Assembly (NCBI GenBank): GCA_951406725.2
Contig: OX597822.1
Coordinates: 46,190,001-46,254,000, forward strand
Direction of reading: 5' to 3'
DNA length: 64,000 bases
Source of the DNA: Octopus vulgaris
Lineage: Eukaryota
Shown: positions 1 through 64,000 of the stretch, piece by piece
Numbering within the stretch: position 1 is the stretch's first letter
How the letters are laid out: each line of letters opens with the position of its first letter
Translations under genes and position numbers: made by a program
The notes under the pieces: generated by a model
Seen by the model: only the letters and a program-made list of their open reading frames with translations
Told to the model about the DNA's origin: nothing
Databases searched by the model: none

Positions 1-64
1 AACAAGTAAACGAGTAAAAGGATAAAGAGTGTAGCTGAATTCCATCTGATCTATGAATTAAATT

Positions 65-500
65 CATCATCATCATCATCATCATCAACATAGCATACAC
101 TTTTCCATCCTTGCATGAGTCTGACAGAATTTGCTGAAATATCTTTCTAAGCACGAATGCTCTTCCAGTCACAAATCCTCACCTATTTCCAAGTAAGCTC
201 AAATTTCCCAACAACCAGACATGTTTTCACTGAAGATTGAAAATGGCAGACACCACTTGTATGTTGGTGACACTCATTTACAACTATCACACTGTTACAT
301 CACATCAAGACAAGGAGAGAATAGGAAATGCACAGACACGCATAAACAAACAGGTTCCTTGCAATTTCTGCCTTTGAAACCCACTCACAACACTTTGGTC
401 CACTTGGGGCTATAAAAGAAGACACTTGCCCACAGTACCTTGCAGTGGGACTGAACCTGAAACCATGTGGTTGGGAAGCAAACTTCTTACCAAACAACCA
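65..500 (-). mobile_element. SINE with family A head and RTE-type tail ending in (GAT)n (family B)
   Basis: Head at 345-500 matches family A; 65-330 matches the alternative tail also seen at 22355-22550, 32520-32715 and 39295-39520. Confidence 0.7.
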
Positions 501-762
501 CATATGATTAACATAGAATGGAATGACTTGGTTGTTGAAGCCAAAGTTAAGAACAAATAATAATTTTAAATTGATATACTTTTATTTGTTTCAGTCATTT
601 GACTACGGCCATGCTGGAACATCTCCTTTAGTCGAACAAACCAAACCTAGGACTTATTCTTTGTGAGCCCAGTACTTATTCTATTTGTCTCTTTTTGCCA
701 CACCACTAAATTACAGGGACATAAGTTACCAACATCAGTTGTCAAGTGGTGGTGGGGGACAA

Positions 763-793
<31 letters not shown>

Positions 794-795
794 CA

Positions 796-1676
796 CAGGA
801 GTTGGACAAAATAATGGAAACACCTAGCATCATAGTATCATAATTTTGAAATATCTATAAAACTGTCAAAAGCTTGTTTACTTTTATATTTTTTTTATTT
901 ATTTTTAGTGTTGCTTAATATGTTTTGCTAAAATTGCTGTTTCTTTTCAGATATCATCAGAAAAAGGTAATTAAAATTCATTAAATTGACAGATCTATTG
1001 GACCTTCAAAAGGTCAAATTCTTGGTGCTTGTATGGCAAGTGCTAGCATAATGAAAACAGCCAAAATGTTTGGTGTATCAAGAAGTACTTTCTCAAAAGT
1101 ATACATGTGGAAACAGCCAAAAGAAGCATTTGACCCACAGTGCCTTCTTCCAACTGTTAAACATGGAGGAGGATTTGTGATGATCGAAGGAGCTATAGCT
1201 TGGAAATCTGCCAGCCCAATGGTTTCCCTTCATGGCAGAATTAATAGTTAAGACTATTCAAGCATTTTATCTGAGCAAATTCATCCTATGGCTGTGGAAC
1301 TGTTTCTAGAGGGAAATGCAATCTTTCAGGATGATAATGCACCAATTCACACAGGTAAAGTTGTTACTGAATAGCATGAGGAACATTCTAGTGAAGTTGA
1401 ACACCTTATCTGGCCACCACGGTCCCTAGATCTCAATATTATTGAACACTTATGGTACATTTGAGGAAAAAAAGGATTCGATATCCTCAACTACAAGAAC
1501 TAAGGACTGTTTTAGCTGAAGAATGGGCAAGAATTCCTTTGGAAACAATTCAAACTCTGTACGAGTCCATACCTCATAGAATTCAAGCTGTAATTACTGC
1601 CAATGCGGTCCTACTCCATATTAAAATAAATTCGTTTGAAATTCTAATGTGTTTCCATTATTTCGTCCAACCCTTG
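796..1676 (+). mobile_element. Internally deleted Tc1-family DNA transposon
   Basis: 28-bp TIRs caggagttggacaaaataatggaaacac / gtgtttccattatttcgtccaacccttg (25/28 match); sits in a CA/TA microsatellite; carries transposase remnants. Confidence 0.92.
1009..1610 (+). pseudogene. Tc1 transposase pseudogene (HTH start fused to partial DDE domain)
   Basis: GQILGACMASASIMKTAKMFGVSRSTFSKV is joined directly to PTVKHGGGFVM...IFQDDNAPIH...WPPRSLDLNIIEHLW; in-frame stops and a large internal deletion. Confidence 0.9.
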
Positions 1677-2370
1677 TGTGTGTTTATATATATATATATA
1701 TATATGAATATATGACAGGCTTCTTTCAGTTTCTGTCTACCAAATCCACTCACAATGCTGTAGTTGGCCCGAGGCTATAGTAGAAGACACTTGCTCAAGG
1801 TGCCGCACAGTGGAACTGAACTTGGAGCCATGTGGTTGGAAAGCAAGCTTCTTACCACACAGCCACTAACTACCAGAATAAACCATATTTTAATTATTCA
1901 GAATGAAAGAATCACATTACAGATCAAATCTTCTTTCTTTCCTCCTCAAATCTGGCAGAAGACGCAGAAGGAAAGATTAACTAGAAAATATTCAGTTAAG
2001 CAAATGTCTCCTACAGTATTGTAAATTGGTAGCTTTTGAGTTGGAATGAAATACATTTGATTCCAATCAAAAAAATCTAGAGATGATGATGATGATGAAG
2101 AAGAAAAAATGGTTAAGAAGTGAAGGGGAGAATGAGTGGAAGAAGAACGAAGGACAGGAAAATATAATGAATTTCAGGAAAGAGGGGAATAAGTAGTAAA
2201 GAATGATCTAAAAGCAAAAAAAAAATAAAGAGAGAGAGAGAGAGAGGAAGAATTGGGGAAATAGAAGCAGAATTGGAAAAAGAATTAGAAGAATAACAAT
2301 CAAAGAAGCAAGAAAATAAAAGATAGGTAAAGAAGGAAGAAATTTGTTCAATATATCATGAAAGTGTGTG

Positions 2371-2375
2371 TGTGT

Positions 2376-2468
<93 letters not shown>
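2371..2468. repeat. (GT)n(GA)n compound microsatellite
   Basis: Direct reading. Similar GA tracts at 2880-2965, 8322-8381 (CT) and 19798-19870. Confidence 0.95.
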
Positions 2469-2472
<4 letters not shown>

Positions 2473-2623
2473 AACTGTTGAGCAGAATGTTAAACACGGC
2501 AGCAGATAATAAATATATTATGCAACTTAATGGGATTGTCTTGGCAGCATTGTACATCAAATTACTTACTTCCTAAAGCATACTAAATTTCCAAACTGTA
2601 AATCCAAAGGCAGTGAGGTTTCA

Positions 2624-2743
2624 TAACAACAACAACGATGACGACAATGATGATGATGATGCCGATAATGATGATGGTGATGATGACGATGGAAACAATG
2701 ATGATGATGATGATGATGATGATGATAATGATGATGATGATGA
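2624..2743. repeat. (AAC)/(GAT)n trinucleotide microsatellite
   Basis: Direct reading; source of the poly-D ORF. Confidence 0.9.
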
Positions 2744-2903
2744 AGTAAATATATTCAGTTTAAGCAGAATTCAACACAGATTTAGCAAACTACTATTAAC
2801 CAACATTTCTATTTTTAGATTTAGAAAATATTCTGTTTTGTTTGTTTTTGAACTCCACTAGATTTGAGCGAGATAGAAAGAGAGATAGATAGATAGAAAG
2901 AGA

Positions 2904-2950
<47 letters not shown>

Positions 2951-3456
2951 GAGAGAGAGAGAGAGATAGTGTGTGTGCATGCAAGTTCTATGTGGGTGTC
3001 CATGTGTGTGTGAACATGTCTGCAAGTGTGCATGTGTATGCGAGCATGGGTCTATGGGTGTGAATGTCTACACCAATGTGTGTGTGTGTGTGTGTGTGTG
3101 TGTGTCTGCAAGAGAATGTCTGTTGATGTGCATGAGGCTGTGTCTACGTAAGTGAACGTCTCTATGTGTGTGCATGTGTGTGAATATGTGTGTGTGTGTG
3201 TGTGTGTATAAGTGTGTGTCTGTGTGAATGTCTGTTAATGTGCATGAATGTGCATCTGTATGTGTGGGTATCTCTATGTATGTGAATATTTGTGTGTGTG
3301 TGTGTGTGTGTGCATGTGAGAGAGTAAGAGAGAGGCTATAGGCAAATCCAAATGGTTAATGAATTGGCTTTGAAATCACAAAGTCCCAGATCTGACCCTA
3401 TCCGATCCAACGGAATGGTTCTTTAATGCTATTCTTACCATGTTTCTGCTGAAATA

Positions 3457-3829
3457 TTCTTTTCATCTTTACTCTTTTATTTGTTTCAGGTATTTGACTG
3501 CAGCCATGCTGGGGCACTTCCTTTAGTCGAACAAATTGACCTCGGGATTCATTCTGTAAGCCCAGTACTTATTCTAAGTTACGGGGATGTAAACACACCA
3601 GCATCAGTTGTCAAGCTATGGTGGGGGAACAAACACAAACACACAAACACACACACACACACACACACATGATGGGCTTCTTTCAGTTTTCCTCTACCAA
3701 ATCTACTCATAAGGCTTTGGTTGGCCCAGGGCTATAGTAGAAGACACTTTCCCAAGATGCCACATGGTGGGACTGAACATGGAACCATGTGGTTGGTAAG
3801 CAAGCATTTTACCACACAGCCACTCCTGC
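3457..3829 (-). mobile_element. SINE family A
   Basis: Pol III A-box-like TGGCTGTGTGG and B-box-like GTTCAGTCCC, CORE-like segment, internal CA tract, tail ending gaaacaaataaaagag. Confidence 0.85.
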
Positions 3830-3945
3830 TTTTGTTTTTAATAATTTTGAAACAAATGAAGAATTTATAGTAAAATAACTTAGTCGTAATTAACTTGGTA
3901 TTTGAAACATAAATTAACATGAAATTTTAATTTAGATCACTTTAA

Positions 3946-4158
3946 TTCTTTTAGTGTCAAGATTATTGAAGCAGCAACAATGTGTGTTTATTCACATCAT
4001 TTAGAATTTATCCTGCATTATTTTGTAGCCTTGAGATTTCGATGTTCAAAATGACATTGTAGGGTAGGTGTGAGATGATGGACCAGGCCAGTTTGAACAT
4101 TAGACATTAAACATGTAGAACATTTTGGCCAGATATGGCCGGGTTAAATGCTAAAGGG
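3946..4158 (-). mobile_element. piggyBac-like MITE nested in an older TTAA-type MITE
   Basis: TTAA at 3942-3945 and 4159-4162; right end aatgctaaaggg; reverse complement of the copy at 60669-60878. Confidence 0.7.
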
Positions 4159-4371
4159 TTAAAACAGTAAGTTTGTATCAAAGAACCAAGAGCAGTCTCA
4201 AGATAGTTGGTATCCAAAGGTTTAAGCAAAGGTCTCTAACTACAACGCATGCTCTGCAAATTAAATTGGCTAAGATGGGGACCACGAGGAAGGTGTCTTG
4301 AATGGATTGTGGCTTTTATTCTAAGGGGTGGCCTTGGTTTTGACATACACAGTGTTATAATGATTCTGTTG

Positions 4372-4570
4372 CAGTGGTTCCCAACATCTTTTTATGCCCC
4401 CCACCAAACTTTTAATATGTTCTCGCACCCCTTAAAGTAATAATGTATATAAGAATAAAGGTGCCCAAAGCAACTGCCCTCTTTGATCCCCTATAAATGC
4501 AGCTCAGCTCACACCCATTGGAATGCTATCTTGCATCCCCAAGGGGTGCGAGCACCCCTGTGTTAAGGGA
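4372..4570 (+). mobile_element. hAT/Charlie-like remnant
   Basis: Left end cagtggttcccaac with gcacccc subterminal motifs; right end degraded. Confidence 0.45.
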
Positions 4571-5099
4571 TTAAGTTTATAGTACAAGCGTTTGTGGAAT
4601 ACTTGAACATTTAAACTACAGTGAATTCTATTGAACAAACAACTATAACAGTAACTTTTTAAAACCACTGTGAAAGCTAACCTCCAATCTATTTAAGTGG
4701 GAGTGGTGAAAGCATGTGGTCTAGCAGATAAAGTTTTGCATTCGTGATTGCAAGATTGTTGTTTCAATTCCTGGACCAGGCAGTGCATTGTGTTCTTGAG
4801 TAAAAGCACTTCCATTTCCTGTTCCAGTCCACTCAGGTGTAAAACAAGTTCCAGTAGTAGCTGGGAGGTGAACTCTGTGGCAGACCAGCATCATATTCAG
4901 AAATAGCAGCAAAATCTCCCTCAACTCACGCTCTTAAAAAGAGGAAGAATACATTGGATAATATGGTCTCAGATCACACTACTTGGAAGGAGGAAAAGAG
5001 ACAAAATGGACATGCCTCTTATGCCTGCCCAGTGATGGCTAACAAGGGGCTAAATGATAACAACAGGTTGGTTTTTAACAATATATTTGGTATAGATTA

Positions 5100-5358
5100 C
5101 CCTAGAAAAATGCCCTCAAAAGCAATGCCTTGCATCTGATTGACTAAGAACATACTATGACCTCTGACCTAAAGACGTACTGCAGTCTCTGCTTTTTGCA
5201 CCTCTAAACAAGGTCTTTACATAGCAGGGCCCTTCTCTAACACTGTTTTTCACCATTTAGACCCTACACCAACCATTCCTTCTCTTGATTTTTCTCCAGA
5301 GAATGCCAGTATTCTGGAATTCTCTATCTGTCCATATTTCTCCTACAGATGTCAACTT
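5100..5358 (+). pseudogene. Decayed CR1/Jockey-group LINE RT C-terminal fragment
   Basis: Remnant PLT*RR and RMPVFWNSLSVHISP resemble the LWNSLP motif; similar to 13556-13830. Confidence 0.4.
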
Positions 5359-5363
5359 ATAGA

Positions 5364-5769
5364 TTCTTTTTATTCTTTTACTTGTTTCAGTCATTTGACT
5401 GCGGCCATGCTGGAGCAACGCCTTTCATCAAGCAAATCGACCCCAGGACTTATTCTTTTGTAAGCCTAGTACTTACCCTATCGGTCTCTTTTTGCCAAAC
5501 CGCAAAGTTACGGGGATGTAAACACACCAGCATTGGTTGTCAAGCGATGTTGGGGAGGACAAACACACACATACAAACATATACACACACATACATTTAT
5601 ACATATACATATATACAACGGGCTTCTTTCAGTTTCTGTCTACCAAATCCACTCACAAGGCTTTGGTCGGCCCAAGGCTATAGTAGAAGACACTTGCCCA
5701 AGGTGCCATGCAATGGGACTGATCCTGTAACCATGTGGTTGGTAAGCAAGCTACTTACCACACAGCCAT
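5364..5769 (-). mobile_element. SINE family A, near full length
   Basis: Closely matches the reverse complement of 23040-23448. Confidence 0.9.
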
Positions 5770-7534
5770 CAACCATATGAATTTCACCAGTTTCACAGAA
5801 CCTGTGAAGATGAAGGGCACTGCATCTTCCCCTTGACTAAATCATAAACGGTAGCACATTTGTTGTGGATGGATGATGCCAGCGTCAAGAAAAGTCATTT
5901 GAAGAATAAAGCGTAGGAGCATTATCTGCAGAGCAGTGTGCACAATATTGAAATTACAAAGAGAAGGTTTTAAAACTCTAGAAGGAAGTATTTGAAGGAC
6001 AGAACCAACCCCAGAGATATTCCATCAAAAATATATCTGAAATGTTGCTAAATGAAATATATAATGATGCACACCTATTATTCTTAATTTAATCTCAGAC
6101 CAACTTTCTGAAACTCCTCACCTAAATTTTTATAAATAAATAATGTCTTTTACTAAAATAATTGAAGTCTTTTTCTGCTATCCTTCCCCAACCCAAACTA
6201 ATGTCATCTGTCTTCCTTTATTCCTGATTTTTCCAATTTAGCGCTTTTGTACTTCCAGATGGATGAAAATGCATAATTTCACTCAGGTGAAAAGTATTTG
6301 TATTATTTGGAACTATCTTGTAGAAGTGATGGTAATGGAGGATTCAATGGTTTTTCATTTTGTTTTTTTTTTACTGAATAAATAAATCTTTGTATGGTGG
6401 AGTGATGAAGGCCTTGTGAAGTGGGATTTCGTAGAATGCAAGAACGAATACAATGGCCAAGATTAATGATTTACAAAAAGAGCTGAAATTCAAACCAACA
6501 AGTATAGGATGCTAAGGTCTTAAGCACCCAGTTAATGTTGTAAAGTGGTTGGCATAAGGAAGAGCATTCAGCTATAGTAATCAGGCCAAAGCAGACACTG
6601 GAGCATGTTGTGGTCCTTGGACCAATCAGATCCTGTTAAAACCCACACCAGTGTGGAATATGGACATAAAATGACACCACTGCTGATGCCAAAAACGATC
6701 TCTGAATATCAAAAGCAAATTATTTTTCCCACACACACAGAACAAAAGTAAGCTTCCACATTCACTTGACCTTTTCGTTGGAATATTTCTGATGAAATAC
6801 ACGTTTTTTGTTTCACTTAATACTGAAAATAAGGTAGAATTTAGTAAAATAGCTGGTGACTGGAACATGAATTAGCAAGTTTCAATGGAAGGTTTTAATT
6901 TACATCATAGAACCAGGGGCAGTTTTAGGAGGGTATCAAAAAGTTTAAGTGAAATCAGAAGGTAAAAAGCATATTTATTTTCTTTTTTATTCATAGTTTA
7001 GTCAGAGAAAGAAGGATAGTGTCCAGGAGCAACTTCAGGGCCTACAAGAGCGATAGGAGGAAGAGAATAAGTTATGTTCAGACCAAAGATCTAGTTCAAA
7101 TGCTTTCTTAAAGCACCTAAGATCAGGATGTAGGATAGTCTAGAAATCCTGAGGGGTTTTCTAAGGCTTCAACCAACCTCAGAAGGGATTATGTGACCCA
7201 CTCATTTCATAGTTGGATAATTAGCGATGCAGAGGGCAACTAGGTGTAAGAAACAACTGCCCCAAACCCATTTAAGTAGAGATAAACATAGGGAGAGATG
7301 CCTCCAGCCCAGTATTATACAGCTAGTCAAGGGGTTTTGTCTTGGTGACATCATTAGTGTCTAGTACACTCTGTAAAGTGGTTGGCATTAGGAAGGGCAT
7401 CTATCTGTAGAAACCATGCTAAAAACAGACGCTGGAGCTTGACACAGTTCTCTGACCTGCCAGATCCTGTCAAACTATCCAATCCATGGCCGCATGGAAT
7501 ATGGACACTAAATGGGTTATAATAGAAAGTTATA

Positions 7535-7945
7535 ATAGAAGAAACTTACACAAGGTGCCACATAGCAGGACTGAATCTGGAACCATGTGGTTGGGAAGCA
7601 AGCTTCTTACCACACAGCCACATATTAAACACACACACACACACACGATGCCCTTCCACACAGCTCTTATCTACTCAATTGACAAGGCACTGATTGGCCT
7701 GGGGCTATAGTAGAAGACACTTGCCCAGGATACCATGCAGTGGAACTGTACCTGGAACCATTTGGTTGGGAAGCAAGCTTCTTACCACACAACCACATAT
7801 AACATATACATACATACGATACCCTTCCACATAGCTTTTATCTACTCAATTGACTTACAAGGCATTGATTGACCTGGGGCTACAGTAGAAGACACTGGGT
7901 ATTGTGCACAGGCACTGAACCCAAAATCTTAACAACACAGCCATG
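7535..7945 (-). repeat. Local tandem array of SINE A heads (~175-bp period)
   Basis: Three successive heads; two share the private variant cccttccaca..agct..tatctactcaattgac. Confidence 0.7.
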
Positions 7946-8319
7946 TTTGTGTGCATATTCACACACACCTACATACAATCTGTTCATACACTATTATGCA
8001 TACACACACAATGCAATATAAGTTAATGTGTATGTATGTGAGTCTGTGTGTCCATACACATACTGACGTAGTCATATCAAAGTGATGTTATTGTAGGAAT
8101 GTTACCAAGTTATTTCAGTTGCTTAGCAACCACAGTCTCATAGTTAAAATATATTTGAGACGAAACAAACATGCTCAGATCAGCTGTTTCATGACCAACA
8201 CCATCTGTCTGTTTGTCTGTCGCTTTCTCTCTACTTAGAGAAAAGTAACCTTTACAGGTTCCCCCAAATCACACCCTAACGTCTTAAATAAAGAGTGACA
8301 TACATTTGACAATGCAGTC

Positions 8320-8388
<69 letters not shown>

Positions 8389-8585
8389 TGGCCATGTGGT
8401 AAGAAGCTTGCTTTCCAACCACATGGTCATGAGTTCAGTCTCCTGGCATGGCACCTTTGGCATGTGTATTCTACTATAGCCTCAGACTGACCAAAGCCTT
8501 GTGAGTGGATTTAGTAGACAGAAACTGAAAGAGGCCTGTTGTGTGTGTATGTGTACATGTATACACAAAGTCACACATTGATATA

Positions 8586-9107
<522 letters not shown>

Positions 9108-9697
9108 GACCGAGACCTATGGAAACATGCTGTGTGTGAGAAGACCCGGCAGGACAAGTGAGGCCATAATCCTGTGGCCTACACCTGGAAGTAGCCAGCC
9201 CACTTATGCATTCCTTTCCTTCTTGGGACACACAACTCCACTTGTGAAGACCTGTTGAGGCAAGTGAAGATTAAAATCAAAATCGTAATCTATCAACATC
9301 AATGGAATTTGTAGCTGTGATACCAGTGCCGGTGGCACATAAGAGAACCATCCGAAAATGGCCGTAGCCAGCGCCGCCCGACTGGCCTCCATGCCGGTGG
9401 CACGTAAAAAGCACCATCCAACCGTGGCCGCTGCCAGCTTCGTTTGGTCCCAGTACCAGTGGCACGTAAAAAGCACCATCCGATCGTGGCCGTCTGCCAA
9501 CCCCGTCTGGCACCTGTGCCGGTGGCACGTAAAACGCAACCACTACACTCACGGAGTGGTTGGCATTAGGAAGGGCATCCAACTGTAGAAACACTGCCAG
9601 ATCAGACTGGGCCTAGTGCAGCCTTCTGGCTTCCCAGACCCCAGTTGAACCGTCCAATCCATGCCAGCATGGAAAGCGGACGTTAAATGATGATGAT
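9108..9697 (+). mobile_element. 5'-truncated RTE-clade LINE (ORF end plus 3' UTR)
   Basis: DRDLWKHAVCEKTRQDK* (9108-9161) parallels DQNLWQYAVLEKTCLAK* at 31278; followed by gtgccggtggcac repeats, aggaagggcatcc and a (GAT)n tail. Confidence 0.8.
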
Positions 9698-9698
9698 A

Positions 9699-9743
<45 letters not shown>

Positions 9744-9942
9744 CACACACACATAAGTGCCCTGACAGAAAAGTTGGACCTAAGAATGGATTCCCATGCA
9801 GTTTCTGTCAATGTAATTCAATATAGCCCTGGTTGGCCCAGGGCTATATTAGAAGACATTTGCCCAAAGTGCCCCACAGTAGGACTGAATCCAAAACCAT
9901 TTACTTGGAAACCGAGTTTATAACCACACAGCCATATCAGTA

Positions 9943-9991
<49 letters not shown>

Positions 9992-10283
9992 GAGTGATAA
10001 TGATCAAGGAACATCTTTGATCAATCAAGGTTGGCCCAGGGCTCTACTGCAACAATAACCAGTCAGGCAGTTTTGCCAATTCAATAAGCCAATCGTTATT
10101 AAGTGTGTGTATGTGTGCGTGTGTTTAACATACAGCTTGCAATGAATTCTCACTTGCCATCAAAGACATCCAAAAGTTGAGAGATGTGCAAGGCAAGACA
10201 CAGGTTGATAGCTGAAACACACCTTCCTCATAACAGTAGCAGTCACACAGCTATTGTCACAATAAGGCTCTCCCCACCCCCAC

Positions 10284-10314
<31 letters not shown>

Positions 10315-11244
10315 CCCCTCTTTTCTCTCTTTCCCTCTAAAGGGTGATGTTTTTGTTTTCTCCTTTATTGCATATCTAATATGAAAACTAAAAAAAAAAA
10401 TAAAAATTCACAAAACAATACCAACACCGGGGAACAATAAAATAAAAATGACCAAATTAAAAGATCGACAGATAAATACAAATAAAAACAAACGATAAAA
10501 GTGATTCAAAAACAAAAAAAAGAAAACACAGAACAAAATACAGGTAACGTAAGCCTCTTCTTTACTCCATAATCTTATCGAAAAAAATTTATTCGGATAT
10601 TTCCGATATTCACCTCACCCCCCACTTTCTCTGTACATACCCACACCTCCTTACAGTTACTATTCAATACAGAAAAGGGCAATATTATCCCACTCTTGGT
10701 ATTGGTGAAAATATTTATGATAGAGAAGGGGAGGGGATATGCGGGGGGGGGGGGGTCTTAACTATAATATAAAGTAGGTTTGTCAGTGTTTGGTAACACA
10801 ACAGGAGATATGGTGTGTGGGGGAGGAGAGGGGGGAACAAACAGAAAGATAACAAAAAAAAAACACACACCTAAACTAACCAAGCCAAACCTTTATGACA
10901 GATTTTGCTGTACACTTGAAGCGGCTTATATAAAGTATTGAACTATCTATCTTTGGAATTCTTTGATTCGATTTACCATTAAAATTGATTGGATTGACAG
11001 CAACAACAAAAAAAAAGGAAAAACAGAAAGAAAAACAGGAATCTGTTTCAAGCAAAGATGTCTTTTCTTTTTTGTTTATTGTTTGTTTTGTGTTGTTTTT
11101 CTTTTGTTATAAATAGCAAAGTTGTTGCTTTTTTTTAGTTCCAATGAAATTTTTGGCTTTATAGTGCGGGAGGGCAGTGACAGAGAGAGAGAGAGAGAGG
11201 TGGTGGTGGAGAGTGTTTATCAGAAAGAGAGAAGGGTGATGAAA

Positions 11245-11775
11245 ATGAGAGAGAGAGAGAGAGTGTGTGTGTGAGTGAAAGAGAGAGAGTGTATGTGAGT
11301 GAAAGAGAGAGAGTGTATGTGAGAGAGTGTGTGTGTGTGAGAGAGATTGTGTGTGTGAGAGAGATTGTGTGTGTGTGAGAGAGAGTGTGCGTGTGTGAGA
11401 GAGAGTGTGCATGTGTGAGAGAGAGTGTGCATGTGTGAGAGAGAGTGTGCATGTGTGAGAGTGTGTGTGTGTGAGAGAGAGAGAGACGGTGTGTGTATGT
11501 GAGAGAGAGAGTATGTGTATGTGTGTGTGTGTGAGAGAGAGAGTATGTGTATGTGTGTGTGTGTGAGAGAGAGAGTATGTGTATGTGTGTGTGTGTGAGA
11601 GAGAGAGGGGGGGGCAAAGAGAAGGAGTGCATGCTTGAAAGAGAGTGAAGAATGTGTGTGTGTGAGAGAGAGAGAGAGAGAAACAGACAGACAGAAAAAG
11701 AAAGGAGAGAGTGCATATATCTGAAAGAGAGAGAGTGAGGAGAGTGAGTGTGTGTGTGTGTGTGTGTGTGTGCAT
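11245..11775. repeat. Compound GT/GA microsatellite with higher-order units
   Basis: 20-bp gtgtgagagagagtgtgcat units and ~32-bp gagagagagtatgtgtatgtgtgt units. Confidence 0.9.
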
Positions 11776-12199
11776 GGGAGACTATAAAATAAAAAGAGGG
11801 ACTCGGAGTGTACAAGAGGTAAAACATGGAATGAAAGTAAGTGTCATTATGTAAATACAGTGTGAGTGAAAAGTGAATGAGTGAGTGAGAGTGAATGAGT
11901 GAGTGAGTGTAAATATCAGTATGTTTCATGGCAACCATACATTGGTGACAAAGTGAAACCACATCACAGAACTCAGGTTACCCTTCAAGTCCAGAAAATA
12001 CTTCAACAGTGTGATTAGGTGCTGATCTTAAAATAAAACTCAAATGGAACACACATTAGTATACGGCTCCTACATTAGAGACTGTGCTGTTTCTACACAA
12101 CTTCCATCTCCTCCCTACCACCCATCCTCAAACACACACACACACACATCAGGGACAATAATTCCACACCTCTAAACATACAAGCATCATAGGTGATAT

Positions 12200-12583
12200 G
12201 TGGAGGTGCAATGGCCCAGTGGTTAGGGCAGCGGACTCGTGGTCATAGCATCGCGGTTTCAACTCCCAGACCGAGCGCTGTGAGTGTTTATTGAGCAAAG
12301 TCACCTAAAGCTCCACGAGGTTCCAGCAGGTGGGGGTGGCGAACTCTGCTGTGCTCTTTCGCCACAACTTTCTCTCACTCTTACTTCCTGTTTCTGTTGT
12401 ACCTGTATGTCAAAGGGCCAGCCTTGTCACACTCTGTGTCCCACTGAATTTCCCTGAGAACTACATTAAGGGTACACGTGTCTGTGGAGTGCTCAGCCAC
12501 TTGCACGTTAATTTCACAAGCAGGCTATTCTGCTGATTGGATCAACTGGAACCCTTGTTGTAACCGATGGAGTGCCACATTAC
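12200..12583 (+). mobile_element. Full-length tRNA-derived SINE with TSD
   Basis: Head tggcccagtggttagggcagcggactcg...ggtttcaactccc; TSD aggtgatat at 12191-12199 and 12584-12592; 3' half shared with 16543-17111 and 26330-26630. Confidence 0.85.
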
Positions 12584-12994
12584 AGGTGATATATCAGTAA
12601 CAGAACTTTGGCTACACCTGCAAACATCACAGACCCCCACAGATGGGACAGTGTGGTTGCTATACTGAAGGTGCAAGCATGGCTATGTGGTTAAGAAGCT
12701 TTCCTTGCAATCAAATGGTTTTGAGTTCAGTCGCACTTCACAGTACCTTGGGCAAGTGTCTTTTACTATGGCCCCAGGCTGAAAAATGCCTTTGGACTAA
12801 GTTTAAGAGATGGAACTCTTTAAAAGCTTATGTGTGCATGTTTATGTGTGTATGAGCAAATGGATGCACGTGCGTGCACGTGTGTGTGTGTGTCTCTCTC
12901 TCTCTCTCTTCTCCCCACATCTTGACAAATTCTGCGTAGTCTGCCAGTCATACTAAAATCTGAACCTAGTTGTCTTCGAAAATTTTGAGTAATC

Positions 12995-13316
12995 TGAAAA
13001 TGATCACATTTGCTTTTTCATCAACATCATCATTTAATGCCCGTCGTCCATGCTGGCATGGGCTGGACAGTTTAACTGGGCTGGCAAGCTGGAAGGCTGC
13101 ACCAGACTCCAGTCTGATTTGGCATGGTTTTCTACAGCTGGATGCCCTTCCTAATGAAAATGATCACATTTGCTTTTTCATCAACATCATCATTTAATGC
13201 CCGTCGTCCATGCTGGCATGGACTGGACAGTTTAACTGGGCTGGCAAGCTAGAAGGCTGCACCAGACTCCAGTCTGATTTGGCATGGTTTTCTACAGCTG
13301 GATGCCCTTCCTAATG
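12995..13316. repeat. 160-bp tandem duplication
   Basis: Copies start at 12995 and 13155 and differ at 2 positions; unit is flank plus a minus-strand RTE 3' tail. Confidence 0.95.
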
Positions 13317-13555
13317 TCAACCACTCCAAGAGTGTAATGGGTGCTTCTATGTGTGACACCAGTGATTTTGCATGGCTTGATGGGTCTTATTCTCAAGCAT
13401 GACATAATACCAAAGGTCTTGGTCATTGCCTCTATGAGGACCAACATACATACATACATACATACATGCATGGATGGACAGATGGATAGAGACACACACA
13501 CACGCACATGCACACACACACACACACAAACACAAACACAAACACACACACAAGA

Positions 13556-13830
13556 CATGCTGAAACCTCTGGACCACAGATATTTTACCTCCTCTCTTTG
13601 CCTTTTCTACTGCTACGATAATGACCTCTGTTCTTTGGATCTGATTGAGCATGTACCACCTCTGTGGAGGCCGTCCCAGTTTAGTCTTCTCTTCTCATCA
13701 CCCTTGTTATTCACAATTCCATCAACAGTCCTTCTTTCCCAGAACATCAGGTCTCTGGAACTCTATCCCCGCCAACATTCTACCCCCACACCACAGTGTG
13801 CTCATGTCTTTCCAGCTAGAAGTCACTTGC
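13556..13830 (+). pseudogene. CR1/Jockey-group LINE RT C-terminal fragment
   Basis: LKPLDHRYFTSSLCLFYCY..CSLDL, then frameshifted QQSFFPRTSGLWNSIPANILP (SFFPRT..LWNSLP motif). Confidence 0.75.
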
Positions 13831-14372
13831 AATGGTTCAACAGAAATATTGATTTCAAATTTTGGCACAAGGCCAGCAATTTCCAAGGAGGAGAGGGTAA
13901 GTTGATTAGATCAATCCTAGTGTTCAACTGATACTTATTCTATCGACTCAGAAAAATAAACGGCAAAGTTGACCTCGGAAGAATTTAACAGCATCAATCT
14001 CAGCAATCTCAGAGAGGACTGCTAAAAGCCATGAGCTGTACCCCTTTCTCTACATCCAACAACAACAAACAAACAAAAAAATATTTGCTGCTAGTCACAT
14101 TAGACATGTGCACAAATATATAAATATATATGCATGCATATATCGTTGCCAGTGCCACTGGACTGGCTCCTATGCAGGTAGCACGTAAAAAAAACACCAT
14201 TTGAGCATGGCCATTGCCAGTACCACCTACTCTCGGAGTGGTTAGCATTAGGACGGGCATCGAGCTGTAGAAACTCTGCCAGATCAGATTGGTGCAGCCA
14301 TCTGGTTTGCCAGTCCTCAGTCAAATCGTCCAACCCATGCTAGCATGGAAAGCGGACATTAAACGATGATGA

Positions 14373-14422
<50 letters not shown>

Positions 14423-14552
14423 TATATATATATACACATACACACACACTATCATCATCATCATTTAACATTTACTTTTCATGCTGGCATGGATACACAC
14501 ACACAAACGCACACACACACACACACACACACACACTCTCTCTCTCTCTCTT

Positions 14553-14588
<36 letters not shown>

Positions 14589-16540
14589 TTTCTCTCTCTC
14601 TCCTTCAACCATCCTTGTGGAATATTGTGTTCCCTTCTGTTTCCAGAAGCTGCAATTGAAGCCTGTCATATTCACAATAATCGTATCTTATCTTACTGCT
14701 TAGACATGTCACAGTACAGCCAACGTAGTGTTAGCAAGGATAGAAAATATTTTCCCACACTGCATTTATTATGCAATAAAACAATGTGAAATTCATTTCC
14801 CATGTTGTTTTGGTAGGATTTATTATTTGCACAATATCAAATGGGTTAAAAATTTCAATATGATATAATTTGAAGAATCAATTTGGAAACCAATCAGAAG
14901 TGTATTTGATTTTGAGAAAGTATAATTTCAGAATAAATAAAGCCACTTAACACTAGTTTTCCATCAGACAATAACAGAAAAAGAGACAAAGTTTATGGCT
15001 AAAGGCTCTTTAAGAGCAACGGTCTAAATTGGAATGATTTTTAATTAAGCTAAGTTAAAAGAAAGCAGTCATACAATAAATACATTGTCAACAAACAGCA
15101 GTTAATCATTCAAAATAAAATTTAAATACTACTGTGAATAATGATGACGGTAATGATGATGATCTTTTCTTTATTGGCAACAAGAGCCCAAAGACAAAAA
15201 GTAACAGCAGAAAAAGACAAGATAAAAACAACAACAGTCACTTCTGTCATAGGTACAAAGCCTGAAGAGGTTAGTCAATTACAGCAACCCCACTACTCGA
15301 ATAGTATGTTATTGATCTTATAAAGATGACAGATAAAGTTGACCGCAGTAGAATATGAACTCATAATGTATGGACAAAATTTTTAGCAGCATTTTGTCCA
15401 TTGTGCTAATGCCTCTCCCAGCTCACTGCCTTTTTATAATTTTAATAATTATTATTAACATTCTTCTTCTTCTTATTCTTCTCCTTCTTCTTTGTTGTCA
15501 TTTAACATCCGCTTTCCATGCTAGCATGGGTTGGACTGAGGACTGGCAAACTAGATGGCTGCACCAGGCTCCAATCTGATCTGGCAGAGTTTCTACAGCT
15601 GGATGCCCTTGCTAACACCAACCACTCCAAGACTGTAGTGGGTGCTTTTACATGCCACCAGCAGGAGGGCCAGTCAGGCAGTACTGGCAACAGCCATGCT
15701 CAAATGGTGTTTTTATTATTATTATTATTATTATTATTGTTTCTACTCTTGGCACAAGGCCTTAAAAATTTTAGGGGAAGGGGAGGCGAGACAATTACAT
15801 CAACCCCAGTGTTCAACTGGTACTTATTTCATCAATACCAAAAGGATGAAAGGCAAAGTCAACCTCAGCGGGATTTGAATACAGAATGTAGCGACGGGCA
15901 AAATACCACAAAGCATTTCGTCCAGTGCACTAATGATTCTGCCAGCTTGTCACATGATGATGATAAAAAGCTATGATGGTGAGGATGGAGAACATACAAG
16001 GGTTACTTGTGACAGTTTTAATTTGTTTTATGTAATGAAATCAAACACACTGCTGATTCCCCCATTTCGGGCATAAATATATTGATTTGATTTTTTTGAA
16101 AGGGAAAATGTTAAATTTGATGCAATTATTTAGATTTAAATGGCATTTATTTTTCTTTTGCTTTTATTTTAATTTCTTTCCTATTTTTTCTTTCTTTCTT
16201 TCTTTTTTTTTTTTTTTTGAAGTTCTTTTGTGTTCAATTTCAATACAAATTTGGATGTTTTTCCAATTCCAAGTATGTTTCTATGATCATTGTAGCAAGT
16301 AAGGTTTTATGTTTATTTACCACCGGATTCATAGATTTCCTACCATTACATCACTTTCCCAAGCAAGACAGACAGACAGATTATTACCTATGTTACTGTA
16401 AACTGCTTACAAACAAGGAGGATCGAACAATGTGCTGGAAAGAGCATTTAAATGAAGTTTTCAGTAAGCCAATTCCAGCAACTACCTATGAAATGGGGCA
16501 ACAAATCAATCACAATCAAACTGAATATCAACACTGGTGA

Positions 16541-16915
16541 TAACTGGCTCTCCGTCAGTTACAGCAATGAGGGTTCCAGTTGATCAAGCCGATAGAACAA
16601 CTTGCTCATGAAATTAACACACAAGTTGCTGAGCACCTCACAGACATATGTACCCTGAATGTAGTTAACTGGCTCTCCGTCAGTTACAGCAATGAGGGTT
16701 CCAGTTGATCAAGCCGATAGAACAACTTGCTCATGAAATTAACACACAAGTTGCTGAGCACCTCACAGACATATGTACCCTGAATGTAGTTAACTGGCTC
16801 TCCGTCAGTTACAGCAATGAGGGTTCCAGTTGATCAAGCCGATAGAACAACTTGCTCATGAAATTAACACACAAGTTGCTGAGCACCTCACAGACATATG
16901 TACCCTGAATGTAGT
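16541..16915. repeat. Perfect 3 x 125-bp tandem repeat
   Basis: Units start at 16541, 16666 and 16791; no differences seen by eye. Confidence 0.95.
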
Positions 16916-17111
16916 TCTCTGAAAGATTCAATGTGACAAGAATGGGACAAGGTTGGCCCTTTGAATTACTAGAACAACTCATTTTTGGCAGCTGAGTAGA
17001 CAGGAGCAATGTGAAATAAAGTGCTTTGTGCAAGGACACAACATGCTACTGGAAATCTAACTTAAGATCTTATGATTGCAAGCCAAATATCTTTAACCAC
17101 TAAAGTTTTAC
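16543..17111 (-). mobile_element. CORE-like SINE with triplicated 3' end and 12-bp TSD
   Basis: TSD acactggtgata at 16531-16542 and 17112-17123; CORE-like gtccttgcacaaagcactttatttcac; tail shared with the 12200 SINE. Confidence 0.8.
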
Positions 17112-17341
17112 ACACTGGTGATATAATAACAGAAGTGGACAAGGTGACAAATTAAGTACCGGTTGTGTACTGAGGTTAATCAAATCAACAGGACCCCTAC
17201 CCAAAAATTTCAAGCCTTGTACCTAGAGTGGAAAAGAATATACAGTTTGAGGAACAACAAAGCAGTTGGCATGACCAGGAAGAAGTTGTACAATATCTGA
17301 CACATCTGTTCAGTCTTATTTGGTAGCAAGATCTACTAGGT

Positions 17342-17960
17342 CAGCGTTTCTCAACCAGGGTTCCACAGAAGGTTCCTAGGGGTTCCACAAGAAAGAGTGA
17401 GATAAGCTGACACTAATTTCATGATTGTAATATTACTACAGACGCACAACATATTATTGGTTATTGTAATATTTTAATATAAACATCATCCTATCTAACC
17501 TATTAGGTTATCAAATAAACAATTATTATAATTATATACTGTTGTGTCTGAGGAGAGTCATTTTCTTTTAGTGCCTTATAATTTAACACAATCACCAGTA
17601 AAATTTCCACTTATTTCCTTCTTTATTTTTCTAAGTGAGTGTGTTAAATTATAAGGCATTAAAAGAGAATGACTCTTCCCAGACACAACAGAATATGCTT
17701 CAACGCACAAACTCACATAAAGAATCTTGCAAACCAAATCCAAAAATGAAATATAATTATCTACACACACACACACATATAGATAGATAGATATAAAATT
17801 GTGTGTGTGTGTGTATATATATATATACATGATATTTACCACGTGAACTACGATGAAAAACCATGAAAGATATGTATATAACTTTTTGGGTGTAGGGGTT
17901 CCTTGAGACATGCAATCTATTTTAAGGGTTACGCAAGGGTAAAAAGGTTGAGAAACACTG
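17342..17960 (+). mobile_element. Non-autonomous hAT (Charlie/Buster-like) element
   Basis: TIRs cagcgtttctcaacc / ggttgagaaacactg; 8-bp TSD tactaggt / tactagat; ggggttcc subterminal repeats. Confidence 0.88.
17539..17691. mobile_element. Fold-back MITE nested in the hAT element
   Basis: ~57-bp inverted arms ctgttgtgtctgaggagagtca...ttaacacaatcac / gtgagtgtgttaa...cagacacaacag; TA at the left junction. Confidence 0.82.
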
Positions 17961-18934
17961 TACTAGATGATTGGAGACATCAATTTCCATCTACCAAATC
18001 CACTCACAAGGCTTTGGTTAGCCTGAAGCTATAGTAGAAGACGCTTGCCCAAGTGCCACATGATGGGACTGAACTCCAAAACCATCTAGTTGAAAAGCAA
18101 GATTCTTACCACGCAACCAGCTGTACTGTCACTAGGCCAGCAAGTGAGCTTCTATGTGTCTATGTTCACCAATATTCTCAACTGTATTCTGAAAGTCAGG
18201 AAACCTTCCTTCAACTACAACAACCACCCATTAAACCACCAATATGCCTGCTCCTTCTCTGTTAAAGTAGGGGTTACCTATTTATTGTCATCACCATCAT
18301 TACTGACTGTCTATTTTCCATGCCGGCATGGGTTGGACAGTTTGACAGGAGCTGGCAAACCAAAGCGCTTCATCAGGCCCCAATTATCCATTTTGGCAAT
18401 ATTTCTACGCCAACCACTTTACAGAGTGTACTGGGTGCTTCTTACATGGAACCAGTATGGGCTATTGAAAATTCTGAATCAGTATAAGCCACAAGAAAGA
18501 TAGGAAATTTTGCTTAACATTGCTTATCGAGTAGATGAAAGAATAGAAAATGTTTGAGAACATATTTGAGAATGTAGTCTTAGATATACAAAAGAAAAAA
18601 TAGCCCAGAATTGTCATGGCTGGAAGGCCTCTGATCATGGCTCTACACAATCAGAGCTAACATGGATGGGGCTAAATAAGAAACTTTCAGCTGCAACAGC
18701 AAACACTAAGGTGTGAAGATATCCCTTTTTTTTCCATCAATTTTTCTATGGCCATCAAAATTTATGAGAGGAGTAGGAGATAAGTTCTGCACCTGTGTGT
18801 GTGTGTGCGTAGTGCTCAATTAAAGAAAATAGTGTTCATGGTAGTGGTGGTGATGGTGGTGGCAATGGTGGTAGTGGTAGTACTATAGGCTGAAGTAACA
18901 TGTTGGAAGGTTATGAACAAGTTGTTGCTGCTGT

Positions 18935-19150
18935 TGTTTTTAGCTCCAGGTCAGACTAGATTGAGAAGACCAATAGTCAAAAGCATTCCAGCAGGGACCA
19001 TCCAGTGCTCCTCCCCCTGCCCCTAGTATATCTTGGACTGCATTATTCAATGTTTTCTTTTTAATCTTTAAGACAGTATTCTACAATCAGAAGAAGATTT
19101 GGCTGCTACTTCTAGCTAGTCAAACAACCACATAGAAGCTTACTTGCTGG
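18935..19150 (-). repeat. Unclassified dispersed repeat (family E)
   Basis: Motifs cagcaaatct, ataatgtagtc, ggtcatggctggaa..ctttgatcat and gctaaacaacaac recur near 4900, 8270, 18600, 37370, 37640, 52300, 60570 and 63850. Confidence 0.5.
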
Positions 19151-19795
19151 CCTAGTACAGCTGGTGATGGTGGTGTAGAAGTCTGAGGTGATAATACTGG
19201 TGGTAGTTGACAGTTGTATTTTGGTTGTGATAGATTGGTCAGGGTAGCAGCAGAGGTGGTGATAGTTTGGGCTGTGGTTGTGGTAGTAGTAATGATGATT
19301 GTGGTGGTGAGAAGGATATAGCTTGCTTATGGGTGTGATGGTTCACTGGTATGTGACAATGGTTGGTCACTTAAGTTCTGGATCATGATAGCTGCAATAG
19401 TGGTTGGTAGTGATGGTGGTGGTGATGGTGGTGAAGGGAGAAGGGAAAAGGAGGAAGTGGTGGTGATTCAGGTCATGGGATCATGGTGGTGGTGGTGGTG
19501 GTGAAAAGGGGGAGGAGTGGCAGTAGAGAAACAAAGGACAAAAACAGATGATTAATTTTTCCTCTGCCAACCAACCATGAGAGTGAGTGAGAGGGAAAGA
19601 GTGAGAAATAGACAGTTGGGGAGAAAGTGTGAGAGAGAGAGGGGAGTGGGAGAGAGAGAGAGAGAGAGAGAGATTTGTAATTAACTTATCTATTTCTATG
19701 TTAATAAATTTCTCCATTTGTAATACAAGGAACACTGCTATACATATGGAGAAATGATTGAGAGAGAAGTACAGTGAATCTATTTTAAAACTGAT

Positions 19796-19874
<79 letters not shown>

Positions 19875-20067
19875 GGGTAGGTGATGATGGAGTGATAGTC
19901 TTCAAACTGCATATTTATATGTTGTATGAGAGAAAGAAGTGGAAGAGAACAACAGGAGGGAGGGAGGGAGAGAGAGAGAGGTGGCAGTAGAGTGAGAAAG
20001 TGTATGTGTTTATGTGGTGAGACAAAAGATGGAATGTATATATGTATGTGTAGATAGTGACAGAACA

Positions 20068-20109
<42 letters not shown>

Positions 20110-20360
20110 TGTGCGTGTGTGCGTGCGTGCGCGCAGCACTGATGTATGAGAGCGCTTTGCTATGTTTGCGTTTAGGGTATGCGAGTAGGTGTTTAAACAA
20201 ATGAGATGGTAGTTATGTGTATGAATACTTGTATACATGTAGGAGCATTTTAATAAGCTTATATATATAAATATATATATATGTATATATATATATATGG
20301 TACAAACTTGTTCGTGTGTGTGACTATGACAGCGTGTTTCAGATGAAGGCTTCTATATGA

Positions 20361-20402
<42 letters not shown>

Positions 20403-20549
20403 CATTGTGTCAGCACACAAGCTCTGAGATTGTACAAGTGTTTGAGTAACACTATGCTTTCGTGCATGAGAGAGAAAGAGACAGAGAGGAAGGGAGAGTG
20501 ATACAGAGAGTGAGGTAGCACAGGGTATATACATTATATTTTTATAAGG

Positions 20550-20598
<49 letters not shown>

Positions 20599-21469
20599 TA
20601 AGTGTATGTCTTTTGTAAAACTGTGACTCACAAAGTGAGAGAGAGAGAGAGTGACAAATAGACAGACAGACAGATAGACAGACAGACAATGATGAAAGAG
20701 AAAGTCCATTGAAGGGTTTTTTTTCTTTTGCCACTTTAACATACTTTTAAGAACTGGACTTCCATATATTTATAATGACATAATGAATAACAACATTCAC
20801 TAATTGCACACTACACCATACCCATACAGTGTCCAATATGCCAGACCTAAATTGGCTGTTATTCCCATCAGATAGTCTACCACCCAATATGTCCAAATGC
20901 ACATTATGCACTCCTACCTCCCAGTGTCCAGGATTCAACACTCCCAAGAAAGTACCATGTGACAACCATGTGACCTCATACCATCAGCTATGCTTACCAC
21001 CCACCCCCATAGCCCAACTGTCCACAATACTTCCTCACCAGAATAGACATCATGGCTACCTTCAGTATTAACCTCCTCCACCATCCCCACCCCACCCTGT
21101 GTCCACCATATCCTATAGCCAACAGTTGAGCTTGACCACCACTTCCTGATATGGTTCCACCCTACATATTAGCAGCATTTCTGAAATGTTTGATACAGAA
21201 CTCTGTGTGTGTGTGTGTGTGTTTGTGAGAGAGATCATCATCATCATTGAACATTTGTTTTCCATGCTATGGATTGGATGGGTTTTGACAGGATCTGATG
21301 AGCCAGAGGGTTAGGTTGAACTCTAGTGCCAGCTGGCATGAAAAAAGCATGCAGTACATGCTCTAAGATAGTTGGCATTAGGAAGGGTACCCTGCTGTAG
21401 AAAACTTATTATACAGCACCATCATCAGTGCTTTTTACGTAACTTCAGTGTCAACAGGGTCAACAACCC

Positions 21470-21800
21470 TGGGAAAAATTGTCTGGCAGCAGAACCAACT
21501 CTTGTCTATCCTTGAAGATGAATGGAAACTACAGTGCAGCTTGAATGCAAGAAGATTCAACAAGTTGCACCCTAATACTTTCTATAAAGAGAGTGAAAAA
21601 TGACAAAGCAGGGGCATGGATAAAGGAAGACCAAGACATATGAATGTTGCAACAGACTGGAAGGTGCTGCTTGTTGATTTGAAGGAAACACTCATGCTTC
21701 CAAGTCATGCGGCAATAACAAATCAAAGATCTGATTTTATGGAATGGCCTAACTTCACAGCAGCAATTCATAGACTGGACAATGAAACATAACAGAAAAG
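21470..21800 (+). pseudogene. Possible RLE-type (HERO/NeSL-like) retrotransposon endonuclease remnant
   Basis: WQQNQLLSIL, then MNVATDWKVLLVDLKETLMLPSHAAITNQRSDFMEW, resembling WRHNQVL...DW.L.VDL...FP.HI..T..RPDIV.W. Confidence 0.45.
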
Positions 21801-22718
21801 GCTTTATCATGGAACAGAGGCACAAGCATGCTGGAGTCATATAGAAACTTGCTTCCTAACCATGTGATCTCAAGTTCAGTCCTGTTGAATGGCACCTTTG
21901 GGCACATGTGTTCTACTACAGCCCAAGGCCAAGCAAAGTCTTGTAAGTGGATTTTAAACTGAAAGAAGCCCAGTGTATGTTTGTGTGTGTCTGAGCACAC
22001 ACACATGTCTATGAATGTGCACGTATGTGTGTGCATGTATGCATGTGTGTGCATGTATGCATGTGTGTGCATGCATGTGTCCTCATCTTGTGATGTATCA
22101 TGTACCAAAAGCATCCAAGAAATATTGAAGTATTGATGTGATTTCTCTATGCGATTCTTTAACAAAGAGTATATAACTGCCTGGATCAATTTAGAAGTGG
22201 GCACAGCAAATGTTCCCTATACTATATGTGTTGGAAATGAAGGATCATCCTGAGGGTCAGCTCCAATACAACTAGGAAAGTGATTTTGGAGGTCACCTCT
22301 AAAAGAAAAGGGAGATTAATGGAAACAGTCATGTTCACAGCAGCCAATAAAAAATATGTGATGATTGCAAACAAGTATCACAGTCACATAAGCTATGTTG
22401 CTAATTTCTATGTCTGCTCATGGTGAAATATTACCTTTCTTGGAAACAGGTGGCAGTTGGCAACAGGAAGGGCATCTGGCCTTAAGAAATCTACCTCAAT
22501 AAATACTGCCTGACCCACTGCAAGCATGGAAAAGTGGATGTTAAATGAACTAAAGAATGAAGTGATGATGGATATGATAACAGCATGTGAAGGGGAGATA
22601 GGATTAGGGAAGAAAGAATAAATAATCAGTAGGTATCATTACATTATAGGTACAAATGTGGCTGTGTGGTCCTGACCACATGGTTTCAGGTTCAGTCCCA
22701 CTGCATGATACCTTTAGC

Positions 22719-22888
22719 CAGTACAGTACAGTCCAGGGGTTCCGCAAGAAGTTACAAAATTGCTAAAATCGACAGTAATTTTTAATTCTCCTGTGCATAA
22801 GACAATTAAATTATTGCACAGGGGTTCCTCGAGCCAGTGAAATGTTTCCTTGGGGGTTCCGCTTCAGCAAAAAGTTTGAAAAGCACTG
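22719..22888 (+). mobile_element. Deleted hAT/Charlie-like element inserted in a SINE A head
   Basis: Right TIR aagtttgaaaagcactg and ggggttcc repeats; flanks cctttagc / ccttaaga duplicate the SINE ccttgggc site. Confidence 0.65.
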
Positions 22889-23039
22889 CCTTAAGAAAGT
22901 GTCTTCTACTGTAGCCTTGGGCCACCCAAGACTTTGCAAGTGGATTTGGTAGATGGAAATTGAAGAAGCCCAATGTGTATGTGTGTGTGTATATATATAC
23001 ATACATACATACATACATACATACATACATACATACATA

Positions 23040-23448
23040 GGTGCAGGAGTGAGTATGTGTTAAGTAGCTTGCTTTCCAACCACATGGTTCCGGGTTCAGT
23101 CCCACTTGGTGGCACTGTGGGCAAGTGTCTTCTACTATAGCCTCGGGCTGACCAAAGCCTTGTGAGTGGATTTGGGAAACAGAAACTGAAAGAAGCCTAT
23201 TGTACATATGTGTGTGTATATATATATATGTGTATGTGTGTGTGTCTGTGTTTGTTCCCCTCACCATCGCTTGACAACCGATGCTGGTGTGTTTATATCC
23301 CTTTAACTTAGTGGTTCAGCAAAAAGAGACCAATAGAATAAGTACTAGGCTTACAAAGAATAAGTCCTGGGGTTGATTTGCTCGACTAAAGGCAGTGCTC
23401 CGGCATGGCCGCAGTCAAATGACTGAAACAAGTAAAAGAGTAAAAGAG
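23040..23448 (+). mobile_element. SINE family A reference copy (tRNA head, CORE-like domain, microsatellite, tail)
   Basis: B-box gggttcagtccc; gggcaagtgtcttctactatagcc; internal TA/TG tract; tail ccgcagtcaaatgactgaaacaagtaaaagagtaaaagag. Confidence 0.9.
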
Positions 23449-24037
23449 ATACATATCAACATATGTCTTCATGCCTGTGTTTGTCCTCCACCACAATGGC
23501 CAAGTGCTTGACAAGTGGTGTTGTGTTTACATCCCCGTAACTTAGTGGTCCAGAAAAAGAGACCGACAGAATAAGAATCATACTTAAAAATGTAAGTACT
23601 AAGGGTGATCTGTTCACCAAAAATTCTTCAAGGAAGTGCCCCAGCATGGCCACAGTCTAATGAATGAAACAAGTAAAAGATGAAGCTAAAAGAAGAGGCA
23701 AGTTGCCCTAATGGATAAGGGAAGGCAAAAACCACACTGGAGTATGTGTCAAAAGAATCCAGACATTCTCTGGTTGCATCAATGCTACTTGGCAATGCTA
23801 AAACGAGTGATACTATTGCAAGGTGCCAAAATCATTGTGATCTCCAGCTGATAGCAGACTGCGTGTATGATCAGCAATGTAAGTTAAATGTAAAGTAATA
23901 TATATATATATATAGTTATGTGTATGTGTGCAGGTGTATGTGCATGGAGGTGGGGCCGGGAAGAATGTTTGTGACTCAAGAACACAAGGTCATTGACTTT
24001 TTTTTTCCAAAACTACATTTACAAATGCTCAAACTTG

Positions 24038-24072
24038 ATGATAATAATAATAACAATAATAATAATAATAAC

Positions 24073-24145
<73 letters not shown>

Positions 24146-24165
24146 TCAATAATAATAATAATAGC

Positions 24166-24211
<46 letters not shown>

Positions 24212-24237
24212 GCAATAATAATAATGATGATGATGAT
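24038..24237. repeat. Long (AAT)n microsatellite
   Basis: Direct reading; source of the poly-N/I/L ORFs. Confidence 0.97.
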
Positions 24238-24284
24238 TTCAGACACATATATGTTTCATAATACATTATATATATATAAAATAT

Positions 24285-24318
<34 letters not shown>

Positions 24319-24333
24319 AATATTGTGTATATA

Positions 24334-24369
<36 letters not shown>

Positions 24370-24376
24370 GTATATA

Positions 24377-24417
<41 letters not shown>

Positions 24418-25044
24418 CATACACACACACAATTATATACTGATATATATAAATATATATATATATATGAAGAAAAATAGAATTCCTATACACCAGCATT
24501 GAATAAGAAAGAGTACCAGTGAGGACAGTGGCAGCAGCATTGCAACAGGGAATGATGATGACATGAAAAGAAAGAATTATGCTACTTTATATGTGTGAGG
24601 GAGGGAGAAAGAGAGAGAGAGAGGAAGAGAGAATGTGTGTGTGTAATGAGGAGGAGGAGGGGGAGGACAAGTGTAAGTACATAAAGTGTTTAAACAACCC
24701 TCCTCTCCCGTCACCCACACCCCAACCCAGCTTCAACCAACGAAGAAGACAATTACGGAGAATTAATCATGGTACAGAATCAATTTTTACAGACACCCTT
24801 AAGCACCGCCACTGCCACCACCGCCGCCGCCGCCACCACTGCTGCTGCGGCTGCCGTCACCGTTGCTATATCGTCACCGTTGCTATATCGGCACCCTCAC
24901 TACTCTGCTGTTGTCAGCCGTCAGCACTCCTGTCAGCATCATCGATAGACAGAGAGACAGACAGAGATTCCTTTGTGGTATATTGATTCATCAATGCATC
25001 TAAGTTGGTATGTCAACAGATTAAAACACAAAGATGAGCCTAAC

Positions 25045-25535
25045 TACACATACATACATACACGCATTCATATACACACACACATATAGAAATACAAACA
25101 TACATGCACGCAGACGCACACACATGCATTCATACACACATATAGGTACAAACATACACACAGACATATACAAAAAAGTGCAGACACACATGGACACATA
25201 CACACAAACATATGCATTCGTACACACACATAAATGCACAGAAATATACACATGTACACAAACGCACATATACATATGGACATACACAAAAGATGCAGAC
25301 ACACATGGACACATACACACAAACATATGCATTCATACACACACAATTGCACACAAATATACACATGTGTACACAAATGCACACATACATATGAACATAC
25401 ATAAAAAATGCAGACACGCATACATGCACAAATACACATATCCGTACAAACACACATTCATTCATACACATACAAATACAAATACACGCATGCAAAAAAA
25501 AAATGCAAACACATGCAGACATACATCCACACACA
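25045..25535. repeat. CA-rich minisatellite with 115-bp period
   Basis: gcagacac anchor at 25180, 25295 and 25410. Confidence 0.8.
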
Positions 25536-26329
25536 TACTTACACTAGCAGATATATTCAGGCATCAGATTATACGTAAATAAAGAAAGAAAACAAATGCA
25601 ACCAGCAACGAAAATACTATGTGAATGAAAGCAACATTGTGAGAGAGAAGGAGTCGAACAAACAAGAGAATTAGCAACACAACACAATGAAACTTAGCAA
25701 CATAGCAGAGTCAGTGGATCAGATTAGCAAGATTACATAGCAAATGGGATTAGCAACAGAATGCAACACAACAGCTAGCAAAACCATGATCACAACCAGC
25801 AAGAAAACACCTGCAAGATCACCATGACTACCAGCAACATAACTATTCAACTCATTACAGCTAATATCTTTCATCATCACCACAACTACTACTATTACTA
25901 CTACAAACACAAGTCATCACCACCACCACTATTACTACTACCATCATTATCCCCACTGCTACCACCCCACCTCTACAGCACCTATGAATGCCACCACTAG
26001 ATCCCAAACAGTAACTTTCAAACACAATCACCACCATTGACAAAAATATCACCACCACTACAACAACACTATCAAACACAAGAGCTATCACCAGGACACA
26101 CTATTCTTAATAAAAGCTACCATCTCTACAATTTTATAACCACCAACTACCAGAACTGATAGATCAACTTTTAGTTGGGTATCATCAACTACTGCCACTA
26201 ACCCAGATTTAAAACCTCAAAACACAATGACAAACTATATCCACAAAGTGCACCTTACAAAATCAGAGGCTGCACACACATACACACACGCGTGCACACA
26301 CAGCTTCATAAGCTAATAACAAGTGTTCC

Positions 26330-26630
26330 CTCAGTTAAGGCAACTTGGGTTCCAGTTGATCTGATCGATGGAATAGTCTACTCATGAAATCAACATACAA
26401 GTGGCTGAGAATCTCCAAAGACATGTTTATCTTTAACGTAGTTCTTAGGAAGATTCAGTGTGATACAGAATGTGATAAGGCTGATCCTTTGAAATACATG
26501 TACAACTCATTTTTGCTGCCAGCTGAGTGGACTGGAGCAATGTGAAATGAAGTATCTTGCTCAAGAACACAATACACCACTGGAAATCAAACTCATGACC
26601 TTAGGATCATGACCCAAATACCCTAACTAT
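26330..26630 (-). mobile_element. CORE-like SINE, same family as 16543-17111
   Basis: Colinear with a single-tail version of 16791-17100. Confidence 0.8.
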
Positions 26631-26869
26631 GAGCAGACTTTCTGAATGATATACCAACAAAAAGCATAATCTTGAATGTTTTAAGCAGGGTGGCACACCT
26701 AATGATAAGCGATATCTCGTGTGGCTGGCCCACTTCTAAAAAAAAAAAAGGCTGCCCATGTCTGAGTTACAAAATTACTCACAGGATATACACCTCACAG
26801 GCACCACAAAAGTTTTTTCTGTCTACAACCTTTTTTGCTCTAAATCATGTTAGGTGACATACTACAACC

Positions 26870-27290
26870 TAACCATGGCACCTTTCCCAACATCTGAACA
26901 GATTGGAATACTTGCTCTTTCACCTTTTGAGAAAAGAACACTGGTCAGAAGTTCCATCTGCTGCAAATGCCCAGCCTAAGAAGTCCTTAAGGTGCTATGG
27001 CTGATGATGTGCAAGCAAGTACTGAGGCAGACAAATCTGCAAATATCCCTGGACACCGATCTTAACGTACAAGTGTAGTCGTTGTTTTTATAACAAATCA
27101 TTCTGCAATGTTTCTGCTTGATTGAACTACAGTTCAATGTCAGGCACAGATCATCTGGAAAGTTATCAGGCAATATTCCTGCACTCCATTCACTGGACAA
27201 TACGATTGGTGGAATATAGATCTTTGCATTATACAGAGGGGTTAATGAAGAATATGAAAGATGATGACCTGGGAACAATGCCAGGAATCA
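26870..27290 (-). pseudogene. Very decayed CR1-like RT fragment
   Basis: Weak remnants (SSFIFFIN; KSKYSNLFRCW) with many stops. Confidence 0.25.
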
Positions 27291-28689
27291 ATAAAGGTAG
27301 CCTGAATTGTGTCTTTTATTGCAACTGTTGCACCAGTGACCAGTTTCATACAAGACAATTTTCCCAGTGAAATACGCACATAACAAAACAGAATAAAGTG
27401 CATAATACACAATTTAACTATTAAATATATAATATGTATATATTACATACATAATACTATATATATTGCAAAAACACCCTGCAGACTATCATAGTCAATG
27501 AAATAGAAATGAAATTTTAAAATTTATTCTTTCTATGTGACCCAATAGCAAATGGTCCACGGTTAGGCATTGGTGTGTGGCCCTATGGTTAGAGAACTGG
27601 TGTAGCTATGATTGAGGCTGGAGTTGGGGGTTTTACCTATTCAAGATAAATTCTATGGCTGTGCTACAGCTGCCAGAAACAGAAGCTGCCTAACATTCGT
27701 GCAGTGTGATTAAACCATCTGGTATGCACCAGTTCAGAGGCCATTCATTGCTAAATGGTGGACTTATGTCAGGCAGCTGTTATTTGGGTAGGTTGGATGT
27801 AGTGCTCAGTCACATAGATTCTGAGATTAACCAACTATTTTCTTTCAGTAAGGAAGAGCAGGTAGTTTTCTTTCTCTGGTGATATCTATGGTAAATGATG
27901 GTGTGTGTGTGGTTGAAAGGCTTGCAAATTTTACACTAAAGCCAAACTCTCATCAACTTCATTTAGTAGCAATTGACTGGAAAAGCAGGATGTAATTGAT
28001 GAGGGTCAAACATATGAGGAAACAATGAAATCAGTCTTTTCAATCTTGTCCAGTATACAATTACCAAGGCCATTAGAAAGAAGAAAATTGCCTGCCCTTC
28101 CTAGGTAAGAAAATCCTCAAGGTGGATTCAGTTAGTAGTCAGATTAATTCCACATGTGAGAACAGCTGTTCAACATAACTCTACTAATCAACAATAGTCA
28201 AACACTCAACAAGAATGTGAAAAATTTCTTTAATGCTATAAGGGTTTTGAAAGAACAGGCATTTCAAAAACAAAAAGACTGATTGTTACATAAGTTATAA
28301 TAAAAATTACAAATGCAAAATTATAATAATATAAGATGGACGGGTGGTTGTTGATGGCATCAAAGCATTTATAAAATAGTTATACATAAGTGACTATAAA
28401 TATTAAGCAGAAAAACAGGAAAATTAGGGAAGCAAAAGTTAATAGTAATTCTTCATAGATAGGTATATATCTTGAAAGTTCATGCTCTAATATCACAGAT
28501 AAGAGAAGATCCAAGTAGTCCTTTGTAATGGTTTTCCATGGATAGGAAGTAAATGTCTGGAGAGTTTATAATCGAACTTCTGTTATGATATAAATACAAG
28601 ATATCCTAAATGTTGTACAACCACACAGACTTCAATATAAAGGTAAACGCTTTTCCCCCACTGCCAATTGATATTTGAAACTCAGGAGT

Positions 28690-29100
28690 CAACCCATCCA
28701 TCTACATAGCACTTGCAATTCTCATTTGCCCTTTCCTAAAATTTACTGCAGATCCGAATGTTTCTCTCCACCTGTCACCTTCAAATGATATGGGAAGAAG
28801 ATGAAAAATTTGCTTTAATGGATGAAATTCAAACTCAAACTTTCCAGTATCATTTGCCATACCACCTCATGAGCCACAGTTACATGACACAAAAATACTG
28901 CCTGACCTATCTTGCTAAAGGAAGACAGAGTCTGAAGTGTGGCTATAAAACTAATGGACAAATAGATTCAGTTTTCAAACTGATGTAGGTTGACAGGGAA
29001 GGCAGTTGCAGATGGGTACTGTCAGTGTAAAGGACCGTTTTATTTGCCACACTATATTACAGATACATCCTGCTTTTCCGACTACTTCACTTGTACAATG
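28690..29100 (-). pseudogene. L1/Tx1-like ORF2 C-terminal fragment
   Basis: SSFSKIGQAVFLCHVTVAHEVVWQMILESL...FFPYHLK resembles the Tx1-type post-zinc-knuckle region; contains stops. Confidence 0.5.
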
Positions 29101-30177
29101 TGTTATAAACAGGAACCTTGATGGTACCGCCAGGACAAGAACTTCTGCAATTGATCAACATGGCTCCATCTGAAAGCATTCCAAAAGGATCTGCTTCAAG
29201 TTTCTTTGATAGTGACCAGTGTAAATTCCAAACATCAACACCACAAATGTCCTCCAATTACCCTATGTACAATGTGAGGATCCTTTTCCCCATCTGGCGG
29301 AGTGCTGTAAGCACATAAAAAAACCCTAACTGTCAAACAATTATTCTTTGTCAATGTTTTATCACACTATAATATCATTGCATGTATGTACATCAGTAAA
29401 GTGGAGACATCAAAACTTTCTGTTGAGTGAAAATGTTAGTCTTTGCCCTTACATAATGTAACACAGTGATAGATTCAATCAACCACATTTTACTAATATT
29501 GTTTAATTTATTTCATCTTTAACTTTTACTTTGACAAACTTTTGTCAAAATACACTACTGTTTTTCCAATTAATCTTGAAAATAATGAATAATTTAGTAA
29601 TTACAGCATGGCAGACATGAGTTGGACATTCAGAAACACACAAAGGCTATTAACTTCACTTAAACATTTAATTGCAATAACGGGGTCAAAATTTTTGTCA
29701 CTCAAAACTGCAAATTGGTCACTAACAAAAAATGTTTCTGCATCATTTGTCGTTATTAAGTTGGTGTCTGGGACATAAATTCACTTGAATATTTTAAAGA
29801 AAGTATTAATTTAGATAACTTTAAAACAGGAGTGTATATCGTTGAATCAGGGATGGTCTGAGTGACAGGTCCAAAAGGCTAAGCAGCTTCCAAATTCCAG
29901 AATAAAGTACCATTTACATAGTTTGGAACTACTGTTAATTACCACATATATAGAATACCTCACCACAAGACAACCTAAGTTCAAATGCAACAATTTTGCA
30001 ATCCTTGCCAAAATGCTACTAAACAGCATAACAGATCCCCAAATAATCAACGACAAAATTCTTTGAAGAGATTTTGAACATAAATTGGTAGGAAGCAACA
30101 CATCAAAAGTCAAAGAAGGATCGGAATTTGAGACATATAAAGAAAAAGTAAATTATAAAATGTTTGCGTCTACTCAC

Positions 30178-30254
30178 CCTGCTCCCCAAGAAGCGAGCTT
30201 CTAGTAATTCTTGCTTCCGAGGATCCAGGCTTTGTAAATTATCCATAGAGAAGG
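30178..30254 (-). CDS. TLK: Coding exon of Tousled-like kinase (N-terminal LDPRKQELLEARF exon)
   Basis: Minus strand reads ttttcag|cc ttc tct ATG gat aat...ggg agc agg|gtgagt, with a canonical acceptor and GTGAGT donor. It translates to FSMDNLQSLDPRKQELLEARFLGSR, matching the TLK1/2 N-terminal motif MDELHSLDPRRQELLEARF. ATG at 30246-30244; 5' phase 1, 3' phase 0. Confidence 0.92.
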
Positions 30255-30305
30255 CTGAAAACAACAACAACAACAACAATAAATAATAATAACAATAACA
30301 ACAGC

Positions 30306-30337
<32 letters not shown>

Positions 30338-30338
<1 letters not shown>

Positions 30339-30647
30339 CCTTTCTATTATAGTCACAAGGCATGAAATTTTGGGAGAGTACTCATTTTATCCAAAAGGAT
30401 GAAAAGTAAAGTTAACCTTGAAGGAAATAACAATAATAATAATTTTTATTACTAAAAGAACAAGGCATGAAATTTTGGTGGGAGAGACTAGTCAATTACA
30501 TCAACCCCAGTTTTTCACAAGTACTTAATTAATCAACACAAAAAGGATAAATGTAAAGTCAACCTTGGCAGAATTTGAACCCAGAATGTAGAGATGGACA
30601 AAATACCACTAAGCCTGGTGTGTTAATGATTCTGCCAGCTCACCACC

Positions 30648-30695
<48 letters not shown>

Positions 30696-30940
30696 GTTTC
30701 AAATTTTAGCACAAGGGTAGCAATTTTGGAGGAAGGGATAAGTTAATTACATCAATCCTAGTGGACTTTGGTGGAGTCTGAACTCATAATGTAAAGACAG
30801 GATGAAATACCATTAAGCATGTTACTCAACACATTTACAATTCTGCCAGCGTGCTACCTTAATAATAATAATAATAATAATAATAATGTTTCTAAGATAA
30901 GAACAAGACCTGAAGTGGGGAGGCAGGGATAGTTGATTGA
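30338..30940 (-). mobile_element. Stack of four SINE family C copies separated by (AAT)n
   Basis: Repeated acaagg..gaaattttgg...aaaggatgaaa..aaagtcaacct..gcagaatttgaac...ttctgccagc units starting near 30338, 30443, 30694 and 30888. Confidence 0.8.
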
Positions 30941-30949
30941 TGCTTTAGC

Positions 30950-31568
30950 ATTCATTGGTTGGACAGTTCGACCAGGGCTGGAAAGCTGCACTAGACTCCA
31001 GTCTGATTTGGCATGGTTTCTATGGCTGGATGCCCTTCCTAATGCCAACTACTCCGAGAGTATCTGCCACAACTGCAAGTTTGCTCAGCTTGATGGGTCT
31101 TCTTCTCAAGCATGACAATAATACCAAAGGTCTCGGTTATTGCCTCCATGAGACCGAACACTTGAAAAGAGCGCAGTCACTTTGCCTCCGTGAGGCCCAA
31201 TGCTTGAAAGGTGCTTTTTACGTGCCACCAACACGGGTGCTAGTTATGTAACACCAGCATCAACCACAACTACAATTTCATTTGGCTAGGCAGGTCTTCT
31301 CAAGCACAGCATATTGCCAAAGGTTTTGGTCACTAGTCACTGCCTCTGTGAGGCCAAAAGTTCAAAGATCATGCTTCACCACTTTGTTCCATGTCTTCCT
31401 GGGTCTACCTCTACCACAGGTTCCCTCCACAGTTAGAATTTGGCACGTCTTTACACAGTTGCCTTCATCCATATGCATCACATGACCATACCAATACAGT
31501 CGTCTCTCTTGCACACCACAACTGATGCCTCTTATGCCTAACTTTTCTTAAAAGATGCTTACACTCTT
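30950..31568 (-). mobile_element. 5'-truncated RTE-clade LINE
   Basis: 31278-31568 translates to EKLGIRGISCGVQERRLYWYGHVMHMDEGNCVKTCQILTVEGTCGRGRPRKTWNKVVKHDL*TFGLTEAVTSDQNLWQYAVLEKTCLAK*; the 3' UTR follows. Confidence 0.9.
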
Positions 31569-31577
31569 GAAATAACA

Positions 31578-31757
31578 CTTATTTGTTTTGAATTACTCAT
31601 GCATTATCTTGTAGCTTTGAGATATTGATGAAGTAACTATTAACTTTTTAGAATGACATTGTAGAGTAGGTGTGAGAAGCTGGGTCTGTCCAGTCTGAGC
31701 ATAAAACAGGTTGAATGTTTTGGCTGGATATGGTCTGTTTAAGTGCTAAAGTGTTAA
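31578..31757 (-). mobile_element. Partial piggyBac-like MITE (60669 family)
   Basis: Ends gtgctaaagtg-ttaa; body colinear with 3990-4158. Confidence 0.65.
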
Positions 31758-32214
31758 ATTAACTCCAGTATTTGACTGGTACTTTAATTTATCAAACTAC
31801 ATGAAAGCAAAGATAACATTTAATACAAAAAAAAAAAAGAAAAATGAAAATATTTTATTAAATTCTTTTAATTAAGGAAATTCTTAGTCTTTAATCACAA
31901 AAGTTAAATAAACATCTTAATTATAAGACTGAAACCTTAAAATGTTGTTTGGTTCCACAATGACTGGGAAAAAATGCTGAATAAATAAACGAAAACTTTG
32001 ACAAAGTAGAAGTACTCGTCCAATAGACATTTCAAAGAAAACAGTATTAGGATACAAAGGCACATATCTGGCTGTGTGGCAAGAAGCTTGCTTTCCAATC
32101 ATAGACTTTCAAGTTCAGTCCACAGAGTGGTACCATGGCCAAGTGTCTTCTACTATAGCCCTGGCCAACCAAAGCCTTGTAAGTGAACTTCTTACATAAG
32201 ATCTGAAAGAAGTC

Positions 32215-32264
<50 letters not shown>

Positions 32265-33364
32265 CATACACACACAAGAAAACAAGATAATAAAGGAATA
32301 AATAATTATCTTATGACCTTCATTAGCTAATGAAGTTCAAAAGATAATTGTTTATTCCTTCATTATCTCGTTTTCTCATTACTGCTCTTTACTCAATAGA
32401 CGCTTCATTCTGAAGTATATGTACATCGAGTATTGAGTTCTACACCAAGTTATAAATACCACAATGCCTACAAAAAAATGTGTGTGTATGTGTGTGTGTA
32501 CATTGCTGTCTCCGCCCTTTGACATAGTGTGATAGTGGTAAACGAGCATCACCATCATGTAAGGAGTGTCCTTCATTTCCAAGTCTTGGAAATAGGCAAG
32601 GCTGGCAACATGAAGTGCATCCAGCTGTTAAAAACCTATCATAACAAATTCTGTCCACCCATGCAAACATGGAAGAGTGGACATCGAATGATGATGATGA
32701 TGATGATGATGATGACGACAATGACAATGATGATGATATACATTATATATGTGATGTATATGTTATATATTTGAAAACACATAGTCAACAGGTTGCTTAG
32801 CTCATAATCATGGGTTCGTGTCACAAATCAGGCAACATATTTTGTCCTTGAGCAAGGAACTTCCCTTTGCATGACAGCAGTCTACTCAGTCATAATGACT
32901 TACTAACTAGGTTCCAGTGCAGCCTTCTTCTCCTCTAGATGTCACATTCTGGATGTTCCACTGAGTCAAGGGTAAGTGGGAAGGGGGACAAGCTGGTCAC
33001 TATGCCTGTTCAAGATTACATGACAGTATTGACCAGACTATCAGATGATGTTATACATCACTGGCCACAATGCACTTTGCATCATTTGTTAGCTTTCAAG
33101 TGATGCTACTCCACTGGCTAGATGAGCAGACTAACATTTTCCCCTGGATAGGAAGCTAGTCCATTACAGGGTGACTCATTTACAGTTGAGTGGACTGGAC
33201 CAACATAAGATGAAGTGTTTTGCTCAAGAACACAATGTACTACCTGGTCCAGGAATCGATTCATTCAACTAAAACTCTTTCAAGTCAGTGCCCCAGCATG
33301 GCCACAGTCCAATGACTGAAACAAATAGAAGGTAAAAAGATGGCATGAAGGTAATCCTTAAAAA

Positions 33365-33999
33365 GGTAAAGTTACCTTTTCATGTCATACCAATTCACAA
33401 AGGCTAGGTTCCTGTTTTCATGGCGTATATATTCCCCACCTGGACAGGATGCCAGTCCATCAACAGAGTTATTCACTATTGCCAGCTGAGTGGACTGCAG
33501 CAACATGAAATGAAGTGTTTTCTCAAGAACACAACACGTAACCCAATCCAGGAACTGAAACCATGAACTTCCGATCATGAGTCCAATACCCTTGTAGACA
33601 ATTACCCCCCTTGAAACCAGTTGTCTCATCCATTCTCCACTGGATGGTGCACGTCATGGTGTTGCATTGTGGAAGAATTAAATCTATAGCTCTTGGACAG
33701 CACAATCAAAGTGATTACACATATTTTCTTACTGCTGCGATTCCAAGTGACATAACGGTCAAACATAACCACCTTTTATGTATATGAATATGAATGCTCA
33801 GAAACAGCCTTTATCTCTTTCTATACAAATACTGTAATTTGCACACAGTACCAAGATTAAAACAACTTACGACCATATTTGCAAATTCTTATTGTTTTTT
33901 TTATTCTTGTGTTTGGAGAATGTCTATCTTCTACATTTCAGCTTTCTTTGTTAGGAGCAAAAGTTCCTAAACCCTAACCACTAAGCCACGCACCTCCAC
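33365..33999 (-). mobile_element. CORE-like SINE interrupted by an unclassified 378-bp insertion
   Basis: SINE sequence stops at gtccaataccct (33592) and resumes at accctaaccactaagcc (33971). Confidence 0.65.
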
Positions 34000-34429
34000 T
34001 CTTACGATCATGGCTTCAGTACCCTAACACAGGCAATTCTTCTTCATAGTCCAAGTCTTAATTCCATAGAGAATAATTTTCTCCACACAAGCTCATCTAA
34101 CTTGAAATATACCTGACTGAAGGAAATTTTGAAGCTTGTTATAGGCAGTCCAGGTTAGTCACTTCCATGTTAGGAAGTTTACCTTACTATCAGTAAAATA
34201 CAACACATGGTTATTATTATTAAAGCAATGAGATGGCAGAATTATTAGCACATCAGTCACAATGCCTAGAGGCATTTCTTCCAGCTTTACATTCTGGGTT
34301 CAAATTCTGCAGAGGTTGAGTTTGCAATTCAGGATTGATAAAATAAAAAGCAGTCAAGTGCTGGGGCCAATGCAATCTACTACTCCCTCTTCCCACAAAA
34401 TTTCAGGTCTTGTATGTTACAAAAGATTA

Positions 34430-34803
34430 TTATCTCTACCTTAGCAAAGGCGGAGGTATTGTTTCTAGTTGCGTTTGTTTGTTTGTTTGTCCGTGAACAA
34501 GATATCTCAAGAACCACTGGATGGATTCGGATGAAACTTTTGGGGATGGTTGACCTCGTGACTGGCATGAACTGATTAGATTTTGGGATCGATCTGGTTG
34601 GTACCAGACAAGGATTCTGGATTATTTTTCCTGTTTTTTTTTACTTAATTTTTGAGAGCAGTCGGGTTAATTTTTAGTATTCTCGTTTGTGAGAGCAGTC
34701 AAGTTTATTTTAGATATTTTCATTTTAAACATCATCTCTGGCTAATCGTTGAGAGGATGTTGGTGTTGCCTTGGCAGAGGTTTACGCTGAGTGCTCTTCT
34801 TAT
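34430..34803 (+). mobile_element. Helentron-associated HINE/DINE-1-like non-autonomous element
   Basis: 5' ctctacc..ggcggagg hairpin, (GTTT)n tract, ggatggattcggatgaaactt core, 3' subTIR ggcagagg plus terminal gctgagtgctcttct; T-rich flanks, no TSD. Confidence 0.8.
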
Positions 34804-35021
34804 TTTTATTATTATATTAGAAACCATCATTATATTTATCATCATCAACAGTAGCATCATTATCATCATCATCAACATCTTTATTAGTGATGGAGGATTG
34901 GTAGAATCATTAGGATTAAAAGTATCAGTCAAGTACTGGGGTCAATGTTATTAACTTGACACTTCCTTCAAAATTTCTTACTTCATGCGTAAATAGGAAA
35001 CCAAATGTTGTTATTAAACTG

Positions 35022-35432
35022 AAGGTGGTGAGCTGGCAGAATCATTAGCATGCCGGGAAAGATGCTTAGCAGTGTTTCACCTGTTTTCACAGTCTAAGTT
35101 CAAATTCCACCAAGGTCGACTTTACCATTCATCCTTTCAGGGTTGATAAAATAAGTACCAGTGAAACACTGGGGGTCAATGTGATCAACTTACCCCTCCC
35201 CAAACATGTCAGGCCTTGTGACTATTGTAGAAAGGATTATTAACCTGGCAGAAATGTTACTGCACTGGAGAAAATGCTGAGCAGGATTTCTTTTGGCACT
35301 TTACGTTCTGAGTTCAAATTCCACCAAGGTCAACTGTGCCTTTCATACTTTCAAGTTTGAGAAAATAAGTACCAGTTGAGCACTGGGGTCAATGAAATTG
35401 ACTTACTCCCTCCCTTGAAATTGCTGAAACCA
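35022..35432 (+). mobile_element. Two tandem SINE family C copies
   Basis: aaggtggtgagctggcagaatc head, B-box-like agttcaaattcc, central gtcgacttt..ttcatcctttc..gataaaataagtaccag, tail ggccttgtg..gtagaaaggattatt. Confidence 0.85.
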
Positions 35433-36402
35433 ATATGTATTGTTTTAGTTGTTATAAATTGATAATAAAGTAATCATGTTGAACAAATTGACCACAGTAC
35501 TTATTTCTATATTCTCAGCCTCTTTTGTAAAGTTGCTAAGTTAAAGAGGACATAAACAAACCAATATCACTCAAGTCAAGTGGTAGGAGGAGAGACAAAC
35601 ACAGATACAATGACACAGTCTCACACACACACACACACACATAAAGGGCTTCCCCACTGTTTCCATTGACCAAATTCTCACAAGGCATTGGTCAGTCTGG
35701 AGCTATAGTAGAAAACACTTGCCCAAGGTGCTATGCAGTAAGACTAAACCATTTTATTGTCTCTTTTTTTCTTTTCTTTTCTTTTTTTTTTTTGCAGTAT
35801 ACATCTGTTCAATGAAAACTAAACTGGAGCTTAACATACACAACAGAAACACATACATACAAACACACACACACAGAGTCAAACATGCTTCCTAAGTTCA
35901 AATGTACCTTGTTAAGCATTTTTCCAGAAACTGGAGCCTTAATGAAATAATTACTGAATTGAGACCCAAGATGGCAGAGTTCAAACTAATCAATGTGGAA
36001 CTCTGATGCTACAGACTAGCTTTTATAGAACAAAGAAGCAAGGGAGAAAACGGAAGGAGAAACAGACTGACACAACACACAGCAATAAAGACTAAATTAC
36101 GTCAGTGTGTTGCATTTACCAACGACATGTTAATCAACAATTTATATGCAGTTATTGATAGACTCCTGCAATTAATTAGTCTGTTCTTATCATTAATTTT
36201 TATCATGTGTCCACACCACTATGATCTATCTCTCTCGAGCCACCATCACACCTCTCTACAACTCTGATTAATCTCTGGTTTAGCTTCCCTCAACTATCAT
36301 CACATATCCAGACTACCATGGCTTATCTCAACTCTAGCTAATATACACTACCAACACATGTTCATAACACTATGACCTAGCTCTGTTCTAGAGACCATAT
36401 AT

Positions 36403-37037
36403 CACCATTCTGATTTGTGCATTCCCCCCTCAACATATCCAAACCACTACCACACACCCAGTGACCAACCTTCATTCTAACCAGCCTATACTACAATCAC
36501 ACATCCATACTGCTATTGTATACTCATATCACCACCATCAGTGACCTCCACTCTAGCTGTCATGTACAAGCGTCAAACAACACTACAGCAATCAACCACT
36601 GCCACCACCACTACCATCATCATATTGATTGATTTTCAAGTCCCTCTTCTCTCCACTATTCTGATTTGTGCATGTCTCCCTCAACATATCCAGACCACCA
36701 CTACACACAACCTATGACCAGCCTTTATTCTAACCAGCCTATACTACAATCACACATCCATACTGCTATTGTATACTTATATCACCACCATCAGTGACCT
36801 CCACTCTAGCTGTCATGTACAAGTGTCAAACAACACTACAGCAATCAACCACTGCCACTACCATCATCATGTTGATTGATTTTCAAGTCCGGCTTTTCTC
36901 CACCATTCTGATTTGTGCATGTCTCTCTCAATATATCCAGACCACCACCACACACAACCTATGACCAGCCTTTATTCTAACCATCCTATACTACAATCAC
37001 ACACCCATACTGCTATTGTATACTTAGATCACCACCA
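36403..37037. repeat. Tandem repeat, ~249-bp unit x ~2.5
   Basis: cacYattctgatttgtgcat anchors at 36403, 36654 and 36901; units mildly diverged. Confidence 0.92.
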
Positions 37038-37994
37038 GTCCAGTCAACTGTAAATGAGTAACCCAGTGACAGACTAGGCCTCCCGTTCTGGGGGAATTCC
37101 TGTGATCTCAGTTACTTGTATGCCATGGAAACCAGGCAATCAGCTCTATGAGGAGTTAATGATAATGACAGTGACACATTTTTTCTCCCTCCCAACTTAC
37201 CAAAACCCTTAAGTGCACACTTACAAACGAGAAACAAATGAAAACAGCAAATGATCGCAAAGAGGATGAGCAAAGGGATGATGATTAGGACAGACAGAGT
37301 TTGGTGTCAACGTGCGCATCAAAATTTCCAACCAAAGTTCCACAGTCATTTGACCTGTGATAAGCAGCAAATCTTCCTCAAATTACACCAAACTATTTGA
37401 AAACAAAAAGATCACACCGGATAATGGAGTAGAGTAGTAGAGTGTATACAGTTGCAGGAGACAAGGATTATGAATTGAATGTTCTTTGATCATGAGCCTA
37501 CTTGATCAGGGACGACGTGAGGCTCATCAACAACAACAACTACTACTACTATAAATGTAGTCTCTACACCATATTATAATACTTCAACAAGATCTTGTCT
37601 TGCTCACACTAGCTCTATCTTGCATCTACTGCAGCACATTTTGATAATGTAATCCTAGATATACTATCCAGAAAGAAAAAAAACAAAACCAAAAAAAAGC
37701 ATAAGATAGTCATAACTAGACTATATCTGATCTGATTGGATCAGAGCTGACTGCAGCAGCACGTTTAACTGTTTCAACATCCCCACCTCTTAACAGACAT
37801 TCTCCTCCAACACTGAAATTTAGCTGAAATACTACTATTTAAGAAGTTCATAATTATTAACAAGGAGACCGCTCCACTTGAATTATCGTATGTCTCCTCT
37901 GAATCTAGACTATACAGACACCAGCTGCTCAATCTATTATGAAGAAGAAAGAAAATCAATCCATAAACAGTTGATATAGAAATGGTAAGTTTAA

Positions 37995-38640
37995 AGCATC
38001 AATTCATAGTTGATACTTGTCATTAACCCAGTGCCAGTTCAAGGTACTGTTTCATAGCATAAATTCATAATACCAGTTCATAGTGTCAAATATGACAATA
38101 GCTAAGCATCAGTTCATAATGACAGCATATAATGTCAAAGCAGTCATTTAGCTAGGGAATACTCCATAGTGTCAAAAATGTCATTAAACTAGGCAACATT
38201 TCATAGTGCCACATGTGCTAGGCACCAGTTCATTGTTTCCAAATGCATCATTAACTTTGCACTTATTTATAAAGCTAGTTCATAATGTCAAACATACTGG
38301 TAATTAGACAACATTTTATAGTATCAAACATGACATTAGCCAGTTCACAGCATGAGTACAGTGTCAAACCTGTTATTAAGATAGATAACACTTCACGGTG
38401 TCAAAGATGTCAGCTAGGTGCATCAAATATGTCATTAGCTAGACCCCAGTTCATAATGTCAATACACAGTGTCAAACCTGTCGTTATGTTAGGCAACAGG
38501 TCATAGAGACAACATATCAGCTAAGCACCTGTTCATAACTCCAGTCCACACTGTCAAACAAAATTTACTAAACAGCAATGTCTTGAGTATTTATTCATAA
38601 TGCCAGTTCAGTGTCACACGTAATTAACTAGACTTTAGTT
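37995..38640. repeat. Cryptic degenerate ~36-bp minisatellite
   Basis: Recurrent approximate consensus cagttcatagtgtcaaacatgtcattagctaggcac. Confidence 0.65.
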
Positions 38641-39261
38641 ACAATAGTGCTTCTCAAACCTTTTCAAACCCAAACTTTTTTCTTTTACTAACACATTTTC
38701 AAGGTCTCCTTCCTACAATACAAGGCCCCACCATATTTAATGAACATGGCACAGGTGTATAATAATAAGTTTTCTACCCAACTACATGATTTCAGTTTCA
38801 ATCCCATGGAGTGACACCTCGGGCAAGTGTCTTCTACTGTGGGCCCCAAATCGACCAAAGCCTTATGAATGGATTTGGTAGACAGAAACTGAATGAAGCA
38901 CATTGCATATGTGTTCATAAATACATAGATACATATATCGTCACCATCATCATGTAATGTCAGCTTTTCATGCATAGGTTAGCTGGTTTGACTGGAACTA
39001 GTAAGCCAGAGAGCTACACCAGGTTCCAGTCTGATTTGGCATCGTTTCTTTAGCTGGATGCACATCCTAATGCCAACCACTCCAAGAGTGTAATGGGCGC
39101 CATTTACATGCCACTGGCACAGGTATCATTTACATGACACCAGCAACAGCCACGACTACAATTTCATGAGCGCCATTTACAGGACACTGGCAATGACCAT
39201 GGCTATGGTTTCACAAGGCAGACACACATTACATAACATGAATGAATGGATAGATAAATGG

Positions 39262-39292
<31 letters not shown>

Positions 39293-39646
39293 AGCCTTGA
39301 CATCACGTGATACTTGTAAAGAAGTGCGACCATCATGCAAATGACATTCTTCATTTCCAATCTTCTGTGAAAACATCTGATCATGGGAAAATATTACCTT
39401 GTATGAAAACAGGTGAGGATTAATGACAGGAAGGGCATCCAGCCAAAGAAAATCTGCCTCAACAAATTCTACCTTATTTATGTAAGCGTGGAAAAGTGGT
39501 CTTTGAAGTGATTATGATGACAATGTTAATATCAGGCCACAGTAATTTAGTTCTGGGTACTAGTTTGATGTGGGTGACTTCTTACCATATCTCATGCTAT
39601 TAAGAGTAAATTTTTGATATGATAGTTATTGACCTAGTCTTTAGCA

Positions 39647-40374
39647 TATTGGTTCTCAAATGTTTTTTTCCAATTGACCCCTTTCACTACTACTTTATGC
39701 TGGTGGACCTCTATAACCATTCAATGTTTAATCCTTTTGTTACTATATATATTTCGAGATGCTCTGTGTTTCTTTCAATTAATTTTAAATATAACAAAGA
39801 ATTTAGTAATATAATTTAGTTATTATTAAGCTGGTGTTAGGAACATAAATTGTGACTAAAGTTTGATGGAAAATTTTAATACAAAACTTATGAAAACAAG
39901 ATATTTGTACTACAAAGCCAGAGGCGGCTTCAGCCGGGTTGGTATTAAAAGGGTTGGGTTAAATTAATTATTTAACCTTTTGTTACCATATTTCTATTGA
40001 GATGTTCCGTGTTTCTTTCAATTGATTTAAAATAAAACAAAGAATTTAGTAAAATGACTTAATCATTCAGCTAGTGTTAGGAACATAAATTGTGACTAAG
40101 GTTTCTTGGAAGATTTTAATTCAAAACTACAGAGCCAGAGGTGGTTTCAGCCGGGTTAGTATTGAAAGGATTAAAAATTAGTTTTATAGATACTTCTTTC
40201 AAAATTTATATTTTGATTTTCACACATTAACTTGTGTAGGCTGAATAATTCAAAATACAAAAGAAAGGAATCTTGCTGTTATATGCAATAAACACATCTA
40301 AAGTAAATTTTTTCATGGACCCTAAATAAACTACTGTGGGTCTCCAATTTACTATTTTGCTTGTGTGGAGTCCC
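39647..40374 (+). mobile_element. hAT-like element (same family as 51124-52147) with a 2-unit TTAA cassette at 39728-40174
   Basis: Both flanks are colinear with the 51124 copy; degraded left TIR tattggttctcaaa; right end lost next to an RTE tail. Confidence 0.8.
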
Positions 40375-40637
40375 AAAGCTGACCTCACTGATGCTGCTGC
40401 CACATAAAATGCGCTCAGTCCATTCTGTGAAGTGATTGGCATTAGGGATGGCATCCAGCCATGAAAACCATTCCAAAGCAGACTTCGCCAGTGATGTTGC
40501 TACATAAAATCATCCACTCCATTATGGAAACTGGTTGGTAATTGGAAGAGCATCCAGTGGAGCTTGATAAAGTACTTTGGTCCCTGTCAAACCATCCAAC
40601 CCATATCAGTATGGAAGATGGAAGTAAAATGGTGATG

Positions 40638-40671
<34 letters not shown>

Positions 40672-40675
<4 letters not shown>

Positions 40676-41013
40676 TGCCGCCTGACTGGCTCCTGTGCTG
40701 GTGGCACATAAAAAGCACCATTTGAGCATGGTCGTTGCCAGTGCTGCCTGACTAGCTCCCATGCCAGTGGTACGTAAAAAGCACTATTCAAGCATAGCTG
40801 ATGCCAGTACTGCCTGACTGGCCCTCGCATCAGTGGCACATAAAAAGCACCCACTACACTTTCAGAGTGGTTGGCATTAGGAAGGGTACACAGCTGTAGA
40901 AACCTTGCCAGATCAGATTGGAGCCTGGTACAGAATCCTGGCTTGCCAGCCCTCAGTCAAACCGGCCAACCCATGCCAGCATGGAAAGTGAAAGTTAAAA
41001 GATGATGATGATG
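40672..41013 (+). mobile_element. RTE 3' UTR fragment with ~66-bp tandem units
   Basis: cagtRcYgcctgact anchors at about 40673, 40739 and 40805, then aggaagggtaca...ccatgccagcatggaaagt..(GAT)n. Confidence 0.8.
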
Positions 41014-41042
41014 ATATATATATAATAATGATAAATAATGTA

Positions 41043-41088
<46 letters not shown>

Positions 41089-44000
41089 ATATATGGGTAC
41101 AAGACGTCACCAATTGTTTAAACAACATGAAATACGTAAAACAAGAGACAAAAAATGGAAAACAGGACAACCAAACACAGAGAAACGACCCTTCATCAGT
41201 TGTCGGCTGTCTATCTACTCCTCATTTCAAAATTGAGTGTACAGATAGATATATCATTGCTAACATTATGTTTAGAGCTCCATGTAGATTGTCATAATCC
41301 AGTCTGCTTCCTGTAGAATAATATCATGTACATTGAGTAATATTATTAGTTATGAACTACAAACCAAATGTAAAAAAAATAAGGATAAACACAAGTTTAT
41401 ATTATAGTTCCTGAGCATGTTTTGGCATTACGGTTGTTTGGAGCACTGCAATAGGTGTTCCAAGTACATTTAGAGGTTCAGCCACAATGGATCATCAGGG
41501 GAACACTTTATTGCATCAAGTTACAGATAACTTAATTCAATAAATATATTTTAAACTTGGGTATACACCTGGTAGGGACCACAATGCATGATAGGCTGAA
41601 GCATTTATTGTGATAAATAAAAAAAAATCTCATGAATTCCATTTTCTCTTTCTCTCATTTGTTATATGTCATCATCATCTTCATTTAGCATCCCATTTTC
41701 CATACTGGCATAAGTACAATAGTTTGACTGGACCTGGTAAGCCAGAGACCCATACCAGGCTCCAGACATCATAGGAATTTGTAAACTTCAAGAGAACATG
41801 GTCCATGGTCAGTGGATCTCAAAAGTGCTTAAAGCTATAAATAAGGATTTCAAATTTTGGTACAAGGCCAGTAATGTCAGGGCAGGGTAAGTTGATTACA
41901 TTGACCCCAGTGTTTAACTGGTACTTATTTTATCAGTCCTGAAAGGATGAAAGGCAAAGTCAACCTCAGCAGAATTTGAAACAGTAATATCTAATAATGA
42001 GATCAAATGTTTTTAAGGGAGTAGGGTGTAAATGAAGTAAATTTGGTTGCTATTTCTAGCAGCTAAAGTGATCCTGTAGAAGCTCCATTGTTAGGTCAAG
42101 CACCTTCAGGTACTAATGAAAATGCAGACTTGCCCTAATTTAAGAACATTAAACCTGTATGAAAATTCCAGCCATGCCATTCCTACCGGTTTTCGGACAC
42201 TGTATTTAAGATTATATTTATCCAATGTATTATCATTATTTTTCTTTCAGTCACTGGACTGTGGTCAAGTTGGGGACACCACCTTGAAGGCTTTTAGTCA
42301 AATGAATTGACCCCAGGACTTAATTTTTTAAAGTTGGGTACTCATTCTATCAGCCACTTATGCCAAACTGTTACATTATAGGGATGTAAACAAACCAACA
42401 CCATTTGTCAAGCACACAAGTGGGGGACAAACAAACACACATACACACACAATGAGCTACTTTTTAGTTTCTGTCAACCACCTCCAATAATAAAGCTTTG
42501 GTTGGCCCAGAGCTGTAATGGAAGACATATGCCCAAGGTACCATGTAGTGGGACTGAACCTAGAACCATGGGATTGAGAAGCAAACTTCTTACCACACAG
42601 CCATGCCTGCTTTGAGGTAGATTTGGTTGTTGTTTCTAGCAAACCGAGAGACCATATACAGACTCCATCACAGTTTTGTGCTTTGATTTAGTGTAGCAAC
42701 AAAGAAACCATCTCATGTTTCTCACTTCCAGAGGTTTAATGCCTCGTTTAAGCCAGCAGAATTGAAGATATCAACTCTTTGACTCTTCAGCCAAAAGGCA
42801 AATATCTTATCATTGATTTCTGTCATTTAGTCTTGAAAGAAATCTTCAGCCATTTATTTACAAAGATACCTGTCTGGAGTGAAACGATATCGTATGGCAG
42901 AGCCACTTTTGACATTAAATACAAGCTCAAGTTGAACCATGTAATGCACTGTTGCTTATGGTCTTTAACTGAATAGGGGATAGAAACTGAGGCAGAATTT
43001 TCAAACAATACCAAAATGCAATGACGACAACAACAACAGTAACATTGCTGTCTTTGAGCAATCCCTTCCTCGTTTATTATTTTCCTTAGTTTTTTTTCCC
43101 CTTATATCAGCATTATAGTAATAATGCAACAAAATATTCTTTTATGTGTAATAGCAGTGATATAACATAATCAATAAATATTGAGGTCACTTGGAGTGAA
43201 ATCCAACGCAAATGGACATCAAATCATTTCTCTCCAGCCCTCACAGCTTTTCAGTAACCCACCATCACCACCACCAACGTCTCTCTCTTTCTCTTTCTCT
43301 CACAGACACACACATACGCACACATACACAGCTCAACTAGAATCACAAGTAAACTAGTTCAAATAATTAAGCCAGTCGTCAGCATGACAAAGACAACGAA
43401 ACACTAATATATTGGTTTCTATTGCACCTAGCTACAACACATTCAGAACATGGCTAAGCAAATACCATCACCACCGCCACCACCACCACCAACATCACCA
43501 CCACTGGCAACACTGCCTTTTCAGACACATTCTAGAAAGAAAATGTTGCCTTTCTTTTTTTCTGTCTTTCTTTTTTTTTTATTGTGACTTTTTTATTCTT
43601 TTCTTTTTTACTTTCATTTATTCCTGATAAGAACTAGTGAATGAGAAGAAAAAAAAGCAATGAAAAAGAAAGAGAAGAGAAAGAAGACACAAAGCCAGCA
43701 AATAGAATTTAAATTGCCAACCTGAGGTATGAAAATTAAGCTGCATCATGTATGTATGTATATATGTATGAAGAAGATATTGATACAATATCTACATTCC
43801 AAATATAGAAGAAACAACATGTGATGATAGAGAAAATGGAATAATAAGAAAGTAAAAATAAACCAAAATATGAAAGACAAGGGTGAAAAAAAGGAGGTAG
43901 GAGTTAATGAAGAGAAATGGAAAGAACTTGAAATTAGCCTGGAAGAAGTATGATGGCTGAAGGGATAAAAAAATAAATAGATAAATAAATAAATAAACAA

Positions 44001-47000
44001 GAAAACAGAAAAAAATTGCAATGGATGGAAAATCACCATAGCTCCCACCTCACTCTTTCTTTGTCATAAGCAATTTCTCACAGCTTTTCTTCTATTCTTC
44101 CATCACCAAATATTACTATTATTGATGTTGTTATTGCTGCTGCCACAACATCAGAGCTATCACCTTATTTGGCCAAAATGAAACACTTTTATTACTGAGA
44201 GTTAAATTATACCTACAATTTAGATTGAACAGAATAGTCAGCCATTTTTCTATCCTTTACAATCTGACCACTGAAAAAAATACAATTATCTGAATAATAT
44301 TTTCTCCACTAGAGCAATACAATAAAATTTAATATAATATGCTACATCCACATATGTACATATGTCTATCTTGTACATATGTATTTCAGAGAAATGTGAA
44401 GAGAGAAAGAGAGAGAAAGACACAGAGGAGAAGAAAATCCCATGTAAAGAAATGACAACAGCAAAATTTATTAGGTATTTATAAAATCAAAATGGCTGAC
44501 CAAGATTACAAAACAATTTTGTAGAGACGAAAAGAGATATTTTTTTGTTTTGTTTCACAATTATTCTTCCATCTGCGAAGTATACATACATATACATACA
44601 TACATACACATATATACATATATATGTATATTATATACACACACACATAATCTGGTTCAGGGGAAATGTTACAGATATATATCTATTCTATATATGCACT
44701 GAGTAATTAGATCAGTAAAAGAATAAATAAAGCTGTAAGCAACATTGACCATCAACACCAAAATCACACACAGATAAGACACAACAAACGATGATGACAA
44801 CAACAAAAAAAAAAGAGGGGGGAAATGAAGATATTATGAAATAACTTCTAAACTAAAAGATAACACAGCAATGGCTGCTGAATCAGGTGAATTGTTTTAA
44901 TGGAAAACCAACTCAGAATCGATGGTATCCAATATGAACAGAATCGACATTTAGTTTGCCATAAACAGCAGACACAAGCCAGTTTCTTTGATCATACACA
45001 CTAAATTAACTTTAGCATTTCATTATGGAAATTTCCAAAAATTTCCTCACCATTTTCTCACAGATTTACAATTAATTGACAACAAATCTAAAAGATGGTG
45101 GTTTTTTCATGATGTTGTCTTTCCTCTTTTACATTATTTATTACTTTTTCTTCATTTCTTTTATTTTTAAACATTTTTATTGTTTTTTTTAACCTTTTCT
45201 CCATCACACAACAATGGCTACCAAGAAGGAACAAATAAATAAAACAGTCCTCCACCACCACTACCATCATCACCATCACTCACTCTCTCTTTCCACTGTC
45301 CTCCCCATCTCCTTCTCCCCCCTCTCTCTCTCTTACTCTACTCCCAATAAATTATAAAAATATACAAACAACAAGAAATTGTTGATATTAATTCAAACCA
45401 AATATATTTGATATAGAGCTGCTGAATGAGCGGCATTCATTAAAGCAAAGCAAATCTTAACTGATATTATTTCAAACAGAAGTAGACTTCACAATCATCC
45501 ATACCAAAAATAGAGATGATGATGATGATGATGACAACAACAAGGTTAATGATAATGGTGATGATGATGATGACAATGATGACGACATTTCTTAGTTGTG
45601 TTTTTATCATTTATTTGTTGCTTTTTCTTTATCATGCATTGGAAGGTTTCTATGTATTCAGAAAATTTTCATACATTTAAACTGAATGATGCAGAAGTGG
45701 TTATTGTTGCAGATGAATCTCTCCTCTGCCTTCAACTTAACTCACCAACCAATCAACCATGAAGCCACGGAGGGTAACAAGCAAAAGTGATGGGGGTGGG
45801 GAGGGAACAAGAGAAAGAGAAGGTAGAACAATTAACTCTATGTCAGATAGGTGTTTTGTTTTTTTGCTGTTGTTATTTTTTGTAGGAGAAAGGAAGGGAT
45901 AAGGGTAACATAAACAGTACAAGACACTTTGAAATAAATACCATGTATGTGGCTAGTTCAGAACTGCTGCAGTTATAGGATTAGCAAAGTATAACCATGA
46001 ACCAAACCAGACAACATTTAACCTAGCAGCTAACACCATTTCGTGAATGGTTTGAGGACTGTTCAAGTGGATGTTGTTGCTGCTGTGGTTGTTGTTTAGC
46101 ACCACTGCAACAACAGTAAATATGGTAGATACAAACTGAAAGAAGCCCACTGAATGTGTGTGTGTGTGTGTGTGTGTGTGTATCTAGATACCTTATCTAG
46201 GAATCATACGCAGCTGTAAATGAACACCATTTGCAGTCTTCCATGGAAAGCATATCTAACAAGGTAATACATTTCCATATCTATGGGAAAGTATTACTTT
46301 ACCTGGAAAATGAAACTAAGGGTTGGCAACAGGAAGGGCATGCAGCTGTTGAAAGTCTACCTTAACAAAATTCCATCTAACCCATGCAAGCATGAAAAAA
46401 GTGGATATGATGACAATGATGATGATAGATTATAATGATGAAGAACACTCTGATATGGTCACTCCCGAGCTGATCAATTGCTAACATGAATTGATAGGCG
46501 ATCGGGTTTCAGATTGGTATCATCATGGAATCAGAGGCAGTCTTGAGCAGGTTACTTGCTACCAGGAGAGTTAGAAAGAATTATTAAAGAAACAACAGCA
46601 AAATGACTGACTTCAACAATCTTTTTTTTTTCTTTATTTTTTTTTCCATTTCCATGTTATTTTAACAATGAGGGTGTGTTTTGATCAGAAAAAAGTAGCA
46701 GCTGAAAGTCTAGTAATAGCTACAGTCAGTGCAGTAGGAGAGAAGTTAGAAGAGGTCAAGAGAGGCCAAGATTTTCAGTGACGACACTGTACACTGCGGC
46801 TTACTTTTGCAGAACTGTTAAATATGTAGCCACTGACATTTCAATGTCAGTCTGAAGATATTATTTCAGACCTAGGATGAGTTAAAAGTGGGAGGAGTGT
46901 ACTGAATAAATACTTTAATATTTTAAAACAAGAACATGAAGATACAAACAGCACTCATACATACGAACATAAACATATGATACATAAAGAAATTGGGTTA

Positions 47001-47084
47001 CATTAAATAAAAGTAATCTTATATACTAATCAAAATAACAACAAGAATGATAACAATGACAACAACAACAACAATAATAATAAT

Positions 47085-47520
47085 GGCTTCAAATTTTGGC
47101 ACAAGGCCAGCAATTTCAGGGGAGGTAGGTAAGTTGATTACACTGAACCCAGTGTTCAACTGGTATTTATTTTATCAAACCTAAAAGGATTAACGGCAAA
47201 GTTGACCATGGCAGAATTTGAACTCGGAATATGAAGATAGACGAAATGCTGCTAAACATTCTACCTGGTGTGCTAACGATTCTGCCACCTCACCAACATA
47301 AAAATAACAATAATAATAATTGTTTAAAATTTTGGCACAAGGCCAGCAATTTCAAGAGGAGTAGGAAGTCAACTATGTCAACCCCAGTGCTCAACTGGTA
47401 TTTATTTTATCGACACTGAAAGGATGAAGGGCGTTTGAACTTAGAACATAAAGGACCAGAAGAGATGGCGCTTGGAATTTTGTATGGCAATGTAACAATT
47501 TTGCCAGTTTGCAACCTTAA
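47085..47520 (-). mobile_element. Two tandem SINE family C copies between (AAT)n tracts
   Basis: Both begin aaattttggcacaaggccagcaatttca directly after AAT repeats. Confidence 0.82.
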
Positions 47521-47544
47521 TAATGATTATGATGGTGATGATGA

Positions 47545-47905
47545 TTTCTTTATTTGCCACAGGATTATTAGATAAAGGAGTTGTTACATGGACAGATTAC
47601 AATATGTTTGGGGGGAGGGGGGAAGGTTACATAAAAGAGGAGTAAGAAAGGAATAGAACGGGGGTGAAACGCGATGAAACTATACATGGTATACAAGATA
47701 TGTGAACACCTGGTGCAGTCCTTCTGATAGAGAACCTCCAGTCAAGGACCTCCCCACCACAGATTTGGATTAACCCTGATGACCACAAGAACAAGCCCTT
47801 GCCCGCTGACAGCTGAGGGCATGTAGAATATAGTTCCCCACTCAGAAAAATAATGAAAGACCTGTAAAAAAACTGGTAGTCTTTTTCGGCCCTCTGTATT
47901 TTTAC
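47545..47905 (-). mobile_element. Probable LINE (Tx1-like) 3' UTR
   Basis: Minus strand ends gtggcaaataaagaaa(tca)n with a poly(A)-signal-like AATAAA; CpG-retaining, non-coding. Confidence 0.35.
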
Positions 47906-48632
47906 ACTGATGCGTGTGTGTGTGTGTGTGTGTGTCTGGTAGATGTGTGTATGCAGGTTATAGATTTGTATTTGTGTTGTTAATGTGTGCCACGAGCGAG
48001 AAACTGTTGGGTGTGGATGTGAATACTTATTGTGGATATGTGTGTGTATGTGTTCATGTTGTGGATGAGTGTATATAATGATATGTATATGCATATATGT
48101 GTAAATGTATCTGTACATTGTGTGTGTGTGTGTGTATTGTGAATGTGTATGTTAAGTTGTGGATTTGTGCATGTCATGCGAATGTATGTGTGTACATTGT
48201 GGCTGTGTGTATGTATGTTGTAGATTTGTGCATAAGCTGTGAATGTGTGTGTGTATGTGTGTGAGTACGTGTGTGTGTGTGCACACAGGTGAGTGTGTGC
48301 ACTGGTTTACTGAGCCATCTTTACAAACCCATCCCATTACATCTAGATAAATCTATCACATGATTTACTGCTAAATTAATTTCTAGATGGAAAGAGATAA
48401 GTCAGACACGTGAGAAATCCACTGCAATGTTTAACTTACATGCAGTAAGAATCTAACAACAAAGAAGACAAGACAATTGTTTAGACAAAACAACAGTGAA
48501 AGTATTCAACAATAATACTGACATAATTCATCACTAGGCACCTTTTTTTTGTTATTAGGGAAGACAATGCCCTTGATATTTTGTGGTTTCCAAGACTAGT
48601 GAAGGAGGAAGCACAGAAAGACTAAGCATAAA

Positions 48633-49111
48633 TACTTGCAACAGAGTGAACTCCACTCAAGGTGCCAAGTGATGGCATATTTGTAACAAAGTGAACTCCA
48701 CTCAAGGTGCCAAGTGATGGCATATTTGTAACAGAGTGAACTCCACTCAAGGTGCCAAGTGATGGCATATTTGTAACAGAGTGAACTCCACTCAAGGTGC
48801 CAAGTGATGGCATATTTGTAACAGAGTGAACTCCACTCAAGGTGCCAAGTGATGGCATATTTGTAACAGAGTGAACTCCACTCAAGGTGCCAAGTGATGG
48901 CATATTTGTAACAGAGTGAACTCCACTCAAGGTGCCAAGTGATGACATATTTGTAACAGAGTGAACTCCACTCAAAGTGCCAAGTGATAGTGTACTTGCA
49001 ACAGAGTAGACTCCACTCAAGGTGCCAAGTGATAGTGTACTTGCAACAGAGTGGACTCCACTCAAGGTAAAAAGTGATGGTGTATTTGTAACAGAGTGGA
49101 TTCCACTCAAG
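48633..49111. repeat. 45-bp minisatellite, 10 full units plus a partial unit
   Basis: Unit acagagtgaactccactcaaggtgccaagtgatggcatatttgta starts at 48641 and recurs every 45 bp to 49091. Confidence 0.97.
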
Positions 49112-49612
49112 TGTCAAATCAAATGACAGATTAAGACAACTGCTCAAGCAGGCCACAGCAGGATTTGCACCCAAAACACAAAAACTAGAATAAATATCAC
49201 AAGGCATTTGGTCCCGATGTTCTTACAGTTTCATCACCCTATATTGCTACTTTATCAACTCTCAAGATGAAATGCAAGTGCCACAATAAAATGCAGCCGG
49301 GAAACCTTTGTAACCAAGTTGATGTCTCCAATTCATCTGAAAGGCCTGTAACAGCAAATACGGAACTGACTCACATAGCAACAATCCAACCATGCCATGC
49401 TCAGCTAAACAGTAGGTGTACAATGATGATGGTGATATTGATGAGACACACATTAATACACAATTATACATGTAGATAATTTAGAGAACACAATCATTTG
49501 ACAAGGAACACAACTATGAACAAGAACTTGATTCTCAGTACAGTGAGTGAACAAGAGTTTTACAATCTTCTCTTACACAATGTAATTTGATTTGGTTATT
49601 AAATGTGCTCTT

Positions 49613-49644
<32 letters not shown>

Positions 49645-49949
49645 TTGTTATTTAACAGCTCTCTTCCATGCTGGCATGGGTTGGATGGTTTGACAGGAGC
49701 TGGAAACCCACAGGACTGCACCAAACTCCACTGTTTTGACATGGTTTTTACAGTTGGATGCCATTCCTAATACCAACCACTTTACAGAGTGGAGACTGGG
49801 TGCTTTTTGCATGGTAAAAGCACTAGCGGGGCTTATCATCTTTGTTTTTAATGTCCAGTTTTCTATGGTCACATAGGTCAAATGGACTCCGTTGAAGCAG
49901 CTTTTCTACAGCTGGATGCCCTTCCTGTTTCCAAGCAACATATTATTTC

Positions 49950-50203
49950 TTCATGGGAAGGCGGCAAGCTGGCAGAAACGTTAGCATGCCGGGCAAAATG
50001 CTTAGCAGTATTTCATCTGTCTTTATGTTCTAGTTCAAATTCTGCTGAGGTCAACTTTGCCTCTCATCCTTTCATCCTTTCATGGGAAGGCAGCAAGCTG
50101 GCAGAAACGTTAGCATGCCGGGCAAAATGCTTAGCAGTATTTCATCTGTCTTTATGTTCTAGTTCAAATTCTGCTGAGATCAACTTTGCCTCTCATCCTT
50201 TCA
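49950..50203. repeat. 129-bp tandem duplication of a SINE C 5' half
   Basis: tcatgggaagg at 49951 and 50080; about 2 differences; extra tcatcctt at the junction. Confidence 0.92.
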
Positions 50204-50444
50204 GGATCGATTAAATAAGTACCAGTTACGTACTAGGGTTGACGTAATCATCTTAATCCCTTTGTCTGTCTTTGTTTGTCCCCTCTATGTTTAGCCCCCT
50301 AAAGTGAACAATAAAGAAATAAATATATTTCCTCATGAGCAGACGTCTCAGAAGATTGGAAATAAAGGGCACCACTTGCATTATGGTGACACTCACTCAC
50401 GTCTATCACATGATGAAGGAAAGGAGAGACAAACATGCACATAC

Positions 50445-50479
<35 letters not shown>

Positions 50480-50488
50480 CAAACATGC

Positions 50489-50526
<38 letters not shown>

Positions 50527-51123
50527 ACTCACACAAGTACACCAACATATATATATATATATATATATAATACAAACACACACACACACATACACACGTA
50601 TGGGTGTGTGTATGTATTACTAAATTAGGAAACCCAAGTAAAAAAAGATAAGAAATAGAGACAGATACTGCATATTCTGAAGGGTTATGGTGATAGCAAA
50701 AACCCTTATCACTATGTTTCAAAGATCCATTATCTTGAGTCAAACAGATCTTTGAAGAGTCGAAGACCACATTATTGCAGGACTGGGTCACTTATGCTGG
50801 CAAGAGGCCGTCTGACCTGAACAAGGGTCAAAACAACAATAACTTGGGTGTCGAGGTGAGCTATTCTTGAAAGATTTTCTTAACAAGAGTGACTCCTATT
50901 CAATATAAACACTTGTTTGTTCACAATCACTAAACGCTGGGTCTATGGACATTGCTAATCCTTTTTCAAATGTAGTCTGGGTTTAGGGAACTAAGCATCT
51001 TAAAACAAAAGGAAGGACAGAAAGACATCCAGAACAAAGTATTCTGTGAGAAACAAAAAGAGAGAATAGTAACAGTTGGAGTATATTTCATTATAAGTCT
51101 GACTGATTAGGGATGACCTAGAG

Positions 51124-52147
51124 CAGGCGTTCTCAACCATTTTTATCTGTGGACCCCTTTCATAACTATTTTATCCTGGTGGACCCCACTAGCCATTCTA
51201 TGCTTAACCCTTTTGTTGTCGACCCGGCTGAAATCGCTTCTGGCTCTGTAGTCTTATTTTCACAAGTTTTTAATTAAAATCTTCCACCAAACCCGAGTCA
51301 CAATATATGTTCCTAACACTAATGATAACTAAATTATTTTACTAAGCTCTTTGTTATATTTAAAATCAATTGAAAGAAACACAGAACATCTCAACAGAAA
51401 TATGGTAACAAAAGGGTTAACAAATTATTAATTTAACCCTTTCAATACCAACCTAGCTGAAACCAGCTCTGGCTCTGTAGTACAAATGTCTTGTTTTCGT
51501 AAGTTCTGAATTAAAATCTTTCACTAAGCCTTAATTACAATTTATGTTCCTAACACTAGCTTAATGATAACTAAGTTATTTTACTAAATTCTTTGTTATA
51601 TTTAAAATCAATTGAAAGAAACACAGAGCATCTCAACAGAAATATAGTAACAAAAGGGTTAACAAATGAATAATTTAACCATTTTGATACCGACCCAGCT
51701 GTAACTGCCTCTGGCTCTGAGTACAAATGTCTTGTTTACATAAGTTTTGAATTAAAATCTTCTGCCAAACCTTAGTCACAATTTATGTTCCTAACACTAA
51801 CTTAATGATAAGTTATTTTACTAAATTCTTTGTTATATTTAAAATTAATTGAAAGAAATGCAGAGCATCTCAAAATAAATATAGTAACAAATGGGTTAAA
51901 AACTAGTTTTATAGAAATCTCGTTCAAAATTCCTATTTTGTTTTTTCACACATTAACTTGTGTAAGCTGCACAACGTAAAATGTTATAGAAAGAAACCCA
52001 GCTGTTTCTTGCAATACATACATCTAAAGCAGGAGCTCTTAGAATACTATTGTGGGTCTCCAATTTACTATTTTGTTATGTGGACCCTCCCAAAATCTCA
52101 TATGGACCCTCAGGTGCCATATGAGATTCCCCAGTTGAGAATCACTG
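51124..52147 (+). mobile_element. Complete non-autonomous hAT element with a 3-unit TTAA cassette
   Basis: TIRs caggcgttctcaac / gttgagaatcactg; TSD acctagag / atctagag; tggaccc subterminal repeats. Confidence 0.9.
51204..51899 (+). mobile_element. Trimeric piggyBac-like MITE cassette
   Basis: Three ~210-222-bp units, each TTAA-ccc...ggg-TTAA (51208-51416, 51437-51658, 51679-51895), with 12-bp spacers. Confidence 0.85.
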
Positions 52148-52992
52148 ATCTAGAGTTTGCATCAGTGGTTCTCAACTGGGGTCCATATAAGATTTTGTTG
52201 TTAAAATTTTGTTGCACAATAAATTGATTTATACTTCTATAACACACAAAATGTTTTACAAACTCCAAACTAAAATTCAAGCTAATAAGGGTGCCTTATG
52301 TGGTTACTCAACCTGCAAGAAACAACAGCAAAAATCCCTTCAAATTACAACCTACCACCTTAAAGAGTAACAGTCAGACAGACACACAGGTCAATCAAGT
52401 CTCTGGGATCCAAAAAGCAGAAGGATAATAGTTTAAACACCTTTGATCCTAAGTTTGCTGACTCAGGGTTGAACTAAATTGCTCAAAGGTGAAACAGCAA
52501 CAAAGTAAAATTCATGTTCACACCTTTATTGCTCACCATCTGCCTATCTGTCTGTCACTCTCTCTCGTTCTCTCTCCCCCTCTATCTATCTATCTATCTG
52601 TCTGTCTCCACTCTCTTTTTTAATCTACCTACTGCTGTTCTACTAAAACCATCCAGGACACCAGTTACCAAGATTTAACAAGTTTTAACCCAGTAACACT
52701 CTTTTAACAAACATTCCAACAGATAGTCAACATAGACATACAAAGTGGTTGTTGCTACTGCTGCTACTGCTGCTTTTAATAGTGGACAGAGGAGAGACTC
52801 TTAATACCAAGCTTCTTAAACATTTTTTAACTCTCTCCACTTTTCTTTCACTAACTTTTTTTCAACATCCTCTTACTACAATTCACTGCCACACCCTCAT
52901 CATTTTAAATGTACATACATATAATATCAACCCAGTGTAATTTTCCGACTACTGGGTGATGTAGGTGACTACTTCAGTGCTGCCCTACTACA

Positions 52993-53420
52993 TCTTTTAT
53001 CTTTTATTTGTTTCAGTCATTGGACTGTGGCCATGCTGGAGCAAAGTCTTGAAGAATTTTTAGCGGAATGGATTAACCCCAGTGCCTATTTTTTTAAAAC
53101 TTGCTACTTACAATATCAGTCTCTTTTGCCAAACAGCTAAGTTACAGAGACATAAACACACCAACACCAGTTGTCATGTGGTGGTGGGACACACACACAC
53201 AGACGTGTGCACACACACACAAACACATGCACACACATACACAGAGACACACACAGTGGGGGTTCTTTCAGTTTCCATCTACCAAATCCATTCACAAGGA
53301 TTTAGTCAGCCTGAGCATATAGTAGAAGACACTTGCCCAAGGTGTCACACAGTGGGACTGAACCCACAATCGTAAGACCAGGAAGCAAGCTTCTTACCAC
53401 ACAGCCACGCTTGTGCCTAT
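52993..53420 (-). mobile_element. SINE family A
   Basis: Colinear with the reference copy. Further copies at about 35470-35750, 42240-42610, 53565-53945 and 57213-57585 (-), and 59096-59518 and 63322-63690 (+). Confidence 0.85.
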
Positions 53421-53954
53421 ATAAGTGAATACTATAAACACAGACAGTACACATATCCGGTTTTGTTTTAATTACTAATTCACATTTTGAAGTCTGTTGT
53501 TATCGCTGACATCATTATAGATATCGTTATTATAACTGCTGTGATTGTGGCTATCTATTATCTCTTACTCCTTTCCATCATTGGACTGCAGACATGCTGA
53601 GGCAATGCCTTGAAGAGTTTTTAGTAGAATGAATCAACCCCGTTACTTATTTTTTTAAGCCTAGTCTCTTTTGCTAAACTGCTAAGTTACACCAACACCA
53701 AATGTCAGATGGTAGCAGGGGAATAATATAGACACAAAAAACACAACATATATATATATATATATATATACATATACATACTACATACATACATATATTA
53801 TATACGACAGGATTCTTTCAGTTTCTGTCTACCAAATCCACTCACAAGCTTTGGTTGGCCTAAGACTATAGTAGGAGGTACTTGCCCATGGTGTCACACA
53901 GGAGGACTGAACATTTGGTTGGAGAGTAAGCTTCTTACTACACCTGAGCCTATA

Positions 53955-54013
<59 letters not shown>

Positions 54014-54080
54014 ATGTATGTATGTATGTATGTATGTATGTATGTATGTATGTATGTATGTATGTATGTATGTATATATA

Positions 54081-54465
54081 TCATCATCATCATTCAATGT
54101 TTTAAATCCAGATCTACCTCAACGCCTTCACATCTTGCCTAGTTTTGGGCGCCCTCCTTTTTCAAACCAACCCTCCTGATCTCCTCCTCCACCTTTTCCT
54201 TGTCCAACTTGCTTTCATGCTCCATTTATCTTAAAAGCAATCACCCTCCTTAGAACATGCTCTTCATCCCTCCTCAACACATATCCACCTCACCTCACTC
54301 CATTCAAGCAATTCTTCCAGCCCCAGCATCCCCATCAAATCCTCAGTCCTCCTTTTATCAAACAGCTTCACCCCACACATTTTTCTCACGATTGCTCTCT
54401 GAGTTCCTCTCAAAATTGCCATCTCCCTCTCCCTCAGACACCATGTCTCACTCCCATACAGCATG
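54081..54465 (-). pseudogene. RTE-clade LINE 3' fragment (second subfamily)
   Basis: MLYGSETWCLREREMAILRGTQRAIVRKMCGVKLFDK is the RTE LYGSETW motif; frameshifted afterwards; (GAT)n tail. Confidence 0.85.
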
Positions 54466-54819
54466 GGGCAAACAGAGTTTACTGAGGCAGATTGCCAGAT
54501 GTCCTTCCTGTGGCAGGCTTGACAATTGTTGAGAGAAATCTCTCAACATGAAACCATTAGTAGCCTTGTTAACTTACAAATAAAGAATGGTTACCAACCA
54601 AAGCAGTGTTGAGCATTCCTTCTCACTGTTATTAATGTTAACATAAAAATGCTTCCGATGCTTGTGAACACCTGATGAGCACTAAACACAAATATAGAAC
54701 AAAAACAAACCATGGAAAAATACAAAGTGAATATATATATATATATGCTTTTATTCTTTTACTTGTTTAAGTCATTTGACTGTGGCCATGCTGGAACAGT
54801 GTCTTTAATCAAATAAATC

Positions 54820-55235
54820 GGATCTTTTCGGTTTGAACAGCAGTTTTTTCTAGCAGTGTCATATGAAATTGTCACCCATAATTATGACCCTAGTATCGAT
54901 CTATTGCATTTCAATCTGTTTTAAGGTTAGGGTTAGGGGTGGGGGGAAGGGTATCTTTTTTTCTTCAGAAATGTAAATAAACCCAATCTGTTTCTTAAAT
55001 GAGGGACATATTCATACAGTACAGAATGTTTTCACCTCAATAGACGGTCATTGATTGGTTGAAATTGCAGAAATTGAAGAAAAAAACAACAAATATCTTA
55101 CAAACTATAGAATTTTCTCAATAAAGCCAAGAGAAAAATATGTTTTATAAACACATTCTACCAGTATACGAAATTTAAAATTTTTTAGTTACCTAGAAAT
55201 AATGTTAAAAACTGCCGTTCAAACCAAAAAGATCC
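54820..55235. mobile_element. Non-autonomous DNA transposon with GG...CC ends and perfect 8-bp TSD (Merlin-like)
   Basis: TIRs ggatcttttcggtttgaacagcagtttt / aaaactgccgttcaaaccaaaaagatcc; TSD aataaatc at 54812-54819 and 55236-55243. Confidence 0.88.
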
Positions 55236-55371
55236 AATAAATCAACCCCAGGACTTGTTCTTTGTAAGCCTATTCTATCAGTTTTTATTTTCCGAACTGC
55301 TAAGTTATGGGGATGTAAACACATCAACATCAGTTGTCAAGTGATGGGGGGGGGGAATCAAACACAGACAC

Positions 55372-55413
<42 letters not shown>

Positions 55414-55416
<3 letters not shown>

Positions 55417-55858
55417 AATTTAGGTTAGTTGAAATTTATTTGGTACATATTTCAACGGCTAAAGGCAAATACACTGCAGTTACCATGGAGACAAAAATCT
55501 CTCTTACGGTAAAAAGGTGTGAAAACACCAGTTGATTCAGTTTCGCCATCTGTTGGTACTTATCTCGACTGAGCGATCTACCAGCACAAATCAGTCAACG
55601 TTTGACTAAATTATATATAAAGCTACAAGCTTTATTTAGTTCGTCCAGAGTTGCCTCTCTTAGGTACATCTCATTGACAAAAGTCAAAAAACTTGAAACA
55701 TCAATGTCTAAGATTCCTGACAGATGGTGACTCTGAAGAAACTAGTATTTTCACACCTTTTTACCATAAAAGAGAGTTTTTCTCTATGGTAACTACAGTG
55801 TGTTTGCCTTTAGCAGCTGAAATATGTGACAAACATATTTCAACTAATCTAAATTGTG
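55414..55858. mobile_element. Fold-back element with ~140-bp inverted arms
   Basis: cacaatttaggttagttgaaat...gccatctgt versus acagatggtg...atttcaactaatctaaattgtg; no TSD visible. Confidence 0.8.
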
Positions 55859-56138
55859 TTCTTACTCAAACACTACTTTGCACCATCATCATCATACAGT
55901 GCTTTAAATCTGGGTTTTGTCCCCATTAACAGGGGTGGCCAGATCTGTCTCAATGCCATATCAACTGAAGTTGGAAGGTGCAGCCCACCCCACCCTTTTG
56001 GCTGGCTGGCTGGTGCCCATTCTCCTCTGCTATCATGAGGCTTTTTTGGAGCTGGATTTTCTATGGGGAGCAGTCTCTTGCTTACCCCAACCTCAGTTTC
56101 TAGATATGAGTGATCCTGAGACCAAGGAAGAATGCTTC

Positions 56139-56212
<74 letters not shown>

Positions 56213-58060
56213 TATATATATATATGATGAGCTTTTTTCAGTTTCCATCGAGCAAATCCACTCATAAGGCTTTGGTTAGCCCGAGGCTATAGTAGAAGAC
56301 ACTTGCCCAAGGTGACATGTAGTGGGACAGAACCCAGAACTATGTGGTTGGGAAGCAAGCTTCTTACCATACAGCCACTTTTGTGTGTGTGTGTGCGTGC
56401 GTGCATGTGTGTGTGTGTGTGCGCGTGCGTGCACGTGTGTGCGTGTATATTGTGTTCCAGCATGGCTGCTGTCCAGTGACTGAAGCAAGTTAGATGAAAG
56501 AAAATATATTTTTAAAGGAAGCTAACTGAAGCAAGGTTAAACTTTCGAGATAAACCAGGTGGTTGTGAGGGGGTGGGGCTGTTGAGGTTGTAAGTTGTCT
56601 AAGGAAAAACATTCAACATGAAATTTACTTGAAATTTGTTTATTTTGATAAGCAGCAAAAGGTTTCTTTGTTTGTTTGCCTGTCTGCTTGTTAAGCTTAG
56701 AGTTTAAGTTTCACTTCTCTGACCACCATTACTCTACTATATATTTCTTTTTTCCTTTTATTTGCTTCAATAAATTTTGTTATTTTTTTCTCCTCTATTT
56801 AATTCTCTTCATTCCCATATCATGCCACCATCTCCAACAAAGTTTCTGCCAACCAATACATACCCCTTATGCTATTTCGAATATTTGAAACATTTCCGGA
56901 AGCCAACTAGAGTGCTTCAATATACAAGCTCCTTCTAGTCTCCTACTCCTCTCCTCTCACCACTACCTCTGCCGCTTTCTTTGAGCAGATCCAGGGAAAG
57001 AGAAAGGGGAGGAGTGCCACCATCCAACAGACACTGACCAATGACATTCTCTGCTCTCAATGATGTTGCAGTAAACCAATATGTCATACTTGTAACCCCA
57101 GCCACATTATTTCAGGCTCCCAAATAAATGTAGTTGATGGCTGACAACACCTGAAATCTTTAGGCATGAAGAAAATAATCTGGTTTACTAGCACACAATT
57201 ATGTGTGTATATTCTTTTATTCTTTTACTTGTTTCAGTCATTTGACTGCGGCCATGCTGGAGTGCTGCCTTTAGTCGAACAAATCAACCCCAGGTCATTC
57301 TTTGTAAGCCTAGTAATTATTCTATCGGCCTCTTTTGCCGAACCACTAAGTTACAGGGACATAAACACACCAATATCAGTTGTCAAACAATGGTGGGGTA
57401 CAAACACACACACACACACACACACACACAATACATACATACAGTTTCCATCTACTAAATCCATTCATAAGACTTTGGTTGGGTTGAGGCTAGAGTAGAC
57501 ACTTGCCCAAGGTACCATACAGAGGGGCTGAACTCGGAACCATGTGGTTGGGAAGCAAGCTTCCTACTACACAGCCACTCCTATGCCTACAAGCCTGTGT
57601 GCATGCACATACATATGTGTCATTATCATCATCATCTAACATACATCATGCTTGCATGGTTCTATGGAAGTTGTTGAGGCACGTTTTTTACAGCCAGATG
57701 CCCTTCCTGTCACCAACCTTTGTTTCAATATAAGGTACTATTCCACGTTGGCCAGACATGTTTTCACAGAATATCAGAAATGAAGGCATTGTTCATATGA
57801 CAGCGACACTTGTTTACAATTACCATGCAATGTCAAGATAAGGAAGCACACAGACAATTTTCAACTATCAAAGTCTGGTGAGTGGATCTAGTAGATGGAA
57901 ACTGAATGAAGCCCATTATGCACATATGCTTGTGCATCTTTGTGCTTGTGATTGTACTCCACTGCTACTTGACAACCAGTATAGGTTTGTTTACATTCCT
58001 GTAACTTAGTGGTTTGGCAAAAGAGACTGGCACAATAAGTAAGAGGCTTTAAAAGAAGAT

Positions 58061-58790
58061 TCTTTTATTCTTTTATTTGTTTCAGGCATTTGACTGTGGC
58101 CACGCTGGAGCACCACCTTTAGTTGAAGAAATCGACCACAGGACTTATTCTCTGGAATCCCAGTACTTATTCTATCAGTCTCCTTTGCCAAACTGCTAAG
58201 TTACAGGGACGTAAAGACACCAACATCAGTCATCAAGCAATGGTGGGGGTTGACAAACAAAGGCACACAAACACATGTATATACTTATATATATATATAT
58301 ATATAGTGAGCGTTACCAGTGTTGACTTACTGGCACTCAAGCCCCGTGCTAGTAGGGTATTAAGAGCACCATCTGAGCGTGATCATTGCCAGCATCACCT
58401 TACTGGCACCTGTGCAGGTGGCATGTGTAAAAGATGCGAGTGAGGTCGTTGCCAGTACCGCCTGACTGGCCCAGTGCCGGTGGCACATAAAAGCACCCAC
58501 TACACTCTCGGAGTGGTTGGTGTTAGGAAGGGCATCCAGCAGAAGAAACTCTGCCAGATCAAGATTAAAGCCTGGTGCAGCCATCTGGTTCACCAGCCCT
58601 CAGTCAAATCATCCAACCCATGCTAGCATGGAAAGCAGACGTTAAATGATGATGATGATATATATACGATAGGCTTCTTTCAGTTTCCATCAAACAAATC
58701 CACTCACAAGGCTTAGGCAGGCCTAAGTTTATAGTAGAAGACATTTACTCAAGGTGCAGGACTGAACCTGGAACCATGTGGTTGGTAAGA
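58061..58790 (-). mobile_element. SINE A with an RTE 3' end (58305-58658, + strand) in its microsatellite
   Basis: SINE tail and head flank a gtgccggtggcac...aggaagggcatcc...(GAT)n segment. Confidence 0.8.
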
Positions 58791-58931
58791 TATGACAAAA
58801 TCATTAAAGTAAAGCATACAGTGCTCTGCAGTTTTAGTTCTGGTCCTTTGTACTTTGAACTCAAATATCATTGACATCAACTTTGCCTTTCACCCTTATG
58901 AGAGGGTCACAAGTATCAGTCAAATACTAGA

Positions 58932-58963
<32 letters not shown>

Positions 58964-60304
58964 GTTGCTTCCTCTTTCTCCTGGAATCAGCTTCATTTCA
59001 TTATGGAAAGGATCATCAGTGACCACTCACAGAATCCCTATATCCAGAAATGGAGATAGACTGAGCAAGATCTTAGCAAATTTTCCTCATAGACACAAGT
59101 GTAGCTGTGTGGTAAGAAGCCTGTTTCCCAACCACATGGCTCCGAGTCCAGTCCCACTGCGTAACATCTTAGGCAATTGTTTCTACTATAACCTTGGGCA
59201 GACCAAAACCTTGTGAGTGGATTTGGTAGACAGAAACTGAAAGAAGCCTGTGTGTGTTTGTCTATCTGTCTCCTCCCTTCTCTCTCTCCCCTTGTATCTG
59301 TGTTTGTCTCCCACCACCTCTTGACAAGCAGTTTTGGTGTGTTGACATCTAGGTAACTTAGCAGTTCAACAAAAAAGACTGATAGGATAAGCACCAGTCT
59401 TTCCAAAAAATAATGATGAGTACTGGGGTCAATTCATTTGATTAAAACCTCTTCAAGGCATTGCTCCAGCATGGTCACAGTGTAATGACTGCAACAAGGG
59501 AAAGATAAAAGTTAAAAGCTATAAAACTTCTTACACAAGGACTGTAAGACATACAATGGAGCAAGGAAAGGAAATGAAGAAGAAAAAAATATTTAGTGGT
59601 CAACAAGTGGAGATGAAGAAAAGACAAAATGTTGGACATCATTACCTTACAGCATTTGAGTTAAAGAGAGTAAGGTCTGAATCCAGATTGAAAAGCAGCT
59701 GACTTTAACATCTCCCATCCAGGACGGTTTGGTTGATGTAAGAAATACCATGCCTCTGTAATATTTTAGGCACCAAATGAAGAGATTTTCCTCTTAATGA
59801 AATACTGCAATCAACAATTAACACAAATGCTGCCTCAACTTGCAGGAGTATTGCGACTCACACTGAGAAGGCTTTATGATCTTCAAAACAAGTCTTTCAT
59901 GAGGAGCCTCTGTTTGTTCATTTGACTTGTGACAAACAGCAGACAAATCTCCTTCAAACCACACTGTACCATTTCGAAAATGGGTACATTAAATGTTGTC
60001 ACTGTATCAACCTGACTATCAGATGTTGCTTTACACAGCTGGTCACAAGGTGTGTCCTCACATTCTTGAAGCTTTCGAATGATACCACACTGCTGGCTGG
60101 ACAGGTAGGCTAACATTCTACCTGAATAGAATGCCAGTCCACCACAGGGTGACCCACCCATTCAAGCCTAAATGAAAAGAGTGATATGAAATGAAGTACT
60201 TTATTCCAAAACACAAAGCAGTGCCAACCTAGGGATTGAAATTACGATTTTACTATTGGTAGTGCAACACCCAAATCACAAGGCCACTTGCTTTCATACT
60301 AGAC

Positions 60305-60559
60305 CAATGGTTCTCATCTGAGATCTGTATGGCCCTAGATCGATGGTTCTCAACCAGGATCTGTATGGCCCTTGGGCCCATATAAGATTTTGTTCTTAAA
60401 ATTTATCTGCAATAAATTGCTTATATTTCAGCAATGCACAAAATATTTTAACAATTTTATCAATAAGATTTGTTTAAACATCAAATGGCCGTGGGGGTCC
60501 AAAAGAGTAAAACAGAAGTCTAAGGGTCCCATAGGCAAAGAAATGTTTGAGAACCACTG
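60305..60559 (+). mobile_element. hAT-like MITE with duplicated left end
   Basis: Left termini at 60305 and 60341 (36-bp duplication); right TIR tttgagaaccactg; related fragment at 52163-52260. Confidence 0.7.
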
Positions 60560-60668
60560 CATTACTTGATGCAGTCCAATATATACTATGTCAGAGAAAA
60601 CAAAAGGATGGTCATGAATGAAATATACTTCATTCATAGATCTCTAGTCAGTGTTGATATGAGTTTAA

Positions 60669-60878
60669 CCCTTTAGCATTTAAACCGGTTGTATCCAGCC
60701 CAAATATTCAACCTGTTTTGTGTTCAAACCAGCTAAATCTGGCCTCTCCATTATATCATTCTAAAAATAAACAATCACATCATTGAAAACTCAAAGCTAA
60801 AAGATGATGCATGATTAATTCAAACCACTGTGAATAAATAAGCATTACATTTGACAGAGTAATCTGAATGCTAAATGG
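60669..60878 (+). mobile_element. piggyBac-like MITE
   Basis: TTAA-ccctttagcatt ... aatgctaaatgg-TTAA. Confidence 0.85.
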
Positions 60879-63800
60879 TTAAATAATAACAAACAAGTCA
60901 TTCAATGGAACCGGAAAGAACACAGATAACAAGAGCACCCAATGATGTATTAGTGCCACAGAGCCTTGGCAAATCTCCCGTTTCACAGAGAGAGAGCAAG
61001 AGCTGTTGCAATGAGATGAAGAAAACATCTGAACAAAATGACTGAAGAATTCTGATTGCATTTTGATAAAACATGACAAGGAGGGAAGGGTCCTTTAATC
61101 AAGGTAAATGTGCTGGGGTTGATTAATTCAACTGTATGGCCCACACAAAACAAATTATGTAACCTTGTGCAGATGTGAGTATTCAGTATTTAATCTTGTC
61201 TCTGTTACATTTTCATCATTTCAGACTCAATCATTTAAGTACCAGTCATATATTTAGGTCAATACAATCGATTGTAGCCACTCACCTACATATATTGGCA
61301 ATACACCGGAGTCCATAGAAATGAATATTAGATTTATATTTAACTCCCAACAGATAACCTGAAACACACAAATAACAACAAATCTCAACGGTTACACTGT
61401 AAAAGTGAACATTGGGGTGGTGGTGTTGTTGTTATTGTTCAGGGTAGGGATGTGGTGGGGAAAGCAAAGGTAGTAGATGGGCTAGATTAATGGTAGTAGT
61501 AGTAGTGGCAGAAGTAGTGATGGTGGTAGTGGTGGTAGCAATAGTAGTAGTGGTGATGGTGGATGTAGGTTTGATCAAATAGTAGTGAAGATCAGCAAGG
61601 ATGATAGGGATGGAGATAAGTGGTTGTAGTGATGGTGGTGGAAGAGAAAGGGTTGGTGTTATGGATGATGGTGCAGAACAGTGAAATGATGATAATGATG
61701 GTGGTGGATGATGACAGAATAGTAATGTCATTGTGGAAGCCAAGGTGGGGGAGGGAGGGGTATGGAGATTTGTAGTGGTAGAGATCATCGAGGTGATAGT
61801 GATGGTGGTTGGAGAAGGAGATGGACAAGAAAAGACAGCAGAAGAAAATCTGGAGAATGTTAACATTGGTGTGAATGGAACTATTCACCTTTCAGCTTGC
61901 TGCATGCTCAATGCAAAACACCAAACAAGATGGATTATAAAAGGTGTCGAGAGCTGCTAGAAAAACAACGGCCATTTCCAAATCAGTGATCATGGCATTT
62001 CCACAAACCATTCCAAGCAGTTTCAAAACAACAACAACAACAGGCAAAGGCTACTACAACAACAACAACTACAGCAGTGACCTAAACAACAACGGCATCA
62101 ACGATGAAAACAGTTGCCACAATATCAAGTACAACTACAAAAACAACAACAGCTACAATAATAGCAATCGCAACAACATCAACAACAAAAAGAGCAACAA
62201 CTGCAGCAACAGTAATAACATCAGCAACAAATGGCAATTTCAACACAAAAACCATTCTTAATAATAATGAGAAATGTAAATGAGATGAAAAAAAAAATCT
62301 TTATCATTATTGTCATAATCATGAAATTGTAATGGCCAGGTGAAGAACCATCAATTTGTGGGTTTGAGATGCTTTGGCACAAATCATTTTGGTGCCACCC
62401 ATTTAGCATCACTGATTCGATGCTGACTTATTTGACATCAGGCATTTTAATGCTTCATTCTCTCTCTCTCTCTCTCTGTGGGTATATTTCTCTTCATTAC
62501 GTCAATTATGTTCAAATAATATCTCTTTATGTGGATGAGGAGAGGGAAAGCATTTTCATCAATCGTGTTCAATTAATAAATCATAACATTACCCCCCTCC
62601 TCCCTCCCCCTTTCAATTTGTACATGTATATTTCCGAGCACACGTTTGCCTTCAGCTCCAGACTGACCGTTCAGTCAACCATGCCAAATTAACCCGTGTC
62701 CACACAGCTGCAGTCACTTGTCTTATTCCACAAATTTCTTCTTCTTCTTCAGGTACTGTGTATTACTAGGACAAATTGTTTTCACTACCTCATCAGTTGG
62801 ATGTAGCGTAATTAAATCCTAAGTTAATCACATGAATAACGAGTCTTTGCACAAGTGTTTCAAGACATCTTACTTTTATTTCTCATGGAAACAGAGAATT
62901 AAGACCAATGAAAATACTGGCTCTTTGGCTCTATGAAGGAGAAGAGAAGAAAGTGAGAAAATGTCATGAAAAATTAGTCCTGGGAAGTCGAAGATCTATT
63001 TCTTTTCATACAAAGAAGGAGTCTACACAAGAGTAGTGCAATATATTAGGCCCCATAAAGTAGGCCAGGTGAAATACTTAGCCGTATTTTGTCTGTCATT
63101 ATATTCTGAGTTCAAATTCCAGCGAGGTCGACTTTGTCTTTCATCCTTTTGGGGTCAATAAATTAAATACTAGTTGCATACTGGGGTTGATGTAATCGAC
63201 TGGCACACTCCCTAAAAATTTTGGACCTTGTGCCTAGAGTAGAAAATAATATATTAGGTCCCATGACAAAAGTTAAGAATCAGCCCTAACTTGCACTGTT
63301 TTTTGACGCTTTTATACATCAGATGCAGGCATGGCTGTGTGATAAGAAGTTTGCTTCCAAATTACATGCTTCCATGTTCAGTCCTATCGCGTGGCACCTT
63401 GGGCTCTACTATAGCCTCAGGCTGACCAAAGCCTTGTGAGAGATTTCATAGATGGAAACTGAAAGAAGCCCATTATTTGTGTGTGTGTGTGTATCTTTGT
63501 GTCTGTCTTTGCTCCCCCCCACTACTTGACAATCAGTGTTGGTGTGTTTATGACCCCGTAGCTTAACAGTTCAGCAAAAGAGACAGTTGGAATAAGTTCT
63601 GGGCTCCATTCATTCGACTAAAAATTCTTTGAGGCAGTGCCCCAGTATGGCCACAGTCTAATGACTGAAATGAGTAACAGAAAAGATAAGAAAAGAAAGC
63701 AAAAGCAGAATGAGCAGAAACACAGAGTTGGCCAATCAAATTAACTGGTCTGCTGAGTCATATACATCCTGCAATGTGAAGACGAATGAATCATTAACAA

Positions 63801-64000
63801 GCGTTGTTAATATAGCCTCCCCACCCAGTCAAGCTTGATTGAGCAAACAGTCTTCAACACAAAAGGCCACATAAGATAATGTAACCAGGAATACACCTAA
63901 AGAGGGAATGGCCATAACTGGATTGTCTTTGTTCGTATGTTTCCTTAATCAAGATTTGCTACTCTTTCTTTTCTACTCTAGGCACAAGGCCTGAAATTTG

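What the first reader, a model, noticed from the sequence alone, without database searches (positions are those of the whole stretch)
39647..52147. Same hAT element, same TTAA site, same multimeric cassette, opposite orientation
Seen: two copies of one hAT-like family (39647-40374 and 51124-52147) run in the same direction. Both are interrupted at the homologous TTAA (ccattc.atg.TTAA...TTAAaaa.tagttttataga) by the same ~215-bp piggyBac-like unit. The cassette is a dimer in reverse orientation in the first copy (39728-40174) and a trimer in forward orientation in the second (51204-51899). Unit subtypes keep their order under inversion (terminal unit has aaaattaattg and ctc.aaata.atatagtaac; the others have aaaatcaattg and ctcaa.agaaatat) and the short spacer is similar. 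Known: piggyBac inserts at TTAA and excises precisely. Inference: either a strong target preference of one transposon for a site in another, or a composite element whose passenger can flip and change copy number.
Basis: partly seen in the sequence, partly recalled or inferred. Interest (0 to 1): 0.75.

Follow-up and report, generated by a model that had tools for sequence, protein, structure and literature searches.

The report
Transposon hot spot, locally spreading multimers
The two look-alike nested insertions are two of about a hundred copies of one old jumping element whose same four-letter site holds two different piggyBac-type elements in both directions, so they are likely separate landings at a favoured site and not a cassette that flips; the odder point is that chained forms of the passenger occupy megabase-sized patches of chromosomes, which likely means they spread between neighbours.

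Summary
The anatomy is as described. The host (H) is a ~340-bp non-autonomous hAT. The passenger (U) is a ~226-bp non-autonomous piggyBac whose ends match transposase-bearing elements in this genome. The shared TTAA is a real but modest hot spot: 16 of 1,065 intact copies are filled (1.5%), against 4 of 1,046 and 1 of 960 at two other TTAAs of H and ~0.2-0.26% genome-wide. It is not a partnership. Of 88 typed fills, 37 are U (25 forward, 12 reverse) and 47 are a second piggyBac family, V (24/23). The two window copies are not close relatives in host or passenger, so a flipping composite is not supported. Chaining and unit order are family-wide traits of U. Chains use three fixed spacers (351, 276 and 1,023 junctions), each confined to its own megabase territories (109 of 113 nearest neighbours share the spacer). 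The window lies in a territory of the 12-bp spacer, where most U loci are such chains and share a rare variant. Local spread is shown; whether by homologous copying of the junction or by local hopping is unresolved (one replication test went against copying). The scan's notes held no earlier report of it.

The parts
39647..39727 (+). Host copy A, left arm of non-autonomous hAT H (degenerate left TIR)
39728..39962 (-). U unit, terminal unit of chain A (includes left TTAA 39728-39731 and a 7-bp duplication at its inner end)
39963..39971 (-). Shortened S12-type spacer of chain A
39972..40174 (-). U unit, first unit of chain A (23-bp internal deletion; carries local marker 177C; right TTAA 40171-40174)
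40175..40377 (+). Host copy A, right arm, truncated (no right TIR)
51116..51123 (+). Left 8-bp hAT target duplication of copy B
   Evidence: 7 of 8 match to 52148-52155
51124..51203 (+). Host copy B, left arm with TIR
51204..51420 (+). U unit B1 (first; 177C; inner-type 3' end)
51421..51432 (+). S12 spacer
51433..51662 (+). U unit B2 (middle; 177C; inner-type 3' end)
51663..51674 (+). S12 spacer
51675..51899 (+). U unit B3 (terminal; monomer-type 3' end; right TTAA 51896-51899)
51900..52147 (+). Host copy B, right arm with TIR
52148..52155 (+). Right 8-bp hAT target duplication of copy B

Best explanation
Two old, unrelated copies of a non-autonomous hAT each carry a non-autonomous piggyBac (U) in a TTAA that is a genome-wide hot spot for two piggyBac families, and they most likely received it in two separate insertions with random orientation. 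Shown: the site is filled in ~1.5% of hosts, by U or V, either way round; U forms head-to-tail chains with three fixed spacers wherever it sits; each spacer type occupies its own megabase territories; the window lies in a territory of the 12-bp spacer, where 5 of 7 young U loci are such chains and 6 of 7 share a rare variant. Inferred: the two passengers look alike because chain junctions spread locally. The route I favour (about 55:35 over local hopping of whole chains) is homologous copying of a stretch [3' end of U - spacer - 5' end of U] from a neighbouring chain into a resident monomer (interlocus gene conversion or a reintegrated circle), which keeps the resident's outer ends and orientation and fixes the inner ends; unequal exchange then changes unit number, up to satellite-like arrays. 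Part of the site preference (about 2-3 of the 6-fold) is predicted by the bases next to the TTAA (pyrimidine-TTAA-purine, TTTAAA); the rest is unexplained.
For: Hot spot: 16/1,065 vs 4/1,046 vs 1/960 (Fisher p=0.012 and 3e-4); genome 103,330 end motifs over ~19.9 M TTAAs = 0.26% (p=4e-8). Many independent fills: U+ 25, U- 12, V+ 24, V- 23, other 4 of 88; all three spacers occur among fills. No composite clade: host distance 21.6% within a fill class, 21.5% between, A-B 22.5%; A-B shared changes exceeded by 17% of 3,597 pairs; A-B units 10.8-14.9% apart, ranks 31-147 of 151; U monomers in hosts no closer than others. Flank preference from 164 ends. Territories; 109 of 113 nearest neighbours on C1+C2 share the spacer, permutation mean 56, max 72. 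Local state; marker 177C, also at other C9 chains, and marker 210G on C7. Fixed inner ends: first units inner-type 45 of 52 vs 17 of 65 monomers (p=3e-11), last units like monomers 33 of 49 vs 42 of 65 (p=0.84); 26 of 26 non-terminal ends inner-type in a fresh set. Neighbours share rare variants at the junction more than at outer ends (0.89 vs 0.11 expected, outer 0.17 vs 0.07; still 0.33 vs 0.07, p=0.0025, without the strongest cluster).
Against: Two U fills among 6 local hosts is still unlikely in any one region (0.07-2% for per-copy rates of 0.7-4%); the window was picked for this coincidence, but a direct A-B link is not excluded. The terminal units of A and B share an uncommon end haplotype (2 of 66 monomers). 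The fresh set did not repeat the inner-over-outer sharing: inner 0.125 (p=0.49), outer 0.625 (p=0.014), 8 near pairs among 13 of 20 arrays, though one search shows several units scored as outer were internal. In that set terminal ends were 9 inner-type, 6 monomer-type, 2 unclear, fewer monomer-type than the pool. U fills lean forward (25:12, p=0.047; the U set is enriched by orientation-specific searches). The flank model over-predicts site 3 and under-predicts site 1, and about ten host or spacer ends leaked into its 164 ends.
Confidence: 0.72

Rival explanations
1. Local hopping: ready-made S12 chains transposed as units on their outer ends and landed near their donors; A and B are two such landings (or one hopped from the other) in the favoured TTAA. 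Inner ends are frozen because only outer ends are used and exchanged.
For: Chains have intact outer TIRs and TTAA duplications; territories and local markers; outer-end sharing in the fresh set; shared end haplotype of A and B terminal units; DNA transposons hop locally (PMC5333637, passages).
Against: Outer ends of chains mirror monomer polymorphism, for all three spacers; neighbours in the main set share junction variants but hardly outer ones; one array mixes two spacers (L004); A and B units are not each other's near relatives. This rival differs from the best reading only in how chains arrive; both reject flipping.
Confidence: 0.18
2. Composite hAT carrying a U chain was duplicated or mobilised once, and the passenger later inverted between its TIRs or was re-inserted reversed.
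For: Same spacer, same unit order, 11.5 kb apart; 7 shared host changes, second highest for B among 91; shared 177C and end haplotype. Composite duplicates exist elsewhere (L270/L305, L294/L295).
Against: Host distance 22.5%, as for unrelated pairs; shared-change ratio unremarkable. 177C marks nearly all local U copies outside H too. The known duplicates are inverted segmental copies of host, passenger and flanks together, not flips. No flipped or empty junction among listed contig pieces (lists were cut, no long reads).
Confidence: 0.06
3. Pure chance: no site preference, only many elements and many TTAAs.
For: 98.5% of hosts are empty; local piggyBac density is ~3-4 times the genome mean (27 end motifs, control 1, over 1,717 TTAAs).
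Against: Two other TTAAs of the same hosts, which share regional bias, are filled 4 and 15 times less; spacer territories are far from random.
Confidence: 0.04

Closest known systems
TE tandem dimers by double insertion, and their expansion into satellites (McGurk & Barbash 2018, PMC5932611; 12 passages read)
   Same: Head-to-tail DNA-transposon dimers, insertion-site preference, expansion of a dimer into an array (here an S16 array of at least 64 junctions on C1). Direct double insertions sharing one TTAA also occur at the H site (L171, L173, L265, L286, L310).
   Different: There the junction is the locus's own target duplication and the hobo array maps to one locus; here junctions are TTAA-spacer-TTAA with only three main spacers reused at hundreds of dispersed loci, sorted into territories.
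Spread of Rsp-like satellite into 1.688 clusters on the Drosophila simulans/mauritiana X (Sproul et al. 2020, PMC7403614; 12 passages read)
   Same: A rare junction arises once and is proposed to seed other loci that already hold the homologous repeat, by interlocus gene conversion or circle reintegration.
   Different: There two unrelated satellites; here whole piggyBac-type elements with intact ends chained by short captured spacers, on many chromosomes, with transposition as a live alternative.
Non-autonomous piggyBac elements / MITEs (TTAA target; PMC8151067, passages)
   Same: TTAA duplicated, CCC-starting TIRs, ends shared with transposase-bearing elements of the genome.
   Different: A large share of loci are chains with conserved spacers; laboratory piggyBac is described as single units.
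Non-autonomous hAT of the Charlie/Buster type (family label recalled, from no call)
   Same: Short TIR starting CAG, 8-bp duplications with a T-(C/T)-T-A-(G/A)-A core.
   Different: No autonomous partner was sought; here it is only the passive target.
MITEs carrying internal tandem repeats, e.g. DTC84 of Donax trunculus (PMC3879986; search listing and start of abstract only)
   Same: Repeat array inside a TIR element in a mollusc.
   Different: Here the array is not part of the host family (98.5% empty) and the repeat unit is itself a whole transposon.

Membership tests
piggyBac (U) | TTAA target duplicated on both sides | tested here: met
   empty sites hold one TTAA
piggyBac (U) | Short TIR beginning CCC | tested here: met
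   ~14-bp TIR
piggyBac (U) | Ends shared with an element encoding PF13843 transposase | tested here: met
   L378 and L371: U right end 92% over 26 bp, left end 82% over 38 bp in L378; related, not necessarily the mobilising partner
piggyBac (V) | Ends shared with an element encoding PF13843 transposase | tested here: met
   L363, L364, L366, L387: both ends 77-92%
Kolobok (other TTAA superfamily) | TIR beginning with purines (recalled) | tested here: not met
   U and V begin CCC
hAT (H) | 8-bp target duplication | tested here: met
   12 of 25 full-length copies match at 6 or more of 8; copy B 7 of 8
hAT (H) | Short TIR beginning CAG | tested here: met
hAT (H) | Autonomous partner with hAT transposase and the same ends | not tested
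   no search made
Composite (cargo-carrying) element H[U] | Filled copies form a clade with shared passenger and orientation | tested here: not met
Invertible element | Both orientations at one locus among alleles or orthologues | tested here: inconclusive
   only the assembly's orientation seen in listed contig pieces; lists cut, no long reads
Target-specific transposon | Most insertions fall in the one target | tested here: not met
   about 100-200 fills against ~80,000 excess element ends genome-wide
Double-insertion tandem dimers | Junction equals the locus's own target duplication | tested here: not met
   29 of 37 complete chains use one of three shared spacers, 2 mix one with another spacer, 4 have none, 2 are other
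Junction spread by interlocus conversion / circles | Resident outer halves kept, junction copied from neighbours | tested here: inconclusive
   supported; inner-over-outer sharing not repeated

The most novel reading that the evidence does not exclude
A transposon-to-transposon junction behaves as its own selfish unit: three short spacers, each captured once between two piggyBac miniatures, copy themselves by homology into neighbouring single elements, converting monomers into chains across megabase territories and seeding satellites, possibly helped by breaks the transposase makes at element ends. The territories would then be a fossil map of the range of ectopic gene conversion or circle reintegration in the germ line.
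Probability: 0.4. Interest if true: 0.65.

Novelty: new variant of a known kind. Interest (0 to 1): 0.42.

Why it matters
The flagged pair is mostly ordinary nesting at a favoured site. What remains of value: (1) a natural, internally controlled measure of piggyBac preference among TTAAs (1.5%, 0.4%, 0.1% at three sites of one repeat); (2) a snapshot of the route from transposon to satellite with all stages present (monomer, dimer, short chain, arrays of 60+ units) and about 1,650 counted junctions carrying three natural barcodes. Their territorial pattern makes the open question of how tandem junctions reach new loci (hopping, conversion or circles) testable by comparing orthologous loci in related species.

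Tried and rejected
Flipping passenger and composite mobilisation: rejected. A hint that variant 177C marked chains inside H (3 of 3 in H, 0 of 7 outside) dissolved: it marks the chromosomal neighbourhood. The monomer-class distance test mis-assigned copies and was redone by locus; only one search is used. The capture-recapture figure of ~218 fills (68 of 78 right-junction hits kept after dropping 10 empty look-alikes, 61 left-junction hits, 19 shared) is inflated, since of 22 loci that failed the junction filter 15 were fills, 1 empty and 6 showed no host flank. Raw reads of run X22 gave 6 reads and told nothing; joints listed across the repeats came from other copies and were not used. No long open frame in the window looked like a gene (exons not sought). 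Look-ups in the scan's notes by sequence and by place gave nothing on this family. Paper searches found no description of spacer-barcoded piggyBac miniature chains or of this hot spot; the library lacks most subscription papers, and repeat databases were not available, so the families may already be catalogued. Supplements were not read; the repeat library behind PMC13282606 (part 1 of 3 of the text read) might list them.

Full report
Observation. Host H is a ~340-bp element with short TIRs and 8-bp duplications (12 of 25 full copies match at 6 or more of 8; copy B 7 of 8). Passenger U is ~226 bp between TTAAs with a ~14-bp TIR starting CCC. Both are abundant: about 3,200 and 3,000 first-look candidates in G000. 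U's ends match piggyBac elements with PF13843 transposase (L378, L371), and a second family V matches others (L363, L364, L366, L387). The genome is a 2.8-Gb animal assembly; an octopus-like source is my recalled guess and the label of earlier scan notes, not tested. Contigs of other runs cross B's left junction (second species label, 49 host plus 105 passenger bases) and, more weakly, A's junctions in the assembly's orientation.

Is the site special? The 29 other best host copies carry no U there. Exact patterns give 21 filled right junctions, 16 of which extend to the 20-letter motif that occurs 1,065 times: 1.5%. Two other TTAAs of the host give 4 of 1,046 (control 107) and 1 of 960 (control 52; host flank of that one hit not checked). 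Genome-wide the end motif occurs 103,330 times (control 22,646) over ~19.9 million TTAAs estimated from 20 stretches of 10 kb: 0.26%, or 0.20% after the control. Site 1 exceeds site 2 (p=0.012), site 3 (p=3e-4) and the genome (p=4e-8). Flanks of 164 element ends prefer A and avoid T next to the TTAA (0.55 vs 0.38; 0.16 vs 0.31), predicting 1.7-3.4-fold for site 1, 0.2-0.5 for site 2 and 1.0-2.3 for site 3 (about ten host or spacer ends leaked in). So the neighbouring bases explain part of it; a 2-3-fold residue is unexplained.

Who fills it? Looser junction searches and 76 fetched loci gave 89 records; one was empty, leaving 88: U forward 25, U reverse 12, V forward 24, V reverse 23, other 4. 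Fifteen more fills lay among 22 loci that failed the filter. Two pairs are segmental duplicates. Most fills are monomers; 11 of 37 U fills are chains, using all three spacer types. Hosts with the same fill class are no closer (21.6%) than hosts with different fills (21.5%); A-B is 22.5%, and their shared changes are unremarkable. U monomers in hosts are no closer to each other (10.9%) than other monomers (10.9%). A's and B's units are 10.8-14.9% apart and rank 31-147 of 151 for each other. This is repeated independent insertion, not a mobile composite with a flipping load.

Why are both fills the same kind of chain? Chains are a trait of U: 37 of 103 complete loci held at that point were multimers (the sample is biased toward chain units), mostly joined by one of three spacers of 12, 16 or 23 bp between two TTAAs. 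Genome counts: 351 (up to 1 mismatch), 276 and 1,023 junctions. Each type is clustered; on C1 and C2, 109 of 113 loci (arrays collapsed by hand from the listings) have a nearest neighbour of the same type, against 56 on average in 500 permutations. The window lies in a 12-bp-spacer territory (C9, 45-48 Mb). In the surrounding 264 kb, 5 of 7 young U loci are such chains, piggyBac ends are 3-4 times denser than average, and 2 of 6 hosts spanning the site are filled. A variant found in 14 of 197 units overall is present in 6 of these 7 loci, inside and outside hosts, and at other C9 chains; C7 chains share another. Two U fills among six hosts remains a 0.07-2% event for one region, and A's and B's terminal units share an uncommon end haplotype, so a direct exchange or hop between them is not excluded.

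Unit order. First units have the inner-type 3' end in 45 of 52 chains against 17 of 65 monomers (p=3e-11); last units resemble monomers (33 of 49 vs 42 of 65, p=0.84); the 5' side shows the mirror trend. A fresh set of 20 loci gave 26 of 26 non-terminal ends inner-type and terminal ends 9 inner-type, 6 monomer-type, 2 unclear. Chains less than 1 Mb apart share rare variants near the junction eightfold above expectation but hardly at outer ends (weaker but still present without the strongest cluster). The fresh set did not repeat this and showed outer sharing, with some mis-scored units.

Mechanism. Shown: hot spot, multiple families, both orientations, territories, fixed inner ends. Inferred: each spacer was captured once when two U copies landed in TTAAs 12-23 bp apart; the junction then spread locally. 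Homologous copying into resident monomers explains fixed inner ends, monomer-like outer ends for all three spacers, a mixed-spacer array (L004) and A and B looking alike in opposite orientation; local hopping of whole chains explains territories and the fresh-set result. I put copying at about 55% and hopping at about 35%. Unequal exchange is the likely source of near-identical inner units and long arrays.

Comparison. Closest are double-insertion dimers expanding into satellites (PMC5932611, passages) and junction-led spread of Rsp-like satellite (PMC7403614, passages); piggyBac TTAA use and clean excision from PMC8151067 (passages); local hopping from PMC5333637 (passages). Searches found no report of spacer-barcoded piggyBac chains in territories; coverage of the library is incomplete and no repeat database was at hand.

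Verdict. Observation confirmed; flipping composite not supported; site preference real but modest and shared by two families; the territorial junctions are a new variant of known transposon-to-satellite routes. Interest 0.42.

Noticed in passing
L034, L049, L083, L150, L151, L170, L174, L180: H often sits in head-to-tail partial repeats that restart right after an internal octamer (about position 206-213) matching its own 8-bp target consensus; looks like H inserting into itself at one internal site.
   Followed up: no
G000 C1:1.29-1.31 Mb; C27:32.75 Mb (L021); C28:5.33 Mb (L014, L025); C11:10.54 Mb: Satellite-like arrays of whole U units: at least 64 junctions of the 16-bp spacer on C1, 13 or more units with the 23-bp spacer on C27 and C28.
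   Followed up: partly
L363, L364, L366, L387: Full-length ~2.6-kb piggyBac copies with identical ends, two without stops in the family match (open frames 581 and 554 aa); likely the young partner of family V.
   Followed up: partly
L171, L173, L265, L286, L310: Second element inserted in the TTAA regenerated beside the first at the H site (V+V inverted, or U+V), i.e. plain double insertion.
   Followed up: no
L270/L305 (C25, 2 kb apart); L294/L295 (C17, 20 kb apart): Recent inverted segmental duplications (95-98% identical) that include a filled host.
   Followed up: partly
window 3950-4162, 31584-31757, 60665-60882: Copies of piggyBac family V in the window; older U-like fragments at 3831-3915 and 6766-6854.
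   Followed up: partly
window 52163 onward and 60299-60559: Related hAT miniatures sharing H's ends but with another middle; one starts 15 bp after copy B.
   Followed up: no
H consensus around site 1: The hot TTAA lies between a perfect 10-bp palindrome on the right and a near-palindrome on the left (seen); any role in target choice is untested.
   Followed up: no
window 12995-13316, 16541-16916, 36403-37037, 48632-49111, 49950-50203: Recent local tandem duplications of 45-247-bp units (91-100% matches).
   Followed up: no
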